A stretch of DNA of 32,000 bases, taken from positions 1-32,000 of the forward strand of contig DASVZK010000049.1 of the NCBI GenBank assembly GCA_036391685.1. The letters run 5' to 3'. Origin of the DNA: Ktedonobacterales bacterium (GTDB lineage: Bacteria > Chloroflexota > Ktedonobacteria > Ktedonobacterales > JADMIN01). Below are positions 1 to 32,000 of this stretch, one piece after another. The notes beneath the pieces were generated by a model. That model was not told where the DNA came from, searched no databases, and saw only the letters and a program-made list of their open reading frames with translations. Every line of letters starts with the position of its first letter. Within the stretch, counting starts at the first letter, position 1. The position numbers and the translations under genes are program-made.

Positions 1-47
1 CGCCCGCCGCGGGTCCGCCGCCCGCCGCGGGTCCGCCGCCCGCCGCG
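1..47. repeat. 18-bp tandem direct repeat cgcccgccgcgggtccgc (2 identical copies plus an 11-nt partial third), running off the left edge
   Basis: Positions 1-18 and 19-36 are identical. Positions 37-47 repeat the first 11 nt. In frame 3 each unit encodes PAAGPP. Confidence 0.8.
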
Positions 48-146
48 CTCGTTGAGCCCCAGCCGGAGCCGCCCGCGCGAGGAGGGCGAGCGGGAGGACG
101 CGCGCGCGCGTCCGCGCCGTCGGAGGAGCCTCGAGGAGACCACTGA
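3..146 (+). CDS. 3' end of an upstream gene (partial), with a Pro/Ala/Gly-rich tail ...PAAGPPPAAGPPPAALVEPQPEPPARGG...PRGDH*
   Basis: Frame 3 is open from the window edge to TGA at 144-146, which overlaps the rsmD ATG (TGATG coupling). Third codon positions are GC-rich. No homology was recognised, and open frames are common at this GC. Confidence 0.35.
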   Translation, partial: PAAGPPPAAGPPPAALVEPQPEPPARGGRAGGRARASAPSEEPRGDH

Positions 147-751
147 TGCGTGTCATTGCCGGCATCGCCAAAGGCCGCAAGCTCAAGGCTCCCAACACGC
201 CCGATACACGCCCCATCCTCGACCGCGTCAAGACCGCCCTCTTTGATATTCTCGCGGGTGATGTCGTGGACGCGCGCGTGCTCGATCTCTTCGCGGGCGC
301 GGGACAGGTGGGCATCGAGGCGCTGAGCCGCGGCGCGGCGTCGGCGACCTTCATTGAATTGAGCCCGGCGGTGGCCCAGATCGTGCGCGAGAACCTGGCG
401 CACACCAAGCTGGATGCGAGCGCGGAGGTCGTCCGCGCCGACGCGTTCAGCTTCCTGCGCACAGCGCGCGTCCAGCGGCGTATCTACGACCTTGTCTATG
501 TCGCGCCACCACAATACAAGGGCATGGCGGCCCAGGCGCTGTCCATCCTCGACCGCGAGCCGCTCACCGAACCAGGTGGCCTGGTCATCACCCAGACGCA
601 TCCCCGCGAGCGCGCCGACTTTGAGGAGTTGGCGCTAACGCGTCTGCGGCGTTACGATGAACGGGTGTACGGCAGCACGCTGCTCCTCTTCTATGAGCAC
701 ATCGAGGAGCCGGCGGACGCCGTGGAATCCGAGCGCGTAGGCGGGGCGTAA
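146..751 (+). CDS. rsmD: 16S rRNA (guanine966-N2)-methyltransferase RsmD
   Basis: N-terminus MRVIAGIAKGRKLKAP...TRPILDRVKTALFDIL, SAM-binding motif LDLFAGAGQVGIEALSRGA, and a DPPY-like motif VYVAPPQY. All match the RsmD family pattern. Confidence 0.85.
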   Translation: MRVIAGIAKGRKLKAPNTPDTRPILDRVKTALFDILAGDVVDARVLDLFAGAGQVGIEALSRGAASATFIELSPAVAQIVRENLAHTKLDASAEVVRADAFSFLRTARVQRRIYDLVYVAPPQYKGMAAQALSILDREPLTEPGGLVITQTHPRERADFEELALTRLRRYDERVYGSTLLLFYEHIEEPADAVESERVGGA

Positions 752-793
752 GCCGCTCCCCGGCGCGCGTGGCCGACAGGAAGCGTCGCGCTT

Positions 794-1291
794 ATGAGCC
801 GCTCTGGTGGGTTCTCGTTCATTGATGAGGGCGAGGCGGTGCGCCGTCTCGATGTAGACCGCGACACGCTGCTCACCTTCGTGCGCGAAAAGCGCCTGCG
901 CGCCTATCAAGGTGTCGGCAAGGGCGCCTTCTTCCGCCTGGCTGATGTGGAGGCGCTGGCGCGCGACCTGCACGGAGCCGCCGCGGAGGTCGAGGCTGAG
1001 ACAGGGGCCGCGCCCGCGAAGGGCAAGCTCTTCGATCCGGCCTACAAGGTGCACGTGCGTCTGCTCGCTGACCTGAAGTGGTATGACCTGAGTGATGACG
1101 ACCTGCGCGCCTGGGTGCGCGAGATGACCGCCGATGGCTACACCCGCCAGCGCGCCAACATCACGATGGTCGCCGAACGGCTCCAGCGCCTGCTGGCTTT
1201 CATGGATGAGGCCGCCGCGGGCTGGCGTGAGCTCAAGTCCCCAACCACACCATCCGTCCCACGCCCAGAGGCCACCAAGCCGGAAGAATAG
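794..1291 (+). CDS. Helix-turn-helix (MerR/excisionase-type) domain protein
   Basis: N-terminal segment EGEAVRRLDVDRDTLLTFVREKRLRAYQ...FFRLADVEAL resembles the excisionase/MerR-type HTH_17 pattern. ATG at 794 with GGAAG about 10 nt upstream. The C-terminal half is uncharacterised. Confidence 0.55.
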   Translation: MSRSGGFSFIDEGEAVRRLDVDRDTLLTFVREKRLRAYQGVGKGAFFRLADVEALARDLHGAAAEVEAETGAAPAKGKLFDPAYKVHVRLLADLKWYDLSDDDLRAWVREMTADGYTRQRANITMVAERLQRLLAFMDEAAAGWRELKSPTTPSVPRPEATKPEE

Positions 1292-1463
1292 CGCCCCGGC
1301 GCATATGTACACTCCCGCGTTGGTAGCGTTTTGTGACATCCTCAGGGCGCCGTTGTGACCGCTCCGTTACACCGGGAACCTACTGCTATCTAAAGAATCA
1401 GCCGTGCGACCCTCACTCGGTCTGCACGGCGCACACGTTTGGATAGCGATTAGGTGGCGATCT

Positions 1464-2624
1464 ATGCGTGAAGAAGAAGAGCGTCTCAGTGGCGGTGTCT
1501 GGGACGCCTTATCGCGGCGAGGGGTGTCTCGTCGCGATTTTCTGCGATTTTGTAGCGTGATGACCGCGGCGCTCGCGCTTCCCGCGCGCTACACAACTCG
1601 TGTCGTGAAGGCGCTGGAGCAGACGACACGGCCCGCGCTGGTCTGGCTGGAGTTCCAGGATTGCGCGGGGAACACGGAATCAGCGTTGCGCGCGAGCCAT
1701 CCCAGCTTTGCGGATATCGTCCTCGACCTGCTCTCCTGGAATTATCACGAGACGGTCATGACTCCCTCAGGCAAGGCGGCCGAAAAGTCGCTCAGCGACA
1801 CCATCCAAAACTACAAGGGCAAGTACATTGTCGTGGTCGAAGGCTCGATACCCCTGGCGGATAACGGCGTATATTGCACCATTGGCGGGCGCTCCGCGAT
1901 AGACATCGCCAGGGAGGTGTGTGGTAACGCCTACGCGACGATCGCCGCGGGTACCTGCGCGGCGTTCGGCGGCATCCCCGCCGCGGCGGGCGGTGTGACC
2001 GGAGCGGTTAGCGTGGCTCAGGCGATACCAGGCGTAAACCGGCTGGTCAACCTGAGCGCTTGCCCGATGAATGGCGCCAACCTCGCCGCGACGCTCACCC
2101 ACTTCCTGACCTTCCATGAGATGCCCGCTACCGACAGCCTGGGACGGCCGCTTTTCGCGCATGGAGAGCGCATCCACGATCACTGCCCCCGCCGGGCGCA
2201 CTATGACGCCGGCCAGTTTGTGCAGGAGTGGGGCGACGAAGGCCACCAGAACGGCTGGTGTCTCTACAAGATGGGCTGCAAGGGCCCTTCGACCAGCTAC
2301 AACTGCCCCCAGATCCAGTGGAACGACGGGACCAACTGGCCCATCGGCGTGGGACATGGCTGCGTCGGCTGCGCGCAGCCGGGGTTCTGGGATCAGATGG
2401 CGCCGTTCTACCGCACGCTGCCCGCGGTGCCTGGCTTTGGTGTGGAGACGACAGCCACCGAGGTCGGTGTGGGCGTCGCGGCGACGGTCGCCGTGCTCAC
2501 CGCCGCGCACGCGGTCGGCTCCGCCGTGCGCCAGCGACGTCTGTCGCGGGCCGGGGCGGCCACAACCAGCGCGCCCCAGGCGGCGGAGAGTCAGCCGCAG
2601 AGCGGCGAAGGGGGTGAGGCATGA
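1464..2624 (+). CDS. hupS: [NiFe] hydrogenase small subunit, Tat-exported, with C-terminal membrane anchor
   Basis: Twin-arginine signal SRRDFLRFCSVMTAALAL. Fe-S ligand motifs GTCAAFGG, ACPMNG, HDHCPRRAH, GWCLYKMGCKGPSTSYNCP and GHGCVGCAQPGFWD. C-terminal hydrophobic helix VGVGVAATVAVLTAAHAV. ATG at 1464 is preferred over the GTG at 1404 because the Tat motif follows it at the usual distance. Confidence 0.95.
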   Translation: MREEEERLSGGVWDALSRRGVSRRDFLRFCSVMTAALALPARYTTRVVKALEQTTRPALVWLEFQDCAGNTESALRASHPSFADIVLDLLSWNYHETVMTPSGKAAEKSLSDTIQNYKGKYIVVVEGSIPLADNGVYCTIGGRSAIDIAREVCGNAYATIAAGTCAAFGGIPAAAGGVTGAVSVAQAIPGVNRLVNLSACPMNGANLAATLTHFLTFHEMPATDSLGRPLFAHGERIHDHCPRRAHYDAGQFVQEWGDEGHQNGWCLYKMGCKGPSTSYNCPQIQWNDGTNWPIGVGHGCVGCAQPGFWDQMAPFYRTLPAVPGFGVETTATEVGVGVAATVAVLTAAHAVGSAVRQRRLSRAGAATTSAPQAAESQPQSGEGGEA

Positions 2625-4342
2625 CCCGCATCGCAATCGATCCTGTCACCCGCATCGAGGGGCACCTGCGCATCGAGGTCGAGGTGCAGGATGGCGTCGT
2701 CACCGACGCCTGGAGCTCCGGCACGATGTTCCGTGGCATCGAGCTTATATTGCGCGACCGCGACCCGCGTGACGCCTGGGTCTTCGCCCAGCGCATCTGC
2801 GGCGTCTGCACCACCGTCCACGCGCTTTCGTCGGTGCGCGCCGTCGAGGACGCGCTCAAGATCACCATCCCGGAGAACGCGCGGCTGTTGCGCCACCTGA
2901 TCGCCGGCGCGCAACTAGTGCAGGACCATGTCGTGCACTTCTACCATCTGCACGCGCTGGACTGGGTGGATGTGACGCTGGCGCTCAAGGCTGACCCGGC
3001 GAAGACCGCTACGATCGCGCAGTCCATCTCCGATTACCCGAAGTCCAGCGCGACCTATTTCAAGGGCGTGCAGAGCCGGCTGCAGGCCTTCGTGAACACG
3101 GGACAACTTGGCCTGTTCGCCAACGGCTACTGGGGGCACGCAGCGTACAAGCTGCCGCCGGAAGTCAACCTCCTGGCTGTGGCCCACTACCTCGAAGCGC
3201 TCGACTGGCAGCGTGACTTCATCCGCATCCATGCCATTCTGGGCGGCAAGAACCCGCATCCGCAGTCCTACCTGGTCGGCGGCATGGCGACCGCCATCAA
3301 CCTGAACGACGAGGCCACGCTCAACGCCGATCGCTTCGGCCTGCTGGCGCAGCTGATCCAGCGCGGGCAAGACTTCGTGCGCCAGGTCTATGTGCCGGAT
3401 GTCCTGGCGGTCGCCGGCTTCTACAAGGACTGGGCGGCGCTCGGCAGCGGTCTGGGCTCGTACATGGCCTATGGCGACTACCCCTACAGCGTTCCCGGCT
3501 CGGCGGCGGACATCGTCAGCACCTTCTTCTTCCCGCGTGGTCTGGTGCTGAACCGCGACCTGAGCCACGTCTATGACGTGAGCCAGCTCAAGGTGGCGGA
3601 ATATGTCGCGCACTCCTGGTATGACTACAGCAAGGGCGGCTCCGCCAGTCTGCATCCCTGGCAGGGTGAGACGGCGCCCAATTACAGCGGACCGCAGCCG
3701 CCGTTCGATCTCGTTAGCGACCATGAAAAGTATAGCTGGCTGAAAGCGCCGCGCTATGACGGGCATGCCGTCGAGGTCGGGCCGCTGGCGCGCATGCTGG
3801 TGGCCTACGCCAGTGGTCGCGAGAATGTCCAGCAGGCGGTCAATGGCGTGCTGACGGCGCTTGGCGTCGGCCCGGAGGCGCTATTCTCCACACTGGGCCG
3901 CGTCGCTGCCCGCGCCATCGAAGCGCAACTGATGGTCAACCAGCTTCCGACCTGGCTGAGCCAGCTGGAAGACAACATCGGCCGCGGTGACCTGGCGATT
4001 CACGACAACTCCAAGTGGGATCCCAGCACATGGCCGTCCGAGGCGTTCGGCTGGGGTTTCCACGAGGCGCCGCGCGGCGCGCTGGGCCACTGGGTGCATA
4101 TCAAAGACGGCGCAATCGCCAACTATCAGGCGGTGGTGCCGAGCACCTGGAACGCTGGGCCGCGCGACGCGCAGGGACAGCGTGGCGCCTACGAGGCGGC
4201 GCTGATCGGCACGCCGGTCGCCAATCCTGAGCAGCCGGTCGAGATCCTGCGCACCGTCCACTCGTTCGATCCCTGTCTTGCCTGCGCCGTCCATGTCGTT
4301 GACCCCAAAGGGCGCGAATACGCCAACATTCGCGTGGTCTAG
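2621..4342 (+). CDS. hupL: [NiFe] hydrogenase large subunit (group 1-like)
   Basis: N-terminal RIEGH and L1 motif QRICGVCTTVH. C-terminal L2 motif SFDPCLACAVH, followed by a 15-aa tail (VVDPKGREYANIRVV) of the type removed by the maturation endopeptidase. ATGA overlap with the small-subunit stop. Confidence 0.97.
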   Translation: MTRIAIDPVTRIEGHLRIEVEVQDGVVTDAWSSGTMFRGIELILRDRDPRDAWVFAQRICGVCTTVHALSSVRAVEDALKITIPENARLLRHLIAGAQLVQDHVVHFYHLHALDWVDVTLALKADPAKTATIAQSISDYPKSSATYFKGVQSRLQAFVNTGQLGLFANGYWGHAAYKLPPEVNLLAVAHYLEALDWQRDFIRIHAILGGKNPHPQSYLVGGMATAINLNDEATLNADRFGLLAQLIQRGQDFVRQVYVPDVLAVAGFYKDWAALGSGLGSYMAYGDYPYSVPGSAADIVSTFFFPRGLVLNRDLSHVYDVSQLKVAEYVAHSWYDYSKGGSASLHPWQGETAPNYSGPQPPFDLVSDHEKYSWLKAPRYDGHAVEVGPLARMLVAYASGRENVQQAVNGVLTALGVGPEALFSTLGRVAARAIEAQLMVNQLPTWLSQLEDNIGRGDLAIHDNSKWDPSTWPSEAFGWGFHEAPRGALGHWVHIKDGAIANYQAVVPSTWNAGPRDAQGQRGAYEAALIGTPVANPEQPVEILRTVHSFDPCLACAVHVVDPKGREYANIRVV

Positions 4343-4351
4343 GAGGGACGT

Positions 4352-5128
4352 ATGAGCGCGCAGGAGACATCCGCGCCGCACGCGTCGCCTATCGCGGAAG
4401 GCGCGGAAGCGCGGGAGACGCTGTACGTCTGGGATTTGCTGGTGCGAATCGCGCACTGGCTGAATGTGCTGAGCATCGTGGTCCTCAGCGTGACCGGCTA
4501 CTACATCGCCAGCCCATTCATCACCACGCAGGGCGCGGCGACAGACAACTTCCTGATGGGCGCGATCAGGTTCACGCATTTCCTGTTCGCGTTCATCTTC
4601 ACGGTGACGGTGCTCTTCCGCATCTACTGGGCACTCGCGGGGAACCGCTGGGCGGGCTGGCGCCAGTTCATCCCCACCTCCCGGAAGCGGTTGCGCGCGC
4701 TGGGCCGCATGGGGCGCTACTACGCCTTCCTGCGCCCGCGCCCTCCTGCCGTCGTCGGCCACAATCCACTCGCGGGCGCGGCCTACACCGCGATCTACGT
4801 GGTTTTCGCGATACAGATCGCCACGGGTTTCTCCCTGTATGTCCTGCCGGACCATACTGGCGTCCTGCTTTGGCTGTTCGGCTGGATTACGGCGATCTTC
4901 GGCGTCCAGCCTGTGCGGTTGGTCCACGACCTGGCGATGTGGGTGATCATCGCCTTCACAATTCACCACGTCTACAGCGCGGTCCTGATCGATATCGAAG
5001 AGCGCAGTGGACTGGTCTCCAGCATCGTGACCGGCTACAAGTCGCTCACGCCCGAGCATATCGCGGAGGCGCGCGAGAACGACGCCGGCGCAGGACGCGC
5101 GACCATACATGAACAGGAGCGAGGGTAA
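4352..5128 (+). CDS. hupC: Ni/Fe-hydrogenase b-type cytochrome subunit
   Basis: Four predicted TM helices with the HyaC/HupC-type pattern VRIAHWLNVLSIVVLSVTGYYI and conserved His residues. Lies directly after the large subunit, with GGAGGG SD. Confidence 0.9.
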   Translation: MSAQETSAPHASPIAEGAEARETLYVWDLLVRIAHWLNVLSIVVLSVTGYYIASPFITTQGAATDNFLMGAIRFTHFLFAFIFTVTVLFRIYWALAGNRWAGWRQFIPTSRKRLRALGRMGRYYAFLRPRPPAVVGHNPLAGAAYTAIYVVFAIQIATGFSLYVLPDHTGVLLWLFGWITAIFGVQPVRLVHDLAMWVIIAFTIHHVYSAVLIDIEERSGLVSSIVTGYKSLTPEHIAEARENDAGAGRATIHEQERG

Positions 5129-5658
5129 TGGAGACAGAAACAGGCGGCGACCCGTTTGCGCCAGAGGTGGTCGTGATTGGCCTGGGCAACCGGCTGCGGC
5201 GCGATGAGGGCCTGGGCGTCTGCGCGCTGGAGCGGCTGCTGGCGCGCTACAATATTGCGCCCGGTGTGCAGCTGGTGGACGGTGGCACGCTTGGGCTGGA
5301 CCTGCTCGCTTATGTCGAGGGCGCGCGCAAGCTGCTCGTGCTCGACGCGACCCTGACGGACGACGCGCCCGGCGCGCTCATGCGGCTGGTTGGTGAGGAG
5401 GTCCCGGCATACTTCGGCATGGGTGGCTCTTCACACGAGATCGGCCTGCCTGATCTGCTGGCGGTTACCCGCCTGCGCGGGACCGCGCCCGAAGAGGTTG
5501 TGGCGCTTGGTCTGCAGCCGCACACCATCGAGCTGGGATGGGAGCTCTCGCCCGTGGTGGCCAGCCGGATCGATGAGCTGGCGGACGCGGCGGCGAGGCA
5601 GCTGACCGCCTGGGGCTATCCCGCCACGCTGAAAGCCGAGGTGAGCGCGCATGCATGA
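5128..5658 (+). CDS. hupD: Hydrogenase maturation endopeptidase (HyaD/HupD family)
   Basis: VVVIGLGNRLRRDEGLGV, DGGTLGLDLL and SSHEIGLPDLL motifs. Start overlaps the cytochrome b stop (TAATG). Confidence 0.9.
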   Translation: METETGGDPFAPEVVVIGLGNRLRRDEGLGVCALERLLARYNIAPGVQLVDGGTLGLDLLAYVEGARKLLVLDATLTDDAPGALMRLVGEEVPAYFGMGGSSHEIGLPDLLAVTRLRGTAPEEVVALGLQPHTIELGWELSPVVASRIDELADAAARQLTAWGYPATLKAEVSAHA

Positions 5659-6055
5659 GGCGGCGGCGATTCAGGGGGCGGTCAGTGTGGCGCTGGAGCG
5701 TGTCGCGGCGCTGGGCTCGCCCAGAGTGCGGGCGGTGGAGCTAGCGTTAGGCGTTTCCGGGCATATCACTGACGCCATCGCCCGGCAGCAATTCGCCATC
5801 TGCGCGCTCGGCACCCCGCTGGAGACGGCGGCGCTGCGCATCGTCTGGCTGCCGGCTACCTATCAGTGCTTTACGTGTCTGCGCCAGTTCTCCAGTGTTG
5901 AGCCGGCCGAGGGTGTCGCCTGCCCTGAGTGCGGTGGTGTGGCGCTGGAGATCGCGCACGATGACGCCTGCTATATCCAGGCGATCGACGTGGATGGCGC
6001 CGGAGGTGTGGACGGCGAGCCGCTTCTGGCGGACGCGCCGCGGGCCGGATCATAA
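5651..6055 (+). CDS. hypA: Hydrogenase nickel-insertion protein HypA
   Basis: N-terminal MHE nickel motif and a zinc site CFTC...CPECG. Overlaps the hupD stop. Confidence 0.85.
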   Translation: MHEAAAIQGAVSVALERVAALGSPRVRAVELALGVSGHITDAIARQQFAICALGTPLETAALRIVWLPATYQCFTCLRQFSSVEPAEGVACPECGGVALEIAHDDACYIQAIDVDGAGGVDGEPLLADAPRAGS

Positions 6056-6074
6056 AGCGAAAGGAGCGGCGCGC

Positions 6075-6353
6075 ATGTGTCTCGCGACCCCTGGGCGGGT
6101 TATCGCGCTCAACGGCGCGCTGGCGCATATCGAGATCGACGGGCGCGCGGACTGGTACAACGCGCTGGCGACGCCGGAGCTTGCGCCTGGCGACTGGGTA
6201 GTGACCCACGCGCACATGGTCGTTGAGATCATTTCCGAAGCGGCGGCGCTTGATATGCTGGATGCCGCCGCCGAGCTGGACAGCCTGTTCGATGAGCTTG
6301 CCCCCGCTGGCGCCAAAGCGCCGCGAGCGGTGGGCGCGAGCGATGGGGACTGA
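6075..6353 (+). CDS. hypC: Hydrogenase assembly chaperone HypC/HupF
   Basis: Internal start of ORF 5895..6353 giving MCLATPGRVIAL... (the essential N-terminal Cys2) and GDWVVTHAHMVVEI. AAGGAG SD at 6061-6066. Confidence 0.85.
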   Translation: MCLATPGRVIALNGALAHIEIDGRADWYNALATPELAPGDWVVTHAHMVVEIISEAAALDMLDAAAELDSLFDELAPAGAKAPRAVGASDGD

Positions 6354-6439
6354 GCGCGAGGCGCTGGCTATCGCGCTCAGCCTGATCACTCTTCATCCCA
6401 TGTTCTCGCTCAGTGATGAGCTGGAAAGGAAGGTTGCGC

Positions 6440-7453
6440 ATGAGCGCGACACCCGTTTTACCCGCCGCCCCGGCGGCGAAGCGCGCGATTGACCCGCGCG
6501 TTGGCTATTACTTCGCGGCGGCTAACGCCATCATCAGCGGATTCGCGATTTACATCAACAGCCTGGGCGTCAAGATGTTCCATAGCTCGACGCTCTATAC
6601 GACCATGAAGAACAGCGTGGTCGGGCTGGCCTTGCTCCTCCCCTTCTTCTTCCTCGCCGCCAACCGCGCCGAGATCCGGCGCTTGACCGCGCGCCAGTGG
6701 GGTCTGCTGGCGCTCATCGCGCTCACCGGCGGCAGCGTCGCCTATGCGCTCAACTTCCGCGGCCTGCAACTTTCGAATGCAGTGATGGGCTCACTCACCG
6801 ACCACACGCAGTTCCTGCTGGTGGCGGTCCTGGCGGCCATCTTCCTGCGCGAGCGGTTCGGGGTCTGGGTCTGGGTCGCGCTGCTGGTGCTGTTCGTTGG
6901 CCTCTCCCTCGGCATATCCGTCAGCCAGGTACGCTGGTCGGCTGGCGTGCCGCTGCTGATCGCCGCTGCGCTGCTCTTCGCGATTGACTTTGTGATCATC
7001 AAGTACACGCTCGGCGATGTCTCCACCTGGACCGTGATGCTCTTCAAGATGGGCGGAGGCGCGCTCATCCTGATCGGCCTCGTGCTTGGTGGGAGCCTCT
7101 ACCCGCGGTTCGGCGCGTATGTCGCCGCCAAGGGCGCGGCCAGGGAGCTCGCCACGCTGAACGCGACGCAGTGGGGCTTCGTGATCGTCACCGGCCTGAT
7201 CCTGCTGGCCTTTACCATCACCTCGATTCTGGGCCTGCGCCACGCCTCGGCGACGGGTGTCACGGCGATCTCTGCGGCCTCGCCGATCATCACGACCATC
7301 CTCGTCGTGCTGGCGCAGCATGCGCCGGTCGCGCCCGCGCGCCTGCTCGGCCTGGGCCTGATCCTGGCAGCGGCGGTGGTGATCTTTACCCTCGCGCAGC
7401 GCAAGGAGCTCCGGCTCTGGCGGCAGCGGTCGGCGGCCAGCGCCAGCGCGTAG
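6440..7453 (+). CDS. DMT-superfamily (EamA-like) transporter
   Basis: About 10 TM segments in two halves, typical of duplicated EamA domains. ATG at 6440 preceded by GGAAAGGAAGG. Confidence 0.75.
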   Translation: MSATPVLPAAPAAKRAIDPRVGYYFAAANAIISGFAIYINSLGVKMFHSSTLYTTMKNSVVGLALLLPFFFLAANRAEIRRLTARQWGLLALIALTGGSVAYALNFRGLQLSNAVMGSLTDHTQFLLVAVLAAIFLRERFGVWVWVALLVLFVGLSLGISVSQVRWSAGVPLLIAAALLFAIDFVIIKYTLGDVSTWTVMLFKMGGGALILIGLVLGGSLYPRFGAYVAAKGAARELATLNATQWGFVIVTGLILLAFTITSILGLRHASATGVTAISAASPIITTILVVLAQHAPVAPARLLGLGLILAAAVVIFTLAQRKELRLWRQRSAASASA

Positions 7454-7466
7454 GGACGGTGAGCGT

Positions 7467-8255
7467 ATGAGCGGCGAACTCTCTGGCCTAAATGCGGATG
7501 GCGGGCTCGATCTGGCGACCGTGGATGGCGCGATCCTCTTCGGGCGCTATGCGTTCCCGCCGCAACGCCTGGGGTATTGCGGACCGGATGACCATCAGGC
7601 GGTCTTCGACTATACCGTGCGCCAGCGCAGCGATTCCGGCCTGGTCGAGCTGGAGCGGCGCTTCGAGGGCGCGTATCCTTATCTGCGCCTGATCGCCCTG
7701 GCCACCCGGATCGCCAGCCCATTCGACCATCGCGTCGTCGAGGCGTACTGGATTGGCAACGAGACGCTGGAGCGCGTCAGCGAGTCGCCGTTCTACGAGT
7801 CGCTCAGGGAGCGTTTTCAGGGCCGCATGGACAGCCGGACATTTGGCTGGCTGGCCAGCAAGCTCGAGCATGGCGCGCGGCCGCACCACAATTTCCATGT
7901 CTTCGATGTCTACACCAAGGCGGGCCTGATGCGTGACCGCGCGGCCGACATCAGGCTAGAGACGATGGACAATTGCCGGATTAGCTGGGGAACGGTAGTC
8001 GCGGTGGATGGCGCGGAACTGGTCGTCTCGCGTGAGCCGCTGACCCTGCGCGACGGCAAGATCGCGTTGGGTCCGGCGAGGACAACGCGCGTTCTGCGCC
8101 AGATCGAGGGGCAGGGCTTCGTGGAGGACCCACGCCCGGGCGATGCGGTCTCGATTCACTGGAACTGGGCGTGCGAGCGCCTCTCGCCTGCCAGGCTGGC
8201 ATGGCTGCGGGCGAATACCTGCCGCGCGCTGGCGCTGGCGAACCAGACCGTGTGA
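7467..8255 (+). CDS. Conserved hypothetical protein with a HypC-like C-terminal module
   Basis: 262-aa ORF with GC-rich third positions and an ATG start. Its C-terminus C170-RISWGTVVAVDGAELVV...PGDAVSIHWNWA parallels the HypC pattern (C-x4-G-x-V-x3-DG ... GD-x-V-x-x-H-x-x-x-A). Confidence 0.6.
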   Translation: MSGELSGLNADGGLDLATVDGAILFGRYAFPPQRLGYCGPDDHQAVFDYTVRQRSDSGLVELERRFEGAYPYLRLIALATRIASPFDHRVVEAYWIGNETLERVSESPFYESLRERFQGRMDSRTFGWLASKLEHGARPHHNFHVFDVYTKAGLMRDRAADIRLETMDNCRISWGTVVAVDGAELVVSREPLTLRDGKIALGPARTTRVLRQIEGQGFVEDPRPGDAVSIHWNWACERLSPARLAWLRANTCRALALANQTV

Positions 8256-8377
8256 GTGCGACCAGCCGCATGCCGTCCGCCTGCTTGCGCGCGTCGCGCC
8301 CCACGCGTTCCACTTTTCTCTAGAGGCGTGGGACGCGTGGGGCGTTGCGCGTCCGGTCAGTGAAGGAGGCAGGTCGC

Positions 8378-8920
8378 ATGGGCAGGCTCAGTGGCAAGAC
8401 GGTTGGAGTCTTCGTGGCGGAGGGCTTCGAGGACCTGGAGTTTTGGGTCCCGCTGATGCGGATACGTGAGGAGGGCGCCCGCGCGCTGGTGATCGGCCTC
8501 TCGTCGGAGACTGTGACGGCCAAGCACTGCCTGACGGCGACGCCTGATGTCACCGCGGACCAGGTGGACGCCGCGACGCTGGATGGGCTGGTGGTTCCGG
8601 GAGGATGGGCGCCAGATAAGCTGCGGCGCAGCGAGGATGTGCTGCGTATCACGCGCGCGGTCTATGAAGCGGGCAAGCCGGTCGGCGTGATCTGCCACGG
8701 TGGGTGGGTCGCCGCGTCGGCGGGCATCGTGCGCGGCATGCGTGTCACCGGTTCGCGCGGCATCCGTGACGACATGGTGAACGCCGGCTCCACCTGGGTT
8801 GACGAGCCCGCTTTCCGCTCCGGCAATGTTGTCTGGGGCCGCGTCGTTGAGGATATCCCCGACTTCCTGCGCGAACTGATCGCCGCGCTGGTAGACCATG
8901 CGCAGGCGGCGCAACGGTAG
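8378..8920 (+). CDS. DJ-1/PfpI family protein (class I glutamine amidotransferase-like)
   Basis: GKTVGVFVAEGFEDLEF, LVVPGGWAP and the nucleophile-elbow motif VICHGGW. GAAGGAGG SD at 8362-8369 supports the ATG at 8378. Confidence 0.85.
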   Translation: MGRLSGKTVGVFVAEGFEDLEFWVPLMRIREEGARALVIGLSSETVTAKHCLTATPDVTADQVDAATLDGLVVPGGWAPDKLRRSEDVLRITRAVYEAGKPVGVICHGGWVAASAGIVRGMRVTGSRGIRDDMVNAGSTWVDEPAFRSGNVVWGRVVEDIPDFLRELIAALVDHAQAAQR

Positions 8921-8933
8921 GGGCTAACGAAAG

Positions 8934-9016
8934 ACGCCGGGCGACAAATGGTCTGTGAGTTTGCATCCCAGGTCCAAGCCCGGTGCGAATGAATCCTACA
9001 ATCAGCCACCCGGCGT
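8934..9016 (-). ncRNA. Y-RNA-like unit Y5 (83 nt)
   Basis: The 12-bp closing helix ACGCCGGGTGGC / GTCGCCCGGCGT has all positions paired (2 G.U). Shares the 5' GGC-UG and 3' UUUGUC signature of the other units. Followed by a U-rich stretch CTTTCGTT. Confidence 0.6.
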
Positions 9017-9033
9017 TCCGTGTGAGGTGAAAA

Positions 9034-9179
9034 GCGCCGCGAGACAAGAGGCGACGAAGCTGATTGGGCCGAAGCCCAGGCGCTCTGCCGATTGAGCTAC
9101 GCGCGCCGAAGCGCGCGGCGGGACTCGAACCCGCGACTTATCTATCCACGAAGGAGCCCTATCTACAGCCTCACGGCAC
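9034..9179 (-). ncRNA. Y-RNA-like unit Y4 (146 nt), YrlA-type with a complete permuted tRNA-like module
   Basis: 12-bp closing helix GTGCCGTGAGGC / GTCTCGCGGCGC (3 G.U). Internally, in order: AAGTC, T-arm GCGGG-TTCGAGT-CCCGC, a 7-bp acceptor-like stem CGCGCGC/GCGCGCG capped by TTCG, then TA and D-arm GCTC-AATCGGCA-GAGC-G. Followed by TTTT. Confidence 0.75.
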
Positions 9180-9215
9180 GCTAAACAAACCGGAATGCCG
9201 GACGCCCGGCCGGAA
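9180..9215 (-). terminator. Terminator-like element between units Y3 and Y4
   Basis: Minus strand reads TT-CCGG-CCGG-GCGT-CCGG-CATT-CCGG-TTTGTTT. This is an interrupted 8-bp CCGG stem followed directly by a U-rich tract. Confidence 0.35.
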
Positions 9216-9290
9216 GCGCCAGGTGACAAGGAATTGGTGAGGGCTTGTCGATTAGAAGTCGAAGTATCCCCACCAGCAGCCACCCAGCGC
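9216..9290 (-). ncRNA. Y-RNA-like unit Y3 (75 nt, short YrlB-like form)
   Basis: 12-bp closing helix GCGCTGGGTGGC / GTCACCTGGCGC (3 G.U). Second helix GGTG-GGG / CCC-T-CACC. 5' GGC-UG and 3' CUUGUC signature. Confidence 0.65.
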
Positions 9291-9364
9291 GCTGGTATGC
9301 TGAGTATCGCCCATTGGAATGCCTGGCGACAAGCGACGACCCACAAGGACATCGAAAGGCGTGA

Positions 9365-9485
9365 GCGTCTCGCGACAAAACAGATGACGACGTTAGATCT
9401 GGCCCGCGCGGGCCAGACCGGCGGACGAGGCCGGATTGTTCGGTAAGGAAAAGCGAAGGAACGCCGCCCAGCAGCCGCAAGACGC
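9365..9485 (-). ncRNA. Y-RNA-like unit Y2 (121 nt)
   Basis: 12-bp closing helix GCGTCTTGCGGC / GTCGCGAGACGC (2 G.U). Second helix GGCGGCG / CGTCGTC. Apical perfect 20-nt palindrome TCTGGCCCGCGCGGGCCAGA at 9398-9417. Confidence 0.65.
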
Positions 9486-9504
9486 GATGGTGGAGTGCGG
9501 GCAA

Positions 9505-9611
9505 GCGCTCCGCGACAAGAAGCGATGACGTCTCTCACTGACGCTTGCGCGCCAGGTCTGGAGTCGAACCAGAAGAACCACGAAGGAACGCCACCTACAG
9601 CCGCGAAGCGC
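9505..9611 (-). ncRNA. Y-RNA-like unit Y1 (107 nt), with a partial tRNA-like module
   Basis: Starts 14 nt after the rsr stop. 12-bp closing helix GCGCTTCGCGGC / GTCGCGGAGCGC (2 G.U). Second helix GGTGGCG / CGTCATC. T-arm mimic TCTGG-TTCGACT-CCAGA at 9557-9573, followed by a GCAA-capped 6-bp hairpin TGGCGC/GCGTCA. Confidence 0.7.
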
Positions 9612-9625
9612 TCGGCCTTCGCACA

Positions 9626-12448
9626 CTAGGGCAACAGGGAGACCTGCCGGATCGCCTCGACCTGCGAGGCGCCGCCGCGCGCCATCAGGGCGATGAAGCC
9701 CAGCGCGCCGCTGTCCCAGCCATAGAGGTAGTAGCAGCCCGGCTCATCCGGCGGGACCACCGCGTGCCTGTACGGCATGAGTTGCAGGAAGAAGACCAGA
9801 AGCTCCGGGTTGACCCGCTTCTTGTACTCGCGGATCAGGTCCAGCGCGCCGCGGTTCTTCGTCAGGTGGTCTACCCACGACTCACTGTCGGTAATGAAGA
9901 TCGCCACGTCGTAGCGCCGCGCGCTCTTCCCCTTGGAGCCGAAGGCGTACTCCAGCGGCGCCGAGAGGCTGGTGCCGCCGCCGTAGCCACTGACCGCCTG
10001 CGCGATCTTCGACAGCGACTGCCCGTTGTGGACATCGCGCGGGCGCGCCTCGGTGTCAAAGCTGACGATCTCGCCGCGCGCCGCCTTCAGGAACGCCGCC
10101 GCCGCGAAGACCGCCGCGATCTCCGCCATCGTCATATCTGACTTCGGCGAGGGCCGCGAAGACATCGAGCCGCTGATGTCGTTGGCGATCAGGACGCGGT
10201 TGCCCAGCTCTGGCATGTTGGCGACGCTCAACTCGAGCGCCGTCTCCAGCGCCTCCCTGATCTCCACCACCCCTGCGGTGTTCACGTCCTGCTTCTCCAG
10301 CGCCTTGAGCGCCGAGATGAAGCGGAACGGGAACTGCTTCGACTCCGCCACGCGCTTGGGGTCCGCCAGCGTGTTGGTGATGTGCCGCAATGCCGGCCTG
10401 TCCGCCGTGACACCGTACTTGATCATATTATTCAGGTTGCGAAGGCAGTTTCCGGTGACTATCCCGTTGGCCACCAAGAGGTTTGATGGTTCCACAGTGA
10501 CGCAATACACGGGCTTCTCTCCGCTATCCTCAATTGCGACAACTTGGTCGAACGCCACTGAAGGATCGTGACCATACATGGCGCTCGTCGTTGGACGGAC
10601 ATGCGTGAGGCGACTGGCTACTGAAGCCAACTTATCGGCCTTGTAGCCGATGCGCAGAGGCAAGAGCTGAGCCAGGCGAACAACAGCAGTCGCGCGAGAC
10701 ACCTCCACGATATGAATGGGATGACGACTGATGATGGTTTCGCCTTGCTTGGCCTTAGCCATGTAGCTACGCACACGGTTCATGACACCAAATCTTAGAA
10801 GGGCATCGGAGACCTGCTGCGCTAATTTGGCCGAAACAGTCGCATATTCCACACTGGTGTGGAATATTCCCTTGGGATTCGTGCGCTCATGCACGTGTCC
10901 ATCGGTATCGATCAGGCCTGAAAGGCAGCCGATCCAAAACGCTGCACTGAAAGGCTTGTTCGGAAGCGACGTCACTTCGCATCGCAAACCCCATACGTCG
11001 AACTCTCGCAATATCTCAGTAAGGGGGTTACGCTTCCATAGCTTGAAGGGGAATCGCAAGCGCACGATCTTATCAGTATTCGTGGCCGAGATTTCTGTGA
11101 CGCGGCAGGCATGGGCCTCTGCGTACTGTCGCATGAACGCAACTGCGCCATCATTGGGATCGCCATGGAATTCTGGCGTCACAGAAGTCATCCCGCCGTC
11201 GCCTAGCATCGCGCCTACAAAGTAGCCATCATCCTGGCTGCCCAACGAGCCAAAGAAGGCAGCTGTCAAAGGAGATGGAATGTGATCTCCCGCAGCTAAT
11301 TCTGCTGTAGTGCGCCACTCCCATGACTTTCTACCATTACCGCGTCGTTGTGCGATCCAGCGATGATCCAGCGTAGCGTCAAGTACGCGGCCAGAACGGA
11401 AACGAACTGTCTTTACCGGTTGCACGCCGTTGGCTATCCACTCAGATGGTGTTGTTGATACGAGATGGCCTACCTCGTGATCTCGCGGAGGTTGCGACTG
11501 AGGCCCATAGTGAACCGGGCGCGTATCCCATGCTTTGGTGTAGGAGAGCGCCTGCAACTTGTTCTCAACCACATCCTCGATAGGCGCCGTTGTACCGTCT
11601 GCGAGCCAAATAGGTGTGCCTTCAGCCAAACATGCCATGTACGGCATCTGGTACAGCATCGCCGTCCAGACCGCCGCCGATCCGCTGACCTGCGCGGTCA
11701 CGACCTCCCACGGCAGGCGGCTCTCAGCGATCAGGCTAAGCAGCCGCTTCTCGCCATCAGGCGCCGGCTCGCCGCGGTAGGCCCTGGCCTCGGTCTTGAA
11801 CGCCTCGTAGCCGGCGATCTGGGCCAGCCCGTCAGCAACCTCGCCCTTGACCAGGTAGCGCGCGATGTCGTTCGCGGCGCCCGCCAGCTTCGGGCGGGTG
11901 AGGCGGTAGATGTCGCGCAGGCTCATCTCCTGGGACTCGGCGCCATATTTGATCGCGTGGTACTCGCTCATCGCGCCCAGCCAGCGGCCAGCGGCGCGCT
12001 GCACGAGCTTGCCCATGCCGCGCAGCTTCTTCGCGCGGATGAGGCTGATGACGTCCTGCAGGTCGCCCGGGGTGCGCACGACGCGCGGGAAGATCAGGCG
12101 GAACATCTCCTTGGCGTCCTCGTTGGGCGCGGCGGAGAGCGCCACCAGCGCGGTCAGCGGCGCGAGGCGCATCAGGCCCTCGTTGCGGGCGTAGACGATC
12201 GCCTGCGCCAGGTAGCGCGGATCCTTCGCCGCGAAAGCGGCGAAGAGCGCCAGCGCCTCCTCAGCCAGTTCCTGCGCGGATGCGTAAACGGTTGGCTCCA
12301 GCATGCCGGTCCTGAGGACACGCGCCAGCGCCTCCTCGTCGCTGCGGGAGAAGGTGGGCGCGCCCTCGTAGTTCGTCTCGGTGGCCACGTCATAGGCCCC
12401 CGGCGCGAACAGGCGAGTGATCTTGGTTGCCTTGGTCTTTGGCTTCAT
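9626..12448 (-). CDS. rsr: Ro60 orthologue Rsr (TROVE + vWA/MIDAS) carrying an in-frame intein; 940-aa precursor, about 545-aa spliced product
   Basis: Exteins align by eye to Ro60. VWTAMLYQMPYMA|CLRNLNNM matches human [21 protein letters not shown]. MIDAS motif NDISGSMS, GGGTSLSAP, FITDSESW, and a C-terminal GWDSGALGFI matching GFDTGALDVI. Residues 273-667 form an intein. Confidence 0.9.
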   Translation of the reverse strand: MKPKTKATKITRLFAPGAYDVATETNYEGAPTFSRSDEEALARVLRTGMLEPTVYASAQELAEEALALFAAFAAKDPRYLAQAIVYARNEGLMRLAPLTALVALSAAPNEDAKEMFRLIFPRVVRTPGDLQDVISLIRAKKLRGMGKLVQRAAGRWLGAMSEYHAIKYGAESQEMSLRDIYRLTRPKLAGAANDIARYLVKGEVADGLAQIAGYEAFKTEARAYRGEPAPDGEKRLLSLIAESRLPWEVVTAQVSGSAAVWTAMLYQMPYMACLAEGTPIWLADGTTAPIEDVVENKLQALSYTKAWDTRPVHYGPQSQPPRDHEVGHLVSTTPSEWIANGVQPVKTVRFRSGRVLDATLDHRWIAQRRGNGRKSWEWRTTAELAAGDHIPSPLTAAFFGSLGSQDDGYFVGAMLGDGGMTSVTPEFHGDPNDGAVAFMRQYAEAHACRVTEISATNTDKIVRLRFPFKLWKRNPLTEILREFDVWGLRCEVTSLPNKPFSAAFWIGCLSGLIDTDGHVHERTNPKGIFHTSVEYATVSAKLAQQVSDALLRFGVMNRVRSYMAKAKQGETIISRHPIHIVEVSRATAVVRLAQLLPLRIGYKADKLASVASRLTHVRPTTSAMYGHDPSVAFDQVVAIEDSGEKPVYCVTVEPSNLLVANGIVTGNCLRNLNNMIKYGVTADRPALRHITNTLADPKRVAESKQFPFRFISALKALEKQDVNTAGVVEIREALETALELSVANMPELGNRVLIANDISGSMSSRPSPKSDMTMAEIAAVFAAAAFLKAARGEIVSFDTEARPRDVHNGQSLSKIAQAVSGYGGGTSLSAPLEYAFGSKGKSARRYDVAIFITDSESWVDHLTKNRGALDLIREYKKRVNPELLVFFLQLMPYRHAVVPPDEPGCYYLYGWDSGALGFIALMARGGASQVEAIRQVSLLP
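10448..11632 (-). mobile_element. Class-1 intein with LAGLIDADG homing endonuclease (395 aa, residues 273-667 of Rsr)
   Basis: Block A CLAEGTPIWLADG (Cys1, TGT at 11630-11632). Block B TLDH. LAGLIDADG motifs YFVGAMLGDGGM and CLSGLIDTDGHV. Block F VYCVTVEPSNLLVANG. Block G IVTGN followed by +1 Cys (AAC 10448-10450, TGC 10445-10447). GC hand-counted on 60-nt lines: 48-55% inside versus 65-72% in the exteins. Confidence 0.88.
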
Positions 12449-12639
12449 GGCGCATCACCCCTCGCGGCGGCTGGACCGACGGCGCGTCTCCATCGCGCCG
12501 TTCTTCAGCCGCCGGGGAAGGAGTGTAGCATCCGCGCGTCCCGCCCGCTATCGCCCAGCGGGCGATCCTTTCCGCCCGCTGCGCCCGCCCGCTTCATCAC
12601 CCCCACGGTGAGCTCGCGCCGTCGCTCGATCGCCAGGTC

Positions 12640-12668
12640 TTGACATAGCGCGCGAGACGCGGTACCTT
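12640..12668 (+). promoter_or_regulatory. Candidate sigma70-type promoter upstream of gltB
   Basis: TTGACA (12640-12645), 17-nt spacer, TACCTT (12663-12668). This would give a leader of about 265 nt. Pattern match only. Confidence 0.3.
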
Positions 12669-12771
12669 CTGCGCATACCTTTTTACACAGTCTGCAAGTG
12701 TGGCCCTCGTGACCAATGCCAGCGGCGGGAGCGTTGTTTGCTCACCCCGCGCGGCGGCCAGAATAGGCATT

Positions 12772-12830
12772 GCAGCCTCCCTCGCCCCCGACGCCTCCTT
12801 GGCGCGGGCGAAGGAGGCTGCGCGCGTTTT
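12772..12830 (+). promoter_or_regulatory. Structured element in the gltB leader with mutually exclusive hairpins and a downstream T-run
   Basis: GCAGCCTCC (12772-12780) and GCCTCCTT (12793-12800) can each pair perfectly with AAGGAGGCTGC (12811-12821). TTTT at 12827-12830. Confidence 0.3.
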
Positions 12831-12938
12831 CCGGCATCTTTCGGGCCACATGCGACGCAAGCGCGGCGGCCCGCGGACGAGGTCGCCAGCGTGGCCAGCC
12901 CACCTCTGACCTCATCACCTCAGGAAAGAGGCGCGCTC

Positions 12939-15900
12939 ATGGCACAAGGACATCATGGGGGGCAGGCGTCAGGAGACGCTCATCAGCGACGCGAACAGTC
13001 CATTACATCTAGTGTGACGCCGCAGACGCGAAGAGATTACCCCCTGTATGACCCGGCGTTTGAGCGCGACGCTTGCGGAACAGGCTTTGTCGCCAACATC
13101 TCCGGCGCGCGCGACCACCGTATCCTCGAGCGGGCGCTGGAGGCCCTGCGCAACCTCGCGCACCGCGGCGCTATGGACGCCAGCGCGGAAGCCAGCGACG
13201 GCGTTGGCGTGCTCACGCAGATTCCGCTCGGCCTGCTCAATCGCTGGCTGGCGGGGCGCGGGCTGACACGAGGAGCGGAAGGCGCGCTCGCGGCGGGGAT
13301 GGTCTTCCTGCCGCGGGATGATGACCCGGCGGCCCGCGCGCGGATGGCGCTGGATGACGCGCTGACGCGGCGCGGCGCGCGAGTCTTGGCCTGGCGCGTG
13401 GTTCCGACGTCTGACGAGGCGATCGGCGAGCGGGCGCGGCGGGTGCGCCCACGTATCGAGCAGCCGCTCGCGCTCCGTCCGGATGGCATGGGCGGCGACG
13501 CGTTCGAGCGGCTGCTCTATCTCGCGCGCAAGGAGGCTGAGGCGCGCTGGCGCGAGGACGGGCTCATGGACGCGTATGTCGCGTCGCTCTCCGCCCGCAC
13601 GATGGTCTATAAAGGATTGCTGACCGCTGAGACCTTGCCACGCTTCTACCCCGACCTGCTAGACCCCGACTACACAAGCGCGCTGGCCCTCTTCCATCAG
13701 CGCTACAGCACCAATACCTTCCCAAGCTGGCGGCTGGCGCAGCCGATGCGCCTGCTAGCCCACAATGGTGAGATCAACACCATCCAGGGCAACCGCAACT
13801 GGATGACGGCGCGCGAGGGCGAGTTGGAGGACGGCTGGGGCGCGGAGGCGCGCTGGCTACGGCCAGTCATCGAGCCGGAGGGCAGCGATTCCACCAGCCT
13901 CGACAACGCGCTCGAACTGCTCACCCGCTCCGGGCGGACGCTGGGCCACGCGCTGACACTGCTCGCGCCTCCTGCCTGGGAGACGCGCGATGACCTGGAG
14001 CCGCGGACGCGCGCCTTCTTCGCCGCGCAGGCCCCGGTGATCGAGCCCTGGGATGGCCCGGCCGCGCTGGTCTTCAGCGATGGCGCGTATGTGGGCGCCG
14101 CGCTCGACCGCAACGGCCTGCGCCCGCTGCGCTACGCGCGCGACGCGGATGGCTTGCTCGTGGTCGCCTCGGAGACGGGCGTCATCCCGCTGGATGAGGC
14201 GCGCGTTCTCGCGCGCGGGCGTCTGGGGCCGGGGCAAATGCTGCGGCTGGATACGGCGACCGGCCAATTGGCGCTGGATAGCGACGTGAAGGAAGCGCTG
14301 GCGACGCGGCGGCCATATGCGGACTGGGAGCGGCGCCACATCGTTACCGCGCCCACGTCGCGCGCGACCCGCGCGACGGGCGCCGAACCGCGCGCCGCGA
14401 CGCCCGAGGCGCTGCTGCCGCGCCAGGCGCTGCATGGCTACACCCATGAGGACATCGAGCTCATCCTGCGGCCGGCGATCACTGGCGGCCAGGAAGCCGT
14501 GTGGAGCATGGGAGATGACGCGCCGCCCGCTGTCTTCTCCAGCCAGCCACAGCGGCTCGCGGCCTACTTCCGCCAGCGGTTCGCGCAGGTCACCAACCCG
14601 CCCATAGACTCGCTGCGTGAGCGGCTGGTCATGTCGCTGACCACCTACCTCGGGTCACGGCCCGCGCTCCTGGCGGACACTGAGCCGGAAGATATCCTGC
14701 TGCGCCTGGAGTCGCCGCTGCTTGATGAGGCGGCGCTACGGCAGGTCATCAGCGCGGCGCGCACGCATGGCTTGCCCGTCTCGCGCCTCAGCATGGCCTA
14801 TCAGCCCGCGGAAGACGGGGCGGACGGCGCGGGGGCTCTGGCGGCGGCGCTCGACGCGCTCGACACGCGAGCGCTCGACGCAGTCCGCGCTGGCGCGCGG
14901 ATGGTCATCCTTTCCGATCATGACGTCGCGGAGGGTGAGGCGGTGATTACCGCGCCGCTGGCGGTCTCCGCCGTCCACCAGGCGCTGGGGCGGATGGGGC
15001 TGCGCGCACGGGTGGGACTGGTCGCGGAGACGGGCGGCGTTTGGGACACGCATGCGCTGGCGCTGCTGATTGGCTTCGGCGCGAACGCTGTTTGCCCCTA
15101 TCTGGCGCTGGAGACGGCGCGGGCGCTGGCCGGGACGCGCGGTCTGGAGGAGCTGGCGCCCGGCGAAGCGGCATTAAACCTGCGCCGCGCGCTGGAGAAG
15201 GGGCTGCTGAAGATCCTGGCGCGCATGGGTCTCTCGACGCTGGAGAGCTACCTGGGCGCGGGACTCTTCGAGGCGACCGGGCTGGCGCCCGACCTCATCG
15301 CCCGCTACTTCCCCGGCGTTTCCGCCACCCTGGATGGCCTGGACCTGGCGGGGATTGACCAGCGGGCGCGCGCATGCCGCGACGACGCCGCGCGCCTCGA
15401 CGCCATCCTCGCGCCCGACGACGCTGGGGATAGCGCGGTCGCCGCGCTGCGCCAGCGGCTGGCTGACCGCGGCTTCGTGCGCTTCCGCCGCAACGCGGAA
15501 TACCACAGCGCCAATCCAGTGGTCGTCAAGGCGCTGCAGCAGGCGGCGCGCAGCGACGACCCGGACGCCTACCGCCGCTACGCCGAGCAGGTCCACGCCC
15601 GGCCGCCCGCCGCCATTCGCGACGCGCTGGCTTTCCGTCCGGCGCGAGCCATCCCGATAGACGAGGTAGAGCCAGCGGCCAGCATCGCGCGGCGCTTTGT
15701 CGGCTCGGCGATGTCGCTCGGCTCACTCAGCCCGGAGACGCACCAGGCCGTCACGCTGGCGTTCAATATGCTCGGCGCGCGCAGCAATACCGGCGAGGGC
15801 GGCGAGGACCCCGCCCGCTTCCGCGCTGTGGTCGATGGCGTGCCGGCCAACAGCCGGGTGAAACAGGTGGCCTCAGGGCGTTTCGGCGTGACGGCCGCCT

Positions 15901-17705
15901 ATCTGGCCAACGCCGAGGAGCTGGAGATCAAGATGGCGCAGGGCTCCAAGCCTGGCGAGGGCGGCCAGATCCCGGCGCGCAAAGTCACGGGGCTGATCGC
16001 GCGTTTGCGCCACACCATGCCGGGCGTCGCCCTCATCTCGCCGCCACCCCACCACGACATCTACAGCATCGAAGACCTCGCCCAGCTGATCTATGACCTG
16101 AAGCAGGTCAACCCGCGCGCGGCCATTGGCGTGAAGCTGGTCGCAGGGCGCGGCGTAGGGGCGATCGCGGCTGGCGTCGCCAAGGCCCATGCCGACTATA
16201 TCCTCATCAGCGGCCACGACGGCGGCACGGGCGCTTCGCCGCTCAGCTCTATCAAACACGCGGGCGCGCCGTGGGAGCTTGGCCTGGCGGAGACGCAGCA
16301 GACCCTGCGCATGAATGGCCTGCGCGGGCGAGTGCGCTTGCGGGTAGATGGCGGCTTCAAGACGGGGCGCGACGTGGTGATCGGCGCGCTACTGGGCGCG
16401 GAGGAGTATGGTTTCGGCACGGCGGCGCTGGTGGCGTTGGGCTGCGACATGGCCCGCCAGTGCCACCTCGACACCTGCCCGGCCGGCATCGCGACCCAGC
16501 GCGAGGACTTGCGGGCGCGCTTCGATGGCCAGCCTGCCCACCTCGTTCGCTTCCTGCTTGGCGTCGCCAGCGAGGCGCGGGAGATCCTCGCCTCGCTGGG
16601 CGCGCGCTCGCTGGATGAGATTCTCGGGCGGCCCGACCTGCTCGCCGGTCGCGACGACCTGGCGGATTCGCTGGCGCTTCCCGCCGCGCGTGCGACGCGC
16701 TCGCTCACTGCGCTGCTCGCGCCGGGTCCGGATGACCAGCCGCGGCGCTGGACGCCTGTTGCGCCACCTGTCAGCGCGCGCGCCGGTGGCGGCGACCGTG
16801 AGCGGCGGCTGCTGGAGGATGCGCTGCCGCTGCTGGAGCGCGGCGGAACGGTTCTGTTACAGGAACCTGCGCGCAACCGCGACCGGACAGTGGGCGCGGC
16901 GCTAGCGGGCGAGATCGCGCGGCGCTGGGGCGACGGCGGCCTGCCCAGCGGCAATATCACCTGTGTCTACACCGGCAGCGCTGGGCAGAGCTTCGGCGCA
17001 TTCCTGGTTCCCGGCCTGCGTCTGATGCTGGAGGGCGACGCCAACGACTACGTAGGCAAGGGCATGACTGGCGGCGAGTTGATCCTTCTGCCGTCGCCGC
17101 GCGCCAGCTTCACTGCGCACGAGCAGACGATCCTCGGCAACACCGCGCTCTACGGCGCGACCGGCGGCACACTGCTGGCGCGTGGCCGCGCGGGCGAGCG
17201 CTTCGCCGTGCGCAACAGCGGCGCGGTCGCGGTGGTCGAGGGCGCCGGCGACCATGCTTGCGAGTACATGACTGGTGGCGTGGTGGCTGTGCTGGGCGAG
17301 GTGGGACGCAATTTCGCGGCGGGCATGTCTGGTGGTGTAGCGTATGTCTACGACGAGCGTGGCGAGTTCCTGCGGCGCGTGAACCATGAGCTGGTCGCGG
17401 TCGAGCGGCTGAGCGGCGGGGACAGCGCGGAGATCGAGCTGATCGCCGCGCTGATCGAGAGCCATGCCGCGCTGACACACAGTGACCGCGCGGCCTCGCT
17501 GCTGGCCCGCTGGCCCGCGACGTTGCTCCGGTTGTGGCGTGTCGCCCCGCGCGCCCAGGAGAGCGCTAACCACCCGCGCGAGGTCGCCCTGCGCTACGCC
17601 GGAGACAGCCTGACGCGCGCGCCCAGCCCGCTCGTCGCGCCGCTCTCTCGCGGCGGCAGCCACTGGCGCGAGAAGGTCGCCGCACGCGGCGCGCTCGGCC
17701 GCTGA
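12939..17705 (+). CDS. gltB: Glutamate synthase large subunit (GltB; NADPH- or ferredoxin-dependent not resolved)
   Basis: Amidotransferase N-terminus LYDPAFERDACGTGFVA (catalytic Cys after a propeptide), FMN/Fe-S central domain and a C-terminal GXGXG beta-helix domain. ATG at 12939 with AGGAAAGAGG SD. The upstream extension to 12738 is Arg-rich with no homology. Confidence 0.95.
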   Translation: MAQGHHGGQASGDAHQRREQSITSSVTPQTRRDYPLYDPAFERDACGTGFVANISGARDHRILERALEALRNLAHRGAMDASAEASDGVGVLTQIPLGLLNRWLAGRGLTRGAEGALAAGMVFLPRDDDPAARARMALDDALTRRGARVLAWRVVPTSDEAIGERARRVRPRIEQPLALRPDGMGGDAFERLLYLARKEAEARWREDGLMDAYVASLSARTMVYKGLLTAETLPRFYPDLLDPDYTSALALFHQRYSTNTFPSWRLAQPMRLLAHNGEINTIQGNRNWMTAREGELEDGWGAEARWLRPVIEPEGSDSTSLDNALELLTRSGRTLGHALTLLAPPAWETRDDLEPRTRAFFAAQAPVIEPWDGPAALVFSDGAYVGAALDRNGLRPLRYARDADGLLVVASETGVIPLDEARVLARGRLGPGQMLRLDTATGQLALDSDVKEALATRRPYADWERRHIVTAPTSRATRATGAEPRAATPEALLPRQALHGYTHEDIELILRPAITGGQEAVWSMGDDAPPAVFSSQPQRLAAYFRQRFAQVTNPPIDSLRERLVMSLTTYLGSRPALLADTEPEDILLRLESPLLDEAALRQVISAARTHGLPVSRLSMAYQPAEDGADGAGALAAALDALDTRALDAVRAGARMVILSDHDVAEGEAVITAPLAVSAVHQALGRMGLRARVGLVAETGGVWDTHALALLIGFGANAVCPYLALETARALAGTRGLEELAPGEAALNLRRALEKGLLKILARMGLSTLESYLGAGLFEATGLAPDLIARYFPGVSATLDGLDLAGIDQRARACRDDAARLDAILAPDDAGDSAVAALRQRLADRGFVRFRRNAEYHSANPVVVKALQQAARSDDPDAYRRYAEQVHARPPAAIRDALAFRPARAIPIDEVEPAASIARRFVGSAMSLGSLSPETHQAVTLAFNMLGARSNTGEGGEDPARFRAVVDGVPANSRVKQVASGRFGVTAAYLANAEELEIKMAQGSKPGEGGQIPARKVTGLIARLRHTMPGVALISPPPHHDIYSIEDLAQLIYDLKQVNPRAAIGVKLVAGRGVGAIAAGVAKAHADYILISGHDGGTGASPLSSIKHAGAPWELGLAETQQTLRMNGLRGRVRLRVDGGFKTGRDVVIGALLGAEEYGFGTAALVALGCDMARQCHLDTCPAGIATQREDLRARFDGQPAHLVRFLLGVASEAREILASLGARSLDEILGRPDLLAGRDDLADSLALPAARATRSLTALLAPGPDDQPRRWTPVAPPVSARAGGGDRERRLLEDALPLLERGGTVLLQEPARNRDRTVGAALAGEIARRWGDGGLPSGNITCVYTGSAGQSFGAFLVPGLRLMLEGDANDYVGKGMTGGELILLPSPRASFTAHEQTILGNTALYGATGGTLLARGRAGERFAVRNSGAVAVVEGAGDHACEYMTGGVVAVLGEVGRNFAAGMSGGVAYVYDERGEFLRRVNHELVAVERLSGGDSAEIELIAALIESHAALTHSDRAASLLARWPATLLRLWRVAPRAQESANHPREVALRYAGDSLTRAPSPLVAPLSRGGSHWREKVAARGALGR

Positions 17706-18136
17706 CACGCGCCCCCGCGGCGCGGCGCCCAGCCAGGCCGATTGGGCAGGCGGGTGGACGACCAGCCTACGTCGCGGGGTTAGTCATTCATCGGCATCGA
17801 AGGTGTGGTCTGCTCGCAGACCACCGGCGGACAGCTACGCGCCAGGTTTGGTTGCGCTCAACTCTGCCAGTGGCGTGGTCACCTGGGCGAAGACGCTCAA
17901 TCCATCCGCGTGAGTGGCGTGATGTGCGGTGTGAGACCAGCGTCGTCTCCAGCCGCGCCACCGGCTGACGCTATGTGACGGTCACGGTCGCCTGAGGCGC
18001 CTCAGCTGTTCCACGCCCGCCTTTTCCTGCGAGAGGGCGGGTGCGCTTTGTCTCGTAAGACTCGCGCGGCGCATGCGTCTTTTCCGTGGATTTGGCGTCT
18101 CCAGAGAGGAGGTGTTACATCTCGCACGGGTTGTGA

Positions 18137-18871
18137 GTGTTAGTGGTGTACATGACACTACACCCGCCCGGCGCTGGACGGCGCGGCGGACGCGGGATGG
18201 AAAGCGGGGTCCGGCATATGGCGCAGGTTTGGATAGGGCAGCCCGCGCGAACAGGCCACCGGCTGCGCGACTGGGCGTCCGGCTGGCTGGCGGGGCTCTT
18301 CGCGCTGGCCGACGCCGGCGCGCATGCGGAGCGCGGCGCGCGACACGAACGGGGGCGCGCCGTCAGCGCCGCTCCGCCACCGTCATACGACGCGTTCGTG
18401 CATGAGCACGAACGCGCGATCCTCAACTACCTCTGGCGGATGACAGGCGACGAGCAGGGCGCCTATGACCTGACACAGGAAGTCTTCGTGCGCGCGTGGA
18501 AGCGCTTCGCCCAGGTGCGGGAATACGAAGACCCGCGCGGCTGGCTCTTCCGGGTGGCGACAAACCTCGCCCTCTCCGCGATTTCCCGTCGCCGGGTAAA
18601 GAGTGAGGTCGCGCTCGGCGAGCTCGACCCGGCCTCCAGCGATCCCGCCGGACGCCTGGCGGAGCGCGACCAGGTGCGCGCGACGCTGCTCCAACTCAAT
18701 CCCCAGCGGCGGGCGGCCCTGTGCCTACGCGAGGTCTACGGCCTCAGCTGCGCCGAAGTGGCGAAGGCGCTTGGAATCTCCGGGCCCGCGGCGCGCATGA
18801 CGCTGAGCCGCGCGCGTGAGCAGTTCCGCGACCTCTATCTGCGCGAGGAGGGTGATCGACATGACGCGTGA
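18137..18871 (+). CDS. ECF-type RNA polymerase sigma factor (start codon uncertain)
   Basis: Region 2 ERAILNYLWRMTGDEQGAYDLTQEVFVRAW...RGWLFRVATNLA and region 4 RRAALCLREVYGLSCAEVAKALGISGPAARMTLSRAR. Candidate starts are 18137 (GTG), 18152, 18197 and 18218. Confidence 0.85.
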   Translation: MLVVYMTLHPPGAGRRGGRGMESGVRHMAQVWIGQPARTGHRLRDWASGWLAGLFALADAGAHAERGARHERGRAVSAAPPPSYDAFVHEHERAILNYLWRMTGDEQGAYDLTQEVFVRAWKRFAQVREYEDPRGWLFRVATNLALSAISRRRVKSEVALGELDPASSDPAGRLAERDQVRATLLQLNPQRRAALCLREVYGLSCAEVAKALGISGPAARMTLSRAREQFRDLYLREEGDRHDA

Positions 18872-20444
18872 GACGCTCGTGTGCCAGGCGAACATCGCGC
18901 TCGACACCCTTTCCGCCCTGCGCGATGCGGCGCTCCCAGCGGCGGAGGCGCAGCGGCTGCGCGCCCACATTCCGACCTGCGCCGCCTGCCAGGCCCGCCT
19001 TGCGGACTTCGAGGCGGTAGCCAGCGCCCTGCGCTCCCAACGCGAGCTCAACCCCGGCGACCGCATCTTGAATGGCGCGCACGCAAGGATTGCCGGACGG
19101 AGCGCCCCGTCCTTTCACGGCATGAGGATGTTGGACATGACCAATAAAAGGCGGTTGTGGGCGGGGTTGGCGGCGCTGGCCCCAGCCGCGGCGATCATCC
19201 TGCTCTTCGTCTATGTCTTCACCGGCATCGGCCACCAGTCGCGCCTTGCGACCACGCCGACCCCGAACAAGACACTTGTCCCGACGACGACTCCCAGCGT
19301 CGTGCAGGTTCCTACCTTCACGCCGTCTGTCCCGGCGGAGCAAGCCTGGCGCTCGTTCAAGCCGGCGATTGACGTCACCTTCAAGCCAAGCGGGACGACG
19401 GAGTTCATCCCTGATGTCTTCTCGTCCGACCTCACGTCGATTGGCGGTGTGCTATTCGATGCCGCGAACAGTGGACCCCAACCGGCGCAACTGGCGTACT
19501 ACACCATTGCTACCGGCCAGATCACCAAACTCAGCCCCACCTGGAATGGCTACACTGGCCCCTGGGGCGGCATGCTGGCGATGGATAGCCGCTACATCGT
19601 CTACACCTACAACAGCCAGCCCGGTGGGACCTGCGGCGTCTGCCACAATACCCTTTGGTCGCTGGACCGCGCGACCGGCAAGACCTGGAATTTCAACGCC
19701 AATGCGGGTGGCGATGAGACGGAACTTGTCAGCGCCGATCACGTGGTCTTCGCCAGCGTGACTGGACAGGTCTGGGTGGCGGATCTCGTGGCGCATACGG
19801 TGAAGGTCGCGCTCCCTATCGGTTCGCAGCCATATGGCCCATCATCGCAAGTCACAGCCGATGAGCGGCTGCTCGGCTTCCAGTGGCCGTACCTGATGTA
19901 CGCCGAGACGTCTGCCACCACGCCGAACGCGCAGCAACCGCCCACGACGCTCAACATCCTCGATCTGGCCACTGGAGTGAGCACGCCCATACAGACGACG
20001 ATGCGTGACCAGAGCGGCAATCCCGTTGACCCCAACACAGTCGGGACGCTCGCTCTCGTTGGGACGACGTTATATGCCCAGGTAGGCGCGGGGCTCAACG
20101 GCGTGGATGCGCATGGCAAGCCAGTCAATCTCAACTATGGCTCACTGTATCGTCTGGATAGCGCCTTCACGCCTGGAAACAAGTTCATCGCCGTCGCCTT
20201 CTGGCCGTATAGTGACAAGAATCTCTCGGCGACCATGGTCGCCACACGCCACCTGATTTGGCTCGGCTCAGGCTACTTCTGGGACAACGCGGAGCTACGG
20301 CTTGTCTCGACCTCGCTGACCAGCGCCGATCTGGTTGGCGCCGACATCGTCACGTTTGAAGAGCAGCAGCCCGGCGCGCCGCTCCAGACCTACCATGTCC
20401 TCGCGTACGATACGTCGGCTTTCCCCACCCCGCCTGGCTGGTAG
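18861..20444 (+). CDS. Membrane-anchored ZAS-type anti-sigma factor with a large extracytoplasmic domain
   Basis: ATG at 18861 overlaps the sigma stop, with GAGGAGGG SD. H-x3-C-x2-C motif HIPTCAACQ. Single TM helix LWAGLAALAPAAAIILLFVYVF. An extracytoplasmic domain of about 390 aa, rich in beta-strand-like repeats. Confidence 0.75.
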   Translation: MTRETLVCQANIALDTLSALRDAALPAAEAQRLRAHIPTCAACQARLADFEAVASALRSQRELNPGDRILNGAHARIAGRSAPSFHGMRMLDMTNKRRLWAGLAALAPAAAIILLFVYVFTGIGHQSRLATTPTPNKTLVPTTTPSVVQVPTFTPSVPAEQAWRSFKPAIDVTFKPSGTTEFIPDVFSSDLTSIGGVLFDAANSGPQPAQLAYYTIATGQITKLSPTWNGYTGPWGGMLAMDSRYIVYTYNSQPGGTCGVCHNTLWSLDRATGKTWNFNANAGGDETELVSADHVVFASVTGQVWVADLVAHTVKVALPIGSQPYGPSSQVTADERLLGFQWPYLMYAETSATTPNAQQPPTTLNILDLATGVSTPIQTTMRDQSGNPVDPNTVGTLALVGTTLYAQVGAGLNGVDAHGKPVNLNYGSLYRLDSAFTPGNKFIAVAFWPYSDKNLSATMVATRHLIWLGSGYFWDNAELRLVSTSLTSADLVGADIVTFEEQQPGAPLQTYHVLAYDTSAFPTPPGW

Positions 20445-20473
20445 GTGGTGGAGCGGGCGCCAGGGCGCGACGA

Positions 20474-20515
20474 GGCCGGATGTGTGGCAAGGACGCCATA
20501 CACCCGGCCTTTTCC
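20474..20515 (+). terminator. Intrinsic terminator after the anti-sigma gene
   Basis: 15-position stem GGCCGGATGTGTGGC / GCCATACACCCGGCC (1 mismatch, 1 G.U), loop AAGGAC, then TTTTCC. Confidence 0.55.
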
Positions 20516-20548
20516 TTACGCCACAATGCGCGCAGGGAAGAGATACCG

Positions 20549-21865
20549 CTAGCCAGCTGATGTGGGGCGCTCACCGAGAGTAACGGTAACAGTATTGGAG
20601 GCGGAGCCACGGACGTAGGTGATGGTGACTTTCGTGCCGGGGGACAAAGGCAGCAGGATCGAGGCGAGGTCGCTGTTGCCTGCGACGGTTTGGCCGTTGA
20701 CGCCGGTGATGATGTCGCCTTGCTGCAGACCCGCTTGCTGCGCCGGGCTGGCGCCGCTGGCGGAGTTGGCGAAATCGGTGATCAGCACGCCAGATTGAGC
20801 GCCCAGGTTATAGGCCGAGGCGATCTGCGGTGTCACGTCCTCGCCGCGAATGCCGAGGAAGCCCTGGCCGGAGTTCTGCAAGTGGCCATACTTGATCAGC
20901 TGGTCCATGACGAACTGCACGCGGTTGGAGGGGATGGCGAAGCCAATCCCGCTCGCCGTGCCGCCACTGTTGGGGTCCACAGCGCCGAGCGTGGGCATGC
21001 CGATTAGCTTGCCCGTCAGGTCGACCAGCGCCCCGCCGCTATTGCCAGGGTTGATCGGCGCGCTAGTCTGGATCAGACCAGTCAGCTCTCCCGCCGGGCC
21101 GCTAGGCGCCTCGCTGGCGCTGCGGTTCAGCGCGCTCACGATGCCGAACGTCGCAGACTGCTGCAGGCCCAGCGGCGAGCCGAGCGCGACCGCGAATTGG
21201 CCCACGACTACCTTGCTTGAATCACCGAAGGAGATCGCGCGCAGGCCGGTTACATTGATCTTGATGACCGCCAGATCGTCCTGCGCTGACTCTCCGGTCA
21301 CTTGCGCCGGATAGGTCTTGCCATTGGAGAGCAGGACCGAATACTGCGAGAACCCCGTCACCACGTGGTCGTTGGTGACGATGTACGTGCCGCTGCTATC
21401 GCTCTTCACGATCTCGCCGGAGCCGATGCCTGAGCCCTGCGCGCCTGTTGACTGCACCTGCGCCACCGACGGCTGTGTCACGCTAATGACATTGATCACC
21501 TGCTGCTGCAGGTCTTTCGCGGCGGCTGGCAAGGCCAGCGTAGGCGAATTGGAGCCGCTCGCGGTGGCCGTGGGGGATGCGCCGGAGGACCTGCCACGCG
21601 CCAGTCCGAAGCCCATGCCCAGTCCGCCGAGCAGCAGCACAACCGCCAGCAGCGCCGCCAGCCACGGCGACATGCGCAGCGTCACTGCTCGCCCAGCGGG
21701 TCGTTCCTGGGGTGGGTAAGGCGGATAGCCTGGCGAGGTCTGCGGTTGATAGGGCTGCGGCGCGTACGGTGCGTAGCCCTGCGAGACAGTGATGGGTTCG
21801 CTGTACTCCTGGCGCTCACCTGAGCTTCCAGGCGTGGTGTTGGGTGTTGTATCTGGTGTCGTCAT
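20549..21865 (-). CDS. htrA: HtrA/DegP-family serine protease with PDZ domain, Pro-rich cytoplasmic N-terminus and one TM helix
   Basis: Catalytic triad contexts TNDHVV, DDLAVIK and GNSGGALVD. C-terminal PDZ segment (GVLITDF...LQQGDIITGVNG). ATG at 21865 with GAGGGAAGAG SD is preferred over the GTG at 21916. Confidence 0.9.
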   Translation of the reverse strand: MTTPDTTPNTTPGSSGERQEYSEPITVSQGYAPYAPQPYQPQTSPGYPPYPPQERPAGRAVTLRMSPWLAALLAVVLLLGGLGMGFGLARGRSSGASPTATASGSNSPTLALPAAAKDLQQQVINVISVTQPSVAQVQSTGAQGSGIGSGEIVKSDSSGTYIVTNDHVVTGFSQYSVLLSNGKTYPAQVTGESAQDDLAVIKINVTGLRAISFGDSSKVVVGQFAVALGSPLGLQQSATFGIVSALNRSASEAPSGPAGELTGLIQTSAPINPGNSGGALVDLTGKLIGMPTLGAVDPNSGGTASGIGFAIPSNRVQFVMDQLIKYGHLQNSGQGFLGIRGEDVTPQIASAYNLGAQSGVLITDFANSASGASPAQQAGLQQGDIITGVNGQTVAGNSDLASILLPLSPGTKVTITYVRGSASNTVTVTLGERPTSAG

Positions 21866-22048
21866 TGGCGTCACTCTTCCCTCTAGAAGCGTCGCCCGCT
21901 CGCCGGCAGCGAACACGCCTCTCTTAACGCTATACGCCCGTGGCGGGGCGCCTGTTGCGCCCCCAGCGGGCGCGAAAACGCTCCGTTAATCAGACCCACT
22001 AACGCTTCTCAGCGCATTGCAAGCTTTCCGGGCTCGCCGCACCTCCTC

Positions 22049-22110
22049 TTGACAGAACGGCTCGAAATGGCTACTCTATCGATTGATGATATATCGATAA
22101 CTGATATAGT
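22049..22110 (+). promoter_or_regulatory. Candidate promoter plus AT-rich palindromic operator upstream of the PadR operon
   Basis: TTGACA (22049-22054), 17-nt spacer, TACTCT (22072-22077). Overlapping inverted repeats TATCGAT (22077-22083)/ATCGATA (22093-22099) and ATATC (22091-22095)/GATAT (22103-22107), in an AT-rich island within GC-rich DNA. Confidence 0.4.
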
Positions 22111-22142
22111 TCGCCTGGTGAGACAGACCTGACGCGAGAGGA

Positions 22143-22544
22143 GTGACGCCAGTGGATGAGTTCTACCCGCAGGCGGGACATGCGCCGCTGACGCCTGCGG
22201 TCTTCCATATCCTGCTGGCGCTGGCGGGCGGTGAGCGTCACGGCTACGCCATCATGCAGGAAGTGCGGCGGCAAAGCGGCGGGCAGATGCGCCTGGGGCC
22301 TGGGACGCTCTACGGCTCGCTGCGCCGCCTGCTGGAGGAAGGACTGATCGAGGAGATGGATTCGCGTCCTGATCCGGCGCTGGATGACGAGCGCCGCCGC
22401 TACTACCGGCTGACACCGGAGGGCCGGCGCGCCGCGGAGACGGAGGCTGCGCGGCTGGACACGCTGGCGCGGGCGGCGCGCGCGCGCGGACTGTTGCCCC
22501 AGCCTCCAGGTGGCGAGCCCGCTGGAGTAGGAGGCGGTGCGTGA
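22143..22544 (+). CDS. PadR-family transcriptional regulator
   Basis: Winged-helix pattern FHILLALAGGERHGYAIMQEV...GTLYGSLRRLLEEGLIEE...RRRYYRLTPEGRR. The start may be the GTG at 22152, which has better spacing from the GAGAGGAG SD. Confidence 0.9.
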   Translation: MTPVDEFYPQAGHAPLTPAVFHILLALAGGERHGYAIMQEVRRQSGGQMRLGPGTLYGSLRRLLEEGLIEEMDSRPDPALDDERRRYYRLTPEGRRAAETEAARLDTLARAARARGLLPQPPGGEPAGVGGGA

Positions 22545-23875
22545 GCAGGGATGACTGGCCGCCAGGACGGCGCCAGAGTAGCCACTGGTCGCTCCCGATC
22601 TATGCGGCGCTGCTCCGGCTCTACCCGCCCACACTGCGGCGCGAGTACGGCGATGACATGCTCCAGGCTTTCCGAGACACGCTGCGCGAGGAGACACGCT
22701 GTCGCGGGCGGCGCGGAGCGCGGCGGGCATGGGCCATCGCGTTGGGTGACCTGGCGGCCAGCATGCCGGGCGAATGGTCACGCGAGCTGCGGCGTGGCTT
22801 GCCTGTCAGCCGCGCGCGGCGCTACGGCCTGTTACGGCGCACACGCCTGCCGGGAGGCGGCTGGCGGATCGAGGGCTGGCTGGGGAGCGCGCCCGCGCGA
22901 AGGCCGTTGCTGCTGATACCAGGGCGCCCCGCGCGGATGGTCGCGAATAGGGCGAGGAGGATGACGATGCAGGACCGGTTCGACAGGTTCACCGAGCAGG
23001 CGCGGCATGTCTTGCAGTTGGCGCAAGAAGAGGCGCAGAGCTTCAACCACAATTACATCGGAACCGAGCATCTGTTGCTCGGGCTGCTCCGTGAGGAGGA
23101 AGGGCTGGGCGCGCGGGCGCTGGTCAGCCTGGGCGTTGAGCTAGAGAAGGCGCGACATGCCGTCGAGCTCATCATCGGGCGTGGCGACCGCGTCATCCTG
23201 GGCGACATTGGCCTGACGCCGCGCGCGAAGAAGGTCGTCGAGCTGGCGGTGGATGAGGCCCGGCGCCTCGGCCAGCGCTATGTCGGGACCGAGCACCTGC
23301 TGCTTGGCCTCGTCCGCGAGGGTGAGGGTATCGCCGCGGGCGTGCTGGAGTCGCTGGGCGTCAGTCTGGAGACGGCTCGCGCCGAGGTGCAGAGGATGAT
23401 GGCGATGTCCGGCTCGGCGCCCACCATGCCTGCCACGTCCGCCGCGAGGGATCCGCTGCGCCTGGCGGTTCTCTACCTGGCGCTCGCCTGTCGCGACATA
23501 AACGCGACCGCCATGTTCTACGTCGAGGCGCTGGGCGCGAGCGTGGCGACGCCGAATGACTCCGCATCGCAGGGGCTGGCAGGTGGCGAGCGGCTGCTGC
23601 GCCTGCCCTTCGGCGGGGCGCGTGGCGGCGGGACACTGCTGGCGCTGCGCGCGGCCACCCCAGATGAGGCGGCTGTTACAGGGCCTGCCACGGGAGCTAT
23701 CGAGCTCCGAGTCATCGCCAGCGATATCGCTGGGTTGCATAGCGCGATCAAGGAGCGCGGGGCCGCCGGCCTGACCAATCTCGCCGAGATTCCCGGCGCG
23801 CCGAATATGCGCGCATTCACGCTGACCGACCCCGATGGGCGCGTCCTGCGCTTCCAGGGTATCTATCGCGCATAA
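22541..23875 (+). CDS. Three-part fusion: PadR-operon-associated N-terminal region, ClpC-type N-domain (two Clp_N repeats), VOC/glyoxalase-like C-terminal domain
   Basis: GTGA overlap with the padR stop. N-terminal YAALLRLYPPTLRREYGDDMLQAF. FDRFTEQARHVLQLAQEEAQSFNHNYIGTEHLLLGLLREEEG plus a second repeat closely resemble the ClpC/ClpC1 NTD. The C-terminus (YLALACRDINATAMFYVEALGA...AFTLTDPDGRVLRF) fits the VOC fold pattern. Confidence 0.8.
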   Translation: MSRDDWPPGRRQSSHWSLPIYAALLRLYPPTLRREYGDDMLQAFRDTLREETRCRGRRGARRAWAIALGDLAASMPGEWSRELRRGLPVSRARRYGLLRRTRLPGGGWRIEGWLGSAPARRPLLLIPGRPARMVANRARRMTMQDRFDRFTEQARHVLQLAQEEAQSFNHNYIGTEHLLLGLLREEEGLGARALVSLGVELEKARHAVELIIGRGDRVILGDIGLTPRAKKVVELAVDEARRLGQRYVGTEHLLLGLVREGEGIAAGVLESLGVSLETARAEVQRMMAMSGSAPTMPATSAARDPLRLAVLYLALACRDINATAMFYVEALGASVATPNDSASQGLAGGERLLRLPFGGARGGGTLLALRAATPDEAAVTGPATGAIELRVIASDIAGLHSAIKERGAAGLTNLAEIPGAPNMRAFTLTDPDGRVLRFQGIYRA

Positions 23876-24023
23876 CGCGCGCCGGCGCGAGCCTCGTGAT
23901 ACCCATCGGCCGTTCCCGTCATATACTGCCCAACACATCCAACACGTCATAAGAATGATAAGCGCTCTGGCCGCGCGGCGAGGCGCGGGCGCTGTCATGC
24001 TGTGGGGTGGGAGGCGAGGAACG

Positions 24024-24956
24024 ATGGACGGGCAGCCTGGCAGGTTCGACAAGTTCACCGAGCGCGCGCGCAAGGTCCTGAGTCTGGCGCAGGAAGAGGC
24101 GCTGCGCTTCAATCACAACTACATCGGAACGGAGCATCTGCTGCTCGGCCTGATCCGCGAACAGGATGGCACAGCGGCGAAGGCGCTGAAGAACCTGGGC
24201 GTCGAACTCAACAAAGTGCGCGCCGCGGTCGAGTTCATCATCGGCCGTGGCGACCAGATCGTGCTGGGCGATGTCGGGCTGACCCCGCGCTCACGCAAGG
24301 TCATCGAGCTGGCGGTCGATGAGGCGCGGCGCCTCGGCCACCGCTCCATTGGGACCGAGCACCTATTGCTTGGCATCGTCCGCGAGGGCGTCGCCTCAGG
24401 CGTGCTGGAGTCGCTGGGCGCCAACCTGGAGATGGTGCGCGCCGAGGTTGCGCGCCTGTTGGATATGTCCGTTTCGCCTTCCGATGAATTGCTGAGCTCA
24501 TTATTTCACTCGCCAGACAGGGGAGCATGGTTGAAGGTGGCGGCACAGCCCGAACCGCAACCCTTCGGCGCCCTCACGTTCATCTGCCGCGATGTGGCCG
24601 CCACCGCCGCGTACTACATGGACTATCTGGGCGCGACCGAGCTGGATGATCCTGAGTCTACGCTACGCTACGAAATCGCCGCCGAACGGCTTTTGCGGCT
24701 GCCGTTCCATGCGCCGCTGCTGGCGCTGCGCTCCGCGCCGCAAGGCGCGGACGAAGCGGAGCGGAACGTCATCGGCGCGATCGGGCTGGACTTCTTCACC
24801 AGCGAGGTCGGAGCCATCTGGGTCACGCTTCAGGCGCGCGACGCGCCCGGCGTCTCGCCGCTCACCGCGGTTCCCGGCGCGACGGACCGGCGCATGTTCA
24901 CGCTGACTGATCCCGATGGGCGCAAGCTGCGCATCCACAGCGCAATCAACACGTAG
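24024..24956 (+). CDS. ClpC-type N-domain::VOC/glyoxalase-like fusion protein (paralogue of 22541..23875)
   Basis: ATG at 24024 with GGGAGGCGAGGAA SD. GRFDKFTERARKVLSLAQEEALRFNHNYIGTEHLLLGLIREQDG... is roughly 70% identical by eye to the upstream paralogue across the Clp_N repeats. C-terminus FICRDVAATAAYYMDYLGA...MFTLTDPDGRKLRI. Confidence 0.8.
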   Translation: MDGQPGRFDKFTERARKVLSLAQEEALRFNHNYIGTEHLLLGLIREQDGTAAKALKNLGVELNKVRAAVEFIIGRGDQIVLGDVGLTPRSRKVIELAVDEARRLGHRSIGTEHLLLGIVREGVASGVLESLGANLEMVRAEVARLLDMSVSPSDELLSSLFHSPDRGAWLKVAAQPEPQPFGALTFICRDVAATAAYYMDYLGATELDDPESTLRYEIAAERLLRLPFHAPLLALRSAPQGADEAERNVIGAIGLDFFTSEVGAIWVTLQARDAPGVSPLTAVPGATDRRMFTLTDPDGRKLRIHSAINT

Positions 24957-25254
24957 CGGCGGCGTTGGCGAGAGTGCGCGAAGGTTGGCGGAAACGCATT
25001 GCCCGAACTGACGACTACCTGTGCGCTTGACACGGCGGAGGAGCGCGCGAAATACCCGCTCCGCTATGCCCACGACATCATCTGTGAACCAGCGTGGCAG
25101 GCGATGGCGGAGCTAGTTGGCAGATCGGAACCGCACGCGTCTTCGTCTTCTGGCGCGACGATCACCACCGCGCGATCTACGCGGTGGTGAGGGACGACGG
25201 CGAGGCGCGCTTGTCATGCGCGAGTTTGGCGCGCCGTGACCGGGCGCAGCGGAC

Positions 25255-25452
25255 TCAGGCGGGCAGCGTAGGGTGGCTGGTGTAGCCGTGCAGGGCGTCT
25301 TGGACGGCTGTCTCCTGCGCTTCCGCTTCGCCGTCATGCTCGTGCGCGGCGAAGCGGCAGGTAGCCAGCACCCCCAGGAAGATGGCGGCCCACACAATCA
25401 TCACCGCCAAAGGGAACAAGATGTCGGTCGCCGAGATGTTCCATGCTGTCAT
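25255..25452 (-). CDS. Small (65-aa) single-pass membrane protein
   Basis: ATG at 25452 lies 7 nt after a perfect GAAGGAGG SD that begins immediately at the osmC-like stop. TM segment ILFPLAVMIVWAAIFLGVLA. No homology recognised. Confidence 0.5.
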   Translation of the reverse strand: MTAWNISATDILFPLAVMIVWAAIFLGVLATCRFAAHEHDGEAEAQETAVQDALHGYTSHPTLPA

Positions 25453-25464
25453 GGACAACCTCCT

Positions 25465-25902
25465 TCAACCTTCTCCGGCCTCGCGAATCTCGTAGGTGTG
25501 CGTGACTCGCGCGGTCTTACTCAGGGTCGCGCTCGCTCCACAGTATTTCGTCTCCGATAGCTCAACCGCCCGCGCGACCGACTCAGGTCGCACATGGTGG
25601 CCGGTCACAATGTGGGTGACGGTGACGTTGACAAACACTTTTGGGTGGTCCTCGGCGCGCTCGCCACTCACGCGCACCTCGTAGCCCGTCACATCTTCGC
25701 GCTTCTTGCGCAGAATCGAGATGACATCCAGCGCGGTGCAACCGGAAAGACCTACCAGCAGCAGCTCCATCGGGCGGAATCCTGAGTCTTCCCCGCCATG
25801 GGCCGCCTCCGCATCCATGACCAGGCTGAACCCCGAGCCCGCTTTGCTCTCGAAACGCATGCCGCCGAGCAAATGCGCGTCGGCCGTCATGATTTCGCCC
25901 AT
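25465..25902 (-). CDS. OsmC/Ohr-family protein
   Basis: FRPMELLLVGLSGCTALDVISIL and SETKYCGASATL (the two conserved Cys contexts of the OsmC family). ATG at 25902 with GGAAAGGA SD is preferred over 25971. Confidence 0.85.
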   Translation of the reverse strand: MGEIMTADAHLLGGMRFESKAGSGFSLVMDAEAAHGGEDSGFRPMELLLVGLSGCTALDVISILRKKREDVTGYEVRVSGERAEDHPKVFVNVTVTHIVTGHHVRPESVARAVELSETKYCGASATLSKTARVTHTYEIREAGEG

Positions 25903-26106
25903 ATGACTAGTCCTTTCCGTCAGTTGCCATAAAGAGAACTGTTGAACACCAGTATACACAACCGTCATCACGCCATTGTCACATGGACACGCGCTCGGAT
26001 GCCGCGCGCTCCGGGGCAGCGCATACCATGAGGCGCCGGTCCATCGTCCAGTGATGGCCGGCGCCTCATGGCCCCCGGAAAGCTTCCGTATGTCGCTAGA
26101 CGCACG

Positions 26107-26838
26107 TCACTTGGCGCGGCCCAACTGGAAAAAGCGGAGCGCAATCAGGACCAGCCAGACGAGCGCCGGCAACAGCGACACGAGCGAGAAGACGATGCCT
26201 ACCATGCCAGCGGTGGCTGGAACGAGCCCCAGCGCGCCCATCGCAATGGCGCTATACGCGGCCCACTTGCTGAACTCCGCGCGGCGCAGCATGATTGCGC
26301 CGAAGATCAAGGCCGTGAGCGCCGCCAGCAGATAGCTGACATCAAAGGAGCTGCCCTGCCAGTTGGTGATGACCGCCTGGCCCGCTCCCAGAAGCTGCGC
26401 GCGCTCGGCGACGTCGGTGGTCGCCGCGTACTGGCTGCTGAGCCCATACACGCTGAACGCCGGGTTGATAGCGATGTAGAGTACGACGCTCATCAGACCC
26501 AGCGCCGTGGCCAGGAGCGCCAGCGGCTCGCTACTCCGCCGGAGCGCGCCGAACAGGCCCAGATAGATGATCCCCATCATCACATAGCTGACGAGCATCA
26601 TCAGGTCACCATCGAACAGCCCAATCAGCGGCGCGCTCTGGTAGAGCGCGAACCATCCGGTAATGGAGGTTGGGATGGGGTTCAGCAGAAAGATGGGTAT
26701 TCCCAGCACGATGCAGGCGATCGAGATCAGCGCGGCTACCCCGGCTATGCGGTAGAACAGCCGCCAATCCGAGTCCACCCGGTCAGGACTGGCCGCCGTT
26801 ATGGGCTGGGCGTCGCGGGTGAGCAGAGATGTTCCCAT
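26107..26838 (-). CDS. Multi-pass membrane protein (DUF4386-like)
   Basis: Seven or so hydrophobic segments. ATG at 26838 with AGAGGAG SD. The longer 364-aa form of the ORF overlaps the flavodoxin-like gene in another frame and is Arg-rich, so it is rejected. Confidence 0.7.
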   Translation of the reverse strand: MGTSLLTRDAQPITAASPDRVDSDWRLFYRIAGVAALISIACIVLGIPIFLLNPIPTSITGWFALYQSAPLIGLFDGDLMMLVSYVMMGIIYLGLFGALRRSSEPLALLATALGLMSVVLYIAINPAFSVYGLSSQYAATTDVAERAQLLGAGQAVITNWQGSSFDVSYLLAALTALIFGAIMLRRAEFSKWAAYSAIAMGALGLVPATAGMVGIVFSLVSLLPALVWLVLIALRFFQLGRAK

Positions 26839-26923
26839 TCTTGAGACTCCTCTGGCGCGTCCGGTTCCTCCCCAGTGGCGGGCGCGCTCGCCAGGTCGCC
26901 TCACCGAGGCGGCTTGGCGTAGA

Positions 26924-27433
26924 TTACCGCTCGACGTGAGCGGCTGGCGAGCTATAGTGGCTCGCAAGCACCATCTCAGCCAGCGTCGCGGCCCAGGCTC
27001 TCGCCCGGTCCAGCTCATCGGGGTCGAGCGCATACTGGCCATTGGGCGCATCCTTGACCTTGCTGACCAGGAAGCTCTCCGCTGGGACGATGATGCGCGC
27101 TCCGACTTTGCGCAACCGCCGGATGATGCTGGACGCAGCCGAGCCAGTGAGCCAGCGCGCGCCATGGAGGCGGGTATCGAACGCCGCCGTCGCAGTACCA
27201 TAGAGCGCGCCCCTGCGCAGGCCCTCGAACATGTGGGCTATGGGTGGCGTCATGGTATGCCCCTCTGTGGGGCCGCCGATGACGACCAGATCCACCCGCT
27301 CTACGGGCAGGCGGGAGACCTCGTCGGCGGGCAGGAGTTGTACGTCGCCGCGCTTGTGCAGAGTCTCAGCGATGGCCTCGGCGAGGCGGTGCGTATTGCC
27401 GTAGCGCGACGCGTAGATCACTATGCTTTTCAT
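26924..27433 (-). CDS. Flavodoxin-like domain protein
   Basis: N-terminal MKSIVIYASRYGNTHRLAEAIA (FMN phosphate-binding loop pattern) and VVIGGPTEGH. GAGGAG SD upstream of the ATG at 27433. Confidence 0.8.
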   Translation of the reverse strand: MKSIVIYASRYGNTHRLAEAIAETLHKRGDVQLLPADEVSRLPVERVDLVVIGGPTEGHTMTPPIAHMFEGLRRGALYGTATAAFDTRLHGARWLTGSAASSIIRRLRKVGARIIVPAESFLVSKVKDAPNGQYALDPDELDRARAWAATLAEMVLASHYSSPAAHVER

Positions 27434-27505
27434 ATCATTCGCTCCTCGTATAGCTAGCCCGCGCCCGGCCCTCCCCCGAGCAGGCAAGTCGAATGCGTCC
27501 GCTGG

Positions 27506-27973
27506 TCAGCGGGCATGCGCCAGGGGCGCGGACTCCGGCGCGCGCTCCAGGACTGGTCCCGGCAGCGGTGGCGCCTCTCTGCGCAGTTCGTGTGGTCCGG
27601 CGACGATATACGCCAGCATTGCGCCAAACCCGACGATTGGGAATCCCAGGCTCAAGAGCCCGCTGACCAGCAGGGCGATGAACCAGGCCTTGTCTTCGAG
27701 CCGATAGGTGTTGACGACCGCGCCAACCCACGATGCCAGTTCGGCGACGAGGCCCGCGGCGGCGACGATAAAGCCGACCACCATGAACGCCACAGTCGTC
27801 CAGAAGTAGCTATTGAGCGTGGGCGTGAAGTCGTAGCCAGAACCGGACAGCGCGGGAGTGAAATGGCCACCGTAAGCGAACATCAGCCCCATGCTGACGC
27901 CCCCGATGATCAGCCCCCCCACCAGCGTCGCCAGGCCAGCGAGCCAGAGTCTGGTGATTGTCGTTTTTCTCAT
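27506..27973 (-). CDS. Hypothetical four-TM membrane protein
   Basis: GAAGGAGGAAGG SD upstream of the ATG at 27973 and four clear hydrophobic helices. No family recognised. Confidence 0.6.
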   Translation of the reverse strand: MRKTTITRLWLAGLATLVGGLIIGGVSMGLMFAYGGHFTPALSGSGYDFTPTLNSYFWTTVAFMVVGFIVAAAGLVAELASWVGAVVNTYRLEDKAWFIALLVSGLLSLGFPIVGFGAMLAYIVAGPHELRREAPPLPGPVLERAPESAPLAHAR

Positions 27974-28164
27974 GGGAACCTTCCTCCTTCTTCGCGAATG
28001 GTGTCACTGGATAGTTCCCAACTACCCCTACGCTAGCGCGCCAGCATCACAGCACCATCTCCGTCAGCCCGGCAAATGGCACGCGCTCATCACAGGCTGG
28101 GCCGTGTTTGATGCCATGTGAGGATGGGTCGCTGGATGACCTGGTCGGCAACCGGCGGGCGCGG

Positions 28165-28734
28165 TTATCCTTCGCGCGCCCAGTCGGGGTGGAGCGTGGC
28201 GAACTCTTCGCCGGTCATGCCAAAGAGGATGAGGTCATGGTGGACGCCGGCGGTATAGACCATGCGCCGCAGCGCGCCCTCGCGGGTGAAGCCCAGGCGC
28301 TCGTGCAGGGCGATGCTGGCGGCGTTGTCGTCGTGGACCTCAGCGTTCATCTTCTGGTAGCGTAGCTCGTGAAAGTAATAGCGCGCGACGAGCAGGATCG
28401 CCTCCGACGCATAGCCTTTGCGCCGCCGCTCGGGGATCACGCCGATGCCGTAAGAGAACGCGCCGACGCGCGGGTCGCAGTGGTGGGTGGCGATGGAGCC
28501 GGCAAGCGCCCCGCTCTCGAGTTCCTCGATGGCGAAATGGAACCGGTCGCCTTCACCAGACTGGACAGCGGTCTGTTCAGCCCATGTGCGGGCGCGCGCC
28601 GCCGAATTGGGGAACCAGGCGTGGTCCAGCATGCGCCCGGTCTCGCTATCCTGGTCCCAGATGAAATGCGCTTCCCAGTCGTCGGGCTCCAGCCCACGCA
28701 GGCGCACGAGCCTTCCACGCCAGATGTCCGTCAT
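28165..28734 (-). CDS. GNAT-family N-acetyltransferase (RimJ/RimL-like)
   Basis: LRGLEPDDWEAHF..., acetyl-CoA-binding region GVIPERRRKGYASEA, and NAASIALHERLGFTREG. Confidence 0.85.
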   Translation of the reverse strand: MTDIWRGRLVRLRGLEPDDWEAHFIWDQDSETGRMLDHAWFPNSAARARTWAEQTAVQSGEGDRFHFAIEELESGALAGSIATHHCDPRVGAFSYGIGVIPERRRKGYASEAILLVARYYFHELRYQKMNAEVHDDNAASIALHERLGFTREGALRRMVYTAGVHHDLILFGMTGEEFATLHPDWAREG

Positions 28735-28874
28735 GGCTGAGACGCCTCCTTCTCTGGAGCGGAAGGCGAAACGAGAGACCTTACTCCCCTTCTCCTGAGC
28801 AGGAGAGGGAGGACGCGAACCAGATAGCGAAGCTCGCCCCTCTAAGAGCGTGGGTCACTGGCTCGGCGCAGCGC

Positions 28875-30239
28875 TTATTTGTGGCCGTTGTGGCCGTTGC
28901 CATTGCGCTTCTCAGTCCCGCGGCCGATGCCCTGGTAGCGGAAGCCGAGCCGCGCCATCTCTTCGGGATCGTAGAGGTTGCGCCCGTCAATCAGCGGGGC
29001 ATTGGCCGGGTCGCGCATCGCCAAGCGCAGGCGCTCCATGTCGAGGTCGCGGAAGCGCTTCCACTCCGTGACGACGGCGATAGCGTCCGCGCCGGTCGCC
29101 GCCTCGAACTCGCTGGCGCAGTACGCAATGCCACGCTCGGGCAGTACGGCGCGCGCTGTCTCGGTCGCCTCCGGGTCGAATGCCTGGACCTTCACGCCCA
29201 TCGCCACCAGCCGGGTGATTATGTCGATCGAGGGGGCCTCGCGCATGTCGTCAGTATTGTCCTTGAAGGCCAGACCCAGCACGGCGACGGTCTTGCCCTG
29301 CAGGCTGTCCGCACCGCCCAGTTCCGCCTCCAGTTTCTGGATCACCACGCGCCGTTGGTCGTCGTTGATCTTCATCACCGCGTCGAGCAGCTGCGGGTGC
29401 AGCCCCGCTTCGCCCGCCATGTAGGCCAGCGCCTTTACGTCTTTGGGAAAGCAGGACCCCCCGTAACCGAGGCCGGCGTCGAGGAAGGCGCGGCCGATGC
29501 GCCTGTCGTAGCCCATGCCCGCGGCGACTTCCTTGACATCGGCGCCGAGCTGGTCGCAGATGCGCGAGATTTCATTGATGAACGAGATTTTGGTAGCGAG
29601 GAAAGCGTTGGACGCGTACTTGATCATCTCCGCCGTGTAGAGATCGGTGATGACGATCGGCGCGCGCAGGGGCATGTACAGCTCACCCACCTTGCGGGCG
29701 GCGCCTTGGTCATACGAGCCAAGGACGACCCGATCAGGCTGGAGGAAGTCCTGTACCGCCGAGCCTTCGCGCAGGAACTCGGGGTTGGAGACGACGGCCA
29801 CGCGATGCCGCTCGTCGCTCACGTTCGACATTGCTACGTCATAGACCACGTCGCCGCTTCCCACTGGCATCGTGGACTTGTTGACGATGATCGTTGGGGC
29901 GGTGAGGTGACTGGCGATGCTCGCCGCCGCGCTCTTGACGTAGGTCATGTCCGCGGCGTCGCCGCCAGCGATGGGCGGGGTGTTGACGGCGATGAAGCAG
30001 AAGTCGGCGTCGCGTACGGCGGCGGCGTAATCGGTAGTGAAGCTTAGGCGCTCCTTGCGGACGTTGCGGCGCACCAGCGGCTCCAGGCCCGGCTCGTAGA
30101 TCGGCATCTCTCCGGCGCGCAGACGATTGATCTTCGCCTCGACGACATCCAGACAGACGACGGTATTTCCCAGTTCCGCCAGGCACGCGCCAGTGACCAG
30201 CCCGACGTAGCCTGTGCCGACGACGCAAATCTTCTTCAT
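28875..30239 (-). CDS. ugd: UDP-glucose 6-dehydrogenase
   Basis: N-terminal Rossmann motif MKKICVVGTGYVGLVTGACLA, catalytic-Cys motif GGSCFPKD, and a C-terminal UDP-binding domain. Confidence 0.95.
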   Translation of the reverse strand: MKKICVVGTGYVGLVTGACLAELGNTVVCLDVVEAKINRLRAGEMPIYEPGLEPLVRRNVRKERLSFTTDYAAAVRDADFCFIAVNTPPIAGGDAADMTYVKSAAASIASHLTAPTIIVNKSTMPVGSGDVVYDVAMSNVSDERHRVAVVSNPEFLREGSAVQDFLQPDRVVLGSYDQGAARKVGELYMPLRAPIVITDLYTAEMIKYASNAFLATKISFINEISRICDQLGADVKEVAAGMGYDRRIGRAFLDAGLGYGGSCFPKDVKALAYMAGEAGLHPQLLDAVMKINDDQRRVVIQKLEAELGGADSLQGKTVAVLGLAFKDNTDDMREAPSIDIITRLVAMGVKVQAFDPEATETARAVLPERGIAYCASEFEAATGADAIAVVTEWKRFRDLDMERLRLAMRDPANAPLIDGRNLYDPEEMARLGFRYQGIGRGTEKRNGNGHNGHK

Positions 30240-30470
30240 GTCACTCCTCTGACGCCTGTGACCCTGGATAGTATGTGTGCGCGCTTCCCACGCTCGCAGC
30301 CAAGAGTTGAAAGCGGGCGCGCTTGTTTGTGTTATCTCGCGGCGCCGCGCATCATCGCCAGTGTACCGCCATTGTACAGCGTGGGGCTGTTCCTGGCGCG
30401 CAGGCTAGTACCTCAGTTGCGCGCGGCGCCGGCCGCCATTTGGCTGCTGGCAAGGTGCGGCCGCTGGTGG

Positions 30471-30499
30471 TTGCGCGCGCGGCGCGCGGCGGCGATAAT
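30471..30499 (+). promoter_or_regulatory. Candidate sigma70-type promoter for lgt
   Basis: TTGCGC (30471-30476), 17-nt spacer, GATAAT (30494-30499), about 85 nt upstream of the lgt ATG. Pattern match only. Confidence 0.3.
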
Positions 30500-30585
30500 G
30501 GCGAGAGCGGGCGGCGGCGATGTGTCCCAGTGTGTCTCGTCATGCTGTGGCGTCGCGCGGGCCGTGAAAGGACGTAGCTTCACCC

Positions 30586-31785
30586 ATGCCAATCTTCGTA
30601 GCCGGGGCGCATGCTCCCGCCACGCTGGCCTATATCATCATCAACATTGACCCGGTGCTGATACGCATCGGCGCGCTTGCCGTCCGCTGGTACGGCCTGA
30701 TGTATGTCGTGGCGATCAGCATCGCGCTCTGGGTCATCCTGCGCTGGGCGCGGCACATGGGCCTGCATGATGACCAGGTCTGGAACATATTCGTGTGGGC
30801 GGCGATCGCCGGCCTGGTCGGTGGACGGCTCTACTTTGTCATCCAGCAGCCAGACCTCGTTCGGAACTACCTACTCAACCCGCTGAATATCATCGCGGTC
30901 TGGAATGGCGGCATGGCGTTCTTTGGCGCGATCTTCCTGGCTTCGGCCACACTCTTCCTGGTCGCGCCACGCTACGGGCTGGACCGCTGGCTCATACTGG
31001 ATGGCGGCGCGCTCTTTGGGGCGGTAGGCCAGATCTTCGGGCGTGTCGGCAATGTCATCAACGGCGACATCCTCGGCTACCAGGCCGGCCCGCCAGTCAC
31101 GCCGCCGCAGAACCTCTGCCTCAACGCGCCCTGCGTTAGCTACGTGAGCGACCCGCATGTGCTGGGCTGGGCGTTTGTCTATCTGAACGCGCACAGCTTC
31201 GCTCACACGGGCATTCCCTATCAGCCCGCGCCGGTCTATGAGATGGCGCTCAATCTGGTGGCGCTGGCGGTCCTGTGGCCGCTGCGGCTCGTCACGCCGC
31301 GCGTCAAGACAGGCGTCTTCTTCTCGCTCTATCTCGCGCTCTACGCGGTTAGCCAGTTTGTGGTCTTCTTCTTCCGCGGCACAGAGCCGATTACCCCATT
31401 TCTGGGCATCCAGGGGCTGAAGCAGGCGCAGTGGACGGCGATCTTCACGCTGCTGCTGGCGGGCGTGATCTACTACCTCGCGCGGCGCTACGGTGTCGCG
31501 TGGCCATTTACGGCCTCCAGGCCAGAACCATATCCGCTGCCCGCTGGCGGCATCGCCGCCGCGCTCGCCGCCGCCCCCACCCCGGTGACCGCGCTGGACG
31601 CGGGTAAGGCTGTGCGCGCGGCGCGGATCAGCGCCGAGGCTCCTGTCCCGCCGGAGGATTTGCCGCCCTGGTCGCCGGGCGATTCGCGCTTCGGCGCGCT
31701 GCGCAACCTCTTCTCGTCTGGGCATGGCGCGCCGGCCGCGCCTCCGGAGCGCCCACCGAGCGAGCCCGCCAGTGGCGGGAAATGA
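30586..31785 (+). CDS. lgt: Prolipoprotein diacylglyceryl transferase with a Pro/Ala-rich C-terminal extension
   Basis: DPVLIRIGALAVRWYGLMYVVAI, GGRLYFV, WNGGMAFFGA and the signature GRVGNVINGD. Confidence 0.9.
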   Translation: MPIFVAGAHAPATLAYIIINIDPVLIRIGALAVRWYGLMYVVAISIALWVILRWARHMGLHDDQVWNIFVWAAIAGLVGGRLYFVIQQPDLVRNYLLNPLNIIAVWNGGMAFFGAIFLASATLFLVAPRYGLDRWLILDGGALFGAVGQIFGRVGNVINGDILGYQAGPPVTPPQNLCLNAPCVSYVSDPHVLGWAFVYLNAHSFAHTGIPYQPAPVYEMALNLVALAVLWPLRLVTPRVKTGVFFSLYLALYAVSQFVVFFFRGTEPITPFLGIQGLKQAQWTAIFTLLLAGVIYYLARRYGVAWPFTASRPEPYPLPAGGIAAALAAAPTPVTALDAGKAVRAARISAEAPVPPEDLPPWSPGDSRFGALRNLFSSGHGAPAAPPERPPSEPASGGK

Positions 31786-31834
31786 CGCCCTCCCCAGGCG
31801 GGAGGGGCGGCCGCGGCGCGGGAGGGTAGCGCGC

Positions 31835-32000
31835 ATGTCAGAAAGGCCCGAAGAACTGGAGCCGCCCGGCCCTATCGCGGGCTGCCCATTCTGCGCGCTG
31901 GGTGACCTCGAAACGCCACTAACGGAGACGCGGTCGTTCTGCGTCGTGGGCGACCACGCCCCGCTGGTCAGCGGTCATATTCTCATCATTCCCAAGGCGC
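31835..32000 (+). CDS. HIT-family protein, 5' partial (runs off the right edge)
   Basis: My own translation from the ATG at 31835 (GGGAGGG SD): MSERPEELEPPGPIAGCPFCALGDLETPLTETRSFCVVGDHAPLVSGHILIIPKA. CPFC and GHxLIIPK are typical of HIT proteins. Confidence 0.55.
   Translation, partial: MSERPEELEPPGPIAGCPFCALGDLETPLTETRSFCVVGDHAPLVSGHILIIPKA

Follow-up and report, generated by a model that had tools for sequence, protein, structure and literature searches.

Five tandem Y RNA-like units behind the Ro60 gene rsr in a Ktedonobacterales bacterium

The window analyzed here, a 32,000-nucleotide stretch of contig DASVZK010000049.1 from a Ktedonobacterales bacterium, contains a Ro60-like rsr gene (TROVE + vWA) on the minus strand (9626..12448; TAG stop codon at 9628-9626), with Pfam matches to TROVE, vWA_Ro60, LAGLIDADG_3 and Intein_splicing. 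The coding sequence is split by a 395-aa LAGLIDADG intein (11632-10448), and the encoded Rsr is 100% identical to a protein (P0001) annotated as 'TROVE domain-containing protein [Ktedonobacterales bacterium]'. Another intein-bearing Rsr (P0009, 85% identical) has a gene-free gap of 2 kb behind its rsr gene, and a limited literature search for inteins in TROVE/Ro60 proteins found nothing relevant. The whole gap between rsr and a convergent DJ-1/PfpI gene is filled by five units, Y1-Y5, which sit 14-692 nt past the rsr stop codon, all on the minus strand and thus on the rsr strand. An earlier note on this sequence had placed the start of Y1 14 nt after the stop codon; we confirmed this distance, which becomes 11 nt if the terminal stem is extended to 15 bp.

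The same note had described one architecture recurring five times, and this description held. Each of the ten helix strands it quoted occurs once, at its proposed place on the minus strand, with standard pairs at 12/12 positions of every strand pair; UG follows each 5' strand, YUU precedes each 3' strand, and the penultimate G.U pair, said to be invariant, is found in 5/5 units. The scaffold common to Y1-Y5 consists of a perfect 12-bp terminal stem (stem 1), GGC-UG, YUUGUC, an inner helix (helix 2) and a (U/A)NCUUCG box. At the inner end of stem 1, a conserved G.U pair is followed by C-G, then by a U that is bulged or mismatched, and then by a G facing U (5' GGC[U]G, 3' YUUGUC), and the junction reads GGCUGUAG, GGCUGCUG or GGCUGAUU; beyond it lie an asymmetric loop, helix 2 with its own invariant G.U pair, and the box.

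The interior of the scaffold differs between units, which we scored with R2, a leave-out covariance model built from relatives' units only. Y1 (9505..9611, 107 nt; 81.2 bits, E 2.4e-17) has stem 1 (9611-9600 / 9516-9505) followed by GGC-UG, helix 2 (9595-9587 / 9532-9524), a UUCCUUCG box (9588-9581), a T arm (UCUGG-UUCGACU-CCAGA, 9573-9557) and a hairpin like an acceptor stem (AS) with a GCAA loop (9555-9538); a D arm is absent from its structure. In Y2 (9365..9485, 121 nt; 55.6 bits, E 2.7e-11), stem 1 with GGC-UG, helix 2 (9468-9460 / 9394-9386) and a box that also reads UUCCUUCG are followed by three hairpins, among them a 5-bp stem with a 7-nt loop lacking T-loop sequence (9434-9418) and an 8-bp hairpin (9417-9398). 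Y3 (9216..9290, 75 nt; 58.8 bits, E 4.6e-12) is a minimal form with stem 1 and GGC-UG, an 8-bp helix 2 (9275-9268 / 9243-9235), a AUACUUCG box and one small hairpin (9262-9248). Y4 (9034..9179, 146 nt; 69.8 bits) is of the YrlA type: stem 1 with GGC-UG and a helix 2 with a single A/C mismatch (9163-9156 / 9060-9053) enclose a T arm (9134-9118), an acceptor-like stem with a UUCG loop (9117-9100), a D arm (9097-9082) and an additional hairpin (9078-9065). Y5 (8934..9016, 83 nt; 36.1 bits, E 1.1e-06) is the weakest unit; its stem 1 is perfect and GGC-UG and UUUGUC are present, its helix 2 (9000-8995 / 8959-8954) contains two mismatches, its box reads UUCAUUCG, and its interior holds a sole irregular hairpin (8985-8964). 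A grouping made in the earlier note needed adjusting: its label of short forms for Y2, Y3 and Y5 does not suit Y2, given that unit's length and three internal hairpins. The inner helix is real in Y1-Y4 and covaries across units but is weaker in Y5.

Folding and chance controls agreed with this picture. All five units fold with the terminal stem and an inner helix closed (5/5 minimum free energy structures; z-scores -2.4 to -4.6). When we scanned the whole window on both strands with a strict pattern (GGCTG ... TTGTC with 8 bp or more on its flanks), we found 5 matches, whereas 200 shuffles gave 0.135 on average and never more than 2. A relaxed hairpin scan (GGCTG with 10/12 or more pairs) was rejected as far too noisy in GC-rich DNA, so we relied on the strict pattern and on covariance models instead. 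With filters off, R2 returned exactly five matches in the 32-kb window (81.2-36.1 bits), and the next best hit scored 13.6 bits.

The claim that helix sequences differ while pairing is preserved was assessed over 27 units, using the 21 pairs of stem 1 and helix 2 (a 16-unit version was also run). Pairing was kept in 93.1% of cells, compared to 72.4% after shuffling, a margin that overstates independence because the units share descent, and compared to 41-52% when partners were slid. Compensatory changes occur in both helices, double-sided ones in 15/21 pairs, whereas the G.U pairs are retained (stem 1, 26/27; helix 2, 25/27) and the closing C-G is altered once in 27 units, to U-A. Read on the opposite strand, 76.5% of cells would pair. 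The slid-partner control speaks against shared descent as the full explanation, as does the variety of pair types, and both helices covary strongly across these units.

We found comparable arrays in relatives. In eleven related rsr loci of Ktedonobacterales type, rsr is directly followed on its own strand by 1-8 units, giving a set of 47 units in 12 loci, and five loci outside model building have 5, 5, 3, 4 and 3 units directly behind rsr. All model matches in the window and 89 rsr loci (71/71) are on the same strand as rsr and near it; with R1, a model built from the units of such arrays, 50/50 matches are on the rsr strand, and many distant loci have Y RNA-like elements immediately upstream of rsr. 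For each of Y1-Y4 there are orthologs at about 80-85% identity, compared with 52-66% between one another: Y1 in loci L001, L002 and L085 (82-84%), Y2 as L085_u4 (80%) and L002_u6 (74%), and Y3 in L085, L002 and L001 (79-85%). Y5 has no clear ortholog (best match elsewhere, 66% identical), and this together with its weak helix 2 means that it may be decaying. Each array of at least three units contains at least one YrlA-type unit, L089 excepted, and all arrays examined also include short units that lack a tRNA-like domain. A limited literature search on Y RNAs in Chloroflexi found nothing relevant. Exact-pattern matches in viral contigs (GGCTGCAGN7TACTTCG, n=29) were rejected; R1 confirmed 0/29 and we treated them as chance.

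The permuted tRNA-like domain (T arm, acceptor-like stem, D arm; structural reference PDB 6cu1, 10.1101/312249) is complete in Y4 only, so the description of both Y1 and Y4 as tRNA-like is right for Y4 and partly right for Y1, which has the T arm and AS-like hairpin but is missing the D arm; the domain is absent from Y2, Y3 and Y5. In permissive mode, the Y4 interior matches the Rfam YrlA model RF02553 (9137-9082; 39.7 bits, E 4.9e-07; model positions 28-81). The Rfam scan that the earlier note had suggested yielded no match in the whole window at gathering thresholds, although the YrlA threshold (69 bits) is uninformative here, since the YrlA-type RNA of phage Nappy itself scores 36.1 bits. 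At the same thresholds, 20 related loci gave tRNAs, tRNA-Sec and a tmRNA only and no YrlA; Y RNA models other than YrlA had no hit in the window up to E 10, and ARAGORN detected neither a tRNA nor a tmRNA. For 12 YrlA-type units, RNAalifold recovered the T, AS and D arms with compensatory changes in 18/34 pairs, and the AS covaries. R1 detects the mycobacteriophage YrlA-type RNA (L084, Nappy) over its full length (E 0.009).

At the junction, the Rsr-recognition motif of bacterial Y RNAs has been published as GNCGAAN0-1G / CGAA (PMC4201824; PMC12135203). CGAA at the junction was found in 0/47 units from the 12 loci, which carry GGCUG(N)(N)G in its place. The layout of G.U, C-G, extra pyrimidine and G is nevertheless the same in the Nappy Y RNAs (GCCGAAGG / AUGUC), and the proposal that the units have the layout of a Ro-binding module (G.U, C-G, bulged pyrimidine, G.U) is upheld by this likeness as far as sequence can tell. 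A box of the form (U/A)(U/C)(A/C)CUUC(G) is present in all units, and the tetramer equivalent to YUAY reads UUAC in most relatives' YrlA-type units, CUCC in Y4 and UUAC in Nappy; by this comparison, the (U/A)NCUUCG box is the apparent counterpart of YUAY and the V-arm start of YrlA. In overall form, a Y RNA has a long end-paired stem with a Ro60 site followed by a large loop or module, in roughly 80-130 nt; the units, at 75-146 nt, have the 12-bp end-pairing stem, an asymmetric loop, a second helix and a variable module.

From these data we propose, as part of the best explanation of the locus and with a probability of roughly 80%, that Y1-Y5 are five paralogous bacterial Y RNAs encoded on the rsr strand, with Rsr as their presumed protein partner. 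The shared scaffold would be the putative Rsr (Ro60) binding module, a sequence variant of both the metazoan bulged-helix site and the bacterial YrlA GNCGAA site. The variable inner part would serve as an effector or gating module, in keeping with the modular build of Y RNAs from a Ro60-binding stem and an effector module (10.1101/312249): in Y4 this would be a complete permuted tRNA-like domain of the YrlA type, in Y1 a T arm with an acceptor-like hairpin as in YrlB or Yrn1, and in Y2, Y3 and Y5 other hairpins. The Y RNAs would bind the outer surface of the Rsr ring and either gate the ring or tether it to different partners; a precedent is PNPase in the Rsr/Y RNA/PNPase complex (RYPER) of D. 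radiodurans.

The array and rsr are probably on one transcript, as the gap between them is 14 nt long and has no terminator or promoter signal. Scans for consensus promoters and terminators found none in or around the array and nothing useful upstream of rsr, and did not report the following candidate. The 74-nt Y2-Y3 spacer contains, at 9303..9338 on the minus strand, a remnant of a unit 3' half (CGUCGCUUGUCGCC, 9338-9325) whose TTGTCG sits 18 nt upstream of a -10-like GATACT (9308-9303), and this hexamer ends 12 nt before Y3. TTGTCG-N18-GATACT/GATAAT/GATAGT/TAGTAT also precedes Y3-type units in L001, L002, L085 and L086. This element is a possible internal promoter, from which Y3 and the units behind it might receive extra transcription. 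A sixth unit in the same spacer was considered and rejected (fold z +0.2 versus shuffles; no R2 match). The array transcript would then be cut into RNAs of 75-150 nt, by analogy with M. smegmatis, in which YrlA and YrlB come from a single precursor (PMC4201824).

Among the alternatives, the one that survives best, though we consider it unlikely, is that Y4 alone, or Y4 and perhaps Y1, works as a Y RNA and the others are decaying tandem duplicates without a function of their own. The remnant in the Y2-Y3 spacer shows that units do decay, their number varies from 1 to 8 per locus, and Y5 has the lowest score (36.1 bits), a mismatched helix 2 and no ortholog above 66%. Decay does not, however, readily account for Y1, Y2 and Y3, whose stems are kept paired by compensatory changes and whose orthologs elsewhere are 74-85% identical, in comparison to 52-66% identity to their neighbors. 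In addition, every array examined contains short units without the tRNA-like domain, and Rsr binds the non-tRNA-like YrlB in both Salmonella and M. smegmatis (PMC4201824).

We regard it as improbable that the hairpins are rsr 3' UTR elements (3'-exonuclease stabilizers, terminators or insulators) and not separate Rsr-binding RNAs. Such elements could explain why the units fill the entire gap between the convergent genes, why the first begins so close behind the stop codon, and why some GC-rich stems are followed by U-rich runs (UUUUC behind Y4, CUUUCGUU behind Y5). Yet the terminator scan found none in the array, the downstream neighbor gene differs at other loci, and distant lineages have the same module on the upstream side of rsr; protective hairpins also need no conserved unpaired motifs, invariant G.U, T loop, D arm or permuted tRNA domain. 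Very improbable is a chance accumulation of REP- or MITE-like mobile palindromic repeats or tRNA-derived pseudogenes. The units are tandem, similar and palindromic, Y1 and Y4 contain tRNA-like pieces and copy number varies, but no further copies exist in the 32-kb window (both strands, filters off), the flanks of the 89 rsr loci have matches solely on the rsr strand and near rsr, and ARAGORN found no tRNA, the T-AS-D order being the YrlA permutation and not that of a tRNA. That the region encodes a small protein is scarcely credible: the earlier note's statement that no credible ORF lies here must allow for mechanical ORFs that cross this GC-rich region (stop-free stretches up to 207 aa), but one of these, a 178-aa ORF (9538-9002, minus strand), has no Pfam match, substitutions follow base pairing and not codons, and a frame conserved in relatives, which the note had named as evidence against its reading, is ruled out because their regions span 440-1075 nt and hold 3, 5 or 8 units.

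Beyond the identification of Y1-Y5 as Y RNAs, we tentatively suggest, as a reading that we think has less than an even chance of being correct, that the array is an adaptor library for one Rsr. At least four anciently diverged types (a full tRNA mimic, a T arm with a GNRA-capped hairpin, a three-hairpin form and a minimal form) would share a common scaffold, each with its own conserved effector module directing or gating Rsr to a different partner or substrate class, and arrays would grow and shrink by recombination. Their promoters would be built in, with elements in the rsr stop codon (TGTGCTATAAT in relatives) and in the Y RNA 3' strand (TTGTCG as -35). If this proposal is correct, the system of the Ktedonobacterales would stand out among bacterial Ro60/Y RNA systems as the richest and most modular, and would offer a natural experiment on effector module function. 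We know of no established role for the effector modules of bacterial Y RNAs, nor of a known binding partner for the YrlA tRNA mimic, and comparison within this clade (3-8 units per locus, at least four module types) separates what is preserved for Rsr from what is variable. The whole GGC[U]G-type branch is missed by the CGAA motif and by the Rfam YrlA threshold, so Y RNAs are probably under-annotated in Chloroflexota and in metagenomes; our covariance model and the 47 units can seed a broader Y RNA family.

Y RNAs bind and guide Ro60, and studied rsr loci mostly have one or two of them. Bacterial Y RNAs are encoded no more than 4 kb from rsr and on its strand, with at least one tRNA-like member per species, and non-tRNA-like ones such as YrlB are also bound by Rsr (Chen et al. 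2014, PMC4201824). Like YrlA, the units adjoin rsr on the same strand, have ends that pair into a presumed Rsr-binding stem (PMC4201824) and carry a YUAY-type box after the 5' strand, and in the Y4 effector domain the T arm, acceptor-like stem-loop and D arm follow one another as in YrlA, the T and D sequences being almost identical. In contrast to YrlA, the junction is GGC[U]G(N)(N)G / YUUGUC rather than GNCGAAN0-1G, the Rfam match of Y4 is limited to model positions 28-81 and falls under the gathering score, and the YrlA-type unit is one of 3-8. The position downstream of rsr is that seen in Salmonella, unlike mycobacteria and their phages.

The closest parallels to the other units are the second, non-YrlA Y RNAs found beside YrlA and rsr, namely YrlB of S. 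Typhimurium and M. smegmatis, Yrn1/Yrn2 of D. radiodurans and Yrl1/Yrl2 of Thermus phage phiLo (PMC4201824; PMC12135203), some of which have a T arm only (compare Y1) or are simple hairpins (compare Y2, Y3 and Y5). Two Y RNAs have been named at each of those loci (of the four small RNAs near rsr in D. radiodurans, two are called Y RNAs), whereas there are five here and up to eight in one relative, and the Ktedonobacterales arrays differ in that their units share one well-conserved scaffold and fall into four or more conserved types of paralog. Metazoan Y RNAs (hY1, hY3, hY4, hY5) likewise form a terminal stem from their 5' and 3' ends, and each genome has several paralogs that differ in their loop modules. 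The junction layout (G.U, C-G, bulged pyrimidine, G.U) is also seen in hY1 (5' GGUC[C]GA, 3' UUGACU; here 5' GGC[U]G, 3' UUGUC) and in Xenopus Y3, and the metazoan Ro60 site, too, is a helix with a bulged pyrimidine beside C-G and G.U pairs. A structure of Xenopus Y3 with Ro60 is 1yvp (Stein et al. 2005, as cited in 10.1101/312249). Metazoan Y RNAs differ in being separate Pol III genes with no array behind the Ro60 gene, in lacking tRNA-like modules and in having no detectable sequence-family match to the units. The array is a real and unusually large set of Y RNAs, yet it lies within the known class, of which it is a clade-specific, expanded variant.

Between the stop codon of the Ro60-like gene rsr (TAG, 9628-9626, minus strand) and the convergent DJ-1/PfpI gene (8345-8920, plus strand), we found five units of one architecture, all on the minus strand: Y1 (9611-9505, 107 nt), Y2 (9485-9365, 121 nt), Y3 (9290-9216, 75 nt), Y4 (9179-9034, 146 nt) and Y5 (9016-8934, 83 nt). 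The stem strands quoted in the earlier note were each recovered once, where it had placed them, and its claim of complete pairing held, as each of the five terminal stems (stem 1) has 12/12 standard pairs and the penultimate pair is G.U in 5/5. The 5' strand is followed by UG in all units, and the 3' strand is preceded by CUU or UUU. A search of both strands of the 32-kb window for a strict pattern (GGCTG ... TTGTC and no fewer than 8 flanking pairs) gave 5 occurrences in all, compared with a mean of 0.135 in shuffled sequences. RNAfold closed both stem 1 and the inner helix (helix 2) in 5/5 units (z-scores -2.4 to -4.6); the 74-nt spacer between Y2 and Y3 folded no better than shuffles.

Relatives were found through a search with the Rsr C-terminal extein, an Rsr alignment search and look-ups of individual homologs. 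All 11 further loci with readable DNA after rsr (Rsr 48-89% identical) contain such units, directly 3' of rsr and on the rsr strand: three each in L001, L004, L024, L087 and L089, four each in L016 and L088, five each in L085 and L086, eight in L002 and one in L006. The sequence of L003 stops 58 nt past rsr, with the beginning of one unit visible. When 27 units were aligned, standard pairs filled 93.1% of the cells in the two helices, bearing out the proposed compensatory pairing; this value was 72.4% with shuffled columns and 41-52% with partners slid by 1-3 columns. Double-sided changes occur at 15/21 pairs of these helices (114 cells), the G.U of stem 1 is retained in 26/27 units and a G.U of helix 2 in 25/27, and the closing C-G of stem 1 changes once, to U-A (GGUUG / UUCAUC, L016). 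GG.UG and the U..UUC box are invariant, and the C closing stem 1 and the 3' U.GUC are near-invariant. On the opposite strand only 76.5% of cells would pair, because many of the pairs are G.U, and this poorer pairing places the RNA on the rsr strand.

To avoid circularity, we scanned the whole window, with filters off, using a covariance model (R2) built from 22 units of other genomes only. Its matches (in descending order 81.2, 69.8, 58.8, 55.6 and 36.1 bits) fell exactly at the five units, and the next-best match in the window scored 13.6 bits (E 0.22). A second model (R1), built from all 27 units and scanned against the window and 84 loci, gave 50 matches at E < 1, 50/50 of them on the rsr strand; on five loci outside model building it gave 20 strong matches (E ≤ 6.3e-08), all directly 3' of rsr.

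An Rfam scan at curated thresholds, a check proposed in the earlier note, returned no match anywhere in the window. In permissive mode, the sole significant match was to YrlA (RF02553), at 9137-9082 inside Y4 (39.7 bits, E 4.9e-07), spanning model positions 28-81, which comprise the T arm, acceptor-like stem and D arm. YrlA has been reported in the phage group to which Mycobacterium phage Nappy belongs (Chen et al. 2014, PMC4201824). As the YrlA-type RNA upstream of the Nappy Ro gene (L084) scores only 36.1 bits with the Rfam YrlA model, against a gathering score of 69, the 69-bit curated threshold is an unfair test, and Rfam annotation at that threshold misses YrlA outside the seed taxa. The Nappy RNA is aligned over its whole length by R1 (L084 2330-2481, E 0.009). 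Immediately upstream of rsr, this model also detects Y RNA-like elements in numerous distant loci (among them L007, L012, L079, L010, L011, L008, L009 and L052); these elements share the 5' GGCUGCAG ... (G)UUACUUCG arrangement, and T and D arms often come next. An independent RNAalifold prediction from 12 YrlA-type units contained stem 1, helix 2, both the T and D arms and, between these arms, an acceptor-like stem with strong covariation; compensatory changes were seen at 18/34 pairs.

Y4 is a complete YrlA type, in keeping with the earlier description of Y1 and Y4 as tRNA-like; Y1 fits that description less well, since its T arm is canonical (UCUGG-UUCGACU-CCAGA) and its acceptor-like hairpin is capped by GCAA, but it has no D arm. 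Y2 had been wrongly classed as a short form: it is 121 nt long with three hairpins, one of which has T-arm dimensions without T-arm sequence. Y3 is a minimal form, and Y5 is minimal and irregular. A motif check found a T loop and a D arm together in at least one unit of each array with three or more units, L089 excepted. Each of Y1-Y4 has a counterpart elsewhere at 80-85% identity but shares only 52-66% with neighbouring units, so the paralog types predate these genomes and have been maintained separately, which argues for separate roles. These counterparts also speak against the units being decaying duplicates, an explanation that is plausible for Y5 only; Y5 has no counterpart above 66% identity among the units of the other genomes compared, and may be young or decaying.

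If the hairpins were stabiliser or terminator elements of the rsr 3' UTR, the conserved unpaired motifs and the tRNA-like domain would be left unexplained, and the module lies upstream of rsr in other lineages. Both dispersed repeats and tRNA pseudogenes are contradicted: 71/71 model matches are on the rsr strand and none is far from rsr, ARAGORN found no tRNA, and the arms are in permuted order. A protein-coding region is disfavoured, as the 178-aa ORF at 9538-9002 has no Pfam match and no frame is conservable in relatives because unit numbers differ between loci. From these comparisons of sequence and predicted structure, we conclude that the array belongs to an established class, bacterial Y RNAs next to rsr (YrlA with YrlB-like companions), in an expanded, clade-specific form with five units in the window, up to eight in a relative and at least four conserved paralog types. 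The interpretation in the earlier note is thereby supported, with corrections to the length of Y2, to full tRNA-likeness (Y4 only) and for the failure of curated Rfam thresholds.

In all loci, 5-39 nt separate rsr from the first unit. Given this spacing, and as consensus scans found no promoter or terminator, the simplest model is that the array would be transcribed together with rsr and then processed, as described for M. smegmatis YrlA/YrlB (PMC4201824). A hint of an extra promoter comes from a TTGTCG-N18-GATACT element, present in five loci (window 9303-9338, minus strand; L001 ~5919-5948; L002 ~1823-1852; L085; L086) with its end 10-12 nt upstream of Y3-type units; relatives have the -10-like variants GATAAT, GATAGT or TAGTAT. 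The -35-like hexamer of this element is supplied by the unit before it, through that unit's CUUGUC 3' motif; in the window this motif lies in the leftover 3' half of a lost unit (9338-9325), indicating that unit order has been rearranged relative to L001, L002 and L085. The final codons of rsr, together with its stop codon, spell TGTGCTATAAT (or GTGTTGTAATG, TGCTATGAT) in relatives, an extended -10-like box of AT-rich codons in GC-rich genomes (L004 ~1402-1414; L016 ~503-513; L024 ~300-310; L089; L087; L088; L005), 4-16 nt before the first unit in most loci and 35 nt in L088. This box suggests that the array has its own promoter. In L006 the box, TGTGCTAGTAT (~4598-4608), follows the rsr stop codon, and the window version is degenerate (TTGCCCTAGTGT, 9636-9621).

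The rsr gene (12448-9626, minus strand), a Ro60 ortholog with TROVE and Ro60-vWA domains, encodes a protein identical to P0001, an NCBI-named TROVE-domain protein of a Ktedonobacterales MAG. It contains a 395-aa intein with a LAGLIDADG homing-endonuclease domain (10448-11632, minus strand), which begins with Cys1, ends in ...VTGN before a +1 Cys, and is inserted in the conserved TROVE motif MPYMA/(L->C)LRNLNN at the slash. Because Rsr homologs at 85-89% identity occur both with the intein (P0002, P0007, P0009) and without it (P0003-P0006), it looks recently mobile; more distant homologs P0026, P0060 and P0071 also bear it. Our literature search found no paper on an intein in Ro60/TROVE. On the 89,650-bp contig encoding P0009 (JGI sample 3300047160), a 2-kb stretch without a called gene follows this intein-bearing Rsr, which is 85% identical to that of the window, and this space could hold a Y RNA array bigger than any of those read here.

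The wider window is ordinary chromosome, with a [NiFe] hydrogenase operon, an EamA transporter, a DUF6390 protein, DJ-1, rsr and divergent gltB, and no rtcB, rtcA or rtcR among the window ORFs scanned. Chromosomal context is common to the window, L085 (gltB neighbour) and L001 (DJ-1 neighbour). At 22541-24956 (plus strand), an ORF of 444 aa and an adjoining, overlapping one of 373 aa each have paired Clp_N domains and no detectable AAA+ ATPase part, the first with a weak glyoxalase-like match. In L088 (1-2869), rsr and its array adjoin a phage-type integrase and small HTH genes, and throughout L087 they lie among genes without a Pfam family; the module may sometimes be carried on mobile elements. 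Distant rsr homologs (27-40% identity) lie inside dense tRNA gene arrays across L008, L010, L011 and L022, which may be phage or tRNA-island contexts; L008 has ~30 tRNA matches and a tRNA-Sec within 7.5 kb. In L015 a tmRNA (5623-5975) lies 1 kb after rsr, and Y RNA-like matches occur just upstream of rsr in L008, L010, L011 and L015. The Rfam tRNA model is also matched in full (positions 1-71) across unusually long spans (108-132 nt), three of them forming a tandem set immediately upstream of rsr in L013 (2141-2272, 2431-2562, 2734-2841) and one in L012 (827-946); they may be tRNAs with introns or tRNA mimics related to Y RNAs.

In the literature consulted, which took in Chen et al. 2014 without its supplementary tables, neither Chloroflexota Y RNAs nor arrays of this size were described, and we regard the array as a useful system that exposes a gap in annotation rather than as a new principle. 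GNCGAAN0-1G near the 5' end of Y RNAs is a likely Rsr contact that has been likened to vertebrate GGUCCGA (Chen et al. 2014, PMC4201824), and the 'CGAA motif' was taken as a hallmark in a 2025 Thermus phage Ro60 study (PMC12135203). This motif is absent from the units, which read instead GGCUG and then UAG, CUG or AUU, a junction variant that current motif- and Rfam-based searches miss. The UNCUUCG box of the units corresponds to the conserved YUAY that starts the V region of YrlA (PMC4201824). Its CUUCG is the 5' strand of the V hairpin in YrlA-type relatives, and pairs with a nearby CGA(A) in short units.

The two Y RNAs of Nappy read 5' ...CAG-GCCGA(A/G)(G/A)G and 3' ...CCAUGU-CUG...; the shorter Y RNA-like element in this phage, with GCCGAAGG, lies between the YrlA-type RNA and the Ro gene (L084 ~2505-2590). 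Vertebrate hY1 and Xenopus Y3 have the junction layout U-A, C-G, bulged C, G.U. The layout is G.U, C-G, extra C, G.U in Nappy and G.U, C-G, extra U, G.U in the window units. The window units and the Nappy Y RNAs thus have the same junction layout with a different sequence, and we infer that the window motif is probably a sequence variant of the same protein-binding site.

What the first reader, a model, noticed from the sequence alone, without database searches (positions are those of the whole stretch)
10448..11632. LAGLIDADG intein inserted in the most conserved TROVE motif of Rsr (Ro60)
Rsr residues 273-667 have all the hallmarks of a class-1 intein: Cys1 in CLAEGTPIWLADG, block B TLDH, two LAGLIDADG motifs, block F VYCVTVEPSNLLVANG, terminal Asn, and +1 Cys. 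Removing it joins ...VWTAMLYQMPYMA to CLRNLNNMIKYG. This recreates the Ro60 signature (human [14 protein letters not shown]), so the insertion point is a highly conserved site, as is typical for inteins. The element has visibly lower GC (hand counts 48-55% versus 65-72% in the exteins), which suggests horizontal acquisition. Inteins are overwhelmingly reported in replication, repair and other ATP-binding proteins, and I am not aware of one described in an RNA-chaperone/Ro protein. The penultimate residue is Gly (TGN|C) rather than the usual His. Both junction nucleophiles are Cys, which in other inteins allows redox-sensitive splicing. That would be of interest for a protein linked to oxidative and UV stress, but this last point is speculation.
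Basis: partly seen in the sequence, partly recalled or inferred. Interest (0 to 1): 0.8.

Follow-up and report, generated by a model that had tools for sequence, protein, structure and literature searches.

The report
Mobile intein splitting a bacterial Ro60 gene
The Ro60-type RNA-quality-control gene (rsr) of this soil bacterium is interrupted, exactly in its most conserved motif, by a 395-residue self-splicing intein with its own homing endonuclease. The element itself is ordinary, but no paper in the searchable library reports one in this host protein, and it has moved between two bacterial phyla.

Summary
Window 10448-11632 (- strand) encodes a 395-aa LAGLIDADG intein inside the 940-aa rsr ORF (9626-12448). 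Removing it restores ...MPYMA|CLRNL..., the lowest-entropy 10-residue stretch of the protein in 78 intein-less homologues.

Support comes from profile HMMs, a predicted fold matching TliVMA, PI-SceI and PI-PfuI, invariant catalytic residues in more than 20 homologues, and dN/dS of about 0.1 in both the splicing and endonuclease parts. A syntenic intein-free allele also exists.

Intein identity between Ktedonobacterales and Actinomycetota is 61-70%, against 24-27% for the exteins. With GC3 of 0.57 versus 0.92, this shows horizontal spread.

- The intein carries the Trp-Cys-Thr triplet of class 3 inteins together with Cys1, so "class 1" is not secure.
- Its nearest non-Rsr relatives are inteins of phage terminase large subunits.
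- A second insertion site lies 10 residues upstream, and Streptomyces holds a free-standing derivative family.

Y RNA genes flank rsr, so the host system looks functional. I found no paper describing an Ro60/TROVE intein, though databases already hold homologues auto-annotated as homing endonucleases. Verdict: a new member of a known kind, of moderate interest. Splicing itself is untested.

The parts
9626..12448 (-). rsr (Ro60/TROVE + vWA) precursor ORF, 940 aa, interrupted by the intein
   Evidence: One search gives the ORF. Pfam TROVE scores 54.8 bits and vWA_Ro60 51.9 bits. It is identical to NCBI 'TROVE domain-containing protein [Ktedonobacterales bacterium]' (P0001). PDB relatives are 2NVO, 1YVP and 9NEN.
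11633..12448 (-). N-extein, 272 aa, ends ...VWTAMLYQMPYMA
   Evidence: GC3 is 0.915.
10448..11632 (-). Intein, 395 aa (Cys1 ... Asn395)
   Evidence: GC3 is 0.57. dN/dS is 0.095 against L021.
11258..11632 (-). N-terminal part of the splicing (Hint) domain, intein residues 1-125, with block A (CLAEGTPIWLADG, 11594-11632) and block B (TLDHRW, 11357-11374: Thr B:7, His B:10, Trp B:12)
   Evidence: TIGR01445 matches residues 1-91. The alignment to the Mtu RecA intein fixes the block register. C1, T87, D89, H90, R91 and W92 are invariant. dN/dS is 0.098.
10598..11257 (-). LAGLIDADG homing-endonuclease domain, intein residues 126-345. Motif 1 is YFVGAMLGDGG (11192-11224, Asp145). Motif 2 is FWIGCLSGLIDTDG (10898-10939, Asp244).
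   Evidence: Pfam LAGLIDADG_3 scores 42 bits. Both acidic residues are invariant. The fold matches PI-SceI, PI-PfuI, TliVMA and the I-OnuI, I-AniI and I-DmoI meganucleases. dN/dS is 0.098.
10448..10597 (-). C-terminal part of the splicing domain, intein residues 346-395. Block F is VYCVTVEPSNLLVANG (10463-10510, Cys377 at F:4). Block G is IVTGN (10448-10462: Thr G:5, Gly G:6, Asn G:7).
   Evidence: TIGR01443. The alignment to Mtu RecA places Cys377 opposite Asp422. Y376, C377, V378, T393, G394 and N395 are invariant.
9626..10447 (-). C-extein, 273 aa plus stop, begins with the +1 Cys codon TGC (10445-10447) then LRNLNNMIKYG
   Evidence: The +1 residue is Leu in 96% of 78 intein-less homologues and Cys in all intein-plus alleles.
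9042..9165 (-). YrlA-type Y RNA-like gene downstream of rsr on the same strand (partner RNA of Rsr)
   Evidence: Rfam YrlA scores 39.7 bits, E 3.8e-7, below the gathering score of 69, over 9082-9137. It aligns with full-length YrlA-like hits next to rsr in L020, L021, L001 and L008, with compensatory changes in the T-arm and the variable hairpin. My own model R1 scores 128.7 bits, but this sequence is in the training set.
9513..9597 (-). Second, shorter Y RNA-like element directly after the rsr stop codon
   Evidence: Model R1 scores 32.9 bits, E 1.6e-7, and this sequence is not in the training set. L020 has an equivalent hit just after its rsr (6661-6742).

Best explanation
A mobile, splicing-competent intein with an active-looking LAGLIDADG homing endonuclease sits in the chromosomal rsr (Ro60) gene of a Ktedonobacterales bacterium.

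Proposed mechanism (inferred, not shown):
1. The 940-aa precursor is translated.
2. The Hint domain excises itself and ligates the 272-aa and 273-aa exteins into a 545-aa Rsr carrying a Leu->Cys scar at +1.
3. Cys1 most likely starts the reaction by an N-S acyl shift, with help from Thr87 and His90.
4. The acyl group is transferred to Cys+1, Asn395 cyclises, and an S-N shift completes the bond.
5. Cys377 at F:4 replaces the usual Asp. It either coordinates the two junctions or acts as an additional or alternative branch-point nucleophile, as in class 3 inteins.
6. The penultimate Gly is a lineage trait and the lineage works without the usual His.

At the DNA level, the endonuclease is expected to cut intein-free rsr alleles at the conserved sequence TACATGGCN|CTNCTNCGNAACCT. 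The intein is then copied in by repair, which also brings in the TGC (+1 Cys) codon.

Because that target encodes the most conserved Ro60 motif, the element has been able to move between rsr genes that are only about 25% identical. These belong to Actinomycetota and Chloroflexota (Ktedonobacteria). The lineage descends from inteins of phage terminase large subunits.
For: What is shown:
- Coordinates, motifs and exact restoration of the host motif.
- Profile hits.
- AF2 model with pLDDT 77 and pTM 0.79. Its best PDB matches are full-length endonuclease-containing inteins: TliVMA (E 3.8e-15, TM 0.65), PI-SceI and PI-PfuI. The Mtu RecA mini-intein matches the Hint part at rmsd 3.0 A and 30% identity.
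- 21+ Rsr inteins share the identical site. Invariant residues are C1, T87, H90, W92, D145, D244, C377, T393, G394, N395 and C+1.
- Purifying selection. dN/dS is 0.095 overall, 0.098 in the endonuclease part and 0.08-0.10 in the Hint parts. The exteins give 0.19-0.30. Lentzea pairs repeat the pattern, 0.08-0.12 against 0.23-0.41.
- A syntenic intein-free allele, gltB-rsr-Y RNA-DJ-1, with 84% amino-acid identity and an empty site ..TATATGGCG|CTCTTGCGC.
- Intein identity of 61-70% against extein identity of 24-27% across phyla.
- GC3 of 0.57 against 0.92.
- Junction DNA conserved across phyla.
- The site is the lowest-entropy window of the protein, ranked first.
- Y RNA-like genes are kept beside intein-plus and intein-minus rsr genes.
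- The nearest non-Rsr relatives are terminase (TerL) inteins with Cys1, Cys F:4 and a non-His penultimate residue. One lies on a contig with holin and lysozyme genes.
- Penultimate Gly has a precedent in a splicing phage intein, where changing Gly to His impairs splicing (PMC5050341).
Against: - No splicing or cleavage has been measured. Everything about activity is inferred from conservation.
- Pfam Intein_splicing is below its gathering score (32.8 against 35.8).
- Two usually conserved assisting residues are missing: Asp at F:4 and the penultimate His.
- The WCT triplet leaves it open which Cys starts the reaction.
- The direction of transfer rests on an NJ tree without support values.
- The low GC3 does not fit a simple transfer from high-GC actinobacteria.
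- The intein's synonymous divergence exceeds that of the exteins, which I cannot fully explain.
- One relative (L023) has a frameshifted N-extein and a few fragments look decayed, so not every copy is functional.
Confidence: 0.85

Rival explanations
1. Same element, but it splices by the class 3 route. Cys377 at block F:4, not Cys1, attacks the N-terminal junction and forms the first branched thioester. That thioester is then passed to Cys+1. Cys1 is retained for another reason or as a redundant nucleophile.
For: The complete WCT triplet (Trp92 at B:12, Cys377 at F:4, Thr393 at G:5) is invariant in all Rsr inteins, and its register is fixed by alignment to Mtu RecA. WCT is the class 3 signature, and 3 of the 37 WCT inteins first described keep Ser1 or Cys1 (PMC2807308). 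In solved class 3 inteins the F:4 Cys sits between both junctions (PMC6195587 and PMC7664689).
Against: Cys1, Thr B:7 and His B:10 are invariant here and throughout the related TerL lineage, whereas class 3 inteins have lost the position-1 nucleophile and usually the block B Thr. The +1 residue is Cys, while class 3 inteins almost always have Ser or Thr. The nearest solved relatives by sequence are class 1 inteins, and no solved class 3 intein appears even at E<=10. [quoted passage not shown] Grafting WCT onto a class 1 intein did not create a class 3 intein (PMC7664689).
Confidence: 0.2
2. The intein is a dead insertion. It no longer splices, rsr is inactivated, and the ORF is merely still open.
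For: Splicing is untested. The penultimate His and F:4 Asp are absent. Pfam Intein_splicing is below threshold. Some relatives are decayed (L023 frameshift; P0102 with TGT|C and P0105).
Against: All nucleophiles and block residues are invariant across two phyla. dN/dS is about 0.1 in the intein, and 0.19-0.30 in exteins compared between two intein-bearing alleles. Partner Y RNA genes are retained. The Gly penultimate and Cys F:4 are shared by a whole lineage, including phage terminases, which are normally essential for phage DNA packaging.
Confidence: 0.05
3. Splicing is conditional. The three cysteines of the catalytic centre (Cys1, Cys377, Cys+1) form a disulfide under oxidising conditions. 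Rsr would then stay as an inactive precursor until reducing conditions return, or the reverse, making the intein a redox switch for RNA quality control.
For: Three Cys lie at or next to the active site. There is precedent: the F:4 Cys of the Msm DnaBi1 intein forms a disulfide under H2O2 and blocks splicing in vivo (PMC6195587). From my own knowledge, Rsr contributes to UV and oxidative-stress survival in Deinococcus. rsr lies next to a DJ-1/PfpI gene.
Against: There is no direct evidence at all. Cys nucleophiles are the commonest kind in inteins. The +1 Cys is simply required for splicing. The related terminase inteins have Ser at +1. The pattern of sporadic presence, HGT and a conserved endonuclease fits a selfish element without any need for a host benefit.
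Confidence: 0.15

Closest known systems
Mycobacterium tuberculosis RecA intein (PI-MtuI), a class 1 LAGLIDADG intein
   Same: It is the nearest solved relative by sequence (E 3.9e-8 with the profile). It has an identical start, CLAEGT, the same block order, and a Hint fold at rmsd 3.0 A with 30% identity. It also sits in a conserved site of an actinobacterial host protein.
   Different: The host is a recombinase ATPase. PI-MtuI has Asp at F:4 (D422) and a penultimate His, where the Rsr intein has Cys377 and Gly394. It lacks Trp at B:12 and Thr at G:5.
Inteins of phage terminase large subunits (TerL), as in mycobacteriophage and metagenomic phage contigs
   Same: These are the closest non-Rsr relatives in 1.84 billion representatives (P0181 at 302 bits; P0185, P0187-P0199 and others). 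They share Cys1, Thr B:7, His B:10, Cys F:4, both LAGLIDADG Asp residues and a non-His penultimate residue (Gly or Ser).
   Different: The host is an ATPase/nuclease, with insertion after Walker B (..K|C...|S-I/L-x-P-M). The +1 residue is Ser and the C-terminal residue is often Gln. Trp B:12 and Thr G:5 appear only in the nearest members. They show no GC3 contrast with their host gene.
Class 3 inteins (MP-Be DnaB, Msm DnaBi1, Mch DnaB1, Dra Snf2)
   Same: The Trp B:12, Cys F:4, Thr G:5 triplet is fully present and invariant.
   Different: Class 3 inteins lack a position-1 nucleophile, usually lack Thr B:7, have Ser or Thr at +1, keep the penultimate His, and sit mostly in helicase-type P-loops (PMC2807308). 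The Rsr intein has Cys1, Thr B:7, Cys+1 and a Gly penultimate, and shows no detectable sequence affinity to solved class 3 inteins.
RtcB inteins
   Same: The host is an RNA-repair protein. rtcB lies in the same operon as rsr in Salmonella (my recollection, not checked in a held paper). Their existence shows that inteins are not confined to DNA-metabolism proteins (27 bacterial RtcB inteins, PMC4760082).
   Different: The host fold and site are different. I did not test for homology between the inteins.
PI-SceI (yeast VMA1 intein) and its free-standing derivative HO endonuclease
   Same: It has the same two-domain architecture, Hint plus double LAGLIDADG, and is among the top structural matches. 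The Streptomyces free-standing homologues of the Rsr intein parallel the VMA1-to-HO relationship (from my own knowledge).
   Different: Sequence identity is only 13%. The host is a eukaryotic V-ATPase. PI-SceI has an extra DNA-recognition region.

Membership tests
Intein (Hint-domain protein-splicing element) | In-frame insertion whose removal restores a contiguous, conserved host sequence | tested here: met
   Excision gives MPYMA|CLRNL, collinear with intein-less homologues and with human, Xenopus and Deinococcus Ro60. A syntenic empty allele exists in L020.
Intein (Hint-domain protein-splicing element) | Nucleophile at position 1, block B Thr-x-x-His, C-terminal Asn or Gln, nucleophile at +1 | tested here: met
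   Cys1, T87-L-D-H90, Asn395 and Cys+1 are all invariant in 15-21 homologues.
Intein (Hint-domain protein-splicing element) | Curated profile scores | tested here: inconclusive
   TIGR01443 passes at 25-28.8 bits (cut-off 15.6). TIGR01445 passes at 25.2 bits (cut-off 24.5) on the intein alone but scores 23.0 in the precursor. Pfam Intein_splicing fails at 32.8 bits (cut-off 35.8).
Intein (Hint-domain protein-splicing element) | Hint fold | tested here: met
   The AF2 model (pLDDT 77) matches TliVMA, PI-SceI and PI-PfuI over its full length, and Mtu RecA, Ssp DnaB mini-inteins over the Hint part. This rests on a prediction, not a solved structure.
Intein (Hint-domain protein-splicing element) | Autocatalytic protein splicing | not testable with these tools
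   Needs expression followed by western blot or MS.
LAGLIDADG (double-motif) homing endonuclease | Two LAGLIDADG helices, each ending in a catalytic acidic residue, and the alpha-beta-beta-alpha-beta-beta-alpha fold | tested here: met
   GAMLGD145GG and SGLIDTD244G are invariant. Pfam LAGLIDADG_3 scores 42 bits. The fold matches the I-OnuI, I-AniI, I-DmoI and I-SceI meganucleases.
LAGLIDADG (double-motif) homing endonuclease | Site-specific cleavage of the intein-less allele | not testable with these tools
   Indirect support only: dN/dS of 0.098 in this domain, an empty allele and a conserved target sequence.
Class 1 intein | Position-1 Cys or Ser used as the first nucleophile, with assisting Thr B:7 and His B:10 | tested here: inconclusive
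   The residues are present and invariant, and the nearest solved relatives are class 1. Their use as the first nucleophile is not testable here. The typical F:4 Asp and penultimate His are replaced by Cys and Gly.
Class 3 intein | Trp B:12, Cys F:4, Thr G:5 triplet | tested here: met
   W92, C377 and T393 are invariant, with the register set by alignment to Mtu RecA.
Class 3 intein | No nucleophile at position 1; Ser or Thr at +1 (PMC2807308) | tested here: not met
   Cys1 and Cys+1 are present in all members.
Class 3 intein | Obligate block F Cys nucleophile and a block F branched intermediate | not testable with these tools
   Needs C1A and C377A mutants and detection of the intermediate.
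Rsr / Ro60 (host protein) | TROVE ring domain plus Ro60-type vWA domain | tested here: met
   Pfam TROVE scores 54.8 bits and vWA_Ro60 51.9 bits. PDB hits are 2NVO, 1YVP and 9NEN over nearly the full length of the spliced sequence. NCBIfam equivalog RNA-bind_Rsr scores only 71.8 bits against a cut-off of 900, so it is a Ro60-family member but not that equivalog.
Rsr / Ro60 (host protein) | Y RNA gene encoded next to rsr (PMC4201824) | tested here: inconclusive
   Rfam YrlA scores 39.7 bits, below the gathering score of 69, E 3.8e-7. Full-length sub-threshold YrlA hits lie beside rsr in four related loci. Covarying stems and my own model support two copies in the window. Binding is not tested.

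The most novel reading that the evidence does not exclude
The Rsr intein represents a mechanistic hybrid not yet characterised. It is a class-1-type scaffold that has the complete class 3 Trp-Cys-Thr triad, no penultimate His, and three cysteines (Cys1, Cys F:4, Cys+1) around the scissile bonds. This would let it splice through either nucleophile, or be locked by a disulfide. If so, maturation of the Ro60 RNA-surveillance protein would become redox- or stress-dependent in the bacteria that carry it.
Probability: 0.15. Interest if true: 0.7.

Novelty: new member of a known kind. Interest (0 to 1): 0.5.

Why it matters
- **New host family.** It adds Ro60/Rsr, a ring-shaped RNA-quality-control protein that is not an NTPase, to the known intein hosts. 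This bears on whether intein sites are chosen for function or merely for sequence conservation. Here the site is the most conserved motif, and its DNA is similar enough across phyla to serve as a shared homing target.
- **Compact evolutionary series.** The data give a natural series for intein evolution: phage terminase inteins, then Rsr site b and site a in Actinomycetota, then Ktedonobacteria, plus a free-standing derivative fixed at one Streptomyces locus.
- **Mechanistic test case.** The combination of Cys1, the WCT triplet and a Gly penultimate residue is a ready-made test of what really separates class 1 from class 3 splicing.
- **Annotation.** rsr genes carrying this insert are currently named 'LAGLIDADG family homing endonuclease' or 'hypothetical protein', which hides a Ro60 orthologue.

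Tried and rejected
- **Rfam at gathering thresholds** on the whole window found nothing. The Y RNA appeared only with permissive thresholds and comparative loci.
- **ARAGORN** found no tRNA or tmRNA.
- **The simple promoter/terminator scan** of the rsr-DJ-1 spacer found nothing.
- **Folding energy** of Y RNA #1 is not unusual (z -1.33), so support for it rests on homology and covariation, not energy.
- **Cultured-phage records** hold no close relative of the intein (best 28.7% identity).
- **One IMG/VR 'viral' contig** (L025) carries an intein-bearing rsr, but its neighbours have no Pfam hit and only one marginal PHROG hit to an unknown-function family (E 1e-4). I do not count it as evidence for a phage vector.
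- **Papers I could not read:** Tori & Perler 2011 (PMC3133030), Stein et al. 2005 (PMC1769319) and Boccitto & Wolin 2019 (PMC6542706) are not held. As a result, the class of WCT inteins with Cys1, and the contacts made by the LRNL motif in Ro60, could not be checked from the source.
- **Supplementary tables** of the Novikova et al. intein survey are not held, so an Rsr entry there cannot be excluded.
- **Assembly chimera** as the cause of the GC drop is rejected, because independent assemblies show the same thing.
- **A BIL or Hedgehog-type Hint domain** is rejected. The element has a +1 nucleophile and an endonuclease, and its removal restores the host motif exactly.

Full report
**1. Observation**

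The minus-strand ORF 9626-12448 encodes 940 aa. Residues 273-667 correspond to window 10448-11632 and form a 395-aa insert. It begins CLAEGTPIWLADG and ends IVTGN, followed by Cys.

The insert is compositionally distinct. Its GC is 54.9%, against 68.9% and 65.9% in the flanks. At third codon positions the values are 0.57 against 0.92 and 0.93.

**2. It is an intein with a homing endonuclease**

- Pfam finds TROVE and Ro60-type vWA domains in the flanks. In the insert it finds LAGLIDADG_3 at 42 bits (cut-off 22.5) and Intein_splicing at 32.8 bits, just under its cut-off of 35.8.
- NCBIfam intein_Nterm passes at 25.2 bits (cut-off 24.5) and intein_Cterm at 25-28.8 bits (cut-off 15.6). The insert also hits the intein portions of intein-containing DnaB, RecA, GyrA and Tes models.
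- A profile of 15 homologues finds the Mtu RecA intein as the nearest solved relative. That alignment fixes the register of blocks A, B, F and G.
- An AlphaFold2 model (pLDDT 77, pTM 0.79) matches full-length endonuclease-containing inteins best: TliVMA 7QSU (E 3.8e-15, TM 0.65), PI-SceI and PI-PfuI. The middle domain matches LAGLIDADG meganucleases. The terminal parts match the Mtu RecA mini-intein at rmsd 3.0 A and 30% identity.

**3. The host and the site**

The spliced 545-aa sequence aligns over nearly its whole length with D. radiodurans Rsr (2NVO), Xenopus Ro60 (1YVP) and human RO60 (9NEN). The junction falls between the residues equivalent to A280 and L281 of vertebrate Ro60, directly before LRNL.

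In an alignment of 78 intein-less homologues, MPYMA|(L)LRNL is the lowest-entropy 10-residue window of the entire protein (0.70 bits, rank 1). The +1 residue is Leu in 96% of intein-less proteins and Cys in every intein-bearing one. The nucleophile therefore travels with the element, and mature Rsr would carry a Leu-to-Cys scar.

I could not obtain the structural papers needed to say what this motif contacts.

rsr is followed on the same strand by two Y RNA-like genes:
- 9042-9165. Rfam YrlA scores 39.7 bits, below gathering, E 3.8e-7.
- 9513-9597. My own covariance model scores 32.9 bits, E 1.6e-7, and this sequence was not in the training set.

Full-length sub-threshold YrlA hits lie next to rsr in related loci of both phyla, with compensatory changes in the stems. 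This matches the published rule that YrlA genes lie adjacent to rsr (PMC4201824).

The neighbourhood is chromosomal: NiFe hydrogenase, EamA, DUF6390, DJ-1/PfpI, gltB, HtrA and Clp_N proteins.

**4. Relatives and population structure**

The identical protein is in NCBI as 'TROVE domain-containing protein [Ktedonobacterales bacterium]'.

- Five close relatives (70-87% identity) also carry the intein.
- At least six others (84-87% identity, 542-551 aa) do not.
- One intein-free allele (L020) lies in the same gltB-rsr-Y RNA-DJ-1 context. Its empty site reads ..CCGTATATGGCG|CTCTTGCGCAAC.
- About 15 further intein-bearing Rsr proteins come from Actinomycetota: Lentzea, Micromonospora, Nocardia, Rhizohabitans, Glycomyces, Amycolatopsis, Microbispora, Asanoa and Nonomuraea.
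- All have the intein at the identical position.

Between the window and these actinobacterial proteins the intein is 61-70% identical, while the exteins are only 24-27% identical. That is a clear signature of horizontal transfer.

The healed junction DNA is similar in both phyla: ATG-(CCG|GGN)-TAC-ATG-GCN|TGC-CTN-CGN-AAC-CTN. This offers a simple reason why one endonuclease lineage could target such divergent genes.

In a scan of 185,579 species-representative genomes, only about 11 carry an Rsr intein, all of them actinobacterial.

**5. Is it alive?**

- C1, T87, D89, H90, R91, W92, D145, D242, D244, Y376, C377, V378, T393, G394 and N395 are invariant in the 15-sequence alignment. The key positions hold in all Rsr inteins tabulated.
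- Between the window and another intein-bearing allele (L021), dN/dS is 0.095 for the intein. By part it is 0.098 (Hint-N), 0.098 (endonuclease) and 0.077 (Hint-C). The exteins give 0.19 and 0.30.
- Lentzea species pairs give 0.08-0.12 for the intein against 0.23-0.41 for the exteins.

Both activities therefore appear to be under purifying selection, and the exteins remain constrained after invasion. This argues against a dead insertion. A few copies elsewhere are decayed.

**6.

Aligned to Mtu RecA, block B reads T-L-D-H-R-W, so Trp is at B:12. Block F reads V-Y-C-V, so Cys377 lies opposite RecA Asp422 at F:4. Block G reads V-T-G-N, so Thr is at G:5 and Gly at G:6.

Trp B:12, Cys F:4 and Thr G:5 form the WCT triplet that defines class 3 inteins. 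In those inteins the block F Cys, not residue 1, attacks the N-terminal junction (PMC2807308, PMC6195587 and PMC7664689).

This intein nevertheless keeps Cys1, Thr B:7 and Cys+1, all invariant. Class 3 inteins lack a position-1 nucleophile, usually lack the block B Thr, and have Ser or Thr at +1.

- The founding paper notes three WCT inteins with Ser1 or Cys1 whose class was then unresolved.
- The paper that resolved them is not held.
- By sequence, the Hint part is nearest to class 1 inteins, and no solved class 3 intein is detected even at E<=10.

I therefore favour a class 1 start at Cys1, with Cys377 as a non-canonical assisting or alternative residue (about 0.65 against 0.2). Mutants are needed to settle it.

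The penultimate Gly is invariant and has precedent. Mycobacteriophage inteins often lack the His, and the Bethlehem gp51 intein (Gly) splices better than its G-to-H mutant (PMC5050341).

**7. Origin**

An exhaustive profile search of 1.84 billion representatives shows the nearest non-Rsr relatives. They are inteins in terminase-large-subunit-like proteins, inserted after Walker B (..K|C...|S-I/L-x-P-M). P0181 scores 302 bits and lies on a contig with holin and lysozyme genes.

This whole lineage shares Cys1, Thr B:7, His B:10, Cys F:4, both LAGLIDADG Asp residues and a non-His penultimate residue. More distant inteins revert to Asp, Asn or Gly at F:4 together with His at G:6.

A neighbour-joining tree (no support values) gives this order:
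1. Terminase inteins lie outside.
2. An Rsr intein at a second site comes next.
3. Several deep actinobacterial-type Rsr inteins follow.
4. A crown holds three clades: Ktedonobacterial Rsr inteins, crown actinobacterial Rsr inteins, and a free-standing Streptomyces family.

This suggests a route from phage terminase to actinobacterial rsr to Ktedonobacteria. The direction is an inference.

It sits uneasily with the very low GC3 of the Ktedonobacterial copies. The intein is less GC-rich at third positions than its exteins in every host: 0.52-0.72 against 0.86-0.93 in Ktedonobacterales, and 0.73-0.87 against 0.85-0.97 in most actinobacterial hosts. L008 and L015 show essentially no contrast (0.86 vs 0.85-0.86; 0.93 vs 0.92-0.96).

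Intein dS is also about 1.5-2 times extein dS in all pairs. Codon-bias saturation in the exteins may account for part of this. I leave it as unexplained.

**8. Comparison with what is known, and novelty**

Functionally this is a standard mobile intein. I found no paper that places an intein in Ro60, Rsr or a TROVE protein. The 2016 survey of bacterial inteins does not mention one in its main text, and its supplements are not held.

Two points temper the novelty:
- That survey lists RtcB, an RNA ligase encoded alongside rsr in the Salmonella rsr-yrlBA-rtcBA operon (my recollection, not checked in a held paper), among the top 15 hosts. RNA-repair proteins are therefore not virgin territory.
- Homologous sequences are already public and machine-labelled as homing endonucleases.

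I rate it a new member of a known kind. It has some instructive extras: cross-phylum spread, two sites, a hybrid class signature, and a domesticated or relic derivative. The redox-switch idea is plausible by analogy (PMC6195587) but has no support of its own.

**9. Confidence**

| Claim | Confidence |
|---|---|
| This is a genuine intein plus LAGLIDADG endonuclease in rsr | >0.95 |
| It is splicing-competent and mobile as described | about 0.85 |
| The class 1 route | about 0.65 |
| Redox control | about 0.15 |

Noticed in passing
L009-L012, L016-L018 (Streptomyces genomes); proteins P0108-P0176: More than 50 protein clusters of free-standing 'LAGLIDADG family homing endonuclease' genes of about 390-430 aa occur in Streptomyces, and also in Actinoplanes and Planomonospora. 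They are 53-58% identical to the Rsr intein over residues 2-394 and have no exteins. They have lost Cys1, the block B TxxH, the F:4 Cys and the terminal Asn, but both LAGLIDADG motifs are intact. They sit at one syntenic locus (flanks 80-96% identical over 3.9 kb). Some are intact and some are decayed. This is an intein-derived relic or domesticated gene, reminiscent of yeast HO.
   Followed up: partly
L014 4001-5119 (Streptosporangium sp.) and protein P0180: A related intein (43-48% identity) occupies a second site in rsr, 10 residues upstream of the main one (..AWE|C...VVTGN|CVIPSMGYMALLRNL). Site a is left empty, with its native Leu.
   Followed up: partly
window 9042-9165 (-) and 9513-9597 (-): Two Y RNA-like genes with a tRNA-like T-arm lie in the 700-bp spacer between rsr and the convergent DJ-1/PfpI gene. 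Both are below the Rfam gathering score and are supported by comparison with related loci.
   Followed up: partly
L013 739-2636 and 2994-3111 (Asanoa ishikariensis); also L014, L001-L007: Actinobacterial rsr genes are preceded by tandem arrays of Y RNA-like elements. The count reaches about seven in L013 (six on the rsr strand, one weak on the other) and three in L014.
   Followed up: no
L025 3101-5953 (IMG/VR UViG_3300035169_000087, 99 kb): An intein-bearing rsr (65% intein identity) with two upstream Y RNA-like genes lies on a contig that IMG/VR classes as viral. Flanking ORFs have no Pfam hit and only one marginal PHROG hit to an unknown-function family (E 1e-4), so the viral assignment is unverified.
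   Followed up: partly
L023 1248-3990: In this farmland-metagenome relative the N-extein is in a different frame from the intein and C-extein. This is either a frameshift or an assembly error just upstream of the junction.
   Followed up: no
window 10448-11632 versus flanks; L001-L008, L021, L023: The intein has lower GC3 than its exteins in nearly every host (L008 and L015 show essentially none). It also has higher dS but lower dN than the exteins in all pairs compared. A single recent transfer from a low-GC donor does not explain this.
   Followed up: partly
window 18816-20444 (+): A 542-aa ORF with no Pfam match at E<=1e-5.
   Followed up: no
window 22541-23875 (+) and 23835-24956 (+): Two adjacent ORFs each carry paired Clp_N domains without a recognisable ATPase domain. 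They lie next to an HtrA-type protease on the opposite strand, 20549-21916.
   Followed up: no

Follow-up and report, generated by a model that had tools for sequence, protein, structure and literature searches.

The locus lies in a 32,000-nt stretch of DNA (the window) from a soil Ktedonobacterales bacterium with a 4.67-Mb, 85.5% complete assembly, and looks like a self-regulated three-gene unit: a gene for a PadR repressor is followed by two genes (hereafter gene 2 and gene 3) that encode motor-less mimics of the ClpC N-domain, each ending in a VOC domain (Table 1). An initial sequence-only reading had listed these ORFs and linked them to PadR. The positions of padR and gene 2 hold, as does the GTGA sequence in which the GTG start of gene 2 overlaps the padR stop codon, and the linkage is real and conserved: the 4-nt overlap is found in three genomes (here and in the relatives L001 and L042), and padR occupies the same position in relatives, with 86-87% identical products. 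The third ORF (23835-24956) is also present as listed, but its start most likely is ATG 24024, judging from the Shine-Dalgarno (SD) sequence GGGAGG located 9 nt upstream of this codon, from the homologues, which begin at the equivalent position, and from the 1-nt and 6-nt indels that separate relatives in the stretch upstream of it.

Table 1. Features of the padR-gene 2-gene 3 locus (positions in the window)
Feature	Positions	Strand	Description
Sigma-70-type promoter of the operon	22049-22077	+	TTGACA (22049-22054), 17-nt spacer, TACTCT (22072-22077); read from the sequence
Putative PadR operator	22077-22110	+	TATCG-N6-GATATATCG, nested palindromes; overlaps the -10 element and the transcription start
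padR	22143-22544	+	133 aa; short PadR-type winged-helix repressor
Gene 2, long form	22541-23875	+	444 aa, 48 kDa, pI 10.5; EXT, Arg-rich linker, ClpC-type N-domain and VOC
EXT core (gene 2 residues 18-85)	22592-22795	+	motif LYPPxLRRxYGxxMxQxFRD...GALRAW...LxDLAxSLPREW
Linker of gene 2	22796-22966	+	57 aa, 25% Arg, no Lys, poorly conserved
Internal RBS and in-frame ATG	22954-22969	+	GAGGAGG (22954-22960), ATG 22967; probable start of the EXT-less form
ClpC-type N-domain of gene 2	22967-23398	+	two Clp_N repeats; PF02861, E 4.5e-35
VOC-fold domain of gene 2	23474-23872	+	40% identical to the gene 3 VOC domain
Conserved non-coding leader of gene 3	23915-24023	+	about 110 nt, in three genomes; 1-, 3- and 6-nt indels
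Gene 3	24024-24956	+	310 aa, 34 kDa, pI 5.6; N-domain (24024-24449) and VOC (24567-24953); no EXT

The padR product belongs to the PadR family (PF03551, E-value 4.1e-17, 62.4 bits vs the cutoff of 27); the nearest NCBIfam model is TIGR03433 (padR_acidobact), with a score under the cutoff of that model. In an alignment with two relatives from the same genus (L001 and L007), both promoter hexamers are invariant and the flanks are divergent; a consensus promoter scan chose a different, overlapping site (TTGATG-16-TATAGT, 22083-22110). The putative operator, at which PadR is predicted to bind, contains the inverted repeats TATCGAT/ATCGATA and TATATC/GATATA; its two blocks, TATCG and GATATATCG, are invariant across the three genomes. 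The motif occurs once in the window (0.09 occurrences expected by chance) and remains a single site in the whole assembly with up to one mismatch allowed.

Residues 1-142 of gene 2 form an additional conserved region that is absent from the sequence-only reading. About the first 85 of these residues, which we denote EXT, are under purifying selection, with dN/dS values (NG86, seven genomes) of 0.14-0.43 for the core, comparable to those of the Clp_N domain (0.12-0.35); the linker that follows differs in length among relatives and has a dN/dS of 0.3-1.6. The PadR-EXT-ClpN-VOC order and the reading frame are kept in 8 related loci, and in other assemblies gene callers give gene 2 forms of 439-448 aa. 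In addition to the long form, which has its own SD sequence, an EXT-less isoform of 302 aa (32 kDa, pI 5.9) is probably translated from the internal ATG 22967. The Met at the Clp_N boundary is kept in 9 of 9 loci (shifted upstream by one residue in L009 and L012) and is preceded by purine-rich SD-like strings, which in several loci (GAGGAGG, AGGAGA) are made of the rare Arg codons AGG and AGA (3.4% and 0.9%, respectively, of the Arg codons in the genes of the window). In one lineage, EXT is broken by a stop codon (L001) or a frameshift (L002), with the short form left intact. This disruption, the conserved strong internal SD and ATG, and the choice of 287-320-aa forms by several gene callers would fit a scenario in which the short forms alone matter, EXT being the degenerating remnant of an earlier PadR-partner gene that was fused in frame, and PadR a mere transcriptional neighbour. 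We consider this scenario quite improbable given that the dN/dS of the EXT core is as low as that of Clp_N, that EXT stays in frame in the 8 loci, and that the long form combines its own SD with the conserved padR overlap.

Searches of Pfam, NCBIfam and the PDB, including the ClpC2 4-72 structure, detected no match for EXT. A hidden Markov model of EXT revealed two further copies in the same genome, each located directly 3' of a padR gene and fused to a multi-TM protein, and matches in 30 of 201 Chloroflexota genomes. A PadR gene is immediately upstream of the EXT gene in 12 of the 13 loci inspected across the phylum, as well as in all three copies in this genome, and these PadR proteins show 50-70% identity; the EXT fusion partners include membrane or multi-TM domains, PP2C phosphatases, zinc-ribbon-like domains and Clp_N. 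Such adjacency to PadR combined with varied fused domains is the organization of HAAS-PadR-type dyads. Nevertheless, no homology of EXT to HAAS was detected: a whole-genome scan with the HAAS models (PF22564 and PF08006) found no match to EXT at E<=10, hhalign comparison with 5 bona fide HAAS domains from Ktedonobacteria produced no alignment (probability 0.4%), and the motif, YPPxLRRxYGxxMxQxFRD, is different. The idea of a contact with PadR rests on gene context: because the EXT family follows PadR genes in Chloroflexota, EXT most likely contacts PadR. Through this module, gene 2 would be a part of the regulator and not cargo alone.

Both gene products contain two Clp_N repeats and no AAA+ module, as the sequence-only reading had maintained: PF02861 matches two stretches in each protein above the gathering score (overall E-values 4.5e-35 and 5.4e-33), each repeat carries the GTEH-LLLG motif, and there is no AAA+ match. 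Assignment to the ClpC/Hsp100 AAA+ unfoldases, in which the N-domain is followed by two AAA+ modules, an M-domain and a ClpP-binding loop, was rejected since no Pfam AAA domain was detected and the proteins have 302-444 aa vs 842 aa in the resident ClpC; matches to the NCBIfam ClpB, ClpK and ClpA models are confined to the N-terminal ~140 positions of these models and are far below the cutoffs. A phmmer search against the PDB retrieved ClpC1/ClpC N-domains (ClpC1-NTD, E-value 1.7e-44), and Foldseek gave target-normalised TM-scores of 0.8-0.9 to ClpC/ClpC1 NTD structures. Clp_N occurs at only three loci of the genome, namely gene 2, gene 3 and the real ClpC (contig C88), the N-domain of which is 75% identical to that of gene 2 and 81% identical to that of gene 3.

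The residues of the phospho-arginine (pArg) site, T7, E32 and E106 (B. subtilis/S. aureus numbering; roles according to PMC12583610), are kept in both repeats of the mimics. The conservation of ligand-contact residues, which the sequence-only reading had left to be checked, is found for pArg and only in part for cyclomarin: among the ClpC1 contact residues (F2, F80 and E89; PMC10030653), the equivalents of F2 and E89 are kept in the phmmer/PDB alignment, but the cyclomarin-critical F80 is replaced by Leu, as in the resident ClpC. Furthermore, the ecumicin residues L92/L96 are replaced by Val/Arg, and the lassomycin residue R21 by Leu/Gln. At the sequence level, it is the resident ClpC that the N-domains track, not the drug pockets known from actinobacteria. 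No McsB arginine kinase was detected here or across 45 genomes of the family, and ClpS and MecA were not found in this genome at its 85.5% completeness. The suggestion that the proteins might act as adaptors delivering VOC-bound cargo to Clp is unsupported, and they contain no ClpC-docking element. The precedent invoked in that reading, sequestration by ClpC2/ClpC3, is genuine and experimental (PMC10030653, PMC13345244, PMC12678426).

The near-identity of the mimics to the resident N-domain would also be compatible with direct modulation of ClpC as opposed to a sponge. Under this alternative, VOC-dimerised N-domain copies would compete for docking sites on the M-domain/AAA1 ring or for a lineage-specific adaptor, shifting ClpC between the resting and active states. 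Within the ClpC assembly, contacts of the N-domains and of their pArg pockets stabilise ClpC in its repressed resting form (PMC12583610), and ClpC2 inhibits degradation by ClpC1P1P2 in vitro, according to the summary of Hoi et al. in PMC12678426. We regard such modulation as distinctly unlikely given that isolated N-domains are not known to bind ClpC rings in trans, and that the VOC domain and the PadR-partner module would be left unexplained.

For the C-terminal domain, the VOC assignment made in the sequence-only reading stands at the level of the fold but is not confirmed by Pfam alone, since the Glyoxalase scores are below the gathering thresholds (PF00903, 19.5-19.7 bits vs 20.6; PF18029, 21.9 and 14.1 bits vs 23.6). 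A profile of 13 family sequences retrieved only VOC proteins from the PDB (best E-value 2.4e-4). The AF2 model of the domain (pLDDT 83.9, pTM 0.78) shows the strand and helix order of two beta-alpha-beta-beta-beta modules, and a Foldseek search with this model yielded 192 matches at E<=0.001, the best 50 PDB matches all being VOC proteins (E-values 6e-7 to 1e-5, TM 0.51-0.66). In VOC metalloenzymes the metal is bound by His/Glu in strand 1 and Glu in the last strand, with further ligands from strands 4/5. Here, the metal-binding His of the first strand is missing, as had been noticed, and so is the last-strand Glu: in the HMMER alignment to 3ey7 they are replaced by Val/Ile and Arg, respectively, and across the profile alignments by Val/Ile/Leu and Arg/His/Val; the sole semi-conserved acid of the domain (IEL, strand 5) is Gly in gene 3. 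These substitutions make it highly improbable that the domain works as an enzyme (glyoxalase, dioxygenase or thiol-transferase-like) attached to a chaperone-like domain, as the sub-threshold Pfam matches to Glyoxalase and Glyoxalase_6 and the fold shared with FosA/B/X and glyoxalase I might suggest. The domain probably dimerises and/or binds a small molecule.

Binding of a small molecule would be the principal activity if gene 2 and gene 3 encoded drug- or toxin-binding resistance proteins, in which VOC is a stoichiometric binder similar to the bleomycin, zorbamycin and tiancimycin binding proteins, PadR is a xenobiotic-responsive repressor, and the N-domain has an accessory role, e.g. in keeping the protein soluble, in oligomerisation or in passing on damaged protein. 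In the PDB, the nearest proteins in both the profile and the fold searches include ZbmA, BLMA/Sh ble, TnmS1-3, UcmS2 and TioX, the canonical metal ligands are missing, and stand-alone VOC homologues exist in a sister genus (L014 and L015) and as a 134-aa protein (P0132). Detoxification genes are commonly under the control of PadR regulators. We nevertheless find this explanation unlikely. The PDB matches are weak (TM 0.51-0.66 with E-values about 1e-6; best sequence E-value 2e-4), and the enzymes FosA/B and glyoxalase I are equally among them. Moreover, although all three domains (EXT, Clp_N and VOC) are under purifying selection, the N-domain is the better conserved half (dN/dS 0.12-0.35 vs 0.2-0.85 for the fast-evolving VOC) and is still 75-81% identical to that of the resident ClpC. 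In some relatives it is duplicated to four repeats, and one locus from another genus (L029) combines EXT, PadR and Clp_N without VOC. This conservation, closeness to ClpC, duplication and occurrence without VOC suggest that the Clp_N part is the core of the system. The Clp_N-VOC fusion is essentially limited to one genus, in addition to weak stand-alone VOC matches in a second, so that any function of the fusion is lineage-specific.

Gene 3 has a conserved leader of its own and may be regulated separately; this leader has a weakly supported consensus fold, in which the SD region is paired, and no match in Rfam. The gene 3 orthologues P0041, P0099 and P0121 form one clade (support 99/98), and the tandem pair of gene 2 and gene 3 is also present in other metagenome contigs, one at least and probably two.

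We propose, tentatively and at a little less than an even chance, that the locus encodes a circuit of PadR and its partner that senses ligands of the ClpC N-domain and makes mimics that buffer them, analogous to actinobacterial ClpC2/ClpC3 and outside that family. Such a circuit would be self-contained and autoregulated, with motor-less copies of the ClpC N-domain, the receptor for substrates, adaptors and ligands, serving as both sensor and output. PadR would bind its own promoter at the TATCG-N6-GATATATCG operator, the only such site in the genome, and gene 2, the translation of which would be coupled to that of padR, would contact PadR through EXT, as in HAAS-PadR dyads, the remainder of the protein comprising a close copy of the N-domain of the resident ClpC and then VOC without metal ligands. 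Accumulating N-domain ligands, natural or xenobiotic (phospho-arginine-type degrons, adaptors or N-domain-targeting peptides), would occupy the mimic, and the ligand-filled mimic would alter the EXT-PadR interaction and hence derepress the operon. More of the long form, of the short form that starts internally and lacks EXT, and of the paralogue gene 3, likewise without EXT, would then be produced, and together these mimics would buffer the ligands away from ClpC. More broadly, EXT might be a previously undescribed PadR-partner signalling family that couples diverse sensors to PadR across Chloroflexota; here, a copy of the ClpC receptor would report the degron or ligand load directly to transcription. 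The unit would then act as a split one-component system for sensing proteostasis, with a buffer of its own made via the internal start and the paralogue. This broader generalization we put forward as possible but rather doubtful.

Caretaker ClpC N-domain proteins have so far been an actinobacterial speciality, studied for the blunting of ClpC1-targeting antibiotics and for phospho-arginine sensing. The Chloroflexota unit would be a second solution, different in architecture and probably assembled independently. If so, the need to buffer or sense at the ClpC N-domain would have arisen repeatedly and would not be a peculiarity of mycobacteria. It would also point to N-domain ligands not described so far, in a lineage apparently without McsB and in which no MecA or ClpS was found in an 85%-complete genome. 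With separate DNA binder, connector, sensor and dimeriser, the system is modular and experimentally tractable, and EXT is a candidate for a general connector between PadR and sensors throughout the phylum, which would add a second, unrelated module to the HAAS-PadR concept.

Several known systems share parts of this organization. The plant and cyanobacterial ClpT (double Clp-N motif) proteins (PDB 4y0b, 4y0c and 7eko) are likewise free double Clp_N proteins without AAA+, but they are much more distant (E-values 4e-12 to 3e-4), act on the assembly of the plastid ClpP core and have no PadR/VOC context. The multi-copy Clp protease N-terminal domain proteins of Ktedonobacteria, which do not occur in this genome, come from the same phylum, lack AAA and have N-domains with 60-80% identity; they differ in consisting of two or three complete N-domains in a row (335-540 aa), with neither EXT nor VOC. 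The antibiotic-binding VOC proteins (BLMA/Sh ble, ZbmA and TnmS1-3) resemble the C-terminal domain in having a single VOC unit of ~125 aa, built of two beta-alpha-beta-beta-beta halves and devoid of a metal site, and are among the best sequence and fold matches, yet with 14-20% identity; unlike the proteins described here, they are stand-alone dimers from producer gene clusters, and none is fused to Clp_N.

The HAAS-PadR-like wHTH dyads, which Ravi et al. (2024, PMC11237479; Pfam PF22564, PF08006) put forward as signalling pairs that could take the place of two-component systems, similarly combine a stand-alone PadR gene with an adjoining N-terminal module fused to variable membrane or intracellular sensor domains. 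In HAAS, a core of three helices includes a kinked third one (GxP) through which PadR is contacted; EXT differs from it in profile and motif alike.

The nearest analogues of the proposed logic are the actinobacterial caretaker Clp-repeat proteins ClpC2 and ClpC3 (PDB 8ad9, 8b9o and 9p2p), motor-less homologues of the ClpC N-domain that are encoded under autoregulation and shield ClpC1 (PMC12678426). ClpC2 is an autorepressor that leaves DNA upon binding CymA, rufomycin or pArg and, once overproduced, sponges pArg and N-domain-targeting cyclic peptides (PMC10030653, PMC13345244). Membership of the mimics in the ClpC2 family was rejected: they have EXT in place of the four-helix region, and the ClpC2 operator CGTCAAC-n5-GTTGACG was not found at the locus (3 chance-level sites with 3 mismatches occur elsewhere in the window). 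The phmmer matches to ClpC2 structures (E-values 1e-13 to 1e-20) are far weaker than those to ClpC/ClpC1 N-domains (1e-44). ClpC2 is about 40% identical to ClpC1-NTD and has one pArg site, whereas the mimics are 75-81% identical to the resident ClpC and have both sites; nothing in ClpC2 corresponds to the VOC domain, the tandem paralogue or the internal start, and the phyla differ, Chloroflexota here vs actinobacteria. Finally, in ClpC2 a single polypeptide, with a four-helix dimerisation domain at its N-terminus, both binds DNA and senses, whereas in the Chloroflexota unit DNA binding is predicted to be assigned to a separate PadR, which EXT would join to the sensor.

The window lies on contig C49 of a Ktedonobacterales MAG of 4.67 Mb that is 85.5% complete. 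Three ORFs on the same strand make up the locus: a PadR regulator (Pfam PF03551, E 4e-17), the stop codon of which overlaps the GTG start of gene 2 in a GTGA, with a GGAGTAGGAGG string shortly 5' of this start, and two genes whose products each contain two Clp_N repeats (E 4.5e-35 and 5.4e-33) and, in Pfam and NCBIfam scans, no AAA+ module. Both features had been claimed in the sequence-only reading, namely the paired Clp_N repeats without a motor and the position behind a PadR gene with a GTGA overlap, and both were recovered here. Adjacency to OsmC is kept in only a subset of relatives, and no Rfam family was detected within 21900-25500. A 185-aa gene located 3' of the fusion at two related loci (L001, L003) was discarded as a component of the system because it is missing at other loci and its homologue in the genome under study sits elsewhere, on contig C33.

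Features of the locus and of related loci
Feature	Location	Strand	Remarks
padR, gene 2 and gene 3	22143-24956	+	gene 2, 444 aa; gene 3, 310 aa
Rejected 373-aa reading of gene 3	from 23835
Conserved stretch 5' of gene 3	23915-24023		~110 nt
Most likely gene 3 start	24024		GGGAGG SD
Shortened loop, second Clp_N repeat of gene 3	24384-24395		R--EGVA in place of REGEGIA, two residues fewer
PadR followed by EXT-like gene, contig C26	L018:1868-3085	-	multi-pass membrane protein; ABC-transporter genes next
PadR followed by EXT-like gene, contig C5	L019:1511-2434	-	EXT heads multi-pass membrane protein
PadR followed by EXT-linker-Clp_N protein without VOC	L029:1294-2334		G054, in the same family but a different genus
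In-frame stop inside EXT	L001:3120-3290		LL*LYPP
In-frame stop in gene 3-type ORF	L042:3140-3165		DPD*RK, ten codons from the end

For the N-domains of both gene 2 and gene 3 (hereafter, mimics), the closest solved structures in phmmer searches are those of ClpC/ClpC1 N-domains (E about 1e-44), whereas ClpC2 structures are matched only at E 1e-13 to 1e-20. The whole genome contains three Clp_N loci, namely the two mimics and, on contig C88, a normal ClpC of 842 aa, to the N-domain of which the gene 2 and gene 3 copies are 75% and 81% identical, respectively. Equivalents of T7, E32 and E106, which define the two pArg pockets of the ClpC N-domain (PMC12583610), are retained in both repeats of both mimics. 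Of the residues critical for cyclomarin (F2, F80 and E89; PMC10030653), F80 is replaced by Leu in the phmmer alignment; the positions of ecumicin contacts L92/L96 and of lassomycin contact R21 are altered as well. The resident ClpC has the identical Leu in place of F80, so that the mimics follow the ClpC of their own genome rather than the actinobacterial drug pockets. Beside this resemblance stands the reading of the mimics as direct modulators of ClpC, which we consider unlikely. No McsB was found in the genome under study or among 45 genomes from its family, and neither MecA nor ClpS was found in the 85.5% complete genome under study. Of all sequences seen, only the one from this genome has the loop deletion in gene 3 (see the table).

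Because the Pfam Glyoxalase models score slightly under their thresholds on the C-terminal domain, the VOC call was tested independently. The domain is very rare: a word-indexed search (5.8 billion) yielded 6 proteins, and 13 domain-bearing proteins were recovered when 1.84 billion representatives were searched exhaustively with phmmer. A family profile built from 13 sequences retrieved only VOC proteins from the PDB, the best being 3vcx (2.4e-4), followed by a zorbamycin-binding protein (8.5e-4) and bleomycin-binding proteins (4.5e-3 to 1e-2). Modelled on its own with AF2 (pLDDT 83.9, pTM 0.78), the domain consists of two beta-alpha-beta-beta-beta halves, and in a Foldseek search with this domain as the query (the full-length model had returned the Clp_N half only), VOC proteins accounted for 50/50 top PDB matches (E 6e-7 to 1e-5, TM 0.51-0.66). 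The C-terminal fold is therefore VOC, so that the original assignment stands on the family profile, the model and the structural matches, but not on the Pfam scores alone. The absence of the first-strand metal His, also noted previously, is borne out by HMMER alignments, in which this position of VOC enzymes corresponds to hydrophobic residues and the last-strand Glu corresponds to Arg, His or Val. Judging by these alignments, the VOC domain of both proteins is probably non-catalytic, and an enzymatic role appears highly improbable. The matches to zorbamycin- and bleomycin-binding proteins bear on another alternative, a drug binder centred on the VOC domain, which we regard as rather unlikely. 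Gene 3 has Gly where VOC strand 5 carries a semi-conserved Glu, and it is again the only sequence seen with this change.

Residues 1-142 of the 444-aa gene 2 product are not annotation noise: a homologous stretch is in frame with Clp_N in eight related loci, and proteins of 439-448 aa are called in other assemblies. The core of this N-terminal module, denoted EXT (core residues 18-85), shows NG86 dN/dS values of 0.14-0.43 over the first ~70 aligned residues, in the same range as the Clp_N domain (0.12-0.35); the Arg-rich linker that follows is nearly without constraint. A Met at the Clp_N boundary is present in 9/9 loci, with purine-rich strings 5' of it. In several loci, these strings consist of AGG/AGA codons, which are rare in the genome; in one lineage, EXT has a stop or frameshift and the short frame is intact. 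Together, these observations suggest that gene 2 likely also gives rise to a 302-aa EXT-less isoform from an internal SD and ATG. The broken lineage and the constraint on the core are the evidence relevant to the view that EXT is a relic, which seems to us very unlikely. The in-frame stop in EXT at L001 may reflect a sequencing error, decay or read-through.

EXT has no match in Pfam or NCBIfam, the 'permease prefix' models included, and its profile produced only chance-level matches to the PDB. Within the genome under study, the EXT HMM detected two additional copies, each directly following a PadR gene of the same subfamily as that in the window (see the table). More broadly, the EXT profile matches 30 of 201 sampled Chloroflexota genomes, in 27 of 123 genera, and PadR, 50-70% identical to the window PadR, is directly upstream of EXT in 12 of the 13 loci inspected. 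The bodies attached to EXT vary and include multi-TM proteins, PP2C phosphatases (Pfam E 1e-19 to 2e-20), short Cys-rich zinc-ribbon-like tails, and Clp_N without VOC. A PadR gene followed by an EXT-PP2C-type Ser/Thr phosphatase fusion in other Chloroflexota (L031, L034, L037, L039 and L040; Pfam-confirmed for L031 and L034) suggests phosphatase signalling wired to PadR. As the protein that lacks VOC at L029 shows, the pairing of EXT with ClpN is either of greater age or more widespread than the fusion to VOC. At L033 (G275:C237), one PadR gene is followed by a tandem array of three short EXT genes, whose products all terminate in a Cys-rich, zinc-ribbon-like CxxC...CxxC tail.

A TTGACA-17-TACTCT element adjoins a TATCG-N6-GATATATCG block; both are unchanged across three genomes, in which the flanks have diverged. 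The block is palindromic and occurs once in the window and once in the whole assembly, which fits a putative dedicated autoregulatory operator that PadR would bind. The longer reading of gene 3 was rejected because the upstream region contains non-triplet indels in relatives and the homologues start at MDG/MQ. The stretch immediately 5' of gene 3 is more conserved in three genomes than the neighbouring coding DNA, contains non-triplet indels and repeated CGTC(A/G)TA boxes, has no Rfam match, and pairs the SD region in a weakly supported predicted fold; it may serve as a promoter/operator of its own or as a leader RNA. A farmland-soil contig (L042) carries the tandem pair as well, and L043 probably does too, with its upstream 375-aa gene truncated by the end of the contig. 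In the maximum-likelihood tree, a single clade (99/98) unites the gene 3-type proteins, and gene 2 groups with the upstream gene of L042 (95/97), so the duplication is older than the split of those genomes. The L042 stop in the gene 3-type ORF may be a sequencing error, decay or read-through.

Among 12 other genomes of the genus, 9 contain the VOC-type domain. One sister genus has it in 2 genomes out of 3, as a weakly matching stand-alone ORF, and it was found in none of the remaining genomes among 169 of the class. Some same-genus genomes encode an EXT-ClpN-ClpN'-VOC protein in which the second N-domain is degenerate. Stand-alone homologues of about 134-160 aa (L014 and L015 of genus g7, and protein P0132) have no Clp_N or PadR gene nearby; the fused domain may derive from proteins of this kind. 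AAA-less proteins that consist of complete ClpC N-domains, two or three in tandem (335-540 aa; metagenome proteins P0002, P0003, P0007, P0013, P0027, P0036, P0061 and P0072), are abundant in Ktedonobacteria and absent from the genome under study; P0027 contains a UVR-like segment between the N-domain copies.

Reasoning from sequence, we tentatively favour an autoregulated PadR/partner circuit in which the ClpC N-domain mimics would be both sensor and product, with the non-enzymatic VOC domain dimerising or ligand-tuning them. The combination of PadR and EXT with variable bodies follows the same pattern as the HAAS-PadR dyads (PMC11237479). However, EXT was rejected as a HAAS homologue at the sequence level, with no match in PF22564 and PF08006 genome scans and negative hhalign comparisons with five local HAAS domains, and is accordingly treated as a functional analogue rather than a member of that family. 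For the actinobacterial 'caretaker' ClpC2, it has been demonstrated that pArg or cyclic peptides release the protein from DNA, after which it acts as a sponge (PMC10030653, PMC13345244, PMC12678426). A search for the ClpC2 operator did not find it, and because the N-terminal domain and the operator differ, the PadR/mimic unit is not a ClpC2 family member; the circuit logic proposed for it is nevertheless that of ClpC2, assembled from other parts in another phylum.
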